Source: Gemmatimonadota bacterium (GTDB lineage Bacteria; Gemmatimonadota; Gemmatimonadetes; Palauibacterales; Palauibacteraceae). Taken from it: DNA of 64,000 bases. The position numbers and the translations under genes are program-made. A model generated the notes under the pieces. That model searched no databases and was not told the origin of the DNA. It worked only from the letters and a program-made list of their open reading frames with translations. The stretch spans positions 1,056,001 through 1,120,000 of the forward strand of contig OZ220691.1 in the NCBI GenBank assembly GCA_965116475.1. The letters run 5' to 3'. Shown here piece by piece: positions 1 to 64,000 of this stretch (position 1 is its first letter; each line of letters opens with the position of its first letter).

Positions 1-58
1 CGTCGTCGTAGAGGACCTCGACGCTGTTGAGTTCGAGCAGCGGGTTCGACCGGCTCAC
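1..58 (-). CDS. ABC transporter ATP-binding protein (LivF-like), 5' end only, runs off the window
   Basis: GTG at 58 overlaps the stop of the binding-protein gene; reads VSRSNPLLELNSVEVLYDD, a typical LivF N-terminus; completes the Liv-type operon. Confidence 0.7.
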   Translation of the reverse strand, partial: MSRSNPLLELNSVEVLYDD

Positions 59-1275
59 GGCGCCGTGAGGACTTCCGTCAGCGGGGTCCACCTTCCGTCT
101 TCGGCGCGGAAGAGCCGGAGCCCCTTCGACCCCCGGTGGTCGCTCGGCGTGAAGGTGAGTGGCGGCCCGGCGCCGCCCGTGTCGAGCCCATCGATCGTCT
201 CCAGCGCCCGCTTGATGTTCTCGCCGGTCACTTCCTGCCCCGCGTCGAGCACGCGCCGGATCCCCTCGACGAACACCCCCATCGTCCACCACCCCTGCGT
301 GTACGCGTTCGTCTTCTCCGCGTAGTCGTCGCCCCGGGACTCGAGGTAGTCGCGGATGTCCCGAATCCCCGGCACATCGGCGGTGAGCGGCGCCCACGGG
401 ATCGCCCCGACCACCCCTTCGGCCGCGTCCTCCGCCAGCCTCCACAGGAGCGCATTGGCGCACCAGTTCAGGCACACGAAGGTGGCGTCGATCCCCAGCC
501 CGCGCGCGTTCCGCAGGGCGACGGCCGCCGGCGCGGACGTGTTCTGGAACACCACGTAGGTCGCGCCCGACTGGCCGATGCGGGAGAACTCCGCCGTGTA
601 GTCGGTCGCGCCGCGCGGCATCTCGTAGGGCGTGACGTCGACGCCGATCTCCCGCGCGTAGTCCTCGCCCCCCTGCACCCACGGCGACAGGCCGAACGGA
701 CTCGCGTTGTGCATGAACGCGACCCGCGCGTTCCCTTCTCCGCCGTTCGCCCGGTGGTCCTCCGCGATCCAGCGCAGCACGATCCGGAACTGGTCGCTGT
801 AGCTCGTCGCCACGAGGAAGTTGTACGGCGACTCGTGCGCGTCTCCGAGCACGTGCGAGAGGGAGGCCGAGGAGAACGGGATGCGGTCCTCCGTGATCCG
901 CAGCCGGAGCGCCTCCGTGTCGCCCGTCCCCCAGCCCATGAAGATGAGCGCGCCCTCCTGCACGAACTGCGTGTAGAGCTGTTCGGCCCGGTCAACCTGG
1001 TAGCCGTAGTCCTGGTAGATGAGCCGGATCGGCCGCCCCCCGACGCCGCCCCGCGCGTTGAGCCACTCGACGTGCCCCCTGACCGCCTCGGCGTAGTCGA
1101 CCCCCACATCGGCCGTCGGCCCCGTGAGGTCGAAGATGGCCGCGATCAGGATCTCGTTCTCCGCCCTCTCCCCCGAGCCCCCGCAACCGGCGAGCGCGAG
1201 GGACAGGCTGAGACCGCCCCCGGCGATGGCGACGAAAACGGATCGGCTGGAGCGCATTTCCGGAGACCTCTTCAT
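55..1275 (-). CDS. ABC transporter substrate-binding lipoprotein (LivJ/Peripla_BP_6 type)
   Basis: Lipobox LAGC; FDLTGP and N..GGV.GR.I motifs; D.GY; operon context. Confidence 0.9.
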   Translation of the reverse strand: MKRSPEMRSSRSVFVAIAGGGLSLSLALAGCGGSGERAENEILIAAIFDLTGPTADVGVDYAEAVRGHVEWLNARGGVGGRPIRLIYQDYGYQVDRAEQLYTQFVQEGALIFMGWGTGDTEALRLRITEDRIPFSSASLSHVLGDAHESPYNFLVATSYSDQFRIVLRWIAEDHRANGGEGNARVAFMHNASPFGLSPWVQGGEDYAREIGVDVTPYEMPRGATDYTAEFSRIGQSGATYVVFQNTSAPAAVALRNARGLGIDATFVCLNWCANALLWRLAEDAAEGVVGAIPWAPLTADVPGIRDIRDYLESRGDDYAEKTNAYTQGWWTMGVFVEGIRRVLDAGQEVTGENIKRALETIDGLDTGGAGPPLTFTPSDHRGSKGLRLFRAEDGRWTPLTEVLTAP

Positions 1276-1305
1276 GTCGTGAAGCCTTACCGACTTCGGA
1301 GTCGA

Positions 1306-2367
1306 TCAGCGGCCCTCGCCGCGGCGGTACGCGAAGGGCCAGACGTAGAAGTAGTCTTTCACGTTGCGCCACAGTTTGGACAGGCCCTCGGGCTCGAACA
1401 CGAGGAAGAGGATGATGACGAGCCCGAACGCCGCCTGCTGCACGCTGGGCAGGAGGGCCGCGACCGCGGGCGCCGACCCCTGCAGTTCCCGCCCCACCGT
1501 CGCGATCATCGCGGGGAGCAGGGTGATGAGCGCCGCGCCGAACAGCGAGCCGCGGATCGTCCCCAGTCCTCCGACGATGATCATCGCCAGGTACAGGATG
1601 CTGGTCTCGAAGGTGAAGCGCTCCCACGAGATGATGTTGCGGTAGTACGCCGTGAGAGCGCCGGCCAGCCCCACGAAGAACGACGAGGTCGCGAAGGCGA
1701 GGAGCTTGGTCCCGAACACGTTCACGCCGATGACGCTGGCGGCGATGTCCTGGTCGCGCACGGCCACGAAGGAGCGGCCGATGCGCGAGCGGAAGAGGTT
1801 GGCGGTGAAGAGCGCCGTGGCGCCCGCCAGGGCGACGCCGAGCCAGTAGAAGCCGAAGTCCGTGTTCAGCCGCTGTCCGAAGAGCCGCGGGGCCGGGACG
1901 ACGACGGCTTCGACGCCTCCCGTGAGCGCGGGCCAGTGCGTGACGACCCACTCGACGATCTCCTGCGCGGCCAGCGTGGAAATCGCGAGGTAGAGCCCCT
2001 TGAGGCGCAGCGAGGGGAGACCGAAGAAGACGCCTACCGCCGCCGTCGCGAAGCAGGCGGCGACGATGCTCACGCCCCACGGCAGGCCCAGCCGCAGCGT
2101 GAGCAGCGCGGAGGTGTACGCCCCGACGGCCATGAAGGCGCCCTGCCCCAGCGAGATCTGCCCCGTGTAGCCGACGAGGATGTTGAGCCCCAGCGCGCCG
2201 ATGGTGGCGATCGCGATCTGGTTCGCGAGGTTGAGCCAGTACGGCGACGCGAGGAACGGGAAGACGAGGAGCGCGCACATGAACAGCCCGAGCCGCACGC
2301 GCTCCGCCGGCACGCGCCGGAGCCCCATGTCGGTCCGATAGTTCGTGTGAAAGACGCCGCTCTCCAC
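1306..2367 (-). CDS. Branched-chain amino acid-type ABC permease (LivM-like)
   Basis: LNILVGYTGQISLGQGAF, LRLKGLYLAISTLA, IVGGLG, EPEGL motifs. Confidence 0.92.
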   Translation of the reverse strand: MESGVFHTNYRTDMGLRRVPAERVRLGLFMCALLVFPFLASPYWLNLANQIAIATIGALGLNILVGYTGQISLGQGAFMAVGAYTSALLTLRLGLPWGVSIVAACFATAAVGVFFGLPSLRLKGLYLAISTLAAQEIVEWVVTHWPALTGGVEAVVVPAPRLFGQRLNTDFGFYWLGVALAGATALFTANLFRSRIGRSFVAVRDQDIAASVIGVNVFGTKLLAFATSSFFVGLAGALTAYYRNIISWERFTFETSILYLAMIIVGGLGTIRGSLFGAALITLLPAMIATVGRELQGSAPAVAALLPSVQQAAFGLVIILFLVFEPEGLSKLWRNVKDYFYVWPFAYRRGEGR

Positions 2368-2396
2368 GCGATGCTCCTGTTCGCCGGTCCGCGCGC

Positions 2397-3269
2397 CTAC
2401 ACGCGCTCGATGATTTCTCTGCCGAAGAGTCCGTACGGGCGGACCATGAGGACGATAATCAGCACGACGTACGGGACGATGAGGTTGAGCCCGTGGCCGA
2501 TGTAACCGCCCGCATAGAATTCAAGCAGTCCGATGATCGCGCCTCCGACGACCGCCCCGCGGATCGAGTCGAGTCCCCCCAGGATCACGACCGGGAAGAC
2601 GCGCAGGCCGATCTGCGCCACGTTCGGGGTCACGCCCACGATGTTGCCGAGCATGATTCCGCCGATGGCGGCCGTCACCGCCGCCAGCGCCCACGCGGTC
2701 GCGAACACGCGCGGGATGCTGATCCCCATGCTGAGCGCCGCCTGCTGGTCGTCGGCGATGGCCCGCATGGCGATCCCGCTTCGCGTGCGCCGGAAGAAGA
2801 GCGCCAGTCCCGCGAGCAGCGCGAGCGCGAGCGGGATCGCCACCAGCCGGTCCGCGCTCACCACGGCCGATCCCAGCATCACCTCGCCCTCGGGCAGGAA
2901 GGACGGGAAGGTGCGCGGCTGCGGCCCCCAGATCGCGTGCACGACCGCGCGCAGCACGCTCGAGAGGCCGATCGTGACCATGATCATCGAAACGATGGGC
3001 TCGCCGATCAGCGGCCGGAGCACGGCGCGCTCGATGGCGACGCCGATCCCCGCCGCCACGAGCATCGTCAGCAGGACGCCGGCCGTCCAAGGGAGCCCGA
3101 TCTGGACGAGGGAGAAGAAGATGAGATAGGTCCCGAACAGGAGGAGGTCCCCCTGCGCGAAGTTGATGACGTCGCTCGCCTTGTAGATGACGACGAAGCC
3201 CACCGCGGCGAGCGCGTAGATCATGCCCGTGCCCAGGCCCGCCACCGTCAGTTGCAGGAACTGGTCCAC
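2397..3269 (-). CDS. Branched-chain amino acid-type ABC permease (LivH-like)
   Basis: GTG start at 3269 (VDQFLQL); YALAAVGF..IYKAS.VINFAQG, ILGGLDS, RPYGLFG. Confidence 0.92.
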   Translation of the reverse strand: MDQFLQLTVAGLGTGMIYALAAVGFVVIYKASDVINFAQGDLLLFGTYLIFFSLVQIGLPWTAGVLLTMLVAAGIGVAIERAVLRPLIGEPIVSMIMVTIGLSSVLRAVVHAIWGPQPRTFPSFLPEGEVMLGSAVVSADRLVAIPLALALLAGLALFFRRTRSGIAMRAIADDQQAALSMGISIPRVFATAWALAAVTAAIGGIMLGNIVGVTPNVAQIGLRVFPVVILGGLDSIRGAVVGGAIIGLLEFYAGGYIGHGLNLIVPYVVLIIVLMVRPYGLFGREIIERV

Positions 3270-3271
3270 GG

Positions 3272-5194
3272 CTACGCCCCTCCGTCCTGCCCGTCCAGGC
3301 GCTCGATCCGCAGGTCGTGCTTCACGCTGGCGGTGCGGCCGTCCTGGTAGGCGATCTCCATCTCCACCGCCACGGTATCCTCCTCCCCGTACAGCGCCTC
3401 GATCAGCGACTCGAAGCGCTCGGCGACGAAGCGGCGGCGCACCTTCCGGGTGCGCGTGAGTTCGGCATCGTCCGCGTGCAGTTCCTTGTGCAGGAGGAGG
3501 AAACGCCGTACGCGGGCCGCCTCGGGCACGTCCCCGTTCACCGACTCGACGTGCGCCCGCACCAGGTCGTAGACCTCGGGCTTCTGCGACAGGTCGGTGA
3601 ACGTCGTGTAGGCGAGCTGCCGCCGCTCCGCCCACTGCCCCGCGTTCTCGAAGTCGATCGCGATGATCCCCGCCACGTAGGGGTGCTCGCCGCCGAACAC
3701 CACCGCTTCGCTCACGTAGGGGCTGAACTTGAGCAGGTTCTCGATGAACTGCGGCGAGAACGTCGTCCCGTCCGCGAGCGACATCACGTCCTTCAGGCGG
3801 TCGACGACCACGAGGTGGCCCTCATCGTCGAAGTATCCCGCGTCGCCCGAGTGCAGCCAGCCGTCCACGAGCGTCTCGCGCGTCGCCTCCGGGTTCTCGA
3901 AGTATCCCTGGAAGACGGCCGGACCCCGCGTCAGGATCTCCCCATCGCCCGCCACCCGGACCTCCATCCCGGGCAGCGGCTCCCCGACCGTCTGGTAGCG
4001 GATGTCGCCGTCCCGGTGCAGCACCGAGATGCCGGCGACCTCCGTCTGCCCGTAGATCTGCTTCAGGTTCACGCCCAGCGCGTGGAAGAAACGGAACACG
4101 TCCGGCCCGAGCGCGGCCCCGCCCGTGTAGGCGTCGCGCAGGTGCCTCAGGCCGAGCTGGTTCTTGATCGGGCGCATGGCGACGACTTCCGCGATCCGGC
4201 GGCGGAGGCGCCGCCGGCCGTCGGGCGTCCGGCCCTCGAACGCGTCGTCGGCCGCCTCCCCGCCGACCTTCATGGCCCACGCCTGGATGCGGCGCTTCAG
4301 CGGCGTCGTGTCCTCCACCATCACCTGCACCTCGGAGACGAGGTTCTCCCAGATGCGGGGCGGCGAGAACATCACGCGCGGCCCGATCTCGCGCAGGTCC
4401 TGCCGCACGGTACCCGGCTCCTCGGGAAAATTCACGGGGAAGCCGACCAGCACGTGACGGGAGACCGTCATCATCTGCTCGCCGATCCAGGCGAGGGGGA
4501 GAAACGAGACGAACTCGTCCTCCGCTTCCATCGGGTCCACAGCCTGCAACTGTCCGGCCATGCTGAGCAGGTTCGTGTGCGAGAGCACGGCGAGCTTGGG
4601 CTTGCTCGTCGTCCCGGAGGTGGTGCACAGGAGCGCGGGATGGCCGGGCCGGACGGCGTCCAGGGCGGCGGCGTACTCGTGCGGCAGCGCGTGGTCGCGC
4701 TCGGCCCCCCGGCGCTCGACATCCGGGAACGCGAGCAGCCCGCGCGCCTCGTAGCGGCCCAGTCCGCGCGGATCGTAGTAGATGATGTGCTCCAGGCGGG
4801 GCAGCGTCTCCCGGATCTCGAGCACCTTGTCGACCTGTTCCTGGTCTTCCGCGATGACGACCCGCGCCCGCGAGGCCGCGAGCAGGTATTCGAGTTCCGT
4901 GGCCACCGCGTCCTGGTAGAGGCCGAGGGGCAGCGCGCCGAGCGACTGGGCCGCCAACTCGCCGATGACCCACTCGGGACGGTTGTCGCCCACGATCGCG
5001 ATCCGGTCGCCGCGCTCGAGACCGAGTTCGCGGAGTCCCATCGCGAAATGGCGCACGCGCCGCGCGTATTCGGTCCACGTGAGACTCTGCCAGATCCCGA
5101 ACTCCTTCTCGCGCATGGCCACGCGCTCGCCATGGTGCGCTGCCTGCAGGCGAAGGAGTCCGGGCAGGCTGCCGTCCACGAACCCGCTGTTCAC
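3272..5194 (-). CDS. Long-chain fatty acid--CoA ligase (AMP-binding)
   Basis: TTSGTTSKPK P-loop, YGQTE, GWLHSGDAG, DRLKD, ELTRTRKVRR. Confidence 0.9.
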   Translation of the reverse strand: MNSGFVDGSLPGLLRLQAAHHGERVAMREKEFGIWQSLTWTEYARRVRHFAMGLRELGLERGDRIAIVGDNRPEWVIGELAAQSLGALPLGLYQDAVATELEYLLAASRARVVIAEDQEQVDKVLEIRETLPRLEHIIYYDPRGLGRYEARGLLAFPDVERRGAERDHALPHEYAAALDAVRPGHPALLCTTSGTTSKPKLAVLSHTNLLSMAGQLQAVDPMEAEDEFVSFLPLAWIGEQMMTVSRHVLVGFPVNFPEEPGTVRQDLREIGPRVMFSPPRIWENLVSEVQVMVEDTTPLKRRIQAWAMKVGGEAADDAFEGRTPDGRRRLRRRIAEVVAMRPIKNQLGLRHLRDAYTGGAALGPDVFRFFHALGVNLKQIYGQTEVAGISVLHRDGDIRYQTVGEPLPGMEVRVAGDGEILTRGPAVFQGYFENPEATRETLVDGWLHSGDAGYFDDEGHLVVVDRLKDVMSLADGTTFSPQFIENLLKFSPYVSEAVVFGGEHPYVAGIIAIDFENAGQWAERRQLAYTTFTDLSQKPEVYDLVRAHVESVNGDVPEAARVRRFLLLHKELHADDAELTRTRKVRRRFVAERFESLIEALYGEEDTVAVEMEIAYQDGRTASVKHDLRIERLDGQDGGA

Positions 5195-5234
5195 GAGGTG
5201 CTCACCAAGCGTCCCCGAGGCGCGCGCGAAACGC

Positions 5235-6053
5235 TCACGAGACCGGTCCGGCGGCCGGTTCGCCGTGGCCGAGGTACGCCTCGATCACGCGGGGATTCGC
5301 GCGGACCTCGGCGGGTGTGCCTTCGGCGATGACCTGCCCGAACTCGAGCACGATCACGCGCTCGCAGATGTCCATGATGACGTCCATGTCGTGGTCGATG
5401 ACGACCGGGGTCGTCCCCCATTCCTCGTGTACGTCGAGGATGAAGCGCGCCATCGACTCCTTCTCCTCCGAGTTCATGCCGGCCAGCGGCTCGTCGAGGA
5501 GCAGGATCTCGGGGTCGAGCGCCAGGGCGCGGCCGAGTTCGACGAGCTTCTGCTGTCCGTAGGGGAGGTTGCCGACGACGGCGCGGCGAATCGGCTCCAG
5601 GTTGAGGAAGTCGATCACCTCTTCGACCCGCACCCGGTGCCGGATCTCGCGGCGGCGCTGGAGACCCCAGAAGATCCCGCCCGACAGGACCCCGCCGCGC
5701 ATGTGCACGTGGCGGCCCAGCATGATGTTGTCGAGCGCGGTCATGTGCTTGAAGAGTTCGATGCTCTGGAAGGTGCGAGCGACGCCGAGCCGGGCGATCC
5801 GGTGCGGCGGCAGGCGGTGGAGCGCGTGCGACTCGCCCACGGGGTCTCGCAGCGTGATGGTGCCCTCGGTCGGACGGTAGAGTCCCGAAATGCAGTTGAG
5901 GACGCTCGTCTTGCCCGCCCCGTTCGGGCCGATGAGCGCGAGGAGTTCGCCGCCGCGGATGTCGAGGCGCACGTTCTCGAGCGCCGTCACGCCCCCGAAG
6001 CGGAGGGTGACACCGTCCAGGTACACGCTGGCTCGGCCGTCGGGCTCGTTCAT
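5235..6053 (-). CDS. ABC transporter ATP-binding protein (LivG-like)
   Basis: Walker A GPNGAGKT, RTFQ, LPYG, LLLDEP, HDM; ATG at 6053. Confidence 0.92.
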   Translation of the reverse strand: MNEPDGRASVYLDGVTLRFGGVTALENVRLDIRGGELLALIGPNGAGKTSVLNCISGLYRPTEGTITLRDPVGESHALHRLPPHRIARLGVARTFQSIELFKHMTALDNIMLGRHVHMRGGVLSGGIFWGLQRRREIRHRVRVEEVIDFLNLEPIRRAVVGNLPYGQQKLVELGRALALDPEILLLDEPLAGMNSEEKESMARFILDVHEEWGTTPVVIDHDMDVIMDICERVIVLEFGQVIAEGTPAEVRANPRVIEAYLGHGEPAAGPVS

Positions 6054-6146
6054 GTCTGCGCCTGCCGCGGCTCGGGACCGTTCGGGAAACCCCGGGGAAA
6101 ACGGGAAGTAGTTGACGGGCGGGCCTCCGGCAATCCTTATGAACAT

Positions 6147-7061
6147 ATGTTGCGTCTCCGGCCGCCCCCCGCCCCGATCCTCGCCACCGCGCTGGCCGCC
6201 GTGCTCGCCGCCGCCGCCGTGGCGGGCATGACGGCGCGATCCGACCGGCCGCCGGACGCGATCGCCGGGGAAACCGCCGGGGAGGCCGCCGCGGAGGCGA
6301 GCGCCGCGACCCTCCGCGAGCGCGCGGCCGCGCGGGACCGGCTCCTCGAGCGCGAACCCGGACTGGCCCAGGCGCGGGCGGAATGGGGCCGGGACTTCTA
6401 CTTCACGCGCGCCATCTACTCCGGTTCCCGCGGCTGGTGGGGGGGAGGACGGGGGCGCGGCACCTGGGCCACGGACTTCCCGAAGGCCGACCGCCAGTTT
6501 CTCTTCATCCTCCATCGCCTGCTCGCGATGCTGGACCTGCACGAGTGGGAGAACCCGGTCGCGCTCGACGACCCCGAACTGCGCCGCTTCCCCTTCCTCT
6601 ACATGCTGGAAGTCGGCTACATGAATCTCTCCGAGCCCGAAATCGAGGGGCTCCGGGGCTACCTCGAGGCGGGCGGGTTCCTCGTGGTGGACGACTTCTG
6701 GGGAGAGGAGGCGTGGTACAACCTCGAGTACCACATGTCGCGCATCCTGCCCGGCCGCCCGATCGAGCCGATCCCGCTGGACCATCCGATCTTCCACCAG
6801 TTCTACGACATCGACGAACTCCTGACGGTGCCGAGCATCAACAGGGCCATGCGCGGGCGCTACGAGGAGTGCTGGGGCCCGTGCACGCCCACGGTCAGCG
6901 GGATCTTCAACGACCGCGGCGAGCTGATGGTCGTCATCAACCACAACACGGATCTGGGCGACGCGTGGGAGTGGTCCGAGAACCCGTACTACCCGATCGA
7001 CCGGTCGACCTACGCCTACGAGCTGGCCATCAACTACATCATCTACGGCCTCAGCCACTGA
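6147..7061 (+). CDS. DUF4159 domain protein
   Basis: Signal peptide; W.TDFP.AD, PFLYM, YLEAGGFLVVDDFWG, DHPIFHQFYDI, NTDLGDAWE. Confidence 0.8.
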   Translation: MLRLRPPPAPILATALAAVLAAAAVAGMTARSDRPPDAIAGETAGEAAAEASAATLRERAAARDRLLEREPGLAQARAEWGRDFYFTRAIYSGSRGWWGGGRGRGTWATDFPKADRQFLFILHRLLAMLDLHEWENPVALDDPELRRFPFLYMLEVGYMNLSEPEIEGLRGYLEAGGFLVVDDFWGEEAWYNLEYHMSRILPGRPIEPIPLDHPIFHQFYDIDELLTVPSINRAMRGRYEECWGPCTPTVSGIFNDRGELMVVINHNTDLGDAWEWSENPYYPIDRSTYAYELAINYIIYGLSH

Positions 7062-8380
7062 TGGGACCGATCTCCCGGCGGCGGTTCGGGGCGCTCGCCC
7101 TCGGCGCCGCGGGGGCGGTGGCCACCCCCTGGCCCCTCCGCTCGCTGCGGCGCCAGCGGCTGCTCGTGGACGGCGACCGGCTCAACCGCCGCCTCGGCGA
7201 ACTCGCGGGCTTCAGCAGTGCCGCCGAAGGCACGACACGGCTCGCCTACAGCGACGAGGACCGCGCGGCCCGCGCCTGGCTCTCCGACATCATGTCCGAT
7301 CTCGGCCTCGAGGTGCACGTGGACCGCGCCGCCAACCTGATCGGCCGCCGGCGCGGCACGGACCCCTCGCTCGCTCCGATCGTCCTCGGTTCCCACATCG
7401 ATTCCGTGCCGGCGGGCGGCAGCTACGACGGCCAGGTCGGCTCGATGGGCGCGCTCGAGGCGGTGGCCACGCTGGTGGACGCGAGCCGCGACACCCGCCA
7501 CCCGCTGGAACTCGTGATCTGGGCCAACGAGGAGGGCGGCAAGACGGGGAGCCGCGCGGTCGCGGGCGAGACGCTGCCCTGGGAAGTCGACATCGTCACC
7601 GCGAGCGGGTTCTCGATCGGCGAGGGCACGGAGCGCCTGGGCGGCGACCTCACGGACCTGGCCGCGGCCCGCCGGGAGGCCGGCAGCCTCGCGGCCTACC
7701 TCGAACTGCACATCGAGCAGGGGTTCGTGCTCGACCGGGGCGGGCTCGACATCGGCGTCGTGCAGGGGATCGTCGGCATCCGCCGCTGGTCCGTGACCGT
7801 CGACGGCTTCGCGAACCACGCCGGCACCACGCCCATGGACATGCGGCAGGACGCCATGGTGACCGCGGCGCGCATCATCGATGCCGTGCACGTGACCGCG
7901 CGGGAACTGCCCGGGCGGCACGTGGCCACGGTCGGCCGCCTCACCGCCGAACCCGGTGCGCCGAACGTCATTCCGGGCCGGGTCACCTTCAGCCTCGAGA
8001 TCCGCGACCTCGCGATGACGGGAATCGACGCCGTCTTCCGGGCAATCCGTGGGCGCGCGGAGGAAATCGCCGGGGCGGACGGCACGACGGTCACCATCGA
8101 GCAGTTCTACGAGAGCCGCGCGGCGCCGACCGACCCGCGCCTCCGGGACATCATCGAGGCGGAGGCGCTCGATCTCGGCCTCACGGCGCTCCGCATGCCG
8201 AGCGGGGCGGGCCACGACGCGCAGAGCGTCGCCCTGCTGGGGCCGGTGGGGATGATCTTCGTGCCCAGCCGCGACGGCATCAGCCACTCGCCGCTCGAGT
8301 TCACCGAGCCGGATCAAATCACGGCGGGGGCGAACGTGCTGCTCGGCGCCCTCCTCGCCATCGACGCGCGCGGCCTCTGA
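7061..8380 (+). CDS. M20 Zn-dependent amidohydrolase (N-carbamoyl-L-amino acid/allantoate type) with Tat-like signal
   Basis: GSHIDSV, G.YDG..G, NEEG, ELHIEQG, NHAGTTPM, SGAGHDAQ, GISHSP.E; ATG overlaps upstream TGA; SRRRF at N-terminus. Confidence 0.9.
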   Translation: MGPISRRRFGALALGAAGAVATPWPLRSLRRQRLLVDGDRLNRRLGELAGFSSAAEGTTRLAYSDEDRAARAWLSDIMSDLGLEVHVDRAANLIGRRRGTDPSLAPIVLGSHIDSVPAGGSYDGQVGSMGALEAVATLVDASRDTRHPLELVIWANEEGGKTGSRAVAGETLPWEVDIVTASGFSIGEGTERLGGDLTDLAAARREAGSLAAYLELHIEQGFVLDRGGLDIGVVQGIVGIRRWSVTVDGFANHAGTTPMDMRQDAMVTAARIIDAVHVTARELPGRHVATVGRLTAEPGAPNVIPGRVTFSLEIRDLAMTGIDAVFRAIRGRAEEIAGADGTTVTIEQFYESRAAPTDPRLRDIIEAEALDLGLTALRMPSGAGHDAQSVALLGPVGMIFVPSRDGISHSPLEFTEPDQITAGANVLLGALLAIDARGL

Positions 8381-8425
8381 GTCCCGGACGCGTGCGCCGA
8401 CGCTCCGACGCTCCGCCGCCGGCCG

Positions 8426-9463
8426 TCAGTTGCCGATCACGTCCTTCGAGATGCGCATGGCGACGAGCATGTTCGGCACGTCCACGACCTCGGCGATCTT
8501 GAGGTCTCCCGCCATCGACGCCAGCTGGTAGGCCTCCTGGCGGGACAGGTCCCGCGCACGCACCAGGTAGTCGATCATCGCCTCGACGGCGTTCCGCGCC
8601 GCCTCGTCGATCGTCGGCGCGAAGCCGGTCACGGCGTAGAACTCGTCGGTCTCGTAGTGGGGCGACGGGATCGGTCCGATGCCCTTGACGACCTCCAGTT
8701 CGTAGACGACGCGCAGCGGCCCCTCGATCGCCGTGCCGCCGACCTCGCCGTCGCCCTGCGCGATGTGCGGGTCGCCCATCGAGAAGAGCGCGCCTTCCAC
8801 GAGCACCGGGAAGTACACCGTCGTGCCCTCGACCAGGTCGCGGTCGTCCATGTTGCCGCCGTTCTGGCGGGGCGGGATCGTGACGAGCATCGAATCCGTG
8901 TCCGGCGCCACGCCCATCACGCCGGGGAACGGCCGCAGCGGAATCCGGATCCCGGGCGCGAAGTCGACGCTGGTATCCCCCGGTTCGAACTCGAAGGTCC
9001 TCAGATACGGCTCGGGGAACCGGTCGGCGAGGAACCCGAACCCGGGGACGTTCGCGACCCAGCCCCAGTCGCCGAGTTCGATCTCGTGCAGCGTGACGGC
9101 GAGGAGGTCGCCCGGCTCGGCCCCCTCCACGTACACGGGCCCGGTCAGGGGGTGGATGGGATCGAAGCTCAGCCTCGCCAGATCCTCGAACGTGGACTCC
9201 GGCGTCAGTTGCCCATCCGACGCCTCCTCGAGATACGCCTCGATGACGGCGCCCGACGCCACGGTGAGGATCGGCGGAATCGTCCGGCTCCAGCGGTTGT
9301 GCGTCTGGTCCGCCGTCAGCGTGTGCTGCGGCTCCGGCGCGGGCGGTCCTCCTCCTTCACCGCCCGGAACCGCGGCCTCGGAGCCGGTCCCGCCGGGCGC
9401 GCAGCCCGACGCGAGGACGAGCGAGAGGAGCGGAACCCCGGCGGCGGCCCTCCCCGCCGCCAT
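8426..9463 (-). CDS. Acetamidase/formamidase family lipoprotein
   Basis: HPLTGPVYVEGAEPGD, PFPGVMGVAP, GGNMD, GD.H..QGDGEV..TAIE; start uncertain because of the tandem repeat. Confidence 0.88.
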   Translation of the reverse strand: MAAGRAAAGVPLLSLVLASGCAPGGTGSEAAVPGGEGGGPPAPEPQHTLTADQTHNRWSRTIPPILTVASGAVIEAYLEEASDGQLTPESTFEDLARLSFDPIHPLTGPVYVEGAEPGDLLAVTLHEIELGDWGWVANVPGFGFLADRFPEPYLRTFEFEPGDTSVDFAPGIRIPLRPFPGVMGVAPDTDSMLVTIPPRQNGGNMDDRDLVEGTTVYFPVLVEGALFSMGDPHIAQGDGEVGGTAIEGPLRVVYELEVVKGIGPIPSPHYETDEFYAVTGFAPTIDEAARNAVEAMIDYLVRARDLSRQEAYQLASMAGDLKIAEVVDVPNMLVAMRISKDVIGN

Positions 9464-9533
9464 CACTCTTCGCCGGCCAATCACTCGTCGTCGGCCAATC
9501 ACTCTTCGTCGGCCAATCACTCTTCGTTGGCGA
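9462..9533. repeat. 18-bp tandem repeat x4 (ATCACTCTTCGTCGGCCA consensus)
   Basis: Units at 9462, 9480, 9498, 9516; the last is the 3' end and stop codon of the upstream gene. Confidence 0.9.
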
Positions 9534-10017
9534 CCGTGAAGTGGAGGGTGTCCACGACCGGCGGATCGAGCGGGATGTGCGCGGGGTTGGCCACGACGGC
9601 GATGAGGCGGTGCTCTCCGGGCGCGAGTCCCTCCAGCATGTACTCGGTGCTCCCATCCCCCATGTGGATGATCTGGGGGTCGTTCTGCGGGATCAGGTCG
9701 GTGAGCGGCGTGAGGTCCACGTCGACGTACAGGTGATGGTGGCCGGTGCCGACGACCGGTGGCGTGATGGAGACGATCTCGATCCCCTCCGTCTCCATGA
9801 CGACCATGACATCCGGGCCCACCGTCGCGCCTTCTTCCGGCTGCGTGATGCGTACGGTGACGGCCGGCTCGGCGGGCATCTCTTCAGCCGCTGCCTCGGC
9901 CATCGCGTCTTCGGCCATCGCGGCGTCGTCGGCTTCGTCCCCTCCCCCGCAGGCGATGGCGAGCGAGAGCGGGGCGATGAAGGCAACCGGGATCCATCTC
10001 GGACGGGGGAAACGCAT
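9517..10017 (-). CDS. DUF4399-like lipoprotein
   Basis: AGGAGGT RBS before ATG at 10017; lipobox AIAC; GHHHLYVD, IHMGDG.TE, LAPGEH.L. Confidence 0.8.
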   Translation of the reverse strand: MRFPRPRWIPVAFIAPLSLAIACGGGDEADDAAMAEDAMAEAAAEEMPAEPAVTVRITQPEEGATVGPDVMVVMETEGIEIVSITPPVVGTGHHHLYVDVDLTPLTDLIPQNDPQIIHMGDGSTEYMLEGLAPGEHRLIAVVANPAHIPLDPPVVDTLHFTVANEE

Positions 10018-10230
10018 GAAACCTCCTGGACGAACGATCCGTCGATGCGACACGGCTTCGGGACTCGCAGATTAGGGAAACGGACCCGCCCGCGCGAGAC
10101 GCGGGGGGCGATGCCGCGCCGGAAACGCCGCATACAACGTTTCCGTCCATCGCATGTTCTCAAACACAGAACGGGAGTTCACGAGGCGACAAGGCACGCG
10201 CATGTCCTTCAGTTCACGCCCGGAGCGCTG

Positions 10231-11349
10231 ATGAATCCACTGACTCCACGCACGACCACTTTCCTTGCGCTGAGCACCTTTCTCCTTCTCGCGCCCGCGG
10301 GTCGGGCCGCGGCGCAGGAAACGCTGGCGCCGCCCGTTCCCGGCCCCCTTCCCATGGGGGCGGCGTGTGTCGTGCCGGATTCCATCGGGGAGGGACTCCG
10401 CCGGATCGCGCGACGGGTCGGCGACGCCGTCGGCGTCTCCGCACTGCACGTCGAGTCGGGCGCCCGGATCTCGCTGAACGGAGACCGGCCCTACCCGATG
10501 GCGAGCGTATCGAAGGTCCCCATGGCGCTCGAGTTCCTGCGGCGCGTCGACCTCGGGGAGATCGATCCCGCCGAGACGGTCGTCGTGACGGTGGAGGAGT
10601 TTCGCCCCGGGCACAGTCCGCTCGCCGCCTGGTCGGGGGCGCGGTCCGCGCGCCTCACCGTGGACAGCCTCTTCTCGCTCATGCTCGCCCAGTCGGACAA
10701 CACGGCGACCGACGTCATCCTCAACATGTCGGGCGGACCCGAGGCCGCCACGCGCCACCTGCACCGGCTGGGCGTCGAGGGCGTGCGCGTCGACCGCTCC
10801 GAGGCCCGCACCTTCGCGGACCTGGTCGGCCTCCCGGATACGATCCCCGAGAGCGAACTGTATCGCTACCAGTATTTCCGGCTGCGCGATGCCCTGCCCG
10901 ACGCGCACCGCCAGGCCGCGCGCGAGCGCTACGGCACGGACCCGCGGGACACGGCGACGCCGGACGGGATGACGGATCTCCTGCTTACGATCCACGAGGG
11001 CAGGGGACTCACGCCCGAATCGCGCGCCTGGATCCTCGACGTGCTGAACCGGTCGCGGTCAGGACGCGCGCGGATGCGGGGGCGGCTGCCGCAGTCCACC
11101 TTCGTCGCGCACAAGACGGGAACGATGGGCGGCGCGATCAACGACGTGGGGATCGTCAAGCTGCCGGATGGCGCGGGGCATCTCATCGTCTCGGTGTTCG
11201 TGAACACGCTGCGGCGGCCGACGTGGCGGCGGGAACGCACGATCGCGGAGATGACGCATCTGCTGTACGACTACTTTGGGGATGAATTCAGGGGGCGGGG
11301 CGCCGCGGTCGCGGTCGCGAGACGCTTCGGCGCCCCCTGCGTCGCCTGA
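10231..11349 (+). CDS. Class A beta-lactamase-family serine hydrolase
   Basis: SVSK (SxxK), SDN, DRSE, DT.TP, HKTGT, NDVG; signal peptide. Confidence 0.85.
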   Translation: MNPLTPRTTTFLALSTFLLLAPAGRAAAQETLAPPVPGPLPMGAACVVPDSIGEGLRRIARRVGDAVGVSALHVESGARISLNGDRPYPMASVSKVPMALEFLRRVDLGEIDPAETVVVTVEEFRPGHSPLAAWSGARSARLTVDSLFSLMLAQSDNTATDVILNMSGGPEAATRHLHRLGVEGVRVDRSEARTFADLVGLPDTIPESELYRYQYFRLRDALPDAHRQAARERYGTDPRDTATPDGMTDLLLTIHEGRGLTPESRAWILDVLNRSRSGRARMRGRLPQSTFVAHKTGTMGGAINDVGIVKLPDGAGHLIVSVFVNTLRRPTWRRERTIAEMTHLLYDYFGDEFRGRGAAVAVARRFGAPCVA

Positions 11350-11388
11350 GTGGCCTGAGTGGCGTGACCGGCCTGATCGGCCTGCTCA
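11344..11388. repeat. Degenerate 9-bp tandem repeat (GCCTGAGTG-like) x5 between convergent genes
   Basis: gcctgagtg gcctgagtg gcgtgaccg gcctgatcg gcctgctca; first unit contains the beta-lactamase stop. Confidence 0.7.
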
Positions 11389-11577
11389 GGAACTCCGGTT
11401 TCCGTTGGCGAAGATGCGGTACAGCGCCGCCCAGCCCACGGCGATGTACACAAGCCGGGCGAGGGGGCCGAAGGCCGCGGCCACGAAGTTGAACCCGATG
11501 AGGCCGATCAATCCCCAGTTGAGGGCGCCGGCCAGCAGCAGCGCGTTCGCCACTCTGTTGCAACTCTTCCCGTTCAT
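11386..11577 (-). CDS. DUF378 family small membrane protein
   Basis: GALNWGLIG..FN.VAA.FG..AR.VY..VG..ALY signature. Confidence 0.85.
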   Translation of the reverse strand: MNGKSCNRVANALLLAGALNWGLIGLIGFNFVAAAFGPLARLVYIAVGWAALYRIFANGNRSS

Positions 11578-11660
11578 GTATCTCTCCCGACTGAACCTGG
11601 CTGCGGGGCCGGCTGCAGGTCCGGCTGCGGCGCGCGGAACCCCTCCCGGTGACCCGTCGC

Positions 11661-11705
11661 GGTACGACGACACGGTACGAAGACATGGTACGAAGACATA
11701 GTACG
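11661..11705. repeat. 13-bp tandem repeat (GGTACGAAGACAT) ~3.5 copies in divergent intergenic region
   Basis: ggtacgacgacac ggtacgaagacat ggtacgaagacat agtacg. Confidence 0.85.
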
Positions 11706-11786
11706 CACGAAGATCGATCGGGTTTCGCAAGACCCGAATGCACTCGGACAGGGGCCTCAGCGCCGAGATGATGCGGAGATGATCAT

Positions 11787-12218
11787 TTGAGACGTCGCGA
11801 CTTCGTTGCCGCCCTTTCCGGCGCGCTCGCCGTGGCCGCCTGCGGAGACGGCGCCGGGCCCGGGACGCCCCCACCCGAGCCGCCGCCCGCGCCACCGCCC
11901 CCGCCGCCCGGTCCGGTGCCGGGAGCGAACGTGACGGTGAACATCGAGGACAACGCCTTCGTCGACCCGGCGGGGCGCCGCAACGGCGACGCGGAGGTGA
12001 CGATCCGGAGTGGCGAGACGGTGGGCTGGCGGCACGTCGGCGCGAACCCGCACACGGTGACGTCGACCGACGTTCCGTCCGGTGCGCAGGCCTTCGACAG
12101 CCGGACGATGAGCCACAACGACACCTTCACGGTCACGCCGAGCGTGGCGGGCACGTACGTGTACTACTGCGCCACGCACCCGAGCATCATGGTGGGAGCC
12201 CGCATCATCGTCACCTGA
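11787..12218 (+). CDS. Cupredoxin/plastocyanin-like copper-binding Tat lipoprotein
   Basis: RRRDF Tat motif, LAVAAC lipobox, Pro linker, PHTVT and YYCATHPSIM type-1 Cu ligands. Confidence 0.85.
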   Translation: MRRRDFVAALSGALAVAACGDGAGPGTPPPEPPPAPPPPPPGPVPGANVTVNIEDNAFVDPAGRRNGDAEVTIRSGETVGWRHVGANPHTVTSTDVPSGAQAFDSRTMSHNDTFTVTPSVAGTYVYYCATHPSIMVGARIIVT

Positions 12219-12370
12219 CCGCTGCCGGATTCAACCCTGCCCGAGGCGCGCGTGTCGTCTATCTGAACCTCCTTCGAGCTTCGGTCGAGAGCGGACACGA
12301 GCGGACGCCAATACTCGGCCGTGAGCAGATGACGATCACCCGGAATCGACGCGGATACGGCAGACACCGA

Positions 12371-14722
12371 ATGACACGCGCGCGACACGTGCGGCGGCTC
12401 CCGGGCCTTGCCCTTGCCCTGCTTCTTCTCCCCTGCGGAGTTCGCGCAGTCGGAGCCCAGGAAAGCGGGGGCTCGACCTCGACCATACAGGCCATGCGGC
12501 TGACCGCCGACGAGCGCATCGATCTGGACGGCCGCATCGAGGAATCGGTGTGGGGCCGCATCGAGGCGATCAGCGACTTCCGGCAGCGCGAGCCCGTCGA
12601 GGGCGGCACGCCGTCGCACCCCACCGAAGTCCGCGTCGCCTACGATCGCGACAATCTCTACATCGCGGCGATTCTGTTCGACGAGCCCGGCGAGATCCTC
12701 GCCCGCCAGCGCGCGCGAGACGCGTTTCTGTTCACGGACGACCGGTTCGCCTGGGTGCTCGACACGTTCGGGGACGGCCGCACCGGCTACCACTTCGAGA
12801 CCAACGCGGCCGGCGCCCTCAGCGACGGGCTCATCACGGGCACCGGCGGACGCGGCGGCGGTGGAGGGGGCGGCGGGTTCGGCGGCGTCAACCGCTCGTG
12901 GGACGGGATCTGGGAGGTGCGCACCGCGCGCCGTCCCGACGGGTGGTCCGCGGAGATCCGGATCCCCTTCCGCACGCTGAACTTCGTCCCGAACGGCGAG
13001 AACTGGGGCATCAACTTCCTGCGCTCGATCCGGCGCAACAACGAAGAGATCCTGTGGCGCGGCTACGGGCGGAACGAGGGCCTGAACCGCCTCGTGTTCG
13101 CGGGCGAACTGGAGGGACTCGAAGGTCTCTCGCAGGGGATCGGCCTGGAGGCGGTGGCTTCGGGCATCGGCAGTTGGCGCAACACCCCCGGCAACGCGGA
13201 CCCGACGACGTTCCCGCGCGACGTGAGCCTCGACCTCAACTACAGCGTGACGCCGAGTCTGCGCGCCTCCTTCAGCGTCAACACGGATTTCGCCGAGGTG
13301 GAGAGCGACCAGCGCCGCGTCAACCTCACGCGCTTCCCGCTCCGCTTCCCGGAGCGGCGCGACTTCTTTCTCGAGGGTTCGAGCGTGTTCACGTTCGCCC
13401 CCCGCAGCGGCCCGCAGCCCTTCTTCTCGCGGCGGATCGGGATCGAGGGCGGCCAGCAGGTCCCCATCGACTACGGGCTCCGCCTCACGGGCCAACTCAA
13501 CGGCGTCGACCTCGGCTTCTACCAGATGGGCACGGGCACCCACTCGTACGCCCCCGAGGATGAACTCGGGAACGCGGCCGGACCGGACCCCGCGGACTTC
13601 ATACGGTTCGAGCGGGAGGCGTTCACGGTGGCGCGCGCCCGGGTCCCCATCTTCGAGCAGTCGGCCATCGGCGCCATCTATACGCGCCGGAGCACGGCGG
13701 CCGACGCGGACGGCGTCCTGCCGGCGGACCGGCATACGCTCGGCGCGGACCTCGACTATCGGACCAACAGCCTGTTCGGGAACCAGAACTTCGAGGCCGA
13801 GGCGTTCATGGTCTGGAACTCGAATCCGGACCCGGCCGTGTCGCGGACCTTCCAGGATCTCTCCGCCTGGGGCGCCCGGATCAACTTCCCCAACGACCTG
13901 TGGTCGGGGCACGTCTCCTACCGGGAGTTCGGCGACGACTACAGTCCCGCGGTCGGGTTCGTGGCCCGGAACGACTTCCGCCGCGTGGAGCCGCGGATCG
14001 GGTTCTCCCCCCGCCCCGCCATCGACTGGATCCGGCAGGTGGAGGTCTCGGTCCAGTTGAGGAACCTGTGGGAAATGGGGTCCATGATCCTCGAGGAGCA
14101 GGAACTCCAGCTGAACTTCCTCGACATCGACTTCGAGAGCGGCGACAACCTGAGCTTCGAGGCGGTGCGGACGTACGAATTCCTCGACCGGCAGTTCGAG
14201 ATCAGCGACGGCATCGACATCATGCCGGGCGACTACACGACGTGGGACTATCAGATCCGGGGCCGGACGACGAGCCGCCGTCCCGTTTCGGTCCGGGGCG
14301 GGGCCAACATCGGCGGCTTCTGGAACGGCGACCGGGTGCGGGTCGACCTCAACGCGAACTTCCGGCCGAACCCCGGGATCAACCTGGAGACGGGCTACGA
14401 GCGCAACGCCGTGTACCTGCCGCAGGGCGATTTCGTCACGAACCTCTATCGCCTCGAGGGTTCATGGGACCCGACCCCGTGGATCGGCGTGACGAACCAG
14501 TTCCAGTACGACGATGTGAGCCGCGTGCTGGGGCTGTTCATGCGCTTCCGCTGGATCCTGAAGCCGGGCAACGACCTCTTCCTCGTCTACACCCACAACT
14601 GGCGGAACCTGGAGTCCGGGCTGCTCGATGAACCCGACGATTCCGACCTGATGGGGTGGATGGACCTGAGAACCCTCTCGCGCGGCGCCTCGGTCAAGCT
14701 GAACTACACGTACCGCTTCTAG
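12371..14722 (+). CDS. Carbohydrate-binding family 9-like / DUF5916 outer-membrane protein
   Basis: IDLDG..EE..W, YD..NLYIA, GWSAEIRIPF.TL, NTDFAEVE.D, ERRDFFLEG, FFSRRIG; C-terminal KLNYTYRF. Confidence 0.85.
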   Translation: MTRARHVRRLPGLALALLLLPCGVRAVGAQESGGSTSTIQAMRLTADERIDLDGRIEESVWGRIEAISDFRQREPVEGGTPSHPTEVRVAYDRDNLYIAAILFDEPGEILARQRARDAFLFTDDRFAWVLDTFGDGRTGYHFETNAAGALSDGLITGTGGRGGGGGGGGFGGVNRSWDGIWEVRTARRPDGWSAEIRIPFRTLNFVPNGENWGINFLRSIRRNNEEILWRGYGRNEGLNRLVFAGELEGLEGLSQGIGLEAVASGIGSWRNTPGNADPTTFPRDVSLDLNYSVTPSLRASFSVNTDFAEVESDQRRVNLTRFPLRFPERRDFFLEGSSVFTFAPRSGPQPFFSRRIGIEGGQQVPIDYGLRLTGQLNGVDLGFYQMGTGTHSYAPEDELGNAAGPDPADFIRFEREAFTVARARVPIFEQSAIGAIYTRRSTAADADGVLPADRHTLGADLDYRTNSLFGNQNFEAEAFMVWNSNPDPAVSRTFQDLSAWGARINFPNDLWSGHVSYREFGDDYSPAVGFVARNDFRRVEPRIGFSPRPAIDWIRQVEVSVQLRNLWEMGSMILEEQELQLNFLDIDFESGDNLSFEAVRTYEFLDRQFEISDGIDIMPGDYTTWDYQIRGRTTSRRPVSVRGGANIGGFWNGDRVRVDLNANFRPNPGINLETGYERNAVYLPQGDFVTNLYRLEGSWDPTPWIGVTNQFQYDDVSRVLGLFMRFRWILKPGNDLFLVYTHNWRNLESGLLDEPDDSDLMGWMDLRTLSRGASVKLNYTYRF

Positions 14723-14765
14723 CTCGGCCGTCGCGCGGCCGGCGGTCCGCCCCTTCGCTTCCGGG

Positions 14766-15398
14766 CTACCGCCCGAACGCCTCGAAGAAGGCGAGTTCGT
14801 GGCGCATGGCCTCGGCGTAGACCTCCGCCGCCCGCTCCGGCATGTCGGCGGCCAGGTCGTCGAGCAACCCCTCGAGGTCCCGGGCGAGGCGTTCGAACTC
14901 CCGGGAGCCGTATGTGTCGATCCACTCCGCGTACGGGTTCTCCTCGTAGTCGGTCGCACGAAGCTGCTGCCCAAGCCAGGCGTACAACCGCATGCAAGGC
15001 GTCATCGCGGCCAGAGTCTCGCCCACATCCGCGTTCCAGGCCGTCTCCGCGAGGAAATCTGTGTAGTCCTTCGCGGCGGCGTTGGGCGTGACAGACTCGA
15101 GATCGATTCGGAGTTGCTCGGCGTAGACGCGATGAAGTTCGAGTTCCTTGAGGACCCCTGCCATCAGGAAGACCAGCCGGCGCGCGACGTTCATCCGGTC
15201 GGCGGTGCGCGCGGCGGCCAGCGCGTAGGCGCTGAAGAAGGCCCGCAGGAAGAAGGCGTCCTGGGCCACGTAGCGCCGGAACGCCTCCGGATCGAGCGTC
15301 CCGTCGGAGAGGCCGCGCACGAACTGGGAGCGGAGGCAGGCACCGGCGAGGCCGGCGTTCCGGGCCCAGAGCGCCTCGTGCAGCGGTCGATTCGTCAT
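14766..15398 (-). CDS. tenA: TenA/THI-4 family protein (thiaminase II-like)
   Basis: F..Y..QD.FFL, PCMRLY, NPY.EWI.TY, E..FF. Confidence 0.85.
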   Translation of the reverse strand: MTNRPLHEALWARNAGLAGACLRSQFVRGLSDGTLDPEAFRRYVAQDAFFLRAFFSAYALAAARTADRMNVARRLVFLMAGVLKELELHRVYAEQLRIDLESVTPNAAAKDYTDFLAETAWNADVGETLAAMTPCMRLYAWLGQQLRATDYEENPYAEWIDTYGSREFERLARDLEGLLDDLAADMPERAAEVYAEAMRHELAFFEAFGR

Positions 15399-15417
15399 TC
15401 CGCCCCCGGCGCGTCCG

Positions 15418-15849
15418 TCAACTGAACAGCGTGCCCACGGCCTCGGGCGGGGCGGTGAAGTGGAAGCGCGGGACCGGGGCGCGGAAGACGGATCCGTCGC
15501 GGCGCCGGAAGTGGTAGAACCCCTCCATGTGACCCGTCGGACCCCGCAGGATGCAGAAACTGTTGTACCGGTGCGAATCCCCCGGTTCCAGCACCGGCGA
15601 CTGCCCGACCACGCCCTCCCCCTCGACCTCGTGTCCCCCCGCCACGAGATCGTGGATCAGCCAGTGGCGCCAGAAGAGTTGCGCCGTCTCCGTTCCCACA
15701 TTCTCGATCGTGATGTGGTAGACGAAGACGTAGCGCCAGGCCGCGGGATCCGAGTGTTCCGGCGCGTACTCCGGCCGCACGCGGATGGCCATCGCGTCCG
15801 GGACGATGGGGGGAACGCCGGCGTCGGGGGTCGTCTCATCAGGGGCCAT
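15418..15849 (-). CDS. apaG: ApaG family protein
   Basis: F.Y.ITIEN.G, RHW.I, EVEGEGVVG..P.L.PG, G.MEG.Y. Confidence 0.92.
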   Translation of the reverse strand: MAPDETTPDAGVPPIVPDAMAIRVRPEYAPEHSDPAAWRYVFVYHITIENVGTETAQLFWRHWLIHDLVAGGHEVEGEGVVGQSPVLEPGDSHRYNSFCILRGPTGHMEGFYHFRRRDGSVFRAPVPRFHFTAPPEAVGTLFS

Positions 15850-15979
15850 GCGGGCGCAGGATACGCCGTGACCGTTGCGCGGGCCACGTCTCGCGCCGCA
15901 GAGTATCAGTGCATCGTTTTGTTCGGGCCGCACGCCCGGTTCGCGGACGACGGCCGGGCGACAGGAACTTTGAGGGAGC

Positions 15980-17173
15980 ATGGAGGAAGCGATGGATTCC
16001 CAGCACACGTTCTCACGCCGGCACTTCGTGGGCGGCGCCGCCGCGGCCCTGGGCGTTGCGGGCCTGAACCCGTCGGCGGTCATCGGCGCCGGGCTCAAGC
16101 CTCCTCCGAAGGGCGTCGAGCCGCTCGACCCCTACGACGATCTCGCCAAGCTCTCCTCCAACGAGAACCCGTACGGGCCCTCGAAGAAGATGCTGGAGGC
16201 GATGAAAGGGGCCTGGAAGTACTCGAACCGGTACGGCTATCCGGATGGCGACATCCTCGAGAAGATCGCGGCGTCGCACGGGGTCCCCACCGATCACGTG
16301 ATGATCAACGCGGGCTCCGGCGAGACGCTGCGCGTGGCGGGCCTCGCCTTCCTGCGCCATGAGGAGAAGGTCGTCGGCGTGTCGCCCACGTACCTGACCG
16401 TCTACCGGACCGCCTCCGGGATCGACGCGGACGTGATCGAGCGCCCGCTCCTGCCCGACTACACGCAGGACATCGACGACCTCATCGAGGTCACGAACCG
16501 CAACTATCGCGATGTGGGCATGGTCTACATCTGCAATCCCAACAACCCCACGGGCGTCATCGTCCCATCGGACGACATCCGCCGCCTGCTGGATGGGATT
16601 CCGGAAGACGTCCCCGTGCTCATCGACGAGGCGTACCACCACTTCATCGAGGACCCGCGCTACGAGACGGCCCTCCCCTACATCAAGGAAGGCCGCAAGG
16701 TGCTCGTGACGCGCACCTTCTCGAAGATCTACGGGCTGGCGGGCATGCGCCTCGGCTACGGGATCGCTCCGCCCGAGATGATCGACCAGATGCGGGACTA
16801 CGCGACGGGGAGCGTGAATGCGCTCGTGAAGTGGGGCGGCGTCGCCGCGCTCGAGGACAAGGAGTACGAGGCCTGGATCAAGGAGACCTCGAACACGCTC
16901 CGTGACCAGACCGCCGACATCCTCAGGGGCCAGGGCTTCGACGTCCTCCCGTCGGAGACGAACTTCTTCATGGTCCGCACGGGCCGCCCGTCGTCCGAGG
17001 TCAGGGCCGAGTTCCGCAAGCACGACGTAGCCGTGGGCCGGGACTTCCCGCCCATGCTCGACTGGCTGCGCGTCTCCGTGGGGACGGAAGATGAGATGAA
17101 GCGCTTCATGACGGCGTGGAACGAGATCTTCCCCGACGGCATGACGGCCGCCGACAGCAACAGCCGCTCGTAG
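15980..17173 (+). CDS. HisC-like class I/II PLP aminotransferase with Tat signal
   Basis: SRRHF; LSSNENPYGP, NRY..P, CNPNNPTG, DEAY, RTFSKIYGLAGMRLGY. Confidence 0.9.
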   Translation: MEEAMDSQHTFSRRHFVGGAAAALGVAGLNPSAVIGAGLKPPPKGVEPLDPYDDLAKLSSNENPYGPSKKMLEAMKGAWKYSNRYGYPDGDILEKIAASHGVPTDHVMINAGSGETLRVAGLAFLRHEEKVVGVSPTYLTVYRTASGIDADVIERPLLPDYTQDIDDLIEVTNRNYRDVGMVYICNPNNPTGVIVPSDDIRRLLDGIPEDVPVLIDEAYHHFIEDPRYETALPYIKEGRKVLVTRTFSKIYGLAGMRLGYGIAPPEMIDQMRDYATGSVNALVKWGGVAALEDKEYEAWIKETSNTLRDQTADILRGQGFDVLPSETNFFMVRTGRPSSEVRAEFRKHDVAVGRDFPPMLDWLRVSVGTEDEMKRFMTAWNEIFPDGMTAADSNSRS

Positions 17174-17192
17174 GGCGCCCGGCGCACTTCAC

Positions 17193-17996
17193 ATGCCAGG
17201 AACACGCCGGGGACTTCATGGGTCGCGCAGGCGCGGCATGGCGATGTGGCTCTCGCTTGCGGGCCTGATCCTGCATCTGGCCGTCGCGGCGCCGGCGCGG
17301 GCCCAGGTGGACCCGGACGCCATCATCGACCGGGTGGACCGGATGCTGCGGGGTGATTCCAGTCGGGGCGTCGCGACGATGGAGGTCGTGACCGAGCACT
17401 GGGAGCGGCGGATGACGATGGAGATCTGGTCGCTCGGCACGGATTATTCGCTCGTCCGCCTGCGGGAGCCGCGGAGGGAAGCCGGAACGGCGACCCTGAA
17501 GGCAGCCGAGGACATCTGGAACTACCTCCCCAAGGTCGACCGGACGATCAAGGTTCCCGCCTCGATGATGGGCGGATCGTGGATGGGGTCGCACTTCACG
17601 AACGACGACCTGGTCAAGGACAGCAGGCTCGTCGAGGACTACGACATCGAACTCGTGTTCGACGGACAGGATGCGGACGGCGTGGCGGTCTGGGACTTTC
17701 GCCTGACCCCGAAGCCGGAGGTGCCCGTCGTCTGGGGGCACATCGAGTACCGGATCCGGCAGTCCGATGACATGCCGATCCGGGCGGAGTTCTTCGACGA
17801 GGACGGCGAGCTGGCCAGGACCGTCGAGCACGGCGACTACACCGAGTTCAGCGGGCGGATCGTTCCCCGGGTCATGAACATGCACCCGGCGGACAAGCCG
17901 GACGAACGCACGACGATCCGCTACGAGGAACTGGAGTTCGACATCGACATCGAGCCGTCCTTCTTCTCACTCCGGACCCTGCAGCGCGGGAGGTAG
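17193..17996 (+). CDS. Outer-membrane lipoprotein-sorting (LolA-like) protein
   Basis: E.GT.TLK, W.YLP...R, SWMGS.FT.DD, FF..R.L; start may be ~17238. Confidence 0.8.
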   Translation: MPGTRRGLHGSRRRGMAMWLSLAGLILHLAVAAPARAQVDPDAIIDRVDRMLRGDSSRGVATMEVVTEHWERRMTMEIWSLGTDYSLVRLREPRREAGTATLKAAEDIWNYLPKVDRTIKVPASMMGGSWMGSHFTNDDLVKDSRLVEDYDIELVFDGQDADGVAVWDFRLTPKPEVPVVWGHIEYRIRQSDDMPIRAEFFDEDGELARTVEHGDYTEFSGRIVPRVMNMHPADKPDERTTIRYEELEFDIDIEPSFFSLRTLQRGR

Positions 17997-18002
17997 CGGC
18001 GC

Positions 18003-19259
18003 GTGACGGGCCGATTGTGGCGAATCGGATGGCGCAACCTCGGCCGCAACCGGAAGCGAACAGTTCTTACCGCGCTCGGCCTCGGGGTCGGCTATTTCGC
18101 CGTGGTGTTCATGGTCGGATGGGCCGAGGGCGTCTCGACGGAACTCGTCGAGAACGCCACGTCGCTCGTCAGTGGACAGATCGAGATCCACGATGCCGAC
18201 TACCGGCCCGAGCGCAGCCTGTACGAGACCATCGGCGGCCGCGAGGGGGCCGACGTGGGGGAGATCCTGCGCACCATCGAGGCCGATCCCTCGGTCGTGG
18301 CCGTCGCCCCGCGCGTGTACGCGAGCGGGCTCGTGAGTTCCGGCGAAGCGACATCGGCCGGCGCTCTGCTCGGCGTCGACCCCGAGCGCGAGGTGGCGCT
18401 GAGCCGTTTTCTGGATCCCCTCGTAGAGGGCCGCCTGCCTGCCACCGGCCGATACGAAGCGGTGGTGGGAGATGAGATGGCGCGGCAGCTCGAGCTGAGC
18501 GTCGGAGACGAACTCGTCGTCGTCGCCTCGGCGGCGGACGGCTCGATGGGCAACGACCTGTACACGGTCACCGGCATCTTCCGGACCGGCCTGCTCGAGT
18601 TCGATGCCGGCACCATGGTCCTGCCGGTCGCGGACCTGCAGACGCTCGTGGCCCTCGATCCGGGTCGGGTCCACGAAATCGCGGTCAGCACCGACGACCC
18701 GTCGCAAGCCGACCTGACCGCGACCCGCCTCGGCGCCGCCCTTGGAGCCCCCGAACGGGCGATGTCGGTCGCGCCATGGACGGAACTCAATCCGGTGCTT
18801 GCCCAGTATGTCGCTCTCGCCGATGCGACGTACTGGATCTTCATCGTCCTCATTTACTCGGTCGCCAGCTTCGGCATCGCCAACACGACGCTGATGGCCA
18901 CCTTCGAACGCCGCCGCGAGTTCGCCGTCATGCTGGCGCTGGGTGCATCGCCGCGGTCCGTGGTGGGCACAGTGCTGTCCGAGGCGGTCGCGACCGGCGC
19001 CATGGGGCTGGGACTCGGGACCGCCGTCACGGTGCCGCTGCTGGTCTGGTTCTCGACGGCGCCGCCCGACCTCGGATGGCTCTACGGAAGTCTCACCGTG
19101 GAGGGCGTCCTGCTGACCCCCAGTCTCCGCGTGGGGACCAACGTGCCGGCATGGATCTGGGCGACGATCGGCCTGATCGTCACGGCACTCGTCTCCGCCC
19201 TCTACCCGGCACTCCGCGCGGCGCGGGTGCCGCCCGCCGACACTCTGTCGGGCCTGTAG
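18003..19259 (+). CDS. ABC transporter permease (FtsX/LolE-MacB type)
   Basis: WRNLGRN.KRT.LT, GVDP..E, ER.REF..M.ALG, YPA.RAAR. Confidence 0.88.
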   Translation: MTGRLWRIGWRNLGRNRKRTVLTALGLGVGYFAVVFMVGWAEGVSTELVENATSLVSGQIEIHDADYRPERSLYETIGGREGADVGEILRTIEADPSVVAVAPRVYASGLVSSGEATSAGALLGVDPEREVALSRFLDPLVEGRLPATGRYEAVVGDEMARQLELSVGDELVVVASAADGSMGNDLYTVTGIFRTGLLEFDAGTMVLPVADLQTLVALDPGRVHEIAVSTDDPSQADLTATRLGAALGAPERAMSVAPWTELNPVLAQYVALADATYWIFIVLIYSVASFGIANTTLMATFERRREFAVMLALGASPRSVVGTVLSEAVATGAMGLGLGTAVTVPLLVWFSTAPPDLGWLYGSLTVEGVLLTPSLRVGTNVPAWIWATIGLIVTALVSALYPALRAARVPPADTLSGL

Positions 19260-19261
19260 CC

Positions 19262-20539
19262 GTGCGTCTGCGCGTCCTGGTCCGGCTCGCCCTCAGGAAC
19301 CTGCGCCGTCATCTGCGGCGCACGGTGCTGACCGCTTCGGCGATGATCGTCGGCGGCGCCTTCCTGGTTTGGTCGATGACGGTCGACGACGGCAGCCACG
19401 AGCAGTGGGTCGATTCGGGTGTGCGCATGGGGAGCGGACACGTGACCGTCGAGCGGCCCGAGTACCGGCTGCGCCGTCAGATCGACAACCGCCTGACGAC
19501 GGACGTCAGCCGCGCCGCGGAGCAGGCGCTGGCCTCTCCGGAGATCGCGCCGCATGTCGTGGCCACGTCCGCCAAGCTCGGCATCAACGGGCTGGCGAGT
19601 TCGGCGGCCGGGGCGCGCCCGGCGCAGATCGTGGGGGTCGACCCCGTCGCCGAAGCGGGCTTCGGCATGATCGACGACGGAGTGGTCGAAGGGCGCTACC
19701 TCGAGCCCGATGATCGGCTGGCGGCCTATGTCGGCGCCGATCTGGCCCGCAGCCTGGGACTCGAGATCGGATCGCGCTTCGTCGTGCAGGCGCAGGGCGC
19801 CGATGGCGAGATTGCGGGGCAACTGCTCCGCGTGGTAGGGATCTTCCGCAGCCGCGTGCCCGCCATCGACCAGGCGACGATCCACATCACGCTCGCGACG
19901 GCCGGCGAGTGGCTCGGTTCCGGGAGCGACGTGACCCACGTCGCGGTCGTCCTGCAGAGCAGCGATCGGACCCGACGGGTCTCGGACCACCTGGCGGTGG
20001 CGCTGGCGGAGCCGGTGGAACGCGGCGAGGCACGCGTCGTGGGGTGGCGCGAGGCGAACCCTGTCCTGGCGGCGGGGATCGCGATCGACGAGTTCGGGAA
20101 TTACGTGATTCAGGGGTTCCTGTTCGTCATCATCGCGTTCGGGATCGTCAACACGGTGCTGATGTCGGTGATGCATCGCCAGCGCGAGTTCGGCGTGCTT
20201 CAGGCGCAGGGGCTGACGCCGGGCCAGACGGGCACCGTCGTGCTCATCGAGGGCCTCACGCTGTCCGCTGTCAGCGGGCTGGTCGGCGTCGTCCTGGGAC
20301 TCCTGGGCACGTGGTATTTCTTCGGCGACGGGCTCGACACGTCGGTCTTCATGCAGGACATCGACGAGTTGACATTCTCGGGGGCCGCCGTTGACCCTAT
20401 CATCGTCCCGATCTTCGGGGTACGACGCATCATCCAGATCGTCGGGTTCATCCTCGGCATTGGCATTGTCGCCTCGGTCTATCCGGCGCTGCGCGCTTCC
20501 CGGGTCGATGTTACCGAGGCGATGAAGTTCGATCGGTAG
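19262..20539 (+). CDS. ABC transporter permease (FtsX/LolE-MacB type)
   Basis: ALRNL.RH.RRT.LT, NTVLMSV..R.REFG, YPA.RASR; GTG at 19262. Confidence 0.88.
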   Translation: MRLRVLVRLALRNLRRHLRRTVLTASAMIVGGAFLVWSMTVDDGSHEQWVDSGVRMGSGHVTVERPEYRLRRQIDNRLTTDVSRAAEQALASPEIAPHVVATSAKLGINGLASSAAGARPAQIVGVDPVAEAGFGMIDDGVVEGRYLEPDDRLAAYVGADLARSLGLEIGSRFVVQAQGADGEIAGQLLRVVGIFRSRVPAIDQATIHITLATAGEWLGSGSDVTHVAVVLQSSDRTRRVSDHLAVALAEPVERGEARVVGWREANPVLAAGIAIDEFGNYVIQGFLFVIIAFGIVNTVLMSVMHRQREFGVLQAQGLTPGQTGTVVLIEGLTLSAVSGLVGVVLGLLGTWYFFGDGLDTSVFMQDIDELTFSGAAVDPIIVPIFGVRRIIQIVGFILGIGIVASVYPALRASRVDVTEAMKFDR

Positions 20540-20585
20540 CCGCTCTCGTGCCGACCCCTTGCCGCGCAAGGAGAATCGAGGTGTG

Positions 20586-21287
20586 ATGGCAGTGCGCGAC
20601 ACGGCAGCCGCCCGGACCGACGGCGTCTGGAAGGTCTTCCAGCAGGAAGCCGAATCTGTGCAGGCGGTCCGCGACGTCAGCCTGACCGTAGAACGTGGCG
20701 AGTTCACCGCGCTGGCGGGGCCGTCGGGGTCCGGCAAGACGACGCTGCTGAATCTGATCGGTGGTCTCACCCGCCCCACGCAGGGACGGGTCTGGGTCGC
20801 CGGGCGGGAGGTGAGCCGCATGTCGAACCAGGAGCTCGCGCGGCTCCGGCTCGAGGAGGTGGGCTTCGTCTTCCAGGCCTATAACCTGCTCCCCGTGCTC
20901 TCCGCGCTGGAGAATGCGGAATTCCCGATGCTGCTCCAGGGCGTGCCCGCGGAGGAGCGTCAGGCGCGGGTCCGCGAACTCTTTGCGCGGACGGGAATGG
21001 AAGGGCTCGAAGACCGGCGCCCGGGCAAGCTGTCCGGCGGCCAGCAGCAGCGCGTCGCCGTCGTGCGCGCGGTGGCCAGCCGTCCGGCCCTGGTGCTCGC
21101 GGACGAGCCGACGGCGAACCTCGACTCGGTCACGAGCGAAGCGCTCCTCGATGTCATGGGCGAGTTGAATCGCGACCTCGGGGTGACCTTCGTCTTCGCC
21201 ACCCATGACGGCCGCGTCATGGAGCGGTCTCGGCGCCTGGTCCGCATGGTCGACGGCACCGTGCGTGACGACGAACGCCGATCCTAG
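20586..21287 (+). CDS. ABC transporter ATP-binding protein (LolD-like)
   Basis: GPSGSGKT, GFVFQ.YNL, LSGGQQQR, ADEPTANLD, THD. Confidence 0.93.
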   Translation: MAVRDTAAARTDGVWKVFQQEAESVQAVRDVSLTVERGEFTALAGPSGSGKTTLLNLIGGLTRPTQGRVWVAGREVSRMSNQELARLRLEEVGFVFQAYNLLPVLSALENAEFPMLLQGVPAEERQARVRELFARTGMEGLEDRRPGKLSGGQQQRVAVVRAVASRPALVLADEPTANLDSVTSEALLDVMGELNRDLGVTFVFATHDGRVMERSRRLVRMVDGTVRDDERRS

Positions 21288-21360
21288 AACCTGTCCCGGT
21301 CGCCTGTACGGCGTGCCACCCGCCTGGACACCGCACCGGTCATCGCCTGAGGCGCGAGCA

Positions 21361-22476
21361 ATGGACATCCACGAAGCGATAGCGATCAGCCAGGAGCGAT
21401 TGGCGGGGGAAGGCGCCACCATGCATGACCTGCTCGGGCCCCTGCGAGACAGAATCGCTCCCGTACTGATCGGGGAGCAGGAGTGGGAACACGTGCTGGC
21501 GCGGGCGGGAACCCTGCCGATCACCATGGGTGCCCAGCCGTTCGGTTTCGAGCTGCCGCTGCACGACCGTCGGCCGCGGGCGGATTTCGGCGTCTCGCTG
21601 GCGAGCGGCAACCGGTCGGGGGCGTTTTTCGAAGAGAAGGCGCGACGCGATCCATCGGATCGCACGGCGGCGGCGGTCCGTCGCCTGTTTCGCAGCATGG
21701 AGGCCGCGGACTCGCCCCTCCGCGCCATTGTCGGCCGCAAGCTGATGCTGGAATACGACATCGGGTCGGGGGGCGACGGCGATCCGCTGCCGGGGATGTT
21801 CCTGCGGCCCAACGAACGCACGATCGCCGGCGGCGCCGGGCAGCAGCACGATGTCGGCGTCGTGGTCGACGGACTCGTGGCCTGTCACGACCTGGAACCG
21901 AGCGCGGCGGAGCGGAGCAACGCCGAGCGGGTGTATCTGGCGCAACCGGAAGATACCCGCCTCGACTCCTTCGGCCTGTTTCCGTCACGCGCACGCACGA
22001 TCCGCCTGGCGATCATGGGCTTTGCCGGGCAGCGGGATGTCTGTTCCTTTCTCGAGGAAATCGCCTGGCCCGGCAACATCGCGACCGTGGAGACGGTGCT
22101 TGCACGCTTCAGCGAGCGCGCGGACATCGTCAGGACCGGCGTGAACGTCGACGCGCAGGCGGATGGCATCGGTCCGGCGCTCGGCCTGACGCCCATAGTC
22201 AGGCAGAGATATGCGGCTGATTCCCGGGTCTGGATCGATGGTTTGACGGATTGGCAGCCGGTGCTGGAGGCCCTGCGCCACGAAGACCGTGTAGTGCCGG
22301 AGAAGGTCGCGGCGCTGGCCGGCTGGGTCTCGCAACCGACCCTTCTGTTTGGCAGAACCGGGCGGTTTGTACTGATGCGCGGAATTCACCATCTTAAGCT
22401 GGTCATCGCCGGAGACCGGGTTGAACAGATCAAGGCCTATGTCTACATGGTGCTTTCGGGTGCCCTCGCGCCCTGA
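21361..22476 (+). CDS. Hypothetical protein of the RiPP cluster (possible PT-barrel prenyltransferase fold)
   Basis: Clean 371-aa ORF directly upstream of the halogenase; FGFE, LEYD, WPG, C-terminal HLKL...KAY; fold call is speculative. Confidence 0.6.
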   Translation: MDIHEAIAISQERLAGEGATMHDLLGPLRDRIAPVLIGEQEWEHVLARAGTLPITMGAQPFGFELPLHDRRPRADFGVSLASGNRSGAFFEEKARRDPSDRTAAAVRRLFRSMEAADSPLRAIVGRKLMLEYDIGSGGDGDPLPGMFLRPNERTIAGGAGQQHDVGVVVDGLVACHDLEPSAAERSNAERVYLAQPEDTRLDSFGLFPSRARTIRLAIMGFAGQRDVCSFLEEIAWPGNIATVETVLARFSERADIVRTGVNVDAQADGIGPALGLTPIVRQRYAADSRVWIDGLTDWQPVLEALRHEDRVVPEKVAALAGWVSQPTLLFGRTGRFVLMRGIHHLKLVIAGDRVEQIKAYVYMVLSGALAP

Positions 22477-22512
22477 TGTCGGCCTCCCGGCGCGCCCGGG
22501 GAGGTCGCCACG

Positions 22513-23823
22513 GTGAAGGAACTCGGCAGCGGATCGTGCAGGAAGATTGCCGTCGTCGGACGCGGCACCGCGGGCGCGCTGGCCGCCGCCAGCGTATCGC
22601 GGTTGCAGCCGGAGCCCGAGCATGAGCTGCACCACATCTACGATTCACGCATTCCGATCATCGGCGTGGGCGAAGGAAGCTGGCCCGGCCTGGTCCGCGA
22701 GCTGCAGCACCTGCTGCAGTTGCCCCACGAGACGGTTCAGCAACGCCTGAACGGCACCCGCAAGTTCGGCAACCGCTTCGAGGGCTGGGGTCGACGCCGA
22801 CAGGACTTCACTCACTACTTCACGCCGCAACAGGTGGCCTACGCCTACCACCTGTCGGCGGACCTGATGGCGGAGCTGCTGTGCGCGAGTACGCAGGCCC
22901 GCCACATCGACGCGAAGGTGACCGCGATCCGGCGAGTGAACGGAGGCGCACAGGTAGAGTTCGAGGACCGTGAGTCCGAGCGCTACGACCTGGTCTTCGA
23001 TGCCCGCGGCTATCCACGGCAACTGGACCCGCAGAAGCACATCGACATTTCCTTCATCCCCACGAACTGCGCCGTCATTCGCCGCGCCCCCCCGGTCATC
23101 GAGGCGCCGCCGAACGCGCCGGTCCGGGAACCCACGTATACCCGTGCAGTGGCGCGTCCGCACGGATGGGTGTTCGTCATTCCGCTGACCGTGCACACAT
23201 CCTACGGCTATGTCTTCAACAAGGACGTGTCCGGGCTCGATGCGGTCGAGGCGGACTTCGACGAGCTGCTTGCGGAGGAGGGTGTGTCGGACTTCGAGCA
23301 GCGCGCCGTCATTCCGTTTCCGAATTTCGTCCACCGCCGGATCTATGACGGCGCCGTGGCCCGCGTCGGGAATGCCGCCGCCTTCATGGAGCCGCTCGAA
23401 GCGACCGCCATCAGGTTGGCGCAACTGCAGGTCGCGCTGATTCTGCGCATGCGGTTCCACCGGCCAGCCGAATATGTGCAGCGCGACGCGCCCGTCATCA
23501 ACCGCTTTCTGGTCACCGACGCGCTCCTGGCCGGCCTGTTCGTCGGTTGGCACTATTCCTGCGGTTCGAAGTACGACAGTGCGTTCTGGCGCAACGCCCG
23601 GGACCGCGTGTGGCCGAACCACCGCGACGCCGCCGATCCGCGGGCCGTGGACTGTTCCGCCTTGCGCAAATTCGACGAGATGATCGAACTGGTCGACGCG
23701 CAGGTCCCCGATCCGGCGGACTGGGAGCGGCAGTGCGCGTTCTTTCCCGTGAGCAGCTTCGCGCAGATAGCCCACGGCCTGGGCGTGCCATTGGAGTGGC
23801 AGCGCGACGCCCGGCCGACGTAG
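22513..23823 (+). CDS. Flavin-dependent tryptophan-halogenase-family enzyme (SrpI-like peptidyl halogenase)
   Basis: GRGTAG FAD motif, IIGVGEG, catalytic Lys region TRKFG, GWVFVIP (WxWxIP-like), FMEPLEAT. Confidence 0.88.
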   Translation: MKELGSGSCRKIAVVGRGTAGALAAASVSRLQPEPEHELHHIYDSRIPIIGVGEGSWPGLVRELQHLLQLPHETVQQRLNGTRKFGNRFEGWGRRRQDFTHYFTPQQVAYAYHLSADLMAELLCASTQARHIDAKVTAIRRVNGGAQVEFEDRESERYDLVFDARGYPRQLDPQKHIDISFIPTNCAVIRRAPPVIEAPPNAPVREPTYTRAVARPHGWVFVIPLTVHTSYGYVFNKDVSGLDAVEADFDELLAEEGVSDFEQRAVIPFPNFVHRRIYDGAVARVGNAAAFMEPLEATAIRLAQLQVALILRMRFHRPAEYVQRDAPVINRFLVTDALLAGLFVGWHYSCGSKYDSAFWRNARDRVWPNHRDAADPRAVDCSALRKFDEMIELVDAQVPDPADWERQCAFFPVSSFAQIAHGLGVPLEWQRDARPT

Positions 23824-23871
23824 CCGGCCGGCGGCCGACGCCGCCGCCCCCGGGTCACCGCCGTGCCCCGG

Positions 23872-25044
23872 TCAGAAGTACCAGCTCAGGGAGAGATACA
23901 CGAACAGGCCCGCCAAGCCGTACTCCGAAGGCAGCGGACGGGCGGCCGTGGCGTCGTCGTCACCCAGACCGAGGAATGCGCCCGTGACCACCGCCACATC
24001 GTTACTGGCTGAGTAGGCGACGCTCGGGCCCATCGTTGCGCTCCGGTCGTTCAGGTTCCAGAGCACGAGACTGCTCAGGCTCCAGAGCGGATGCACCTGG
24101 TAGGACGCCCGGACGACCGCCTCGTCCCGTCCGAGCACCTGATGTTCGCCGCGCAGGAATGTGGCCGATCCCAGGGTGGCCAGGTACGCGTCCGGTCCGT
24201 CCGCGCCCAGGCCGTCGCGCTGGTACTCGGCCGCGAGCGTCAGGTCCCTCCCGCCGACCTGGAGCTGCCGGTCGAGACCGAGCGTGCCGCGGAGAACGAC
24301 CCGGTCCGGGAGTTTGCGCAGCACGGCCTCCCCTCGGACGGCCCAGCCTCCCAACGATCCGGCCGCGCCGAGGGCCCCCGCCGGATCCCCGTACACGATC
24401 CCGCCCCATGCCGAGACTTCCCAGTTCCGCACCGTCGTGAGACCGCGTATCAGCGCAGTCACCTCCTCCTCGCCGGCCAGCGACCGGGTCGGTCTCACGA
24501 CGAGGTCGATCTCGCTCAGCGCGCTCGGAAAGAAACGGAGCCGGGCCGCGTCGACCCCGGCGCGGAACTCCCGGAACGGGTCCACCGGGTTGAAGGGCGT
24601 GTACGGATCGCTCGGCGTGAGAAAGAGCGCGGTGCCCCACGACACCGCCTGCCGCCCCACGGTGATCTCGAAGCGCTCACTCCCCCACTCGACGTACAGG
24701 CGATCGAACCGGTGCCGCCAGACGACATGGTCCCGCTCCGCCGCCGTCCACTGGAGTCGGAGCCACTCGCCGCCGCCGGGCACCGCGCCGAGGTGGAACT
24801 CGGGCGCCTGGGCGAGGCTCCGGAACGTCAGCAGATGCTCGTAGGCGGCGCCGAATCCAAAGGCTCCCGCGCCCCACTCTCCGAAGAGTCGCACCCGGTT
24901 GAACTCGCCCAACTGGCCTTCACGGGTCCCGACGAGAGGAATGGCCTGGACGTAGCCGTTCAGCTGCATGGCCTGACCGGATGAAGTGTCGCAGAGAGCC
25001 GAGAGCAGCACGGCCGCGCAGGCGGCCCCGGCGCGAAGCCTCAC
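23872..25044 (-). CDS. Outer-membrane beta-barrel hypothetical protein
   Basis: DRLYV, GRQAVSWG, GVDA.R, amphipathic strands, terminal SWYF; start uncertain. Confidence 0.7.
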   Translation of the reverse strand: MRLRAGAACAAVLLSALCDTSSGQAMQLNGYVQAIPLVGTREGQLGEFNRVRLFGEWGAGAFGFGAAYEHLLTFRSLAQAPEFHLGAVPGGGEWLRLQWTAAERDHVVWRHRFDRLYVEWGSERFEITVGRQAVSWGTALFLTPSDPYTPFNPVDPFREFRAGVDAARLRFFPSALSEIDLVVRPTRSLAGEEEVTALIRGLTTVRNWEVSAWGGIVYGDPAGALGAAGSLGGWAVRGEAVLRKLPDRVVLRGTLGLDRQLQVGGRDLTLAAEYQRDGLGADGPDAYLATLGSATFLRGEHQVLGRDEAVVRASYQVHPLWSLSSLVLWNLNDRSATMGPSVAYSASNDVAVVTGAFLGLGDDDATAARPLPSEYGLAGLFVYLSLSWYF

Positions 25045-25282
25045 CGTCCCTGGAACCTCCGCTCCCACGGTCCATCGGTGAGCCTCGGCATCATCCTCCC
25101 CCCGTTCGCGCCCACGGTCACGCCGACACCGGCAATCTACATTCTCAGCGTAGTACCGAACACTCGGCGGCGATTCCGACACCTGCACTGCGTACTCGGA
25201 CGTCCTATATTCCCCCGATTCTCCGCTCAATCCGAACGGGATTGTCCGTGCTCGATACCTGGTGGGGAGGCGAGGCAGGGTC

Positions 25283-25834
25283 GTGTTCAATAATCCGTTT
25301 GATTCGTTTCACGACACCGTTGCTGAAGCAAAGCAGGAACGGGAACAACTCGACCGGCTGCTGACGATTTCCACGCCCCGGGAGCGTCTGCTCGTCGCCG
25401 GCGTCGGGCTGTGGTTGTTGATCTTCGTGACGTGGCTCTTCTTCGGTAACGTAGCCCGCAGCCTCGCGGTGGACGGTGTGCTCGTCGACCCCGGCACAAA
25501 CCTGTCCGAAGCCGGCCGGTCCGTGCAGGCGCTGGTCTGGATCGAGAACGACGTCGCGCCGCAGATCAGGGCAGGGATGCCGGCGGTGATGGAGCTGGGT
25601 GCGGCGGCTGGAGAAGCGGGCGCGATGAGCGCAGAAGTCGCGGCGATTTCCGCCGTTCGCTCGTCCGAGGTTCCCGCCGCCTTCGAGTCTGCGGTGCCGA
25701 TGTCGTTGCACCGCCTCGATATCGCGCTGGACGAGAACCTCGACCTTGCCGCCATGGCGGGCAGGGAATGCCGGATCGTCATCGATATGGGCACGCAGTC
25801 TCCGGTCGCGTTCTTGCGGATGGGGCGGTCATGA
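25283..25834 (+). CDS. Short NHLP secretion (HlyD/membrane-fusion-like) protein
   Basis: EQLDRLL.I.TPR followed by TM helix and W.FFG; C-terminal G..C...I....QSP; directly upstream of the C39 transporter. Confidence 0.7.
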   Translation: MFNNPFDSFHDTVAEAKQEREQLDRLLTISTPRERLLVAGVGLWLLIFVTWLFFGNVARSLAVDGVLVDPGTNLSEAGRSVQALVWIENDVAPQIRAGMPAVMELGAAAGEAGAMSAEVAAISAVRSSEVPAAFESAVPMSLHRLDIALDENLDLAAMAGRECRIVIDMGTQSPVAFLRMGRS

Positions 25835-25835
25835 T

Positions 25836-28046
25836 ATGGCGCTGACCGCCTTCGGGCGCGCTGGCGACAAGGCCGCACCGAGCGTCGAGACACGGCGGAT
25901 CACCACGCCGATCCTGTTGCAGATGCACGCGTCGGAATGTGGCGCCGCCTGCCTCGGCAGCATCCTCGCCTACTTCGGACGCTGGGTTCCGCTGACGGAA
26001 TTGCGGGAAAGATGCGAGGTGAGTCGGGACGGGAGCAGTGCGGCGAGCATCGCGCGCGCCGCCAGGCACTACGGCCTCGAATGCAGCGGACTCAGCCTGC
26101 GCGCCAGTCAGCTGAAGAAGTTGCAGTTGCCTCTGATCGTGTTCTGGCAGTTCAGCCATTTCGTTGTCCTCGAGGGGTTCGACAGTCGCCACTTCTATCT
26201 CAATGATCCGTCCACGGGGCGGCGCAGGCTTTCGGCGGAAGAGTTCGAAAAGGGCTACAGCGGGATTGCGCTGCGATTCAAGCGGGGCTCCGGTTTCAGA
26301 CCCGGCGGCGAACAGCCCGGATTGTTCACGCAGTTGGGCACCCTGCTCGCCGGATCGCGGAGCGTGCTTGCCTGGGTGATTGCCTGCGGTCTCATGTTGA
26401 CGCTGCTGGCCCTTGTCGTCCCCGCATCCCTCAGCGTGTTCGTGGACGATGTTCTGGAGAACCGGGGCCCCTGGGGCGGGCTCGTGGCTGCCCTGCTCGG
26501 CGGCGGCATCCTCGTGTACGTCCTGTCCCTGCTCAAGCATCGGTTCCTGAAGCGGTTCGCGGTTCGGATCTCGGTGATTGGCTACAGTCGAGGCCTGTCG
26601 CGGCTGCTGCGGCTGCCGGTGGAGTTTTTCGAACACCGTCTCGTAGGCGATCTGACGGATCGAGTCTCGTCCATCGACAGAATCGCCAGGAACCTGACGG
26701 AACAGTTCCTGGTGCTCGTTATCGACATGGGAATGAGCGCCGTGCTGCTCGTTGCCATGTTGGTCTACGATGTCCGGCTCACGCTGGTTGTGTTGCTTCT
26801 GGCCTTTCTGCACGGCGTGCTGGCGCACTTTCTCAACGGGCTCAGGGCGGTGCGAAGCCAGGCGATGAGGCGCGAACAGGGACTGTTGATCGGCGTCGGC
26901 ATGCAGATGCTGAATCACGCCGACAATCTGCGCATGACGGGATCGGACGACCGTCTGTTTTCGCGCTGGAGCGGCCATCAGGCGCGCGAACTGGAGGCCC
27001 GCCGGCACTATTCCGCGCTCGGCTCGGTCAACACCGCGCTCCCGGGCATGATCGCCGCACTTCGCAGCGCGGCGGTCCTGGCCATCGGGGGAAGCCTGAT
27101 CCTGGCCGGAGAGATGACCCTGGGCGCGCTGGTCGGGTTCTATATCCTGGCCGAGATGTTCCTGTCGCCGGTTGGGCGCTTCCTGGAGTTCGCCGGGCAG
27201 CGCCAGGCGCTCGAAACCGATCTGCAGCGACTCGAGGATATCTCGAAGGCCGCGGAAGACCCCGCCTTCAGCCGCCGGAGTCCGCAGTCGGAGTCGATTC
27301 CCACCTTCAAGGGCCGGTTCCAGCTCACCGGCCGGCTCGAGCTGCGAGACGTCAGCTTCGGCTTCAACAAGAGCCGGCCCGCTCTGATCAAGGACTTCAA
27401 TCTCGTAATCATGCCGGGGCAGCGGGTTGCCGTGGTCGGTCCCAGCGGATCCGGCAAGTCGACCCTCGCGCGTCTGATTGGCGGTCTCTATCAGCCCTGG
27501 TCCGGCGAAATCCTGTTCGATGGCCACCCCCGGGATGAGATTCCCGAGGAGGTGCTGCGGCGGTCCATCTCCATGGTGGATCAGGAGGTCGTGCTCTTTT
27601 CCGCGTCCGTGCGCGACAACATCACCCTGTGGAACCCCGCCGTTCCGGATGAGGCCATCTTCGCGGCGACACGCGATGCCCAGATCCACGACGAAATCCT
27701 GCTGCGGCCGAACGGGTACTCGACCCGGGTCGAGGAAGGCGGCGTGAATTTCAGCGGCGGCCAGCGCCAGCGGCTGGAGATCGCCCGGGGGCTGCTGGGC
27801 AATCCGACGCTGCTCATTCTGGATGAGGCGACCAGCGCCCTCGACGCCGCGACGGAGGAATACGTCGATGACGCCCTGAGACGTCGCGGAGTCACCTGCC
27901 TGATCGTGGCGCACCGGCTGAGCACCGTGCGGGACTGCGACGAGATCATCGTGCTCGACAAGGGCGTCGAGGTGCAGCGCGGGACGCATGACGAGCTGAT
28001 GGCGGACCAGGCCGGCACGTACTACAAGCTGGTCAGGTCCGGCTGA
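25836..28046 (+). CDS. NHLP family bacteriocin export ABC transporter, C39 peptidase/permease/ATPase
   Basis: TP.LLQM...ECGAACL, HFVV, NDP catalytic triad; GPSGSGKS, FSGGQRQR, LDEATSALD. Confidence 0.93.
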   Translation: MALTAFGRAGDKAAPSVETRRITTPILLQMHASECGAACLGSILAYFGRWVPLTELRERCEVSRDGSSAASIARAARHYGLECSGLSLRASQLKKLQLPLIVFWQFSHFVVLEGFDSRHFYLNDPSTGRRRLSAEEFEKGYSGIALRFKRGSGFRPGGEQPGLFTQLGTLLAGSRSVLAWVIACGLMLTLLALVVPASLSVFVDDVLENRGPWGGLVAALLGGGILVYVLSLLKHRFLKRFAVRISVIGYSRGLSRLLRLPVEFFEHRLVGDLTDRVSSIDRIARNLTEQFLVLVIDMGMSAVLLVAMLVYDVRLTLVVLLLAFLHGVLAHFLNGLRAVRSQAMRREQGLLIGVGMQMLNHADNLRMTGSDDRLFSRWSGHQARELEARRHYSALGSVNTALPGMIAALRSAAVLAIGGSLILAGEMTLGALVGFYILAEMFLSPVGRFLEFAGQRQALETDLQRLEDISKAAEDPAFSRRSPQSESIPTFKGRFQLTGRLELRDVSFGFNKSRPALIKDFNLVIMPGQRVAVVGPSGSGKSTLARLIGGLYQPWSGEILFDGHPRDEIPEEVLRRSISMVDQEVVLFSASVRDNITLWNPAVPDEAIFAATRDAQIHDEILLRPNGYSTRVEEGGVNFSGGQRQRLEIARGLLGNPTLLILDEATSALDAATEEYVDDALRRRGVTCLIVAHRLSTVRDCDEIIVLDKGVEVQRGTHDELMADQAGTYYKLVRSG

Positions 28047-30982
28047 TGCGGGACACGAGGCCGGGGTACACGTCCATCGCGGAACTCGCCGCCCGCTCCG
28101 GCGAGTCCGTGCCCTGCGCCGGCAACCTGCCGGTGAAGCTCGACGATCCGGACACTGTCTGGTTCATCGATCAGGGCGCCGTCAATCTGTTCCTGGTCGA
28201 ATTCAAGGACGGGGTCGAGCAGGCGGCGCCGCAGCACCTGCTGCGCCGCGAATCGGGCTGGCTGCTGCCGGGCGTCGCGCCGGACGGACCAAACGATGAG
28301 GAAGACACCACGCTCAGCCTGATCGCCAAGGGATCGCCGGGCACCGTCCTGAAACGGCTGTCGGCCTCCGTGCTGTCCGAGGTCGATCCGGCGGAGATGG
28401 CGGAACAGACCGATACCTGGCTGACCGCGATCACGGACACACTCTCGCGTTTTGCGAGCCGCCTTCCGCGTCCGACGGTGCTGGCCAAGCCCGGTCCGAT
28501 GCGGACCCCGGCTCCCTGTACGCTGTCCGTACAGCGCGGCGTCGTATGGGTGTCCGAACCGCCGCGCGGCACCAGCCTCTTCATGGACCTGGTCGACCAG
28601 GCGGAAATCGTCGAGGCGGACGGCTCACACGAAGCGGTGATACCGCTGACGCGAACAAGCTGGATCATCCTGTCCGACGAGGTGACACTCTCGGGCTGGT
28701 CGACGGAGACGCTGGCACAGCGGGGCGTCCTGCTCCCGGCGCTCGCATCCTTCCACGCGGTTGCCTTCGCCCTGGAGCGCCTCAACCGCCGACTGGCCGT
28801 GGTCGATGATGCGAACCTGGAGCGCGCGCGGACCACGAGCCGCCGCACGGTCGAGAGGGCCGCGCGGCAGCGGCTCTTCAATATCTATGATCTGCCGATC
28901 GACCGGGAGACCAGTGTCGAGGACACGTCGCTGGCGGACGCCCTGCAGGCGATCGGACGCCGTGAAGGAATCGATTTCAAGATCCCGGTGCGCTCGGATC
29001 CTTCCGGTCCTCCGGTCAGCCTCGTTGACGTTCTCGATGCTTCGGGCGTGCGCGCCCGGCGCGTGCGGTTCGGGGCCGAGGGCGCCTGGTGGCGCGGCGA
29101 CAGCAACGCGATGCTGGCATTTCGCGCCGAAGACGGCCAACCCGTGGCGCTCCTGCCAGGATGGCTGGGCCGCTACCGGGAATTCGATCCGGTCAGCAAG
29201 CGCAGCGTTCGGATGACGGCGGATCGTGCCGCTGCGCTGGCGGATGGGGCCTGGGTGTTCTACCGGCCACTGCCGGTGGGGAACGTGCAACCGGCGGACC
29301 TGCTGAGGATCGCGCTGCATGGATCGGCGGCGGATCTGGCGCGGCTGGTGATGGCCGGGCTTCCGGGCGGCCTGATCAAGCTCGTGCCGGCGTTCGCGCT
29401 CGGGTTCGTTGCGAACCAGACGGCGGCGGGCGGAAGTGCCGGAGCGCTCTATGCCGTGGCCGTGGCGGTGGCGGGGTTCGGCCTGCTCGGCGCACTGCTG
29501 CACCTGTTTCAGGGCACGGTGATGATGCGGATCGAGGGTCGCTCTTCACGGGTCGAAGCGGCCTTCTGGGACCGTCTCATGCGCCTTCCGCCAAGCATGT
29601 TGCACGGCCGTCGGGCCGGCGATCTGGCCGTGTCGGGAATGACGTTCCAGAATCTTCGCGACGGGTTGCAGGGAGTCGCGGCCGACGGCCTGCTGTCGAT
29701 CATTTTTCTGCTCCCGGTGCTTGGCGTCATCTTCCTCTACGATGCCACGCTGGGGACCGTTGCCCTCGCCTTCAGCCTGGCTTCGCTCCTGATCACCGTC
29801 GTCCTCGGGCTGCGCCAGATTCCGCCCTATGGCCGGATGATCCGCGCGGCGCGGCGCGTCTCCGGCCGGCTATTCCAGATCGTGGGCAGCATCGGCAAGC
29901 TGCGTGTGGAAAACGCGGAAGCGTCGGCTTTCGCCATCTGGGCGCAGGACTACCGGGAGCAGAAACGCACGGAACTCGAGCTGGGCGCGCTCGAGGGACA
30001 TTCGCGGGCATTCGGTGCCGCGCTCCCCCTGCTTGCCGCCGGGGTCCTGCTGTTCGCGGCCGTAGCCGTGGACGGGCCCCTCCCGGTCGGCGATTTTCTC
30101 GTCGTCTACCTTGTCTTCATCGCCTTCCAGTCCGCCGTCGCCCGACTCGGCGAGTCCTTTGGCGCGGTCGCCGCCGTGCTCCCGGCGTTCGACCAGATGC
30201 GCCCGCTCCTGGCGGCGGTTCCCGAGGCCGAAGTCGAAGGAGCGCCGGTCGAGTATCTGGGCGGCGACATTTTCTTCGACCGCATTTCCTACCGGTACGA
30301 CCCCGACGGCCCGTTGATCCTCGACGACGTCACGATTCATGCCCGCCCCGGGGAATTCGTCGCGATCGCGGGCGAGTCCGGCGCCGGCAAGAGCACCCTC
30401 TTCCGGTTGGCGCTTGGATTCGACCGGCCCACGTCCGGCGCCGTGTACTACGACGGACGTGACCTGAGGAACCTGAACCTGAAACAGGTGCGCCGCAGGA
30501 TCGGCGTGGTGCCGCAATCCGTTGGACTCCATCCCCTGGATCTCTGGGACAACCTGGTCGGTCACCACGATGAGGTGGCGAGCGACGAGGTCTGGAGCGC
30601 GGCGCGCGTCGCCGATGTCGAAGCGGAGATCAAGGGCATGCCCATGGGCATGATGACCATGGTCGGCACGAGCGGGAATGTCCTGTCGGGCGGCGAGAGT
30701 CAGCGCGTTTCAATCGCCCGGTCGGTGATCGGCAGCCCGCGAATCATGCTCTTCGACGAGGCGACCAACTGGCTGGATAACGAGAGCCAGGCAAAGGTCA
30801 TGCAAAACCTCACCGCCCTGACCTCCACCCGCGTCGTCATCGCGCACCGCCTGTCCACGCTGGAGCAGGCCGATCGCATCTACGTGTTGAAGGCGGGAAG
30901 AGTCGTGCAGAGCGGCTCCTTCAACGAACTCATGGAGGTCGACGGGGTGTTCAGAGACCTGGTCAAGAGGCAGGTCGCCTGA
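28046..30982 (+). CDS. NHLP bacteriocin system ABC transporter permease/ATPase (no peptidase domain)
   Basis: R.R.V......WW..D, PVALLP; GESGAGKS, LSGGE.QR, FDEAT..LDN; long N-terminal extension. Confidence 0.9.
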   Translation: MRDTRPGYTSIAELAARSGESVPCAGNLPVKLDDPDTVWFIDQGAVNLFLVEFKDGVEQAAPQHLLRRESGWLLPGVAPDGPNDEEDTTLSLIAKGSPGTVLKRLSASVLSEVDPAEMAEQTDTWLTAITDTLSRFASRLPRPTVLAKPGPMRTPAPCTLSVQRGVVWVSEPPRGTSLFMDLVDQAEIVEADGSHEAVIPLTRTSWIILSDEVTLSGWSTETLAQRGVLLPALASFHAVAFALERLNRRLAVVDDANLERARTTSRRTVERAARQRLFNIYDLPIDRETSVEDTSLADALQAIGRREGIDFKIPVRSDPSGPPVSLVDVLDASGVRARRVRFGAEGAWWRGDSNAMLAFRAEDGQPVALLPGWLGRYREFDPVSKRSVRMTADRAAALADGAWVFYRPLPVGNVQPADLLRIALHGSAADLARLVMAGLPGGLIKLVPAFALGFVANQTAAGGSAGALYAVAVAVAGFGLLGALLHLFQGTVMMRIEGRSSRVEAAFWDRLMRLPPSMLHGRRAGDLAVSGMTFQNLRDGLQGVAADGLLSIIFLLPVLGVIFLYDATLGTVALAFSLASLLITVVLGLRQIPPYGRMIRAARRVSGRLFQIVGSIGKLRVENAEASAFAIWAQDYREQKRTELELGALEGHSRAFGAALPLLAAGVLLFAAVAVDGPLPVGDFLVVYLVFIAFQSAVARLGESFGAVAAVLPAFDQMRPLLAAVPEAEVEGAPVEYLGGDIFFDRISYRYDPDGPLILDDVTIHARPGEFVAIAGESGAGKSTLFRLALGFDRPTSGAVYYDGRDLRNLNLKQVRRRIGVVPQSVGLHPLDLWDNLVGHHDEVASDEVWSAARVADVEAEIKGMPMGMMTMVGTSGNVLSGGESQRVSIARSVIGSPRIMLFDEATNWLDNESQAKVMQNLTALTSTRVVIAHRLSTLEQADRIYVLKAGRVVQSGSFNELMEVDGVFRDLVKRQVA

Positions 30983-31017
30983 ACCGAATCGGCAGACCGG
31001 AGCATTTCGAGACATCG

Positions 31018-32334
31018 ATGAACGGACCCATGGACGCGGACGATCTCCTCGTATCAAGAGCTCTCGTATCAAGAGCTGATGAAGACGGCGACTTTCGCGA
31101 ACGTCTTCTCCGAAAACCCAGGGAGACCATCGAGACGGAATTCGGCGTGACGCTGGCCGAGGACCATGAGATTCACGTGCACGAAGAGACGTATACCGCG
31201 ACGCACGTGGTGCTCCCGCCGCGGAGCAAGCTCAGCGAGGCCGAACGAGAGGCGGCGAGGACCGGTGCGGCATCGCTCGAGTTTCTTCGAAGGACACTCC
31301 ACGACCCCGCACCACCGCTCCGCCCTCCCGCAGGGCAGGAAGAGGGGGGCCGATGCAGCGGGGCCTCCCCGGAGGCGCTGGCCGGCGCGGCGAGGGAAGG
31401 GATCCGCCGCGGGCTCGCCTTCCTGGAATCCACGATCGACGAGAATGGGGCTTGGCACTGCATCCGGTTCAACGTGGCCGACCCGGAGATCCCCAGGCAT
31501 TTCGAGAGGCCCCCCTTCGTGTCGGCTCTCTGCGTGCTTGCCCTTGAGAGCTCCGATGAGCCGCGGGCCAAGGCGATTTGCACCGCTACGAAGGCATATC
31601 TCATCGACACCATCGAATATCCCGGATTCTGGCGGTACTACCGCCACCTCCCGCCGGATCTCGATAGTACTGCACTCTGTTCGCTCGTCATCGGGACGCA
31701 CCCCTGGATCTTGCTTGGAAGGAACGTTCCGGGGATGCTGGCGAATCGCGACGAGGAAGGCCGCTTCATGACCTGGGTGCTGGCGGAAGACGAACCCGAC
31801 GTCGTGTCGCGCTTTCGCATCGAGGCCGACCCGGTCGTCAATGCGAATGTCCTCGCCTGCCTCGGCGACCATCCGGAAACGAGGGATGCCCAGCTCTGGC
31901 TGGAAGCCCTGGTAACCGAAGGCAACCTCGAGGGCTCGTCGAAGTGGTATCCCGACACGGTCACGATCTACCATGCGATCACACGCGCGATGGTCTGTGC
32001 GGAGCCCGTCCTCGATCGCCTGCGCCCGATACTCGCGGATCGTATCCTCGGCCTGCGTGACGAGAAGGGAGGATTCGGCAATGTCCTTCAGACCGCCCAG
32101 GCGGTGTCGGCGCTCTACAACATCGGAAGCCTCGAGCGCATCGACGCGAAGCGCGAGGTGGAGCGACTGATGAGCTCGCAGCGCGGGGACGGCAGCTGGC
32201 CGGAGCTGCTCGCGTTCGGCGACCAGTCGTTGAAATGGGGCGTGGTAGGGCAGATCGGGCATGGCTCCGAGGCCGTGACCTCCGCGTTCTGCATCGAGGC
32301 CCTGGAGCGGCTCGTCGAAGTGCTGGAGGCCTGA
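31018..32334 (+). CDS. NHLP leader-like domain fused to prenyltransferase/squalene-cyclase-repeat (class II terpene cyclase-like) domain
   Basis: N-term RA.ED..FR..LL..P...I..EFG......I.VHEE.....H.VLP; C-term QW-like motifs (LESTIDENGAW, SSQRGDGSW) and PPDLDST. Confidence 0.75.
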   Translation: MNGPMDADDLLVSRALVSRADEDGDFRERLLRKPRETIETEFGVTLAEDHEIHVHEETYTATHVVLPPRSKLSEAEREAARTGAASLEFLRRTLHDPAPPLRPPAGQEEGGRCSGASPEALAGAAREGIRRGLAFLESTIDENGAWHCIRFNVADPEIPRHFERPPFVSALCVLALESSDEPRAKAICTATKAYLIDTIEYPGFWRYYRHLPPDLDSTALCSLVIGTHPWILLGRNVPGMLANRDEEGRFMTWVLAEDEPDVVSRFRIEADPVVNANVLACLGDHPETRDAQLWLEALVTEGNLEGSSKWYPDTVTIYHAITRAMVCAEPVLDRLRPILADRILGLRDEKGGFGNVLQTAQAVSALYNIGSLERIDAKREVERLMSSQRGDGSWPELLAFGDQSLKWGVVGQIGHGSEAVTSAFCIEALERLVEVLEA

Positions 32335-32339
32335 GCCAG

Positions 32340-34655
32340 ATGACAGCGGAGGCGCACGCGCGCCCCCGGCACGGGATCCTGGCCCGAACGACTCGTGCGG
32401 ACCGGGGCCTTGTCGAGCTTCCGGCTCTCACCCCGCACCTCCGATTCCACGGTATCGGCGAGGCGCAGGTCCTTCTCGTCTCCGAGTCGTTCAATACGCT
32501 GCTGCACGGCAAGCTGCACCGCGATCTGCTGCCGCTGCTCGACGGTCGGCACCCCCGGGACGAGATCGTCGCGGCCCTCGAGGGCGCCCATGCGGCGACC
32601 GATGTCCTGGCGGCCATCGCCGCGTTCGCGGCCAGGGGCTATCTGATCTCCGCCGATCACGGCATGGACCGGGGCCAGGCGGCCTACTGGTCGTCGCTTG
32701 GCGCGTCGCCGCGCTGGGTCGAAGAGCGGCTGGCGCAGTCGCGCGTCACGGTCGAAGGTGACGACGGCGGGCTCGTCCGGCACCTGGAGGCGAACGGCGC
32801 CAGGGTGGGAACCGGCGAACCGAAGCTCACCGTAGTGGTCTGCGGCGACTATCTCGAAGCCGATCTCGCGGAGGTGAATCGGCGCCACCTCGAGGCGGGA
32901 GCGCCGTGGACGCCGGTGCGGCCGAGCGGCATGGAGCCGCTCTTCGGGCCCGTCTTTCGGGCGGACGGGCAGGGACCCTGCTGGGATTGCCTCGCGTACC
33001 GCCTGCGCAGCCACCGGGAAGTCCATGGTTTCCTGCGCAACGTCGCCGGCGAGGAAGCCGCCTTCAGGCCGTTCGCGGCTCAGCCCGCAGTGCTGGAAGC
33101 GATGTACGGGCTGATCGCCGCGGAGATCGTCAAATGGCTGGCGCTGGGTGAGGCGGCCCCGATTCACGACCAGGCGATCGCGATGAATGTCGGCACGTTC
33201 GCAAGCTCGCACCATCGGGTCGTGCGTCGGCCGCAATGCCTGGCCTGCGGCGACGAAGCCTTGCACCGGCCGGATCGACCGCCGGTTCCGGTGTCTCTGA
33301 AGGCGAGCCCCAAGGCCCATCGCAACAGCGGCGGCGCGCGTGCCGTGGCGCCGGGAGCCACCCTGGCGAAGTACAGGCACCTGGTGAGCCCGATCAGCGG
33401 TGTCGTGACGTGGCTGTCGCGCACCACGGATGAGGCCGACTCCTGGCTGCACGTCTACTGGGCCGGGAGCAATCTCGGCATGAGAGGCCGGAGCCTGAGT
33501 TCGCTCAGGCGCAGCCTGCGCAGCAAGAGCGCCGGCAAGGGCAGCACACGACAGCAGTCAAAGGTCAGCGCCCTCTGCGAGGCGGTCGAGCGCTATTCGG
33601 GCGCCCGTCATGGCGACGAGATCCGTATCCGCAAGCGGTTCAGCGAGTTCGAGAGAGAAGAGGCGATCCACCCCAACGAGGTGCAGTTGTTCAGCGAGAG
33701 CCAGCTCGACGACGCGGGGAGCATCAACGCGAAAGGCCACCCCTACAACGTCGTACCGCCGCGTCTCGAGCCCGACGCCGAAATCGACTGGACGCCGGTG
33801 TGGTCGCTGACGCGGCAGCGGCACCGCTACCTGCCGACATCCATCCTCTACAGCATGCCGGCCGAGGAGCGCGGCCCCGCCGACCTGATCGCCGATTCGA
33901 ACGGCTGCGCCGCGGGCAACACCCTGGAAGAGGCCATCCTGCAGGGCTTCTACGAACTGGCCGAGCGCGATGCGTTCGCCATCTGGTGGTACAACCGGTT
34001 GCGGGTGCCGGCAGTCGATCTTTCCAGCTTCGACGACGACTACGTCACCGCGGCCCCGGACTACTACGCCCGTCACGAGCGGGAGCTATGGATGCTCGAC
34101 GTCACCTCCGATATCGGCATCCCCACCTTCGTCGCGCTCTCGCGCCGGCCGGACGCTCGGACCGAGGACATCATCTACGGTGCCGGGACTCACGCCGACC
34201 CGCGCATAGCAGCCCTGCGCGCGCTTTGCGAATTGAACCAGTGCCTTACCTGGCTGCCGCGTCCCGGGGCGGGGGACGGCCGGCCCATGATCGATGATCC
34301 GCTGGCCCTCTGGTGGTGGAAGACCGCCCGGCTCGCCGACTGTCCCTGGCTGGCGCCGGCGCCGGACGAACCGCCCCGCAAGGCCTCGCACTACCCGGTG
34401 ACCGAATCGGCGGACACGCGCGAAGATGTGGAGCATTGCCGCGCGCTCGTCGAGGCCGGCGGCATGGAGTTCCTGGTGCTGGATCAGACGCGGCCCGATA
34501 TCGGCATGCCCGTGGCGCGGGTCATCGTGCCGGGCATGCGCCACTTCTGGGCAAGGCTCGCGCCAGGGCGGCTGTACGACGTACCCGTCAGTATGGGCTA
34601 CCGCGAATCCCCGCTCGCCGAAGCCGACCTGAACCCCGCGCCCGTGATCGCGTAA
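32340..34655 (+). CDS. TOMM cyclodehydratase, fused RRE/E1-like + YcaO (SrpC-like)
   Basis: GP.F....PCW.CL, CLACG, SAGKG, EAVERYS, DSNGCAAG..LEEA..QG.YE..ERD, PGMRHFW.R, C-terminal PAP. Confidence 0.93.
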   Translation: MTAEAHARPRHGILARTTRADRGLVELPALTPHLRFHGIGEAQVLLVSESFNTLLHGKLHRDLLPLLDGRHPRDEIVAALEGAHAATDVLAAIAAFAARGYLISADHGMDRGQAAYWSSLGASPRWVEERLAQSRVTVEGDDGGLVRHLEANGARVGTGEPKLTVVVCGDYLEADLAEVNRRHLEAGAPWTPVRPSGMEPLFGPVFRADGQGPCWDCLAYRLRSHREVHGFLRNVAGEEAAFRPFAAQPAVLEAMYGLIAAEIVKWLALGEAAPIHDQAIAMNVGTFASSHHRVVRRPQCLACGDEALHRPDRPPVPVSLKASPKAHRNSGGARAVAPGATLAKYRHLVSPISGVVTWLSRTTDEADSWLHVYWAGSNLGMRGRSLSSLRRSLRSKSAGKGSTRQQSKVSALCEAVERYSGARHGDEIRIRKRFSEFEREEAIHPNEVQLFSESQLDDAGSINAKGHPYNVVPPRLEPDAEIDWTPVWSLTRQRHRYLPTSILYSMPAEERGPADLIADSNGCAAGNTLEEAILQGFYELAERDAFAIWWYNRLRVPAVDLSSFDDDYVTAAPDYYARHERELWMLDVTSDIGIPTFVALSRRPDARTEDIIYGAGTHADPRIAALRALCELNQCLTWLPRPGAGDGRPMIDDPLALWWWKTARLADCPWLAPAPDEPPRKASHYPVTESADTREDVEHCRALVEAGGMEFLVLDQTRPDIGMPVARVIVPGMRHFWARLAPGRLYDVPVSMGYRESPLAEADLNPAPVIA

Positions 34656-34749
34656 GGAGGGAGCCCCTCCCGTTCGACCTTGTTCAAGGAGGGGGACCCG
34701 GAAGCCGGGGAGCCGGAAGAAGTCAACCGGCGCCCCGGCTAACGGTGAG

Positions 34750-35007
34750 CTACCAGCAGCAGCAGAGCCCGGCCGAGATGGCTTCCATCTGCTCCTCGCT
34801 GATGTGCGGATCCGGCGGCAACGCGAGATGCACCGTCTGCATGTCGCTCTCATGGATCTGGATGTTCATCGAATCGGGAATCGTAATGCCCAACTCGCCG
34901 CTGATCGCAGTCTTCGGATCTGCGAGAAGCTGCTGCCTGAACCCCTCGTCCACGGTGGACTTCTCAACAATCTGCGCGAGCATTTCATCGCCGCTTCGCA
35001 TGGCCAT
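34750..35007 (-). CDS. NHLP/proteusin RiPP precursor, core LCCCW (SrpE-like)
   Basis: Nitrile-hydratase-like leader (D..FRQQLLADPK.AI..ELG..IP..M.I.IHE......LALP), ISEEQMEAISAG cleavage box, then LCCCW*; RBS spacing favours ATG at 35001. Confidence 0.93.
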   Translation of the reverse strand: MAMRSGDEMLAQIVEKSTVDEGFRQQLLADPKTAISGELGITIPDSMNIQIHESDMQTVHLALPPDPHISEEQMEAISAGLCCCW

Positions 35008-35010
35008 TCT

Positions 35011-35049
35011 CCTTCGTTCTACGTTACGAGCCTTCGTTCTACGTTACGA
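35011..35049. repeat. 20-bp tandem duplication immediately upstream of the precursor gene
   Basis: ccttcgttctacgttacgag ccttcgttctacgttacga; overlaps the RBS. Confidence 0.9.
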
Positions 35050-35124
35050 ATCCCGGCACCAACCACACAGAATCGTGATTCCAAGATAAAGTCAAGTCTT
35101 GCGACTCCCTGCCGGTCGAGGTCT

Positions 35125-37212
35125 CTACTGCCGGGCGGCGGGGCGGTGCCGCTCATCCGCGAGCGCGACGATGTCCACGCCGGCCCGGGACCCGGTATCG
35201 ACTTCGCCGGCGTCGGCTTCGCGCTTGCCGGCCAGCGGCGCCTCGCGGGCCGCACTCGGCGCCGGAGCGTCTCGCAACGCCTGCGCGAGCCGTTGCTCGA
35301 TCTCGCCGTCGCCCGACACGAACACGCAGCGCGCCCCCGCAAGCGCATCAAGCTCGCGACTCCCACCGCGATTCGGCGGCTGTTCCCCGAACGCGGCGAG
35401 AGGATGGAGGCCGTCCAGCCCGCCGCGCGGGACGGGCGCCAGCAGCAGGTTGTTGCGCGACAGCGCTCGGAGCGCCTTGCGGAAGCGGCGGCACAGCGCT
35501 TCGTAGTACCTGGCCGGGCCACCGTCGTACACGAACCGGACATCGAGCTCCGCGCCCGGCAGCGCCTCCCCGTCTCCCAGCGGTCCCAGAACCGCGACCG
35601 CCACGCCACCGCTGGCCTGCGGAACGCCGCGATCGGCGAAGTCCTCCTCGACCGCGGACAGGACGAAGACGATGGAGGCTTCGGCAACGCGCGACAGCGC
35701 CGTCGTCGCTTCGCTCACGGACAGGCTGCCGCGCATCGCGTGCACGGCGATCTGGAAGACCTTGCCGTTCGACCACTCCAGCGCCGCCTCGACCGCCTCG
35801 CCGGCGTCCTGCACGGGAATGTCGTCGAGCTGGGCCCCCATCTCGGAGAGGCTGAGTTCGTGCGTCCAGTACAGACGCGCCAGCCCGCACCGGGCGATCG
35901 CCTCCGATTCCGAATCCGACAGGAATCCCTCCGGCAGCTCCAGGTCCGTGAACTCCCGCTCCCGCAGCGTGTCGAGCAGGACCGGCGAGCGGTTGATCCA
36001 CTCGGCGAGGCCGGGGGCGGCGGCATGAATCTCCGCGATGACGTCGAACGCGTCTGGACGCGCCGCGAACGCACGGCTGTCGTAGGCGCTCCAGTCGTCG
36101 ATCTCGGGATAGAACTGGGCGCGCTGACGATCGAGCAGCGGATCGATGGTCTCGAACCACCGCTTCGGAAAGAGCGCCATGCCGTTCATCTGGGCGTAGC
36201 TGCCCGGCAGCTGCGGGGAGGCGGCCTCGCCATGATGCTGCAACAGCGGATAACGATGGTTGGACGTATGGTGGTCGGCGTGGCGCTGCATGTTGTAGTA
36301 CAGCCAGTTGGTGAACTTGTAGGCCGCGCTCCAGGCGTGCCTCGGCTTGACCGGCTCGTACCTGCCGGTGGGCATGCGGATGCGCCGCAGTCCGTAGTGC
36401 TGCACGTAGTTGCTGATCTTCATCGAGAAGACCACGCTGCCGCACAGGGCAAGGTAGAGCAGCAGAGCCCATGGGCCGCCCCACCAGAAGATCAGCCCGT
36501 ACCAGAAGACGATCTGCACGGCGTAGCGCCAGAACGCGTTCGTGTAGTGCCACAGCGGCAGGTGGCGACGCGTCAGCCGGCGGCGTTCGAACCGCCAGGC
36601 CCCGACCAGGTTGTTCGCCACCTCGGCGGGCAGGTACTGCCAGAAGCTCAGGCCCTTCGGCGCGGACCCGGGGTCGAGCGGCGTACACACGCGGGGGTGA
36701 TGGATGTAGACGTGCTCGGTCGCATAGTGCGGGTAGGAGACGGAGGCCAGCAGGAACTCGCCGAGCCGGCGTTCCCAGAGCGCGCGCCGATGCACCAGTT
36801 CGTGGCCCACGATGAACACCGTCTGCGCGACCAGGGTCAGGATGGCGGCCGTGACACCGATCTCCCAGAGGGAAAGGCGGCCGACGAACAGCATCTGCCA
36901 GAGCGCGAACACGAAAGCCACCGGCCAGAACGCCGCCCACAACCAGAGCGAGAGCTTGTACAGGAACAACTGGCTCTCGCGGGTCGTCGCGGGATCCATG
37001 TTCCGCTCCTCGAGGCCGAAGAGGTGGTCGAACCGGTCCGCGAGCATGAAGAAGACGAACGGCCCCGCAAGCCACCAGCCGCCAAACACGGCGGCGCAGA
37101 CGACGAGCGGGAAGATGAGAAGGGGGACGAAATGCGGGAGCGCGTTCGCGACGGAGGGCTCGACGACCCGCCTGCCCGCCGTCATCGAGGCGCCGGAGCT
37201 ATGTGCTTCCAT
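35125..37212 (-). CDS. AlkB/fatty-acid-desaturase-family di-iron membrane hydroxylase fused to degenerate GlnE-like nucleotidyltransferase domain
   Basis: His boxes HELVH, EHVYIHH, NYVQHYGL, QRHADHH; C-term VAVLGPLGDGE.LPGAELDVRFVYD resembles GlnE GKLGG.E....SD.D. Confidence 0.8.
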   Translation of the reverse strand: MEAHSSGASMTAGRRVVEPSVANALPHFVPLLIFPLVVCAAVFGGWWLAGPFVFFMLADRFDHLFGLEERNMDPATTRESQLFLYKLSLWLWAAFWPVAFVFALWQMLFVGRLSLWEIGVTAAILTLVAQTVFIVGHELVHRRALWERRLGEFLLASVSYPHYATEHVYIHHPRVCTPLDPGSAPKGLSFWQYLPAEVANNLVGAWRFERRRLTRRHLPLWHYTNAFWRYAVQIVFWYGLIFWWGGPWALLLYLALCGSVVFSMKISNYVQHYGLRRIRMPTGRYEPVKPRHAWSAAYKFTNWLYYNMQRHADHHTSNHRYPLLQHHGEAASPQLPGSYAQMNGMALFPKRWFETIDPLLDRQRAQFYPEIDDWSAYDSRAFAARPDAFDVIAEIHAAAPGLAEWINRSPVLLDTLREREFTDLELPEGFLSDSESEAIARCGLARLYWTHELSLSEMGAQLDDIPVQDAGEAVEAALEWSNGKVFQIAVHAMRGSLSVSEATTALSRVAEASIVFVLSAVEEDFADRGVPQASGGVAVAVLGPLGDGEALPGAELDVRFVYDGGPARYYEALCRRFRKALRALSRNNLLLAPVPRGGLDGLHPLAAFGEQPPNRGGSRELDALAGARCVFVSGDGEIEQRLAQALRDAPAPSAAREAPLAGKREADAGEVDTGSRAGVDIVALADERHRPAARQ

Positions 37213-37320
37213 CCTGGATATCCTCTACCTCGGTGAATCGTTGCGCGGCACCTGCCCCATCGAATCCATCATCATCAAAATCTAGCCTCAAGGGTAGCCC
37301 ACGCCAGCAACGACGCGGCT

Positions 37321-39789
37321 TCACGGGACGAGGACGGGCTGGCGTTTTCTGAGCAGGAACAACCCCTCGTTCCAGCTCGACACGGCGATCACGCCGCTCT
37401 CGAAGTACGGGTAGTTGCTCCACGTGCCGCCGAAGGCCGTCGCGTCGTCGTCCGTCGGCACCGTGTCGAAGAAGGCCACCTCCACCGGGTTCTCCGGATC
37501 GCGGATGTCGAGGATGCGGAGCCCGCCCAGCAGGTTGGACTGGTAGAGGAAGTCGCCGCGCACGTACTGGTTGTGGTCGATCGCGCGCGTCTCGGCGAAG
37601 TACTCCGTCGCGAGCACCGGATCGTCGAGTTCCGCCACGTCCCACACGAGGGTGCGCGTGTTCGAGACGGTGCCGCCTTCCTCGTCGAGTTCGTCGCCGA
37701 GGAAGAAGTAGCGGTGGTCCTCCGTGAGCCATCCCTGGTGGGCGGCGACGGCGCCCGGGTAGTTGGCGCTCGCGAGCGCGACGGGGTTCTCCTTGTCGGT
37801 GATGTCGGAGATCCCGAGCGCGTCGATCGAGGCGTGGAAGCAGATCTCCCGTCCGACGTAGTCCTCGTCGGGTCCGTCGTAGATCACGCACTGGGCGTCG
37901 TGCGTGTAGCCGCCGCCGAGAAAGCCGCCGATGTCGGGGTCCGCGAAGCAGCCGGCGAAGCGGGGGTTCCGGGGATCGCGGATGTCGATCATGTGGAGGC
38001 CGCCGCCGCACGCCTCGCCCCCGCCGCTGCTGCCGACGGCATGCGCGAACCCGGTCTCCTCGTTGATCACGATGTTGTGAGAACTGAACACGCCGTCGTA
38101 GTGGGCCGTCTCCTCGAACAGCGCCGGCGGGTCGCGCACGTCGCGCAACTGGGTGAGGTCGAAGATCTGGACGCCGTGCGCCCCGGCGTTGTCCGCCACG
38201 ATGAAGGCGTGGTCCGCGTAGGTCTTGATGTCGCGCCACAGGTTCTCGACGCCCCCTTCGGTGAGGGGAAGTTCGCCCACGTAGACCGGCGCGTTGGGGT
38301 CGGTGATGTCGACGAACGACGTGCCGTTGGATTTGCCGAGAAGGACGTACTCGCGACCGGTCTCGGAGTCGGTCCAGCCCCAGATGTCGTTCGCGATCGA
38401 TGTGGGGCCGGCGCCGAGTTCGGCGAGCGGGAGGAAGGCCACGAGATCCACGTCGGTGCAGGCGTAGTCGAGCGCGGCCCCGTCCTGGCAACTCACCGTC
38501 TCGCCCGAAACGGCGGTCATGTTCGGCCGCTCCGGATCGCGCAGCGTGCCCGACAACTCCCAGGGAGCGGCGAGGGAGGCGCGTTCGAACACGGCCGCGG
38601 CGCCCAGTCGGAGGTCGGCCTGCCCCGCCCCGATCACGGCAAGATGGCCGGACGCGCCGAGGCTCGAGCCGAAAGCCCCGCCCGGCCCGAACGGCGACTC
38701 GTCAAGCGTCTGAACGTGTTGGAAGGATGCGGCATCGAAGGTGTAGACGGCACCGGCGGCCGACGCGGTCGCGGGCGCGCCGATCCACACGGTTCCGTCC
38801 GCGATCGTGAGGGCGGCTCCGAAGCCGGCGGCATCCGATCCTGTCGGAGGCGTCAGGGTTCGGGAGGGGGTCGAGGCACCCTCCGGATCGAACACCGCCA
38901 CCGCGCCCGCGCCCTCCCGGCCGGGCGCGCCGGCAAACAGCGTCGTGCCATCGAACGCGAGCGCCGAGCCCAGCCGATCGCCGGGGACGCCGCCTTCGAG
39001 CATGAAGGATTCGACGTGCCGCCATTCGCCGCCGGAGGGCTCGTAGAGATGTACGGCGCCGCGATTGCCGTCCGCGCCCGGGGTGCCCACGAAGAGTCGA
39101 TTCTCGGCCGCGGCCAAGGCGGTGCCGAAGCGGTCGGAGCCTTCGGGTTCGGGAGCGGTCAGACGGCCCAGGAACGGTCCCCCATCGTCCCGTGTCACCA
39201 GGTAGATCCCAACGGAGCCGGGCTGCGGAGGCGCCGGTTGCCCGAACCGGGGCAGGTCGCCGAGTCCGCCCGGAGCGCCCACGAACGCGACATCGCCAAC
39301 CAGTGCGACGGCGCTCCCGAGACCGGCACGCGGCGCCCCGTCGGTGGAGACCATCGCGCGCTGGATCCAGGTGTCGCCGCTGCCTTCGCTCCGTTCGAAG
39401 ACGTAGGCTACGCCGTTCGCCTCGTTCGTTCCGGGGGCCCCCATCACCACCCGGTCGCCCGAGCCGGCGATGCTGGCTCCGAACTGGTCTCCCACTTCTC
39501 CCGTGTCCATCAGCGGCTGAAGGACTTCGGCGATGGTCCACTCTCCCGACTCGTCCCGACGGAAGACGTAGACCGCGCCCGGCTGGGGATACGTGGCGAG
39601 CCGGAGTTCGGCGCCCGTGCGCGACACCAAGATGTCGTCCCCGACGAGCGTGACCGCGGCCGCGAAGCCGGAGGCCGGAAGGGCGGGCCTCTCTGCCGTT
39701 GGAGCGAGCGTCTGAGCCGCGGCCGCGTCGGGCACGGCGAGGAAGCCGGGGACGAGGAGTGGGATCCATCGGATCAATCGGTGTCGCAT
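37321..39789 (-). CDS. Choice-of-anchor B family protein with N-terminal FG-GAP repeats
   Basis: Repeated FG.....G.P....GAVY units; NDIWGWTD, WRDIKTY, YTHDAQC, HQGWLTED, DELDE, IDHNQY, WSNYPYF.SG. Confidence 0.88.
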   Translation of the reverse strand: MRHRLIRWIPLLVPGFLAVPDAAAAQTLAPTAERPALPASGFAAAVTLVGDDILVSRTGAELRLATYPQPGAVYVFRRDESGEWTIAEVLQPLMDTGEVGDQFGASIAGSGDRVVMGAPGTNEANGVAYVFERSEGSGDTWIQRAMVSTDGAPRAGLGSAVALVGDVAFVGAPGGLGDLPRFGQPAPPQPGSVGIYLVTRDDGGPFLGRLTAPEPEGSDRFGTALAAAENRLFVGTPGADGNRGAVHLYEPSGGEWRHVESFMLEGGVPGDRLGSALAFDGTTLFAGAPGREGAGAVAVFDPEGASTPSRTLTPPTGSDAAGFGAALTIADGTVWIGAPATASAAGAVYTFDAASFQHVQTLDESPFGPGGAFGSSLGASGHLAVIGAGQADLRLGAAAVFERASLAAPWELSGTLRDPERPNMTAVSGETVSCQDGAALDYACTDVDLVAFLPLAELGAGPTSIANDIWGWTDSETGREYVLLGKSNGTSFVDITDPNAPVYVGELPLTEGGVENLWRDIKTYADHAFIVADNAGAHGVQIFDLTQLRDVRDPPALFEETAHYDGVFSSHNIVINEETGFAHAVGSSGGGEACGGGLHMIDIRDPRNPRFAGCFADPDIGGFLGGGYTHDAQCVIYDGPDEDYVGREICFHASIDALGISDITDKENPVALASANYPGAVAAHQGWLTEDHRYFFLGDELDEEGGTVSNTRTLVWDVAELDDPVLATEYFAETRAIDHNQYVRGDFLYQSNLLGGLRILDIRDPENPVEVAFFDTVPTDDDATAFGGTWSNYPYFESGVIAVSSWNEGLFLLRKRQPVLVP

Positions 39790-39808
39790 GTGACCTCCTT
39801 GTAACCGC

Positions 39809-41119
39809 CTACCGCGATCGCGCCAGCGGGTTTACGCCCGCCAGCGCCGCGCCGGCGAAGGGTAGCGCCAGCACCCACACCCGGAGGCCGAGCGGGCCGG
39901 CCCCGTCCGCCGCGATGCCGCCCAGGGCGAGGAGCGCCAGTCCGGCGCAGGCCATCGTCCCGCCGACCGCGAGCAGCCAGCCCGGGCGCGTTCGCTCGCC
40001 GGGGCCGCCACGCTCGAGCCGCCCGAACGCCAGCACGCACGGGACCAAGGCCACTGCGTACACGGCGAACCACAGCGGCCGGACGGCCCACCACGCTCCG
40101 GAGGCGGGGTCGACGCCGAGACCCACGCCACCCAGGAGGAGCGCCGCGCCGACGACCAGCGTCGCCGCCGTCAGGTGCCAGAGAAAGATCGTCATGATCA
40201 TCCCGTTCACGAGCACCGTGGCCGTCCACGGCACGGCCCGGTCTAGCCAGCGCCGCATCGGACCCTCGATCGACAGCAGCAGCCCGGTGTGCACGAGCGC
40301 CAGCGCGAGCATGGGCAGCTTGGGTGGCAGCGAATTGCTGATCGCGTCGCCGGGGACGCTCACCATGCTGACCGGGTACGGCCCGAGCGTCACCATCCCG
40401 ACCAACGCCGCCGCGCCCAGGGCGGCCCACGCCGCGCCCCTTCGCAGGCCGGCCGCGTACCCGTCGCGCCACGCGTACCCCAACTGGTGAACGGCGACCC
40501 AGATGAAGGCGTAGTTGGCCCAGCCCACGACGGTCAAATCGGCGGCGAGGAAGAGGACGTCGTCCGCGATCGCGGCCGCGACCAGCGCCCAGAACGACCA
40601 CAGCCCGTACCGCCGCCAGACCGCGTACGTGAGCGGCACGATGAGCACGACCATGACGTAGACGGCGAGGAACCAGATCGGGATCAGCGCCATCTGCGAC
40701 AGGTCGCCCACGAGGGTCGCGTCGACGCCTCCCAATCCCATGCCGACGCCGAGCAGCACCCACACGGCGAGGAGCGCGAGGACGGGGCCGAGCAGGCGCC
40801 GGAGCCGTGCCTCCAGCCACTCCGCATAGTTTTTATGCCGATCGCGGGCCGACCGCCACGACACGCCGTTCGAGTAGCCACCGACGAGGAAGAAGATCGG
40901 CATCACCTGAAAGGCCCATGTGAGCCACCCCGTCCATGACTGGTGTTCGAGCGCGCTCGAGAGCGCGATCTCCCCGCCGCCGGTGTACGGCGCCGCCTGT
41001 ATCCAGTGGCCCACCACGACGGCGCCGATCGAGAGGGCGCGCAGGAAGTCCACGTATCGGTTGCGCGACGCCGGCGTCCGCGCGGCCACCCCCGCCGCCC
41101 GGGACCACAGGCCGCTCAA
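39809..41119 (-). CDS. Acyltransferase family 3 membrane protein
   Basis: RNRYVDFLRA.SI..VV.GHW, QVMPIFFLVGG, WFL.VY, HQLG, MTIFLWH. Confidence 0.85.
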   Translation of the reverse strand: MSGLWSRAAGVAARTPASRNRYVDFLRALSIGAVVVGHWIQAAPYTGGGEIALSSALEHQSWTGWLTWAFQVMPIFFLVGGYSNGVSWRSARDRHKNYAEWLEARLRRLLGPVLALLAVWVLLGVGMGLGGVDATLVGDLSQMALIPIWFLAVYVMVVLIVPLTYAVWRRYGLWSFWALVAAAIADDVLFLAADLTVVGWANYAFIWVAVHQLGYAWRDGYAAGLRRGAAWAALGAAALVGMVTLGPYPVSMVSVPGDAISNSLPPKLPMLALALVHTGLLLSIEGPMRRWLDRAVPWTATVLVNGMIMTIFLWHLTAATLVVGAALLLGGVGLGVDPASGAWWAVRPLWFAVYAVALVPCVLAFGRLERGGPGERTRPGWLLAVGGTMACAGLALLALGGIAADGAGPLGLRVWVLALPFAGAALAGVNPLARSR

Positions 41120-41141
41120 GCGTCGCCTCCGGCTGCGCGGC

Positions 41142-43229
41142 TCACGGCAGGCCCAGCGCCACGTACTCGGCCGGCTGCTCGCTCCCCCCGACCGCGACCA
41201 CGATGTACTGCTTCCCCTGGTGCAGGTACGTCATGGGCCCGCCCGTCGTCCCCGAAGGGAGTTCCGTCTCCCACACGACCTCTCCCGTCGCCTTGTCGTA
41301 GGCCCGGAAGGTCGTCCCCCAGTGCGTGTCCGGCGTCCCGATGACCGCGTCGCTCCCCTCGCCGATGAAGAGCAGCGAGCCCGTGACGAGCGGCGCCGGC
41401 CGGTTCGCGTTGCCCAGCGGAGGAAGGTCGAGGCCCTCGAGGAGCGGATGTTCGTTGGGTCCGTCGCCGTTCGCCGCAATCCACAGGTGCTCGCCCCGGT
41501 TCATGTCGATCGCCGTGATCCGTCCCCACGGCGGCTTCACGAGCGGCAGGCCCTCGATCTCGGCCCGCGGCCAACCCCCCTGCGTGCCGAACTCCATCTC
41601 CCCGGGTTCGGAGTTCTCGGACAGGCTCCAGACGTTCGGAAGCGTGTGCGACACCGCGAAGTAGACGCCCGTCTCGGGATCGAACGCGCCGGTGTTCCAG
41701 TTCCCCGCCCCCCATGCGCCGGGGATGACGTACGTCCCGATCTTCCCTTCCACCGACTCCCGTTCCATGGGCGGCGTGAACAGCGGGCCCATGACGAGCG
41801 AGTCCGCCAGCGCGAGCGCCCGCTCACGGATCTCCGGCGTGAAGTCGATCACATCTTCGGGCGTCACGCCCTGGCGGTCGAAGGCGGGCGGGCGGCTCGG
41901 AATCGGCTGCGTCGGCGACGTGGCCTCGCCCGGCACGGTCGACTGCGGCACCTCCACCTCGTCGATCGGCCACACCGGCTCTCCCGTCCGGCGGTCGAAG
42001 GTGTAGAGGAAGGCCGTCTTGCTCGCCTGCATCACCGCGTCGATCGCGCGCCCGTCCACGTGGATGCGGCCCAGCACGGGCGGGCCCACGGTGTCGTATT
42101 CCCAGATGTCGTGGTGCACCATCTGGAAATGCCACACGCGCTCGCCCGTCGCGGCGTCGAGCGCCACGAGGCTGTTCGAGAACAGGTTGTCGCCGGGCCG
42201 GTGCCCCCCGTAGTAGGCCGAAGTCGGCGCCGAGAGCGGCACGTAGACGTAGCCCAGTTCGTCGTCCGCGCTCAGGCAGCACCACGAGCCGAGATCGCCG
42301 GACTCCGCGAGCGACCCGCCCCCCCAGGTGTCCGCCCCGAACTCCCCCTCCTCCGGGATCACGTGGAACGTCCACAGGAGACGGCCGGTGCGGGCGTCGA
42401 AGCCGCGGATGTCCTCCCGCACGCTCCCCCGCCACTCCGTGCCTCCGTCGCCGGCCCCGTCGACGGTCCCCGCGAGGACGATGACGTCCCCGACGACGAT
42501 CGGCCCCGAACTCCAGCCGTACCGTCCCCCGGCCGGGAGTTGCAGATCCACGCGTCCGCCGTCTCCGAACGAGGCGACCGGTTCGCCCGTCGCCGCATCG
42601 AGCGCGTGCATCGAGGGTCCGCGCACCGAGATGATCCGCCCCGCGGAGTCCCCGTCACCGCCGTCGCCAGCGGCGCCTCCGCCCCCACCGCTCGTCCCGG
42701 AGCCGCGCCAGTAGGCGACGCCCCGGAAACTCCGGCCGCGCGCGTCCTCCTCCGACTCCGGCCGCTGGATCCAGCGCGTCTCCCCCGTACCCGGATCGAA
42801 GGCCTCGACAAGACCGACGGCGTTCGGCGCGTACAGCGTCCCTTCCACGAGGACGGGCGTCCCGCGCAGGTAGTTGTTGAAGCTGAGGTCCGGAAACTCG
42901 GCCGTCAGCGCGCCGTCGACGGCCGGCCGCCGCCACAGCACCTGCACCGCCGCCACGTTCTCACGGCCGATCTGCGTGAGCGGAGAATACCGGTTGAAGG
43001 AGTTCTGCCCGCCGTAGTACGTCCACTCATCACTCGGCGGCGGCAACCGGTCCGGATCCGCCCCGTCGCCGGTGCAGGCCACGACGGCGAACGCCGTCGC
43101 GATTCCTGCGAAGACCGTGCCCACCGCATGGAAATGACGCGTTTGTTGCGGATCACCCCTTCGTCGCCTCGCCGGCATGGACCCCTCCGGGCGTTTGCGT
43201 GTTGATACCCCGTTGCGCCGTGCGGGCAT
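41142..43229 (-). CDS. PQQ-dependent dehydrogenase (quinoprotein glucose dehydrogenase-like)
   Basis: RYSPL.QI...NV, RGVAYW, repeated ALDA.TG..W, QMVHHDIWEYD, KPPWG, PMTY...GKQY; true start probably downstream of 43229. Confidence 0.88.
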   Translation of the reverse strand: MPARRNGVSTRKRPEGSMPARRRRGDPQQTRHFHAVGTVFAGIATAFAVVACTGDGADPDRLPPPSDEWTYYGGQNSFNRYSPLTQIGRENVAAVQVLWRRPAVDGALTAEFPDLSFNNYLRGTPVLVEGTLYAPNAVGLVEAFDPGTGETRWIQRPESEEDARGRSFRGVAYWRGSGTSGGGGGAAGDGGDGDSAGRIISVRGPSMHALDAATGEPVASFGDGGRVDLQLPAGGRYGWSSGPIVVGDVIVLAGTVDGAGDGGTEWRGSVREDIRGFDARTGRLLWTFHVIPEEGEFGADTWGGGSLAESGDLGSWCCLSADDELGYVYVPLSAPTSAYYGGHRPGDNLFSNSLVALDAATGERVWHFQMVHHDIWEYDTVGPPVLGRIHVDGRAIDAVMQASKTAFLYTFDRRTGEPVWPIDEVEVPQSTVPGEATSPTQPIPSRPPAFDRQGVTPEDVIDFTPEIRERALALADSLVMGPLFTPPMERESVEGKIGTYVIPGAWGAGNWNTGAFDPETGVYFAVSHTLPNVWSLSENSEPGEMEFGTQGGWPRAEIEGLPLVKPPWGRITAIDMNRGEHLWIAANGDGPNEHPLLEGLDLPPLGNANRPAPLVTGSLLFIGEGSDAVIGTPDTHWGTTFRAYDKATGEVVWETELPSGTTGGPMTYLHQGKQYIVVAVGGSEQPAEYVALGLP

Positions 43230-43303
43230 CCTGATCCTGCAAGATCGTTCGCGAACCGGCTGAGCGGGAGGGGGTAACTGGATTGGTCCACATGGGGAGA
43301 TTA

Positions 43304-43324
43304 TGGTACATGATACCTGTACCA
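43304..43324. promoter_or_regulatory. Inverted repeat TGGTACA-N7-TGTACCA, probable TA autoregulatory operator
   Basis: Perfect 7-bp inverted repeat 30 bp upstream of the antitoxin ATG; resembles TGTACA-core YefM operators. Confidence 0.65.
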
Positions 43325-43354
43325 GTACCTGAGAACAGGATGAGGGAGTCGAAG

Positions 43355-43639
43355 ATGATTCGGGAGACGACCTACACCGGGGCCCGCAAGAACCTCGCCA
43401 CGTTGATGGACCAGGTCACCGACACGCACGAACCGGTCCTGATTCGGCGCCGCGGCAAGGCGCCGGTCGCCCTGATCGCCGCAGAAGACCTCAGTTCATG
43501 GATGGAGACGGTATACGTGCTCCGCTCACCGAAGAACGCCCAGAGACTGCGGGAAGCGATCGCCTGGGTCGAAAGCGGGCAGGGAGAGCCTGTGGACCTC
43601 GACGAGCTCGCCCAACGGCTTGGCCTTGAAGGCGCCTGA
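43355..43639 (+). CDS. yefM: Phd/YefM family antitoxin
   Basis: YT.AR.NLA..MD.V.....PV.I.R, ET.Y.LRSP.NA.RL. Confidence 0.92.
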   Translation: MIRETTYTGARKNLATLMDQVTDTHEPVLIRRRGKAPVALIAAEDLSSWMETVYVLRSPKNAQRLREAIAWVESGQGEPVDLDELAQRLGLEGA

Positions 43640-43907
43640 CGGAAAGAGCACGCGGGACGCCGTCCTCGCGCCTCAGTGTCTGCGGGATCTGGAGTATTGG
43701 ACCCGGACGAAACCCAAGCGAGCTCGACGGGTGTTCAAGCTCGTTCGGTCGACGCTGCGAGATCCGTTCGACGGCCTCGGAAAGCCGGAACCGCTACGCG
43801 GAGAGTTCGCCGGTTCGTGGTCCCGCCGAATCGACGGCGAGCATCGCTTGATCTATCGGGTCACGGCCACGCGAGTCTACTTCCTGTCCGCCCGAGATCA
43901 CTACTGA
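43620..43907 (+). CDS. yoeB: Txe/YoeB family toxin
   Basis: DL.YW, PF.G.GKPEPL, WSRRID.EHRL.Y, R.HY C-terminus; overlaps the antitoxin. Confidence 0.93.
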   Translation: MALKAPDGKSTRDAVLAPQCLRDLEYWTRTKPKRARRVFKLVRSTLRDPFDGLGKPEPLRGEFAGSWSRRIDGEHRLIYRVTATRVYFLSARDHY

Positions 43908-43958
43908 GCCGACGGTCAGGTTTTCCGGCGGATACCGCCACGAGAGGATGAGGATCAG

Positions 43959-44855
43959 ATGAGGGAGATCAGCTTTTTTGGATCGTTACGGCGGCAGGTC
44001 ACCGGAGTCCTCGCGGTCTGTCTGGGTTCGCCGGGCGCCGCTGTCGCCCAGAACGTCTTCGCCTCCACCCAGTCCGCGACCCTGCCGACCGCGGCCTCCT
44101 CGCGCGCGGGCGACCTGCACATCGAAATCTCCCACCGGTTCGGCTACGTGTCGGGCGGTGCGAGCGACCTTTGGGGCCTCGACGGATTCGTGCTGAATCG
44201 CCTCGGGCTGGCGTTCACGCCCCAGGACCACGTCACCATCGGCGTGCTTCGTTCCAACAGCCTGGACAACCTCGAGTTCAACGCCCGTTTCGCCGGGCTG
44301 CGGCTCGACGGCGCCACCGGTCCGGTCGAGTTCGCTGCGCAGACCGGAATGGCGTGGAACCTGCAAGTCGAGCCGGACGACAGCCACGCCGGTCACGAGC
44401 ATGCGCTCGCACCCCGCGCCAGCGTGTATGGCGGCGGCCGTTACGACGGCATGGCCGCGGACAACGAGATGCAGGCCTACGTTCAGGTGATCGCCAACGC
44501 CAGGGTCGCGGATCGCGTCGCACTCGGTGTCGTGCCCACGCTTCTCTGGAATCCGCGAATCGAAGATCCCGACCGGGAGACCGCGGTCTCAGTCGGTGCG
44601 ACCGGCCAGATCTACCTCAGCCGCATGTGGAGCGTCTTCGGCGAGTGGATCTTCAGCGGCGCGAGGGAGGATCAGGAGTACGACTCCGCCTCTTTCGGCG
44701 TCGAAATCCGCACGCCTGGACACTTCTTCAAGATCGTCGTCACGAATCAGCACCGGATGAATCCGACGCATACGCTCGCCGGCGCCGCCGAGGACTTCCT
44801 TGACACGAACTCGTGGCGCCTCGGCTTCAACATCCAGCGAAGACTCCGGCTGTAG
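43959..44855 (+). CDS. DUF5777 family beta-barrel protein
   Basis: ISHRFG, GLD, G.EI.T.GH.F....TN, LGFNI.R. Confidence 0.8.
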   Translation: MREISFFGSLRRQVTGVLAVCLGSPGAAVAQNVFASTQSATLPTAASSRAGDLHIEISHRFGYVSGGASDLWGLDGFVLNRLGLAFTPQDHVTIGVLRSNSLDNLEFNARFAGLRLDGATGPVEFAAQTGMAWNLQVEPDDSHAGHEHALAPRASVYGGGRYDGMAADNEMQAYVQVIANARVADRVALGVVPTLLWNPRIEDPDRETAVSVGATGQIYLSRMWSVFGEWIFSGAREDQEYDSASFGVEIRTPGHFFKIVVTNQHRMNPTHTLAGAAEDFLDTNSWRLGFNIQRRLRL

Positions 44856-44869
44856 CGGCTCGGCGTAGA

Positions 44870-45162
44870 AGGACACGAGCATCGTGTGGCCGGGGTGGTG
44901 GCGCTGCAGGCGGGTGCCCAGCGACATCCCTTCTACGGGATTGTAGCGCCAAAAAGCCGAACTTGAACGGGTCCCCCAGCGGGTCGGCCGCGAACCGCTC
45001 CATCCGCAGCCCGCTGAAGAACTCCGAATCGTCGGGATCGAAGATTGGCTGCCGGAGCCGTGCCGCGAGCACATGCACGATGGCGGGCTCGTCACGCGAC
45101 CACCGCACGCGGGCCGTGCGTTCGCCGTGCAGCGAGGGACGATTGCGTTCGTAGGAGGGCAC
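44870..45162 (-). pseudogene. Possible fragmented outer-membrane protein gene remnant
   Basis: Protein-like pieces in two frames (ARVRWSRDEPAIVHV...; RYNPVEGMSLGTRL, resembling RYNRVEG of OM proteins); no intact ORF. Confidence 0.35.
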
Positions 45163-45232
45163 CTCGCCGCCGATCCGCTCGCGGAGCAGCGCGGTGTACG
45201 AGTCGATCGTCAGGCGCGCGGAGCCCTGGGGT

Positions 45233-45625
45233 TCAGAGCTTCCCGCACCGCTCCAGCAAGTGCTCGGCGTCGGCGATGGCTTCCCGCGCTGGCGCCCGGT
45301 CTCGATGCTCCCCGACCCTCGCGACCTTTACCTGGATCACGTTGTCCGGGTTGTCGTCCACCGTACTCGCGCTGATGTAGTTCACGACCAGCGCGTCAGT
45401 GATCAGACGGCCAGTCGGGAAGCTTTCGCGTGTACGCATGCGTTCCGCCCTCATGAACCCGAGTGAACGATCACCGGCGGTGATCATGTATCCGAGACGC
45501 TGCAACGTCACGCGAACGCAGTCGAGCCCATCAGCTTGCACACTTGCCGGACGTGTCATGATCAGGGGTTGTACTGCACAGGCCATCGTTGCCGTCACGG
45601 CGATGGACAGCGCAAGGCGTTTCAT
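45233..45625 (-). CDS. Hypothetical lipoprotein
   Basis: GGAGG RBS, MKR + hydrophobic stretch + TMAC lipobox-like. Confidence 0.7.
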   Translation of the reverse strand: MKRLALSIAVTATMACAVQPLIMTRPASVQADGLDCVRVTLQRLGYMITAGDRSLGFMRAERMRTRESFPTGRLITDALVVNYISASTVDDNPDNVIQVKVARVGEHRDRAPAREAIADAEHLLERCGKL

Positions 45626-45769
45626 CGTTGCCTCCAGGAGTCGCGAACCCGGTTCCCTCCGAAGCCGGAGGTCTGCCCGTCATCCCGATGACGCGAGAAC
45701 CTGCTGCACGGTCACATCGCCGGAAGAGATCGAAGGCTTTCAGAGACGCATCGGCGCCAAGCAATCGGC

Positions 45770-45915
45770 TTACCGGACCACGGGCTGGAGCTTGCCGCAC
45801 TCGTACTCCGGCGGTGCCTCGGCACCGAGGAGGTGGCGACGAAGTAGTCCCAGCGGCGGCGCATCATGTAGGGCTCGTTGCCGAAGCCTTGGCCCCGGTT
45901 GCGGAGCAGCAGCGG
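45770..45915 (-). repeat. Degenerate second copy of the 3' end of the S9 peptidase gene (left island boundary)
   Basis: Aligns with 52852-52997; 48 bp identical (45838-45885 = 52921-52968); encodes NRGQGFGNEPYMMRRRWDYFV/frameshift/HLLGAEAPPEYECGKLQPVVR*. Confidence 0.92.
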
Positions 45916-46099
45916 GCCCGAACGAGCAGCGGAAGGGGCACTCTGGTCACGGGCCTATCGTTTCGGTCCACCGCTTGAATCCGTGGCCACACCACGACTA
46001 GTTTCTGACGAACCGGCACCATCGGAGCCGCGCGCGTCAACCGACGCTTGATCGGTGGGCTCTAGCGATCCAAGAGGGAGAACTCAAGGAGGTAGCGCG

Positions 46100-46828
46100 G
46101 TGCGGAATTCGAACGGTGCCATTCCGGCGATCAGCTTGTTCACCGGTGCGGGGGGCTTGGACCTTGGGTTCGCGAGGGCAGGTTTCGACATACGTGTCGC
46201 GGTCGAAACCGACCCGGCCGCGGTGGCTACACTTCGCCGCAACTGGCGAAGTACACCCGTAATCACGCGCGGGCTCGAAGAGGTATCAACCGGTACGCTA
46301 CTCGACAAGGCCGATCTGAGCGTCGGGGAGGTGGGTATGGTCTTCGGCGGTCCTCCTTGCCAGTCCTTTTGCATCGCCGGAAACGGCCGCGGGCTTGAAG
46401 ACCCGCGCGGGCAGCTGTTGCTTGAGTTTTGTCGCGTTGTCCGTGAAGCACGGCCCAGCGTGTTCCTGATCGAAAACGTGCCGGGACTGCTCCGCGTACC
46501 CCATATCGCTAGTGCAATCCATGACGCCGTGAACCGCAGCTCAGGATCGGACTACCACGTCTCACACGACATTCTCAACGCCGCGGAGTACGGCGTACCG
46601 CAGCACCGGAAGCGGGTCTTCTTTGTCGGCTGGAGGGAATCCGGCGACTTCTATTTTCCGAAGCCGACGCACTACGTGGAAGGCCGACGTCGCCACAGCG
46701 GACTCAAGCCCGCTGTCACTGTCGCGCAAGCTTTATGGGGGCTACCCGAGCCGGATCCGCCATCTGCAATAGCCTATCGTGTTGCAAAGACAATTCCCGA
46801 TCGGAATCGGCAATGGTACGGAAAGTAA
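46100..46828 (+). CDS. DNA (cytosine-5) methyltransferase, alpha subunit (motifs I-VIII), M.AquI alpha-like
   Basis: AAGGAGG RBS then GTG at 46100; SLFTGAGG, GGPPCQSF, D.RG.L, ENVPG, YGVPQHRKR; ends before the TRD. Confidence 0.9.
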   Translation: MRNSNGAIPAISLFTGAGGLDLGFARAGFDIRVAVETDPAAVATLRRNWRSTPVITRGLEEVSTGTLLDKADLSVGEVGMVFGGPPCQSFCIAGNGRGLEDPRGQLLLEFCRVVREARPSVFLIENVPGLLRVPHIASAIHDAVNRSSGSDYHVSHDILNAAEYGVPQHRKRVFFVGWRESGDFYFPKPTHYVEGRRRHSGLKPAVTVAQALWGLPEPDPPSAIAYRVAKTIPDRNRQWYGK

Positions 46829-47886
46829 CGAACCACCAAGCCACTGCCCACGCGGACACTACTCTCGAAAAGATCCGCCTCGTTCGTGAGGGCAAGCGGC
46901 TATCCGGTCGACACAGCGCCTTCGGAGCCGCCTACCGACTCCTAGACCCCGAAAAGCCTTCACCTACGGTAACACGTAGTGGTTTTCGAGATTTCATCCA
47001 TCCTACTGAAGATCGACTCTGTACTGTTCGAGAGCTCGCGCGGCTCCAGACCTTCCCGGACAACTATGTGCTCGAAGGGCGTAGGTGCGACACCTACGCC
47101 GGCAGTCGCTATAGGCAACAAACCCAACACGAACAACTTGGCAATGCCGTACCCCCTCGACTCGCGTATGCACTCGCCGGAGCGATTAGGCGGCAGCTCT
47201 TCGACAGACGGGATCCTCCATCTCTCGTTCGCCCGATTTCCCCAACTGTGTTTCGCCAACTTGACTCCACATATCCGGACACGGATCTAGGGAACAAACT
47301 CAACCCTCTTGATGAACTCATCTATATCATCCTTTCAAGGCGAACCAAGGAGAATCAGTACCAAGAGGCGTATCGGAATTTGCGTCGTATATATCGCGGC
47401 TGGAGTCGTGTGCTCGAAGCTGATTTGGAGGAGGTCGAACAACTCTTGCAACCAGTCGGTCTCGCTCGCCAGAAGGCACGAGCGATCAAAGCGCTGCTTA
47501 CTACTGTCCAAGCTGATATGGGTCGCGTGTCTTTAGCATCTCTAAAATCTGCTTCTGATTCCGCCGCTTATCATTACCTCCGGTCGCTACCCGGCGTGAG
47601 CGACAACACGGCCAAGTGTGTTATGCTGTACTCACTCGGCCGTGATGTTCTCCCCGTCGACACACACACATATCGCGTGTCACGACGTCTTGGCCTGATC
47701 CCACAATCCGTATCGTACTACCGGTCGCCGCGCTTACTAGCGAAAGCAGTACCACGCCCCTTGCGGCGACGATATCACATCGTGTCAATCCTACACGGCC
47801 GGAAGGTCTGCAGAGCTCACTCGCCACGCTGTGACGTCTGCCCGGTGACGAACAGTTGTCCGCACTCCACCCACCCCAAGCTCTAG
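46813..47886 (+). CDS. C5-MTase beta subunit (TRD + motifs IX/X, M.AquI beta-like) fused to HhH-GPD/endonuclease III-family glycosylase
   Basis: PSPTVTRSGFRDFIHP..DR..TVRELARLQTFPD, QLGNAVPP; then LDELI..ILS, GLA.QKA, LPGVSDNTA, PVDTH, C-x6-C-x2-C-x5-C. Confidence 0.88.
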   Translation: MVRKVTNHQATAHADTTLEKIRLVREGKRLSGRHSAFGAAYRLLDPEKPSPTVTRSGFRDFIHPTEDRLCTVRELARLQTFPDNYVLEGRRCDTYAGSRYRQQTQHEQLGNAVPPRLAYALAGAIRRQLFDRRDPPSLVRPISPTVFRQLDSTYPDTDLGNKLNPLDELIYIILSRRTKENQYQEAYRNLRRIYRGWSRVLEADLEEVEQLLQPVGLARQKARAIKALLTTVQADMGRVSLASLKSASDSAAYHYLRSLPGVSDNTAKCVMLYSLGRDVLPVDTHTYRVSRRLGLIPQSVSYYRSPRLLAKAVPRPLRRRYHIVSILHGRKVCRAHSPRCDVCPVTNSCPHSTHPKL

Positions 47887-50144
47887 TTATACGCCGGCGT
47901 TAGCGCCTCATGGGCAAGCTCAATGCACTCGGCCAGGCATTGGTATCGGAAGTCGTCATAGTCTACTGGGTCGACGGAATTGTCAGGACCCCAGCCAAGG
48001 TTCGGAAGTTCGTCCTGCAGCCGCCGGGCGACGAATGCCTCGCAGATTATCTCTGCGATTATAGCCCTAGCCTGTGGATCCTTTTGGCCCGGCCACTTTT
48101 CGCCTGTGCTCGGATCAAGATCCGGGCCGAGCACTCGTGCAAGAGTCGCATGTCTTGCCGCAATCTGCACCAAATATGAATCTGTCGCGTCCCACCTGAA
48201 TCGACGACCCGGCGCGCCGAAGTGAGACACATCTTCAAACTTGAAGTTGATCCTAGGCTTGCCGCCGATCTCGCGAAACACGATGATCGCGTCGTCCTTG
48301 TGGTGCTCCAGCTGAGCCTTCAGCACGGCCTTTGCCTCGGTATCTGAGACCGCTCGCACTGACGCCGTAGCAACTCCAAGACGACCATCGAACTCTAGCG
48401 TGACGTGCGACCGATTCAATGAGACATCGCCGTGGCGAGGGGTTACATGAACCGTCGCCCCATCCAGCGAAGGATCGGCGTAGATCGTAATGTGCTTGTT
48501 TCGTCCGGGGATTGATGTATAGCGACGTTGTGAAAACTGAAGATCTTGATCCAAGTCGATGACGCCCTCGATTTGGTCGCGTACTGCCACTTTGAGGATG
48601 TGAACGGCGCTCTCGGCACAAATCTCGATCGTCGCGAGATCCGTCAACTGATCGCCGCTGACCTCGACGGAACCACGAAACACGCCAGGGTGCTCGTCCA
48701 TCAGTTGAAGTTCGATTGTGTCGTGAGACACAAACAGATTACCCGCCGTCGCAGCGATCTCACACTCGACGACACGGTCTCCATCGGCCTCTTTCCGATA
48801 GTAGATTCCCAACCGCTTCGCTTTACCGATCTCAAGACGGAGAGTAGCTGGGATTACGGTTAGGCCCATCTGGAGCTCCGGCCCGGACCCTGGTCCTTCG
48901 GGTGTGTCGAGCTTTTCCGCCAACTGCTCGCCCAACCTATCTAGCGCCTGCCGGAGCTCAGAACCAACGCGTTGCTCGGTCGGCGGAGTTAGTTCCTTTT
49001 GAAGCTCGGATAACGCCTTCTCGATCACAGGACGGACTGCATCGTGAACCGCATGCACAAAAGGATGTTCGCCATTCAGCCCTAAGCGATCAGGATCGGT
49101 CACCTGTGTCGGATTGAAAGCATCGCGTTGTATGCTTGGGTCCGCCTCTCGAGCCCGCTCGAATTCGTCATACTGCAGCAGAAGTTCGGGGACGTGAGGG
49201 AGATACAACTCCCCGAACAGATGTTGGCCCGCTAGTGTGTCCGATCCTCGCGCACCCAGGAAGCCGATATCGTGCCCCGTCCTGCCGTCGACGATGAGGA
49301 CCCCGCCCTCGCTTTTCCACAGGCGGGTGATCGAACGTCCGCCTAACCGCAATGTCTCTTCAGATCTCTGGAGCAATAGCCGAGCGCGTTGCCCGTCCGA
49401 ATACGTAACGAACTCCGGCAGCTCCATATCTTCCTCCACCAGCACCGCGCCTACCGGCATGAACCCCTCTATAAAACGATCTCGACCGACCCTCCCCCCT
49501 CTCATCTCCCTCATCTGTAGCGGGATGAGCGGCAAACCCTGCGGGTGATATCGTATCTCAACGTGTCGCTCCAGGTCCCCGGCAAGCGTATCGAAACGTG
49601 GCTTCGTGATGTCGGCGAACGGCCTAAGCGTTACGACGGTCCCGTTCCCCGCGTGCAGCTCCAGACGCGCTCGCACGTCATCATCCGCCGCCGCCGAAAT
49701 CACTACTTTCGATCGTCGTCCCTCAACCACCTTGCATGCGGAGTAACGATCGCCATGAATGCTCTCGAACAACACTTCCCCTAGCACGCCGACATCCTTG
49801 GCACCTCTCGCGTTGAGTCCTCGCACCGTCGCACTGTCGAAGCTACTCGCAGGATCGCCATACTGTAGGAGACGATCCTCCATAACCTCACGGCTCATCC
49901 CCTCGAATCGATCTCGAATGACAAGGCACTCCTGGCCTCGCGTCGTGTCGTAGTCAAGAACAATCGGCCGTGCGACCAATTCTCTCTCTTGTAGCTCACC
50001 CTTCTCAACCAGGCGGTACGCAGAATCTCGCGCATTGGTTATTAGCTCGACGAGTCCCCGGACAACGAATCCGCTCATAGCACGTGACGCGTTGCGTCTC
50101 AAATAACGTGCCGCGACTGGCAGGTCGATCATTTCGTCAGGCAT
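47883..50144 (-). CDS. GHKL (MORC/MutL/Hsp90-type) ATPase with long uncharacterised C-terminus
   Basis: ELITNARDS, IRD..EGM, RG..ARGAK, GNGT.VT Bergerat-fold motifs. Confidence 0.8.
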   Translation of the reverse strand: MPDEMIDLPVAARYLRRNASRAMSGFVVRGLVELITNARDSAYRLVEKGELQERELVARPIVLDYDTTRGQECLVIRDRFEGMSREVMEDRLLQYGDPASSFDSATVRGLNARGAKDVGVLGEVLFESIHGDRYSACKVVEGRRSKVVISAAADDDVRARLELHAGNGTVVTLRPFADITKPRFDTLAGDLERHVEIRYHPQGLPLIPLQMREMRGGRVGRDRFIEGFMPVGAVLVEEDMELPEFVTYSDGQRARLLLQRSEETLRLGGRSITRLWKSEGGVLIVDGRTGHDIGFLGARGSDTLAGQHLFGELYLPHVPELLLQYDEFERAREADPSIQRDAFNPTQVTDPDRLGLNGEHPFVHAVHDAVRPVIEKALSELQKELTPPTEQRVGSELRQALDRLGEQLAEKLDTPEGPGSGPELQMGLTVIPATLRLEIGKAKRLGIYYRKEADGDRVVECEIAATAGNLFVSHDTIELQLMDEHPGVFRGSVEVSGDQLTDLATIEICAESAVHILKVAVRDQIEGVIDLDQDLQFSQRRYTSIPGRNKHITIYADPSLDGATVHVTPRHGDVSLNRSHVTLEFDGRLGVATASVRAVSDTEAKAVLKAQLEHHKDDAIIVFREIGGKPRINFKFEDVSHFGAPGRRFRWDATDSYLVQIAARHATLARVLGPDLDPSTGEKWPGQKDPQARAIIAEIICEAFVARRLQDELPNLGWGPDNSVDPVDYDDFRYQCLAECIELAHEALTPAYN

Positions 50145-50166
50145 GACGTAATCTCACGCGATAAGG

Positions 50167-50775
50167 TTAGAGGTCGAACTGCTTTCTACCTTCCTGAATG
50201 AAGCGTGTGAGCCTACGGCTCTCTTCTCGATCGGGCAACCCCTCGATTGTACGTTCGACACGGGCCAATCTCCCAGAGGCCACAAAAGGGGAGGCGTCGG
50301 GAAAGAGCTTAAGAGCAGCGAGAAACGCATCCCGACCAATCGCCTGCATCCTTCTTCCGGCTTGAAACTGTCCGAAGGCGTCGGAATCGACGATCGGCTG
50401 AATCAACCGTGAGTAATCCACCGGTCGCTTCGTCGCGGTTACGTTGTGTCGCTCGTGGACAGCTTTGAGTCCTCGGGCTCGTTCTATCCCCGGGCGCGTG
50501 AGAGCGAATCGTTTGATCCGACCCATTCGATCACCCGCTGTCTTCCGCATGTCCTGATCTGTCACTAACTTCCCTGCCCGCGACTTCTTCGCTTCAGAAA
50601 GGTGAACCCTAACAGCATCTTTGTCTGGAAAATCCGGGTAGCGGCGCCAACAGAAAAGGGCGGGAAACATCTCGTGAGCCTTTACCGCGATCGCCTCCAG
50701 GTCGCTCTCCCCGCCGAGTTCGTAGAGCGCCAGAACAACCAGTAACGTCTTGTTTACTTCTGCGTTGTCATTCAC
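50167..50775 (-). CDS. Hypothetical protein, probable winged-helix N-terminal domain
   Basis: LALYELGG...E.IA..A..MFP..F, wing ending FALT..G; tightly spaced in the operon. Confidence 0.65.
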   Translation of the reverse strand: MNDNAEVNKTLLVVLALYELGGESDLEAIAVKAHEMFPALFCWRRYPDFPDKDAVRVHLSEAKKSRAGKLVTDQDMRKTAGDRMGRIKRFALTRPGIERARGLKAVHERHNVTATKRPVDYSRLIQPIVDSDAFGQFQAGRRMQAIGRDAFLAALKLFPDASPFVASGRLARVERTIEGLPDREESRRLTRFIQEGRKQFDL

Positions 50776-50790
50776 TATCTGAATCCTAGA

Positions 50791-52689
50791 TTAGACGAGA
50801 TCAAATTCAACCAGCGTTTGCTCCGGGTAGAATGTTGCGACCAGATAGTCGCCTTCCCGAACCCCAGCATTCCTCAGCTGGCGATACGTTCCCCAGAAGC
50901 TATTGCCCCGTATCGTCACAGGCACGACTTCGCCCGTGGGAAGGCTACAGCGCCACTCTTCTCTCTGCGTCGAGAGGGCTGACGGAAAGGCGAAAACACC
51001 GCTAAGGTTGAAGCGGCTCACGCGGTACGTTACGATGAAGCGCCCCGGACCTTCCCAGCCGGAAGTGATGATGTTCGTGGACCGTGAGCCAAGCCATTCG
51101 TTTCGGCGTTCCGAGAGCAGCTGGTTCGGGACGCGGCGTCCCCGCAAGGCGTAGACGGCAGTCGCAACTCTGGTAAGAATGGGGCTTCGGGTCAACACCG
51201 AGGCCATCGGCTCGGAGAAGCCGCGCCTCTTCATCCCGTCGACCATATCTTGGAGGAGAATGACCCCTTGGTGCTCTTCTATCAGTTCTACCAAGGCGTG
51301 CTCGGACTCCGACAGGATCTCGGCCTGCAGTGGCTTGCCTCGGAGTCGCGCTCGACCCGCGGTAACTTCGAACCCGGAATGCTGTCTTAGGACGAACTCG
51401 ACCACGTCCCGTGGCGGCACCGGATCCAATCTGGGGTTGCGGAGAAGACCCGAGTGAAGTTGGACAATTGGCAAGGGAGCCGTAACGGCTAACACCTTCC
51501 GTGCTTGCCGGACCAGCGATGAATCCGGAGAGGGTTTGGGGACCAGATACCCGAGAACGCGATCAAGACTTGAGCCGCGCGGCGCAATAAGTGTGGCGGC
51601 GTGTCCCGCAGAGAAAGGCGAGAGTTCTTCGAGGGCTGATTCCTTCACTGCACCAACACGTCGAAGTTCAGCGCGTGCCTTACCCTTCAGCCTCTTTAGT
51701 GCCTCGCTGAGCTGTCCTGTCTCGACCCAAGCTGAGCGACCCTCCACACCAATCCATACGCGGGTTTCTGGATCCCAACTGATCTTCGGAATCAAGCCGA
51801 CCTTAGACAACACGCTCAGGGGACTGACAGAAAGGTCGTCTCGTAGGACTTCCCCAACCGACAACCGTTCGACCAAGACTGTGGCGGAAGCAATTCCCCC
51901 TGCGAGATCGATCTCTCGAACCACTCGAGAACCGATCGGTAACCGTAGACCCGATTCGGCCAACTTTTTCAGATGTCGGGTTACGATCTGTCGGACCCTT
52001 TCGCGCGTGATTCCAGTTCTCTCGCCAAGTTCCTCGAATGTAAACTGCTCAGCGGAACGGTAGCGAAGACGCGCAAGTACCAGATCTCGATTGCGGGCCC
52101 CTAAGTTCGCACATAGAGCCTGAACCTCTTCGTCCAAGGTCCTGGCTGATGCAATCGACAGGAGAAGCTCGGCGCTCAAGGCCGGAACGCATATGTCGTC
52201 CTGTTTGGTTTCCCAGCTCATTTCAACGAGCTTTTCCATCGGAATCGTACCCAGAACGTCCACTAACTCACGGAGCTTTGCAAGCCGGGTCGGGCTGAGA
52301 ACACCGGACAGGTCACAGTCAGACAGATCTCCGAGAGTATGGCAACCCTGTTGATAAAGCGCCTCCAGCGCACCTTTGTCGAGGGCGAGACTTGAGGTCG
52401 GAACACGGGCTAGGTACGAGGGCACGTCAGAGACGGTCGGCTTGTAGTCCGTGACGACCTCTTGGGTTGCCGTGATTGCCCCGAGACGCCGGAGAAAATC
52501 GACAATCTCAGTCACGGTTCCGGGGCCTATCTGATCAATCCGCAAGAGGTCTGCAGTCGATAGGCCATCCAGTGCCCCCACGGTCCTCAATCGATTGCGA
52601 AGCAGGAGGTTCCTTGTGCGACTCGAAAGATCCGTTCCGGCAATCGACATATGCTGAATGGCAACAGGTACCTGTACAACCTCGCGCAC
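50791..52689 (-). CDS. RNA polymerase alpha-CTD-like repeats + sigma70 region 4 HTH + further domains
   Basis: DLSSRTRNLL.RN.L.TVG.L...S..DLL.I..IG..TV.EI (alphaCTD); T.EELG...GITRERVRQI (sigma4); no sigma region 2. Confidence 0.82.
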   Translation of the reverse strand: MREVVQVPVAIQHMSIAGTDLSSRTRNLLLRNRLRTVGALDGLSTADLLRIDQIGPGTVTEIVDFLRRLGAITATQEVVTDYKPTVSDVPSYLARVPTSSLALDKGALEALYQQGCHTLGDLSDCDLSGVLSPTRLAKLRELVDVLGTIPMEKLVEMSWETKQDDICVPALSAELLLSIASARTLDEEVQALCANLGARNRDLVLARLRYRSAEQFTFEELGERTGITRERVRQIVTRHLKKLAESGLRLPIGSRVVREIDLAGGIASATVLVERLSVGEVLRDDLSVSPLSVLSKVGLIPKISWDPETRVWIGVEGRSAWVETGQLSEALKRLKGKARAELRRVGAVKESALEELSPFSAGHAATLIAPRGSSLDRVLGYLVPKPSPDSSLVRQARKVLAVTAPLPIVQLHSGLLRNPRLDPVPPRDVVEFVLRQHSGFEVTAGRARLRGKPLQAEILSESEHALVELIEEHQGVILLQDMVDGMKRRGFSEPMASVLTRSPILTRVATAVYALRGRRVPNQLLSERRNEWLGSRSTNIITSGWEGPGRFIVTYRVSRFNLSGVFAFPSALSTQREEWRCSLPTGEVVPVTIRGNSFWGTYRQLRNAGVREGDYLVATFYPEQTLVEFDLV

Positions 52690-52851
52690 GATCTAGCTCC
52701 CTTCCTGGCGTCCCCGAAACTCGACACGGCGATTAGTCATGGCGAAGCACCTCGGGACAACGCTGGAGAGATCCCACTTGACCGTAGCGCCCTAAAACCG
52801 CGTAGTTGATCCAAAACAGTTACCGCTCGGGATTCGTTGAGCACGGGGCGG

Positions 52852-55200
52852 TTACGGCACCAGGGGCTGCAGCTTGCCGAACTCGTACTGCGGGGGCGGT
52901 TCGGCGCCGAGGAGGTGGCGGACGAAGTAGTCCCAGCGGCGGCGCATCATGTAGGGCTCGTTGCCGAAACCGTGGCCGCGGTTCGGGAAGAGGAGGAGGT
53001 CGAAGTCCTTGTTCGCGGCGATGAGGGCGTCAACGACCAGCATCGTGTTCGAGTGCGGGACGTTCGTGTCCATCGTGCCGTGGGCGATGAGGAGCTTGCC
53101 CACCAGGTTCTCCGCCACGAGCTGGTTTGCCTGGTTGTCGTAGTTCGTGGCGCCGTCGGCGTACTCCTCCAGCAGCCCCTGGTACTTCTCGCCCCAGTCG
53201 TCCTCGTAGTTGCGGTTGTCGTGGTTTCCGGCCTGCGAGACGGCAACCTTGTAGAAATCCGGGTAGCGCAGGATCCCCGAAGTGGAGGCGAAGCCGCCGC
53301 CGGAGTGGCCGTAGATCCCGACCCGGTCGATATCGATCCAGGGGTGGCGCTCGGCGAGTTGGCGGATGCCGGCGATCTGATCCGGGAGCCCGTTGTCTCC
53401 CATGTTTCCGTAGTAGGCGTCCTGGAACGTCTTCGAGCGCCTCGGCGTCCCCATCGCGTCGAGTTCGATGACGACGAACCCGAGTTCGGCCAGCGACTGC
53501 AGATCCCGGTGCGCCGCGCGGAAGTTCCGGCTCCCCACGCTCCCGCTCTGCGGCCCCGGGTAGAGGTAGTTGATCACGGGATACGTGGCGGCCGGGTCGA
53601 AGTTCGAGGGACGGAACATGAGCCCGTGCAGATCCGTCTCGCCGTCGCGCGCCTTCACCGTGAACGGGATCGGCGGCTGCCAGCCGGTCCGCTCCAGGCG
53701 TGAGATGTCGGCCCGTTCGACGGTCTGCAGCAGGTCGCCGTCCATGTCCCGGACGACGGTGACCGGCGGGATCGTGGGCGTGGAGTACTGGTCGACGAAC
53801 GTCTCGCCATCCGGCGCGAGCCAGACGACGTGGTTCGCGCTGTCGGGCGTGAGGAGTTGGACGTCGCCCCCGTCGAGGCCGGCGCGGTACAGGTACATGA
53901 AGTAGGGGTCGCCGGGCTCCCGCCCGTTCCCCATGAAGAGGATCTCCCGAGCCTCCGCGTCGACCGCCACCACGTCCTCCACCTGCCACGCGCCCGAGGT
54001 CACCTGCCGCTTCGGTTCTCCGGTGTCCGCGTCGTAGAGGTAGAGGTGCCCCCAGTCGTCGCGCTGGGAGTACCAGAGGATCTCGTCGGACTCGGAGAGG
54101 TAGCGCCAGTTGGCGTGGGACTCGAAGAAGGTCTCCACGACCTCCTCGAACAGGTCGCGGACCTCGCCCGTGCGCGCATCGGCCATGCGGACGAGCGCCC
54201 GCTTGTGGTCGCGCGAACTCGACACGAAGACGAAGCGGGAGCCGTCGGCGCTCCACTCGACGTCGGAGAACGTCCCGCCGCAGGCCACGTGGTCGCAGAC
54301 CGTGGAGCGGTGCTGGTCCGGGGGCATGTCCAGGCGGACGACGCGGCTCGCCGCCGGCGCCTCCGTGTCGATCACCACGCGGTGGATGCGGAAGATGACC
54401 GAGTCCTCCGGGAGCGGGTAGCGCCACGCCTCGAGTTCGGGGTGCCCGACCTCGGTCGTGACCATGTACATCATCCCCACGCCGCGGGCGTCGTGCTGGA
54501 AGGTGGCGATGCGCCGCGAGTCGGGAGACCACTTGAGCACGGGACGGTCGCTCTTCACCCAGCCCGCGTTGTTCGTCGCGTAGCCGAAGTCCGCGACGCC
54601 GTCCTCGGTGAGTTGGGTCTCCTCCCCCGTGGCCAGATCCCGGAGCCACAGGTTGTGGTCGCGGATGAAGGCCGCCCTGGTCCCGTCCGGTGACACGATG
54701 TCGAAGCGGCGGGCCGTCGTGCCCTCGGGCGCCGGGACCGCCTCGCAGCGGTCGGCGTCGAGCCCGCAGGCGTACGTCTCTCCCTCGACGTCGACTTCGA
54801 AGCGGATCCTCCCGCCCTCGAGCGCGAGATCCCCGAACGGGAGCGCGAAGGCAGTGTGCTCCTCGCCGGTTGCCGCGGTGAGCGCGGCGGCGATGCGGGC
54901 GTGGTCGAAGGCGCGCTCCCGCGTCCCCGCGGCCGGATCGATGAGGACGTACTCGTTGCCCCCCTCGAACCGGGTCCGATACCAGAACCGCCCGTCCTCC
55001 AGCCAGACCGGGATGACGGAAGCCCCGAGCACGAGCGGATTCACCTGGCTCGCGAGCCTCCCCTCCGCCCGCGCGTAGTCCGCCACCGTCAGCGCGTCGG
55101 GCGCCTCCTGGGCGAACGCACCCGGCGTCGGTGAGAGGTTGGCGGCGATCAGCAGCGTTGCGCTGGCTATCCGGCTCATGCTTGCGATCCTGTTGGACAT
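52852..55200 (-). CDS. S9B dipeptidyl peptidase IV-family protein
   Basis: DPP IV propeller; YPGPQ, GHSGGG nucleophile, HGTMD.NV, RGHG; ATG at 55200. Confidence 0.93.
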   Translation of the reverse strand: MSNRIASMSRIASATLLIAANLSPTPGAFAQEAPDALTVADYARAEGRLASQVNPLVLGASVIPVWLEDGRFWYRTRFEGGNEYVLIDPAAGTRERAFDHARIAAALTAATGEEHTAFALPFGDLALEGGRIRFEVDVEGETYACGLDADRCEAVPAPEGTTARRFDIVSPDGTRAAFIRDHNLWLRDLATGEETQLTEDGVADFGYATNNAGWVKSDRPVLKWSPDSRRIATFQHDARGVGMMYMVTTEVGHPELEAWRYPLPEDSVIFRIHRVVIDTEAPAASRVVRLDMPPDQHRSTVCDHVACGGTFSDVEWSADGSRFVFVSSSRDHKRALVRMADARTGEVRDLFEEVVETFFESHANWRYLSESDEILWYSQRDDWGHLYLYDADTGEPKRQVTSGAWQVEDVVAVDAEAREILFMGNGREPGDPYFMYLYRAGLDGGDVQLLTPDSANHVVWLAPDGETFVDQYSTPTIPPVTVVRDMDGDLLQTVERADISRLERTGWQPPIPFTVKARDGETDLHGLMFRPSNFDPAATYPVINYLYPGPQSGSVGSRNFRAAHRDLQSLAELGFVVIELDAMGTPRRSKTFQDAYYGNMGDNGLPDQIAGIRQLAERHPWIDIDRVGIYGHSGGGFASTSGILRYPDFYKVAVSQAGNHDNRNYEDDWGEKYQGLLEEYADGATNYDNQANQLVAENLVGKLLIAHGTMDTNVPHSNTMLVVDALIAANKDFDLLLFPNRGHGFGNEPYMMRRRWDYFVRHLLGAEPPPQYEFGKLQPLVP

Positions 55201-55382
55201 CCTGGGTCCTCTGCGGCATGCGAAGTCGCAAGATGCCGACCGTCCCCCGCGCCGGCCACCGCGGTCTCGCGAGGTGTCCGGTGGCGCGCCGGGCGGGTAT
55301 TTTGGAGAGGATGACTTCCGGCCGGAACGGCGTCCGGCGGGCCGTGCGTTGAGCGGGGCGAAGGAAGGCGGAAGGAGGGCAC

Positions 55383-55742
55383 GTGTTGCAACCTCGGCTG
55401 GACGCTCGGAGAACGCGCTCCCTGCTCGACCTCGCGGCAACCAAGGTGCAGGTCGTACAGAGCCGGGCGAGCGCGAAGGACTACCTGGATGTGAACGCTC
55501 TGATTCACCTCGGGGGGATCGACCTTGGTCAGGCCCTGGGCGCGGCCACAGCGGTCCACGGCGATCGCTTCAATCCGATCCTGACGCTGAAGGCGCTGAC
55601 CTTCTTTGACGATGGCGATCTGTCGGAGGTCCCGATCATGGTCCGCGACCGACTCGCGGCAGCCGTCCGGGGCGTCAACCTGGAAGGCCTGCCGAATTTC
55701 CCCGCTCGCCAAGGTCTTCTGGCGTCCCGAGGGTCGTCATGA
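55383..55742 (+). pseudogene. C-terminal fragment of AbiEii/AbiGii-like nucleotidyltransferase
   Basis: DLAATK...QSRA..KDY.D, LKAL.FF.DGD; the N-terminal GGTA/R.S.D.D motifs are absent. Confidence 0.65.
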
Positions 55743-56032
55743 CGGATCCGCTGCGCGACCTTGAGCTTCTTCGCGTGGCCAAACGCATGGTGTGGTTCAA
55801 GCCGCCGGAGGACACGCTGCGCGACCCGGTGTTCTTCCTCAACCACGTCATGACCTGGGGCACGGTCGACGACATCCGGGTCGCCCGGTCTTGTTTCGAC
55901 GAGGACGATTTCAGGACCGCCCTGAGACAGGCTCACCCCGGGATACTCGATCCTCGCTCATGGACCTACTGGCACCTGGTGCTGGGGATCGGCCCAGCTC
56001 CGCCGCTGCCGGAGCGCCGCCTGCCCGAATAG
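55739..56032 (+). CDS. Small hypothetical protein, probable partner (antitoxin-like) of the nucleotidyltransferase
   Basis: ATGA overlap; VWF..P...L, VMT.GT..D, PG..D.RSW.YW. Confidence 0.7.
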   Translation: MTDPLRDLELLRVAKRMVWFKPPEDTLRDPVFFLNHVMTWGTVDDIRVARSCFDEDDFRTALRQAHPGILDPRSWTYWHLVLGIGPAPPLPERRLPE

Positions 56033-56166
56033 GGGTGCTTCAGTACGACTCAGTGCGGAGGGCGTCGATGCGGAGGGCGACGCCTTCTTCGTAGCCGGGC
56101 TCTTCGAAGCCCGCGCGCTTGAACTGGATGAACCCCGCCCCGTCCAGGTGTTGCGGGAAGCGTCGG

Positions 56167-57156
56167 TCACGAGGGATCGAGGCTCGGGGTCACGATCAGG
56201 ATGAGCACGGGGTCTTCGGCGGAACGGCGAGCCGAGCCCAGCACCACCCTCTGGCCATCGCGAATCGTGACGGAGGCTTCGAGAAGGGGCCCGAGCACCT
56301 CCATCCGGAAGACCCCTCCCTCACGCTCCTGTAACCGCGAGGTGCCGGAAGTTTCTCCGGCGAGAGTCACCTTCGCACGGACATTCCTGGTGGCACGTCG
56401 TGCACTGATCTCTGCGTGGATCGTAAGCGGCGTTGCCGAATCACCGGCGACGATTCTCTGGGATCCGGTGCCGCCTACCCTGACGTTCGAGGTCCGCGCC
56501 AAGCCGACGTTCAGGATCGAAGTCGACAGGAGTCGGTACCCCTGGAAGTTGAACAGCCGCTTGAGTTCGCTCACGACATCGCTGATCTCCGGGTCGTCAT
56601 CCGTGAAACCGTCCGCCTCGACCAGGTGGAAGACGAGCTGCACGTTCCGCACGGTCTCCACGGCATCCTCGCGCTCCTGCGCGCTCGCGGTGCCCGGGAG
56701 GTCCTGCGCCGACAGCCGCTCCACCGTGAACGGGAACTTCACCTGCGGCGTCTCGCCCACCACCCCCGTCACGACGATGTCCTGGCGGCGAAGGGCCGTC
56801 TGCTCCACGGCGAAGTCCGCCGTCGCCACCCGGCCCGACGCCACCGTCACCGTCTGCGACAGCTCGTGGTAGCCGATCAGGCGCACCGTCACGGTCTGCT
56901 CGCCCGCCGGCACCCCCTCCAGCCGGTACGTGCCTTCCGGACCCGACAGCGTACCGATCACCGTTGTTCCCGCGACAAACACCTGCGCGCCGGCCACCGG
57001 GGCCAGCGACTCCGCATCGGTCACCATCCCCGACACCGCTCCCTGAGCGAGCAGCGGGGCCGCGCCGATAAAGAGCGGAGGGAGGCCGAAGGCCAGCGAC
57101 GCGATCAACGCGCCTCGGATATTCTGTCTCGCTCTCGCGTTCACCTTGCCGGTCAT
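56167..57156 (-). CDS. Carboxypeptidase-regulatory-like (SusC N-terminal) domain fused to an unknown domain
   Basis: VSG.VTDA....PV.GAQV, G.Y.L..VPAG, IGY, IVVTG; then an unrelated C-terminus ending T.RDGQ.VVLG...LILIVTP. Confidence 0.7.
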   Translation of the reverse strand: MTGKVNARARQNIRGALIASLAFGLPPLFIGAAPLLAQGAVSGMVTDAESLAPVAGAQVFVAGTTVIGTLSGPEGTYRLEGVPAGEQTVTVRLIGYHELSQTVTVASGRVATADFAVEQTALRRQDIVVTGVVGETPQVKFPFTVERLSAQDLPGTASAQEREDAVETVRNVQLVFHLVEADGFTDDDPEISDVVSELKRLFNFQGYRLLSTSILNVGLARTSNVRVGGTGSQRIVAGDSATPLTIHAEISARRATRNVRAKVTLAGETSGTSRLQEREGGVFRMEVLGPLLEASVTIRDGQRVVLGSARRSAEDPVLILIVTPSLDPS

Positions 57157-57557
57157 CAGTCACTCTCCTCCGGGTTGAGCAGCCATACGACGGCGATATC
57201 GGGGTCGTTCGTGGGGAAGACGACGAACGGCCGGTCGGCCTCCACGTCCATGTCGCTCACCATGCTCCGCGTGGGCGACGTGAGGGGGACGCCGCTCTCT
57301 TCGATGGCGCCGTCGGGCAACAGGAGCAGGGCCGCCACGACGGCGGCCGCCGCGAGCGGCGCCACCGTCCACCTGCGCCACGCGGGTCGCCGACCCACCC
57401 GCGCGGCGTGCGCTACGGCCGCGGCGTGCTCTGGCGGCGCGACGGGCAGGCCGTCGCTCACCTGGTTGGCCATCGCCGACAGGACGGCGTGCATGTTCCG
57501 CTCGTCGCGGGCGATGCGCTCCGCGTCCCGACGCCCCGGGGCGTCCCGTTCCGTCAT
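57156..57557 (-). CDS. Putative anti-sigma membrane protein
   Basis: Coupled to the ECF sigma; single TM (PLAAAAVVAALLLL). Confidence 0.65.
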   Translation of the reverse strand: MTERDAPGRRDAERIARDERNMHAVLSAMANQVSDGLPVAPPEHAAAVAHAARVGRRPAWRRWTVAPLAAAAVVAALLLLPDGAIEESGVPLTSPTRSMVSDMDVEADRPFVVFPTNDPDIAVVWLLNPEESD

Positions 57558-58138
57558 CGTTTCCCCTCGGTTCCCCTCTCCACGGGTCGCGCCAGCATCT
57601 CCTTCCGCATCCGGCGCCGCGCGCGCATCAGGTGGACCCGCAGCGTGTTCGGGTTCATCTGCAGCAGCCGCGCCGCCTCCGCGGGCCTCAGTCCCTGCAG
57701 GTCCACCAGGTCGAAGACCTCCCGCTGCATCATGGGCAGTTCCGTCACGAGCGTTCGAATCAGGCGCAGCGTCCGTCTCATCTCGATCTCATCCAGCGGG
57801 TCCTCCAACTCGGGCGCCCACGACTCGGCGAGCCACTCCGCCTTCTCGGCCAACCGCTGCGCCTGCCGCCTCTCCCGCTGGCGATCCAGGCTGGCGTTCC
57901 GCGTGATCCGGTAGACCCAGCTCGTCACCCTGGAGCGCCCATCGAAGCTCGCGAGCGAGCTCAGCGTCTTCATCAGGACGACCTGTGCGACATCCTCCGC
58001 GTCATCCGGATCGCCGGTCATGACCAGGGCCCACCGGCATACCAGGGGACGGAGGGCGCCCGCCAGTCTCTCGCGCGCCCCTCGTTCTCCCTGCCTGGCC
58101 CCTTCGACCAGTTCCAGGATCTCTCGGTCGGAGAGCAT
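57554..58138 (-). CDS. ECF RNA polymerase sigma factor
   Basis: DAEDVAQ, F.G.S...SW.YRI..N, LP..QR.VF.L....G....E.A..L, L.RAR. Confidence 0.92.
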   Translation of the reverse strand: MLSDREILELVEGARQGERGARERLAGALRPLVCRWALVMTGDPDDAEDVAQVVLMKTLSSLASFDGRSRVTSWVYRITRNASLDRQRERRQAQRLAEKAEWLAESWAPELEDPLDEIEMRRTLRLIRTLVTELPMMQREVFDLVDLQGLRPAEAARLLQMNPNTLRVHLMRARRRMRKEMLARPVERGTEGKR

Positions 58139-58239
58139 GGCGCTCCCGGTCCCTTCCCCCTCGCGTGGTTTCGAGAGTGAGACGGAAAATGAAGGTAGAG
58201 CGTTTACCCGGCGCGCTGTTGCGGTCGTCTACGTCGTCA

Positions 58240-59430
58240 TTACTCGCCGAATTCGACCAGGTCGTAGAGGGCGACGGTCGGGACGCCGAATTCGTCGCGC
58301 TGGCGCAGGAGCACCCAGTCGCGGCCCGCGTCGAGGACGACTCCGCTCGGCAACACAAGTCGCCGCAGCCATGCGCCGCTCGCGTCCAGGAGGTGCAGTT
58401 CCTCCCCTGGCGCCAGCCACCCGTGGGTTTTGACCCAGAAGGCGCCGTCCGGGAGCGCGATCAGGGCTTCGTACGCGGGGAAGCGCTCCGGAAGTTGATC
58501 GCGGCGGTCCGGCCAGGATTCCCGGTCGAAGCGCCGACGGCGCTCCGGGTCGTTGTATCGCGCCAGGAGAGCTTCCCGATACGCGTCGACGCGATCGTCC
58601 GTCACCGCGAGCCCGGGGCCGGCCCAGCGGGCGACCCGCGTGACCCGGCCCGTCCAGTCCACGTGCTCGAGTTCGTAGTCATCCGCCGTCCCGTACCACA
58701 CGCCCGTGCCCACGGGCGCAAATACTGCGTCCTTCCCCCAATCGCGCGGACCGCTCGACCCAGGCTGGATGAAGAACCGTTCAGCGCCCGGAATCCCCGA
58801 GCGCAGGGTCGCGACGCTGTCCCCCTCGGCGGCCACGAGGGCCGTGCGCCACCGGTAGACGTCCCCCTCGGCCAGGCCCTCCTCGTAGCTCTCGCCCATG
58901 TCGTCGGGCCAGGGCGTGTACACGAGCCGGCCGTCGGGTGCGCAGGTGAGATCGCCGTAGGGACGAACGCCCGCCGCAACCAGCGAACGGGAGTCGAGCA
59001 CGTTGCCATCGACATCCAGCTCGGTGATGCGGTCGAGGCTCCAGTCGAAGGCGGTGAGCGGCGCGCCGGGGCAGTTCCTGAGCAGCCGCAGCCCCGTGTA
59101 CTCGCCCGGCCCCTCCCCCGAACGTCCGCTCGTCCACACGTGGCGTCCGTTCGGGTCGTAGCGGCGCAGGTTGGCGCTCTGCTCATCCGCGACGACGATG
59201 CTCCCGTCTTCGAGACGAACCCCGCCCGTCACATTGCCGAAGATGTACTCCAGCGAACCGTCCACGATGCCGATTCGCAGCAGCGGCTCGTCCGCCAGCG
59301 TCAGGTCGGGGTCGCGCGGCGCCGCGCTCTCGACCACTTCCTGGGCGTCGAGGGCCCGCCGCGGCACGAGGATCGAAACCGTGAAGAGTAGTACGGCGCC
59401 GGCTGGCGGCCCGAGTCTCGGTCGGTGCAT
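58240..59430 (-). CDS. 6-bladed beta-propeller (NHL/TolB-like) exported protein
   Basis: LRIG, DG.IVVAD, GR.GEGPGEY, D..G..WV-like segment, DEFGVP.V..Y. Confidence 0.8.
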   Translation of the reverse strand: MHRPRLGPPAGAVLLFTVSILVPRRALDAQEVVESAAPRDPDLTLADEPLLRIGIVDGSLEYIFGNVTGGVRLEDGSIVVADEQSANLRRYDPNGRHVWTSGRSGEGPGEYTGLRLLRNCPGAPLTAFDWSLDRITELDVDGNVLDSRSLVAAGVRPYGDLTCAPDGRLVYTPWPDDMGESYEEGLAEGDVYRWRTALVAAEGDSVATLRSGIPGAERFFIQPGSSGPRDWGKDAVFAPVGTGVWYGTADDYELEHVDWTGRVTRVARWAGPGLAVTDDRVDAYREALLARYNDPERRRRFDRESWPDRRDQLPERFPAYEALIALPDGAFWVKTHGWLAPGEELHLLDASGAWLRRLVLPSGVVLDAGRDWVLLRQRDEFGVPTVALYDLVEFGE

Positions 59431-59518
59431 TTGCGGCCCCCGGGGAGGTGTGGACAGGGAACGTCGATCTCGGACCGGAGACACAGGTTCGACGCAGGAA
59501 AGTTGTGTCGCGTTTATC

Positions 59519-59920
59519 TCACGCGCGACGGAGCTCGACTCGCGAGCGGAACCAGTCGGCGATCGCTTCCTCGTCGAGTTCGCCCGCGGCGAGGGCCCAC
59601 ATCTTCCCCGCGACCTCCTCCTCCGGCGCGACGAGATCCAGGCCATTGAGGCCGAGAAAGATGACCGCGGCGACGAACGAGATCCGCTTGTTTCCGTCCC
59701 GAAACGGGTGGCCGGAGCAGATGCCGAAGGCGTAGCAGGCAGCGAGGCGGGGCAGATCCGAGTTCGCATCGTAGGTCCACCTTTGGCGTGCCCGGGCCAG
59801 GGCGGCCTCGAGGGCATCCTCGTCGCGAAGGCCGAGCAAACCGCCGTGTTCGCGAACCTGGTCGAGTTGGACGGCCTCGACAACGACCCGGGGAACCCAG
59901 CGCGGCTCCAGCCGGGTCAC
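59519..59920 (-). CDS. doc: Death-on-curing (Doc/Fic) family toxin
   Basis: HGG..GLRD...LE.AL.R, HPFRDGNKR, FL.LNG. Confidence 0.92.
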   Translation of the reverse strand: MTRLEPRWVPRVVVEAVQLDQVREHGGLLGLRDEDALEAALARARQRWTYDANSDLPRLAACYAFGICSGHPFRDGNKRISFVAAVIFLGLNGLDLVAPEEEVAGKMWALAAGELDEEAIADWFRSRVELRRA

Positions 59921-60144
59921 TTCGCCAAGTCTCTCAATGCCCTCCGGTATCGCTTCTGGGCCTCGACCGCGATCGCGAGCCCGTCGTCCACATCCGGGTC
60001 GTAGGGGCTCAGCAGGATCCCGTTCGCCGTCTCGACCGCGAGCACTTCGTCACCCGCCTCGAGGTGGAGACGTTGCGCCATGTCTCTTGGCAGCGTAGCC
60101 CCGACGGACCCGCCCATGCGCCGCAGTTTCACGCTTCGAACCAT
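59917..60144 (-). CDS. AbrB/MazE family antitoxin
   Basis: KLRR.GGS.G.TLP, L..GD, L.PYDP, YR.AL..LAK; overlaps doc. Confidence 0.9.
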   Translation of the reverse strand: MVRSVKLRRMGGSVGATLPRDMAQRLHLEAGDEVLAVETANGILLSPYDPDVDDGLAIAVEAQKRYRRALRDLAK

Positions 60145-60262
60145 GAACCCTCGTCCTTTCGTGTAGCACCTCAATGCTACGATATTCTGCACCTATCGTT
60201 CCGGCAAGTTGAAGGTCGTATGATGGGACGGAGTCCCGTTCACCCTTGGTATCGAGGTTCAG

Positions 60263-62500
60263 ATGCGTTCCCTTCCCGTCGCCCTCGTTCTTCCCTTCGC
60301 CGCGCTTGCACTGCCGTTTGAGACGCCGCTCGCCGCGCAGGAGCGGCCGTTCACGTTCATGGATGTGCAGGAGATGAAACGCGCCGGTTCGTGGACGCCG
60401 AGTCCGGACGGGGCGTGGATGCTGTACACCGTGACGACGCCCGACTGGGAGGCGGCGGAGTCGCAGACGGACATCCACCTCGTGTCGCTGAGCGAGGGCG
60501 TCGCGTCGGACCGCCGGCTCACCTACACCGAGGACAAGGATGAGCGCAGCCCGACGTGGGCCCCGGACGGGTCGTTCTTCCTCTTCGCCTCCAACCGGGA
60601 TGGGGACGACACCCAGCTCTACATGATGCGCCACGACGGGGGCGAAGCCCGGAAGATCACCGACGCGGCAGAGGGCGTGTCCGGCTTCGCGTTCAGCCCC
60701 GACGGACGCTGGCTCGTCTACCGCTCCGGGGAGAACGGCCGGGAACAACTCTATCGGCTGCCGGCCGACGACCTCGCCGGGGCCGATCCCGAGCAGCTCA
60801 CCGACGGCGAGGCGGGCGTCGACCAGTGGGATTTCTCCCCCGACGGAAGCCGCGTCTACTTCGCGCGCCCCGATTCGTTCGACGAGGACGAGGTGAAGCG
60901 GCGCGAGGAGGGCTTCACGGTCGACGTGCGCAACGCGGTCACCCCGCTCTCGAGCCTGTGGAGCGTGGAGATCGAGACCGCCACGGAGCGCCGCGAGACG
61001 GACGATCCGTCGTACAGCGTGAACGGCTTCACGATCTCCGATGACGGACGCTGGATCGGGATCACGGGCGGCTCGACCAGGCGCTACGAGCGCAACATCA
61101 CGGCGCAGCGCCTCTACGCGGACCTCTATCTGATGGAAGTCGCGACCGGCGAGATCGAGCGACTGACGGACAACTACGAGGTCGGCGAGGGCGGGCTCAG
61201 CTTCTCCCCGGACGGGCGCTGGGTCGCCTTCTCGGCGCCGGACGAGATGGAGCGCTACTCGATGACGGAGAGCCGCGTCTACATCCGCGAGGTGGACGAC
61301 CGCGGGGGCGCGTTCCGGAAGCTGGGGGCGGAGTTCGACCAGAGTTCGAGCGTCGGGTTCTGGTCCGGGGATTCGAACACGATCTACTTCAACGCCGGCG
61401 TGAAGGTGACGACGCAGTTGCACGCGCTGGACGTGGAGACCGGCGCGGTGCGGCAACTCACCGAGGAGCGGGCCGCACTCTCCGTGTCCGAGGATGACGA
61501 CACCGGCACGATCCTGATCAACTACAGCGACCCGAAGACGCCCCCCACCGTGTTCGCCGTCGCGAGCGTGGCCGACGTCCCGGACCGCTCGAAGTGGACG
61601 CAACTCGTCGACGTGAACCCGCAGTTGCGCGAGGTGGCGTTCGGCGACGAGGCCGAGGTCAACTGGCGCTCGTCGGACGGGAAGATGGTCGGCGGCGTCC
61701 TCGTCTACCCCGTTGGCTACGAGGAGGGGACGCGCTATCCGCTCATCGTCGCGATCCACGGGGGCCCGGCGTCGGCCGACATCCTGCGCTTCAACGGCGG
61801 CTACAACGCGCAGGTCTACGCGGGCGCGGGCTACGCCGTGCTCAAGCCCAACTACCGCGGCTCGCGCAACTACGGCAACGCGCACCGCACGGACATCGTC
61901 GGCGACTACTTCACGATGGGCTACGAGGACATCATGACGGGCGTCGACCACCTGATCGCCGAGGGGATCGTGGACGGCGACCGCATGGGCGCGCTGGGCT
62001 GGAGCGCCGGCGGCCACTGGTCCAACTGGATCCTCACGCAGACGGACCGCTTCAAGGCGATCAGTTCGGGCGCCGGGACGATGAACTGGATCAGCATGTA
62101 CGCGCAGAGCGACGTGCAGCGGAACCGCCAGTTCTACGTCGGCGACGGCTTCCTGTACGAGGACTTCGACACCTACTTCGACCAGTCCCCGCTCAAGTAC
62201 ATCGCGAACGCGACGACGCCGACCATGATCCACGTGGTGGAGGGCGACCCGCGCGTGCCGAGCCCGCAGTCGGTGGAACTCCACATGGCGCTCAAGAAGC
62301 TGGACGTGCCGACGGAACTGTTCATGTATCCGGGGCGCAGCCACGGCATCCCGGATCCGCGCAACCGGCTCGTCAAGGCGGTGAGCGAGATGGCGTGGAT
62401 GGACTACTACGTGCGCGGCATCGGCGAGAAGTTCCAGTGGCGCCAGGTCCTCGAAACCCTCGAAGGCGAGGAGGCCCCCACCGTCGTCTCGGAACGCTAG
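60263..62500 (+). CDS. S9 family peptidase with TolB/WD40-like propeller
   Basis: Repeated SPDG; IHGGP, PNYRGS..YG, GWSAGG, D.RVP, SHG. Confidence 0.92.
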   Translation: MRSLPVALVLPFAALALPFETPLAAQERPFTFMDVQEMKRAGSWTPSPDGAWMLYTVTTPDWEAAESQTDIHLVSLSEGVASDRRLTYTEDKDERSPTWAPDGSFFLFASNRDGDDTQLYMMRHDGGEARKITDAAEGVSGFAFSPDGRWLVYRSGENGREQLYRLPADDLAGADPEQLTDGEAGVDQWDFSPDGSRVYFARPDSFDEDEVKRREEGFTVDVRNAVTPLSSLWSVEIETATERRETDDPSYSVNGFTISDDGRWIGITGGSTRRYERNITAQRLYADLYLMEVATGEIERLTDNYEVGEGGLSFSPDGRWVAFSAPDEMERYSMTESRVYIREVDDRGGAFRKLGAEFDQSSSVGFWSGDSNTIYFNAGVKVTTQLHALDVETGAVRQLTEERAALSVSEDDDTGTILINYSDPKTPPTVFAVASVADVPDRSKWTQLVDVNPQLREVAFGDEAEVNWRSSDGKMVGGVLVYPVGYEEGTRYPLIVAIHGGPASADILRFNGGYNAQVYAGAGYAVLKPNYRGSRNYGNAHRTDIVGDYFTMGYEDIMTGVDHLIAEGIVDGDRMGALGWSAGGHWSNWILTQTDRFKAISSGAGTMNWISMYAQSDVQRNRQFYVGDGFLYEDFDTYFDQSPLKYIANATTPTMIHVVEGDPRVPSPQSVELHMALKKLDVPTELFMYPGRSHGIPDPRNRLVKAVSEMAWMDYYVRGIGEKFQWRQVLETLEGEEAPTVVSER

Positions 62501-62525
62501 CCGAAGCCCGGGAGCGGGTGAGACC

Positions 62526-63617
62526 GTGAGCCGCCTGGTCTGGCGGGCGACCTGGGTTGCGGCCACCGTCGCGCTCGTGGTGGTGCCTTTCGGTTACGCG
62601 ATCACCGAGGTCCACCGGGACGTCTTGATGGGAGCGGGCTGCGGGCTCGCCATCGGAGTGGGTATCGGTCTCCGGGGAGGCGCGCAGGCCGGCCCCTGGA
62701 TGGGGATCCTGATCGGTTCGATTGTCGGGATCTTCACCGCGTTGGTCGCCGGCGTGGCCCCCTGGGACGGACTCGGGGTTCTTGTGCCACCCATTCTGGC
62801 CCTGGCGGTCGGCATGCATGATGGGCTCCGCGAGACTTCCTTCTCTCGCTATCGGGACATGAGCCGCGAGACGTTCATCGTGTCCGTCCTGCTCGGCCTG
62901 GGGTTCTTCCCCGGCCTGGTCGCGTCGGGAGAGTTGGAGGCCGCGGTGATGTTCACGATGGCTCCGCTCGCATGCATGCCCTGGATCGCGCTGATATCCG
63001 GCCTGCTCAGCCACCGCCGCGAGGGATGGCACGATACACGTCCCCCGCGACTGCTGGTCGTGAGTGCGGTGCTGCTGCTTGCTTTGCTGCTCTATCTGAT
63101 GGTGGACGAGCAAATGAGGCTGGATCGTGTAGCCCAACGCACGGTCCCTGCCCTGCAATACGTCGGTATCATGGGGCTTGGGCTGGCCGCGGTCTCCGCC
63201 GGCGCGTTTCTGCTGGGGCGCGTCGTCATCATGTGGTTGCAGCCGCGGCTCCGGGTGTACGGCCGGCTTGCCGACTACCTGCGCATCATGTGGGTCCCCA
63301 TCGGCGGGTTCGCGGTCGGCTACCTGATGATCATCGTGCTGTTCGCCGGCTTCTACGGAATGCTGGAGCGGTTCAGCCCCGGGGCGTTCGCCGACGCCGC
63401 CGTCGGGATCAAGGAATGGATCTTCTTCGCGTTCTACACCGGCCTCGCCCAGGACTACGCGACCGTCGTCCCCGTCTCGGACGGCGCCCGTTTGCTCGTC
63501 GGCGCCCACCTGATCCTCTCGGCGGGGTGGGTCGTCGTACTGTTCGCGGCGGTGATGTCGTTCATCGGCCCGAAACTGGAGAGGATCGCCAGACGCCACG
63601 CGGAGGAAGAATCGTGA
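62526..63617 (+). CDS. Multi-pass membrane protein with C-terminal two-TM ion-channel-like segment
   Basis: Many TM helices; FAGFY...FFAFYT....Y..VVPVS..AR pattern. Confidence 0.65.
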   Translation: MSRLVWRATWVAATVALVVVPFGYAITEVHRDVLMGAGCGLAIGVGIGLRGGAQAGPWMGILIGSIVGIFTALVAGVAPWDGLGVLVPPILALAVGMHDGLRETSFSRYRDMSRETFIVSVLLGLGFFPGLVASGELEAAVMFTMAPLACMPWIALISGLLSHRREGWHDTRPPRLLVVSAVLLLALLLYLMVDEQMRLDRVAQRTVPALQYVGIMGLGLAAVSAGAFLLGRVVIMWLQPRLRVYGRLADYLRIMWVPIGGFAVGYLMIIVLFAGFYGMLERFSPGAFADAAVGIKEWIFFAFYTGLAQDYATVVPVSDGARLLVGAHLILSAGWVVVLFAAVMSFIGPKLERIARRHAEEES

Positions 63618-64000
63618 ACCGGTTGATCTCGCTGGGGGTCCGGATTGCGGCCGCCGTCGCCTTCATCGTCGCGACCTGCGGGTATGCGATCACGGGGAAC
63701 CACACCGACGTCTTGCTGGGAGCGGGGTGTGCGGTCGCCATCGGCTTGGGCGTGGGTCTTCGCGGGGGATCGAGCGGGGGCCCGGGGGTCGGCATCCTGA
63801 TCGGCTCGATCGTGGGGGTCGTCACGGCGTTCCTGGCCGGCGCGCTGAGCGTCGGTTGGGGCGTCATCATTCCGCCCCTCGGTCCATTGGCGGTCGGCTT
63901 GATCGGCGGGCTGGACCGGTCGTCCCTCTCCGGGTACCGGGATGTGAGCCGGGAGATGTTCGTCGTGGCGGTCCTGCTGAGCCTGGGGTTCATCCCCGCG
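63614..64000 (+). CDS. Tandem paralogue of the preceding membrane protein (partial)
   Basis: GTGA overlap; GYAIT..H.DVL.GAGC..AIG.G.GLRGG...GILIGSIVG and YRD.SRE.F shared with the upstream gene. Confidence 0.8.
   Translation, partial: MNRLISLGVRIAAAVAFIVATCGYAITGNHTDVLLGAGCAVAIGLGVGLRGGSSGGPGVGILIGSIVGVVTAFLAGALSVGWGVIIPPLGPLAVGLIGGLDRSSLSGYRDVSREMFVVAVLLSLGFIPA

Follow-up and report, generated by a model that had tools for sequence, protein, structure and literature searches.

Cytosine methylation is mutagenic, and this cost is offset in bacteria by Vsr nucleases and in one archaeal plasmid by the glycosylase MIG (Mig.MthI of Methanothermobacter), whose gene adjoins that of a C5 methylase and which repairs the products of 5-methylcytosine (5mC) deamination. 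Vsr genes are companions of C5 methylase genes, often overlapping or adjoining them, in operons that also encode GHKL ATPases, helicases and nucleases (passages of PMC2292703 and PMC8011034). The MORC/paraMORC GHKL restriction-modification operons, as portrayed in passages of Iyer, Abhiman and Aravind (2008), are mobile and bring together a GHKL ATPase, a C5 methylase and a gene for deamination repair. A C5 methyltransferase composed of two subunits also has a precedent in M.AquI (recognition site CYCGRG), whose genes are adjacent and overlapping according to excerpts of its description (PMC3404938). The window analyzed here, a stretch of 64,000 nucleotides from a Gemmatimonadota bacterium, carries a gene pair that shares features with each of these systems and differs from all of them in having an endonuclease III (EndoIII)-like glycosylase fused to the small subunit of a split methylase (Table 1).

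Table 1. Features of the fused gene pair and of the genomic island that contains it, with positions in the window
Feature	Position	Strand	Evidence
Left direct-repeat copy (143 nt, imperfect); orphan 3' end of an S9 peptidase gene; left island border	45770..45912	.	84-89% identical to 52852-52995
C5 methyltransferase alpha subunit, 257 aa, motifs I-VIII and proximal variable region	46055..46828	+	PF00145 positions 3-166, E 2.2e-46; TIGR00675 150 bits
Fused beta-glycosylase ORF, 357 aa	46813..47886	+	
16-nt overlap of beta start codon and alpha stop codon (translational coupling)	46813..46828	+	ATG at 46813; alpha stop 46826-46828
Methyltransferase beta part, residues 1-130: distal target-recognition region, motif IX (RELARLQTFPD), motif X (GNAVPP)	46813..47202	+	PF00145 positions 238-323
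Linker of ~14 residues between methylase part and glycosylase	47203..47244	+	Low pLDDT at residues 132-136; glycosylase helices from about residue 144
EndoIII-like HhH-GPD glycosylase with [4Fe-4S] cluster loop, residues 145-357	47245..47886	+	PF00730; DrEndoIII-1 E 6e-27; AF2; Foldseek
Asn265 at the EndoIII Schiff-base Lys position (LPGVSDNT), codon AAC	47605..47607	+	Alignment
Catalytic Asp283 (PVDTH), codon GAC	47659..47661	+	Aligned with PVDTH of D. radiodurans EndoIII-1
Iron-sulfur cluster loop C-X6-C-X2-C-X5-C (Cys333, 340, 343, 349)	47809..47859	+	Invariant alignment columns in the family
p753, GHKL (HATPase_c_3-like) ATPase with C-terminal region of ~450 aa	47883..50144	-	N-box, G1 and G2 motifs conserved; Atlas features match HATPase_c_3 clusters
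p202, conserved small protein	50167..50775	-	Copies 48-57% identical in 4 related cassettes
p632: two RpoA-CTD-like HhH domains, sigma-70 region 4, tandem winged helices, C-terminal B3-like pseudobarrel	50791..52689	-	Pfam; AF2 pLDDT 93.5; Foldseek
Right direct-repeat copy, the 3' end of an intact S9 peptidase gene, 52852-55440(-); right island border	52852..52995	.	Repeat search

The alpha and beta subunits are encoded by separate, translationally coupled genes of a split methylase of the M.AquI type. The motifs FTGAGG, PPCQSF, ENV and QHRKR are legible in alpha, and the methylase is divided at the point described for M.AquI; by analogy with that enzyme, alpha and beta are expected to bind each other. 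The product of the second gene consists of an M.AquI-type C5 methyltransferase beta part, a short linker and a full EndoIII-like HhH-GPD/[4Fe-4S] glycosylase, in this order, the glycosylase being an extra 215 aa relative to the beta subunit of M.AquI. Residues 25-126 of the fused protein match positions 238-323/324 of the Pfam C-5 methylase model (E 2.4e-10), residues 172-314 match the HhH-GPD domain (PF00730) above its cut-off (E 5.5e-10), and the Pfam search detected no Vsr nuclease domain (PF03852). The beta part shares 55-62% identity with over 100 separately encoded beta subunits of 129-146 aa, and stand-alone relatives of beta size number at least 1847.

The glycosylase domain is contiguous, takes up ∼215 aa at the C-terminal end of the protein and is predicted by AF2 with a pLDDT of 82-95 over residues 140-350; Foldseek comparisons with EndoIII structures return a probability of 1.00 and TMt values of 0.75-0.84. 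The closest solved structures, by sequence as well as by fold, are EndoIII-1 (DR2438) and EndoIII-3 of Deinococcus radiodurans, EndoIII-1 being far closer (E 6e-27) than MIG (PDB 1kea; E 8.5e-8). The domain falls below the cut-offs of the NCBIfam Nth equivalog models (88.3 vs 211.7 bits for TIGR01083; 60.8 vs 405 for NF007978), reaches 113 bits against a cut-off of 400 with the best NCBIfam model, NF053634, and scores 24.8 bits with the mutY model TIGR01084. The catalytic Asp is present in every row of both glycosylase clades described below. At the nucleophile position, equivalent to Lys120 in the E. coli enzyme, the alignment column that holds Asn265 in the window copy has Lys in the genome's own Nth-like gene (LPGVARKT) and Tyr in its MutY-like gene (LPGVGPYT), housekeeping genes that are located elsewhere in the genome. 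Counted by alignment column, 116 of 120 members of the clade and 119 of 120 long fusions have Lys at this position; the window copy and 3 others are the non-Lys members among the 120, and a close relative, P0002, has Thr. The rarity of such exceptions suggests that the window copy may be lyase-dead or impaired. The idea that the glycosylase domain decays faster in the window lineage was considered and rejected: for the two closest relatives, the ratio of glycosylase identity to beta identity is 0.92-0.93 (median of 0.84 over other pairs), which indicates no clear decay, and the ratios of 0.65-0.78 against more distant relatives hint at a faster branch without being conclusive.

A sequence-only reading of this DNA had made out most of these features. 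The target-recognition region and motifs IX/X that it saw running in frame into a complete HhH-GPD domain, the separate alpha subunit that it posited, the catalytic Asp of PVDTH and the cysteine motif (C333-X6-C340-X2-C343-X5-C349) are all borne out. The LPGVSDNT that it noted at the lyase-Lys position is indeed present in the window copy but is not a trait of the family, and the monofunctional character, in the manner of MutY and MIG, that had been read from this substitution is not supported for the family as a whole. The proposed likeness to MIG is also a distant one: MIG and the window copy are both HhH-GPD/[4Fe-4S] proteins devoid of Lys at the nucleophile position, but at the position of the family's Lys and the window copy's Asn MIG has Tyr, and it is not fused to its methylase.

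Sequence comparisons place the glycosylase in a distinct clade whose members are seen only as fusions with C5 methyltransferases or as their neighbors. This clade is separated from its unlinked sister clade with an SH-aLRT value of 98.1 (IQ-TREE, 93 rows) and is marked by the signature residues Asn161, Ile172, Lys268 and Tyr273. A C5 methylase is encoded ≤6 kb away in 11 of 80 genome loci, and all 11 fall within the clade that holds all the fusions, where linkage is thus seen in 11 of 11 loci; in the sister clade, such linkage was seen in 0 of 68 loci. The Deinococcus EndoIIIs group with the unlinked sister clade (241 bits with the profile of that clade, A, vs 206 with the profile of the linked clade, B). 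The beta-glycosylase architecture itself is found in 45 other protein clusters (42-82% identity), so the fusion is not unique, and the search of other genomes advised in the sequence-only reading thus upholds it. Full-length fusions of methylase and glycosylase number more than 120 (8, a further 120 among the matches listed, and L151); the glycosylase is N-terminal in 113 of these 120 and C-terminal in 7, and members of the linked clade are fused to C5 methylases in at least three different ways. A first scan of genome contigs, made with query-specific search patterns, recovered no fused relatives, only unfused split methylases. The genomic contexts of the linked clade include GHKL ATPases, SNF2 helicases, and nucleases of the Mrr, HNH-MTaX1 and PLD types, a setting typical of Vsr according to passages of Iyer 2008 (PMC2292703). 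The methylase-linked EndoIII branch appears to be widespread; full-text literature searches returned no description of it.

The gene pair is located in a conserved 5-gene, 7.1-kb island of low GC content, which is horizontally acquired and mobile and is absent from 40 relatives. The other island genes encode a GHKL ATPase (p753), a 202-aa protein (p202) and a multi-domain DNA-binding protein (p632). The p753 gene runs toward the beta-glycosylase gene, the two overlapping at their stop codons. Its product has no direct match among the Pfam GHKL models and only weak matches to the HSP90 N-domain in a PDB profile search (E 0.12-0.7); its homologue in L016 matches PF13589 (1.9e-9). No match to p202 was found in Pfam, NCBIfam or PADLOC; PADLOC also returned nothing for p753 and only HTH-level matches (PglW, MzaA) for p632. 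No nuclease was recognized in p753, p202 or p632 by Pfam, NCBIfam and PADLOC searches, nor by Foldseek in the case of p632, and no helicase was recognized in the island. The cassette is conserved in the loci L010, L011, L012 and L014, and L016 has it with its genes in a different order; the glycosylase gene is accompanied by the GHKL gene in two clades that are deeply diverged and differ in gene order. This conserved 5-gene cassette goes beyond what the sequence-only reading had covered.

The cassette looks like a phage-defense system and may represent an undescribed one. A GHKL ATPase with intact ATP-binding motifs adjoins the C5 methylase, as in the mobile paraMORC operons, and a gene suited to deamination repair accompanies them, but a glycosylase takes the place of Vsr and neither a helicase nor a nuclease is recognized; glycosylases are not mentioned in those passages of Iyer 2008 (PMC2292703) that deal with these operons. 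Unlike M.AquI, the methylase has a GHKL ATPase module for a partner and no type II endonuclease. The gene pair would constitute the modification-and-repair arm of the cassette, and the GHKL ATPase, p202 and p632 probably form its restriction or defense arm.

The reading that we favor, and hold to be evenly poised between right and wrong, is that of a split C5 methylase with a tethered glycosylase that mends the by-products of methylation, carried in a mobile cassette. Alpha and beta would assemble into an active methylase on the target site, and the tethered glycosylase would remove T opposite G, left by 5mC deamination, and perhaps U opposite G, at the target sites; base excision repair would then restore C, and the methylase would re-mark the site. 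C5 methylases bind mismatched target bases tightly, and the methylase part could therefore serve as the mismatch finder. Most members of the family keep the Lys and Asp of bifunctional EndoIII; the window copy, with Asn in place of Lys, would be a pure glycosylase at best and may be weakened. Loss of this Lys in bifunctional HhH-GPD enzymes usually cripples base excision, so the window copy may even repair nothing. The task that Vsr performs for other methylases would be accomplished here via base excision. The analogy with Vsr would be a functional one: Vsr is not a homologue but a nuclease of the PD-(D/E)xK fold that nicks the DNA 5' of the T, and the window enzyme is of the base-excising HhH-GPD type. 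What suggests a repair role is gene linkage: the association of the clade with C5 methylases argues for a Vsr-like, methylase-coupled function, and the built-in Vsr equivalent imagined in the sequence-only reading would fit a clade found only with C5 methylases and in Vsr-type operons, in a genome where Vsr adjoins 2 of the 3 other C5 methylases. On the other side, the nearest characterized relatives guide little: passages of PMC9268735 describe DrEndoIII-1 as weak and mostly monofunctional, and DrEndoIII-3 as the best binder of damaged DNA, with no detectable activity despite having both Lys and Asp. The T:G glycosylase MIG is distant, and the genome already has two Vsr genes, both away from the fused pair.

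Of the competing explanations, a frameshifted methylase that runs into an nth-like neighbor, i.e., an artifact or a pseudogene, is almost certainly wrong. The methylase does occupy two overlapping frames, which alone could resemble a frameshift, but the fusion and the two-frame junction are present in all 8 related loci compared (45-62% identity), and the fused architecture recurs in the further clusters mentioned above. Alpha stop and beta start overlap in every locus examined, whether fused (8 of 8) or split without a fusion (9 of 9). Over the segment 45859-48100, Logan contigs from two public sequencing runs, each belonging to a different study, show 0 differences; one run may be the source of the assembly, and the contigs break at the left repeat. 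Junction conservation and the two-run contigs rule out a frameshift, an assembly error and a lost stop, the last two being errors that the sequence-only reading had allowed for. The replaced Lys would also suit a non-catalytic sensor, at least in the window copy, with the domain reading flipped, odd or modified bases for the complex. Asn265 stands in the nucleophile's place, as does Thr in P0002, DrEndoIII-3 offers an example of binding without activity, and END nucleases, which like the window protein have an EndoIII-like domain recruited to a defense protein by fusion, use an inactive one to sense hypermodified DNA (passages of PMC12191111). The END domains, however, are nuclease-fused and lack any catalytic residues, whereas the window protein has a methylase partner and keeps Asp283 and all other invariant residues, nearly all of its relatives keep Lys, and natural Lys-less HhH-GPD enzymes such as MutY and MIG are active glycosylases; a sensor is accordingly quite unlikely. 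Very improbable is a 5mC eraser akin to DEMETER/ROS1 that reverses the methylase's own mark: ROS1 is among both the PDB sequence matches (E 8e-12) and the fold matches, and the family keeps Lys and Asp as ROS1 does, but an eraser would undo its partner's product, and the insert that makes the DEMETER/ROS1 domain discontinuous and the extra C-terminal domains are absent from the window protein. ROS1 scores 107 bits with the profile of the linked clade and 137 bits with that of the unlinked sister clade; the linked clade is no nearer to ROS1 than its sister is, and a DEMETER ancestry of the linked clade was rejected.

Two further alternatives retain an active enzyme. The recognition region could bring the tethered glycosylase to unmethylated target sites in foreign DNA, where base removal, followed by a nick in Lys-bearing relatives, would act as restriction, controlled or amplified by the GHKL ATPase and the DNA binder. 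With no nuclease recognized in the other three genes, the glycosylase is the sole recognizable DNA-cutting activity of the cassette, which favors such an effector role, as do the pairing of the glycosylase and GHKL genes in two deeply diverged clades despite their different orders and the nature of the cassette, a horizontally acquired low-GC island missing from 40 relatives. Nevertheless, a nuclease could lie hidden in p202 or in ∼450 residues of p753, the systems in which members of the same clade lie beside Mrr, HNH, PLD and Bpu10I-type nucleases have no need of a glycosylase as effector, a killing activity would vie with the methylase if one complex aimed both at the same site, and the window copy lacks the lyase Lys; a restriction glycosylase is thus unlikely. 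A broader version, in which the island is a restriction-modification-like defense whose damaging arm is base excision at unmarked invader sites, licensed by the GHKL ATPase and the B3/winged-helix/sigma region 4 binder, and in which the same enzyme is also a Vsr-like repairer of the host's methylated sites, is likewise on the unlikely side. C5 methylases also make 3-methylcytosine as a by-product, and the substrate could be such a methylase-linked lesion, for instance side-reaction 3-methylcytosine or oxidized 5mC, instead of T:G. The evidence of methylase linkage is the same as for T:G repair, and the poor performance of the nearest characterized homologues on classical EndoIII substrates, as passages of the published work present it, makes other substrates conceivable for this branch; the sequence itself gives no sign of such substrates, however, and the Vsr-like genomic position argues for T:G, which makes them rather improbable.

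Returning to methylase-coupled repair of T:G, the linked clade points to a third solution to the mutagenicity of methylation, an EndoIII-like branch that occurs only with C5 methylases. If the repair role holds, tethering of a glycosylase to a methylase recognition module would amount to sequence-targeted base excision repair, a parallel in nature to the targeted base-editing fusions made by engineering, and site-directed glycosylases could readily be drawn from the family. As to the sites involved, the nearest unfused split methylases are adjoined by an XcyI-family endonuclease (downstream in L001), which says nothing of the window enzyme and, for these unfused relatives, suits a CCCGGG/CYCGRG-like site.

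The methylase is of the split M.AquI type, with a beta subunit that bears an EndoIII-like glycosylase belonging to a methylase-dedicated clade; this arrangement is real and conserved, and the gene pair sits inside a conserved mobile five-gene cassette (see the table). The beta ORF begins 16 nt before the end of the alpha ORF, in a different frame. Its glycosylase part contains the PVDTH motif with the catalytic Asp283, the cluster loop C-X6-C-X2-C-X5-C, and the sequence LPGVSDNT, in which Asn265 takes the place of the endonuclease III Lys. In a single alignment, the same column holds Lys in the Nth-like gene of the source genome and Tyr in its MutY-like gene, so the Asn column is correctly placed. 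The sequence-only reading, which had the target-recognition domain and motifs IX/X of a methylase running in frame into an HhH-GPD domain with these motifs, was right in all details, as judged by ORF, Pfam, and alignment. In the AlphaFold2 model, residues 140 to 350 are confident (pLDDT 82-95) and superpose on EndoIII structures; the poor folding of the beta part by itself is no surprise, since it is only half of an enzyme.

Coordinates of the cassette genes and flanking features in the window
Feature	Position	Strand	Details
alpha ORF, 257 aa	46055-46828	+	PF00145 positions 3-166 of 324, E 2.2e-46 (N-terminal half of the model for C-5 cytosine methylases)
beta-glycosylase ORF, 357 aa	46813-47886	+	starts with ATG; PF00145 positions 238-323, E 2.4e-10; then HhH-GPD, residues 172-314, E 5.5e-10
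Asn265 codon, AAC	47605-47607	+	
p753	47883-50144	-	
p202	50167-50775	-	
p632	50791-52689	-	
S9 peptidase gene, intact	52852-55440	-	
143-nt imperfect direct repeat, 84-89% identical	45770-45912 and 52852-52995		one copy on each side of the 7.08-kb low-GC cassette

An artefact, i.e., an assembly error or a lost stop codon, is ruled out by the conserved junction and fusion and by matching contigs, of which conservation carries more weight. Logan contigs from two public runs of two studies (one run being possibly the source of the assembly) show 0 differences across positions 45859-48100. Among loci that include upstream DNA (45-62% protein identity), the two-frame junction (A/G)TG GTA/GCA CGG, with a stop 13-19 nt further on, is common to the window and 7 related metagenome loci, and an analogous alpha/beta overlap was seen in 9 of the 9 unfused split-methylase loci examined. 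The fusion is not unique: a word-indexed search recovered the same architecture in 45 other protein clusters (∼350-430 aa, 42-82% identity). At least 1,847 proteins the size of a beta subunit are related to the beta part alone; identity is 55-62% for the top 120, most of which have lengths of 129-146 aa.

The phylogenetic data comprised 211 glycosylase domains from the fusions, their stand-alone relatives, 80 one-genome-per-species loci, and the paralogues of the source genome, with a locus counted as methylase-linked when our own methylase HMM had a match in the 6 kb retrieved on each flank. A C5 methylase was found near 11 of the 80 genome loci, and all 11 fall into a single clade (FastTree support 97), together with all 53 beta-glycosylase rows, all 8 ∼600-aa fusions, and 50 stand-alone proteins of unknown genomic context. 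The sister clade (83 rows, including a paralogue from the source genome) has 68 genome loci, none with a C5 methylase by the same HMM and distance. IQ-TREE analysis of 93 rows recovered the same split (49 versus 44, SH-aLRT 98.1) and placed the beta fusions in one clade (support 99). The linked clade has the signature residues Asn161, Ile172, Lys268, and Tyr273, absent from the sister clade. Longer proteins of 626-2000 aa form 273 clusters; the 120 listed all contain both methylase and glycosylase domains by our own HMMs, with the glycosylase N-terminal in 113 and C-terminal in 7. Thus, a distinct EndoIII-like branch is devoted to C5 methylases, with at least three different arrangements of the fusion. 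In public records, the long fusions are named merely cytosine methyltransferases. Full-text searches of the literature gave no description of methylase-linked EndoIII-like glycosylases, although Iyer and colleagues may mention them in their 2011 review. Since methylase-coupled deamination repair and split methylases are already known, we rate the finding as a variant of these rather than a new category. Many glycosylase-methylase fusions of 780-830 aa (P0404, P0419, P0425, and others) additionally contain HTH_3/HTH_31 domains (PF01381, PF13560) and in this respect resemble controller-protein fusions.

Among solved structures, the best sequence matches are to Deinococcus radiodurans EndoIII-1 (E 6e-27) and EndoIII-3, followed by classical EndoIII, ROS1 (8e-12), NTHL1, and MIG (8.5e-8). 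The top NCBIfam model, a DR2438-type "monofunctional DNA glycosylase," scores 113 bits, far under its cut-off of 400, and the protein is also below the cut-offs of the nth and mutY equivalogs. The catalytic Asp is kept in all rows of the linked clade, the sister clade, and the listed long fusions; the lyase Lys is kept in 116/120, 83/83, and 119/120, respectively, and the four closest relatives of the window protein have Lys (three) or Thr (one). The proposal of a MutY/MIG-like monofunctional enzyme, which was drawn from the Asn, therefore applies to this copy only and fails as a family trait. On the effect of the Asn on activity, the closest homologues with a known biochemistry offer no guidance: according to PMC9268735, DrEndoIII-1 has the Lys yet is mostly monofunctional, and DrEndoIII-3 has both catalytic residues and no detectable activity.

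The other three cassette genes, p753, p202, and p632, are convergent with alpha and beta. The full set is found at four other loci (L010, L011, L012, and L014; 48-60% identity), and a partial set at L013. p753 retains the N-box, G1, and G2 motifs of GHKL ATPases, and its Atlas features lead to HATPase_c_3 clusters; at L016, from a second beta-glycosylase clade, a p753 homologue (24% identical) matches PF13589 at 1.9e-9, and the gene order differs, with this homologue and a p202-like gene upstream of alpha and beta. The beta-glycosylase gene and p753 have overlapping stop codons at 47883-47886; in related cassettes, the two genes end within ∼10-20 nt of each other. The p632 family (1,290 representative clusters at E ≤ 1e-3) appears to be uncharacterised as a whole. 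Its predicted fold (pLDDT 93.5) comprises two RpoA-CTD-like HhH domains, sigma-70 region 4, tandem winged helices, and a C-terminal B3-like pseudobarrel that resembles plant B3 domains and the N-terminal domain of LlaJI.R1 (Foldseek probability 1.00, with weak E values of 2e-3 to 6e-2). The family has only an HTH in common with MzaA and PglW. No family was found for p202, and no nuclease was recognised in p753, p202, or p632; some 450 p753 residues and the whole of p202 have no assignment.

The G+C content at 46-53 kb is 0.57-0.58 versus 0.66-0.72 around it. The right copy of the bracketing repeat is the 3' end of the S9 peptidase gene, an orphan 3' end makes up the left one, and Logan contigs of 7.07-7.10 kb terminate at these repeats. 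The fusion is absent from all 40 relatives, of which 24 belong to the same genus; together with the island features, this indicates that the cassette is horizontally acquired. There is no integrase inside it. About 2 kb to the left of the island, overlapping genes (43283-43907) encode the Phd/YefM antitoxin YefM (E 1.1e-20) and the toxin YoeB (E 7.5e-28).

Besides this one, the source genome encodes three C5 methylases, and a Vsr gene lies next to two of them; its Nth-like and MutY-like genes are located elsewhere. The fused glycosylase is thus an additional enzyme attached to a single methylase, and it occupies the place that Vsr has at two of the others. No Vsr match was reported near the remaining full-length methylase (G000:C1:127201-128211), unlike the other two. 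We give roughly even chances to the glycosylase repairing methylation-linked damage at the sites of its methylase, as a Vsr analogue acting via base excision. That the glycosylase itself would be the restricting activity, also raised in the sequence-only reading, seems improbable. The neighbours of other linked glycosylases include SNF2 helicases (5 loci), HATPase_c_3 proteins (2 loci), Mrr, HNH-MTaX1, and PLD nucleases. Such neighbourhoods are typical of Vsr (PMC2292703, PMC8011034), and the searched passages of both papers say nothing of glycosylases.

Five loci (L100, L103, L104, L129, and L151) share a module of a C5 methylase, a linked glycosylase, a 600-750-aa SNF2-related helicase, and one or two large proteins that have no Pfam match; this module may represent another methylase-based defence system; at L151, where methylase and glycosylase form a 735-aa fusion, an rve-type transposase adjoins. 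A co-directional array at L101 (622-12102) encodes a C5 methylase, PRTase-CE and ORC-CDC6-like proteins, a linked glycosylase, Mrr, and a PLD-family nuclease. In Octadecabacter sp. (L001, 7199-9420), overlapping genes for an unfused alpha (267 aa) and beta (137 aa) are followed by a gene for a 343-aa XcyI-family restriction endonuclease, so that L001 holds a classical type II system whose methylase is of the same split kind; as a hint for the fused methylase, this endonuclease is compatible with a CCCGGG/CYCGRG-like recognition sequence.
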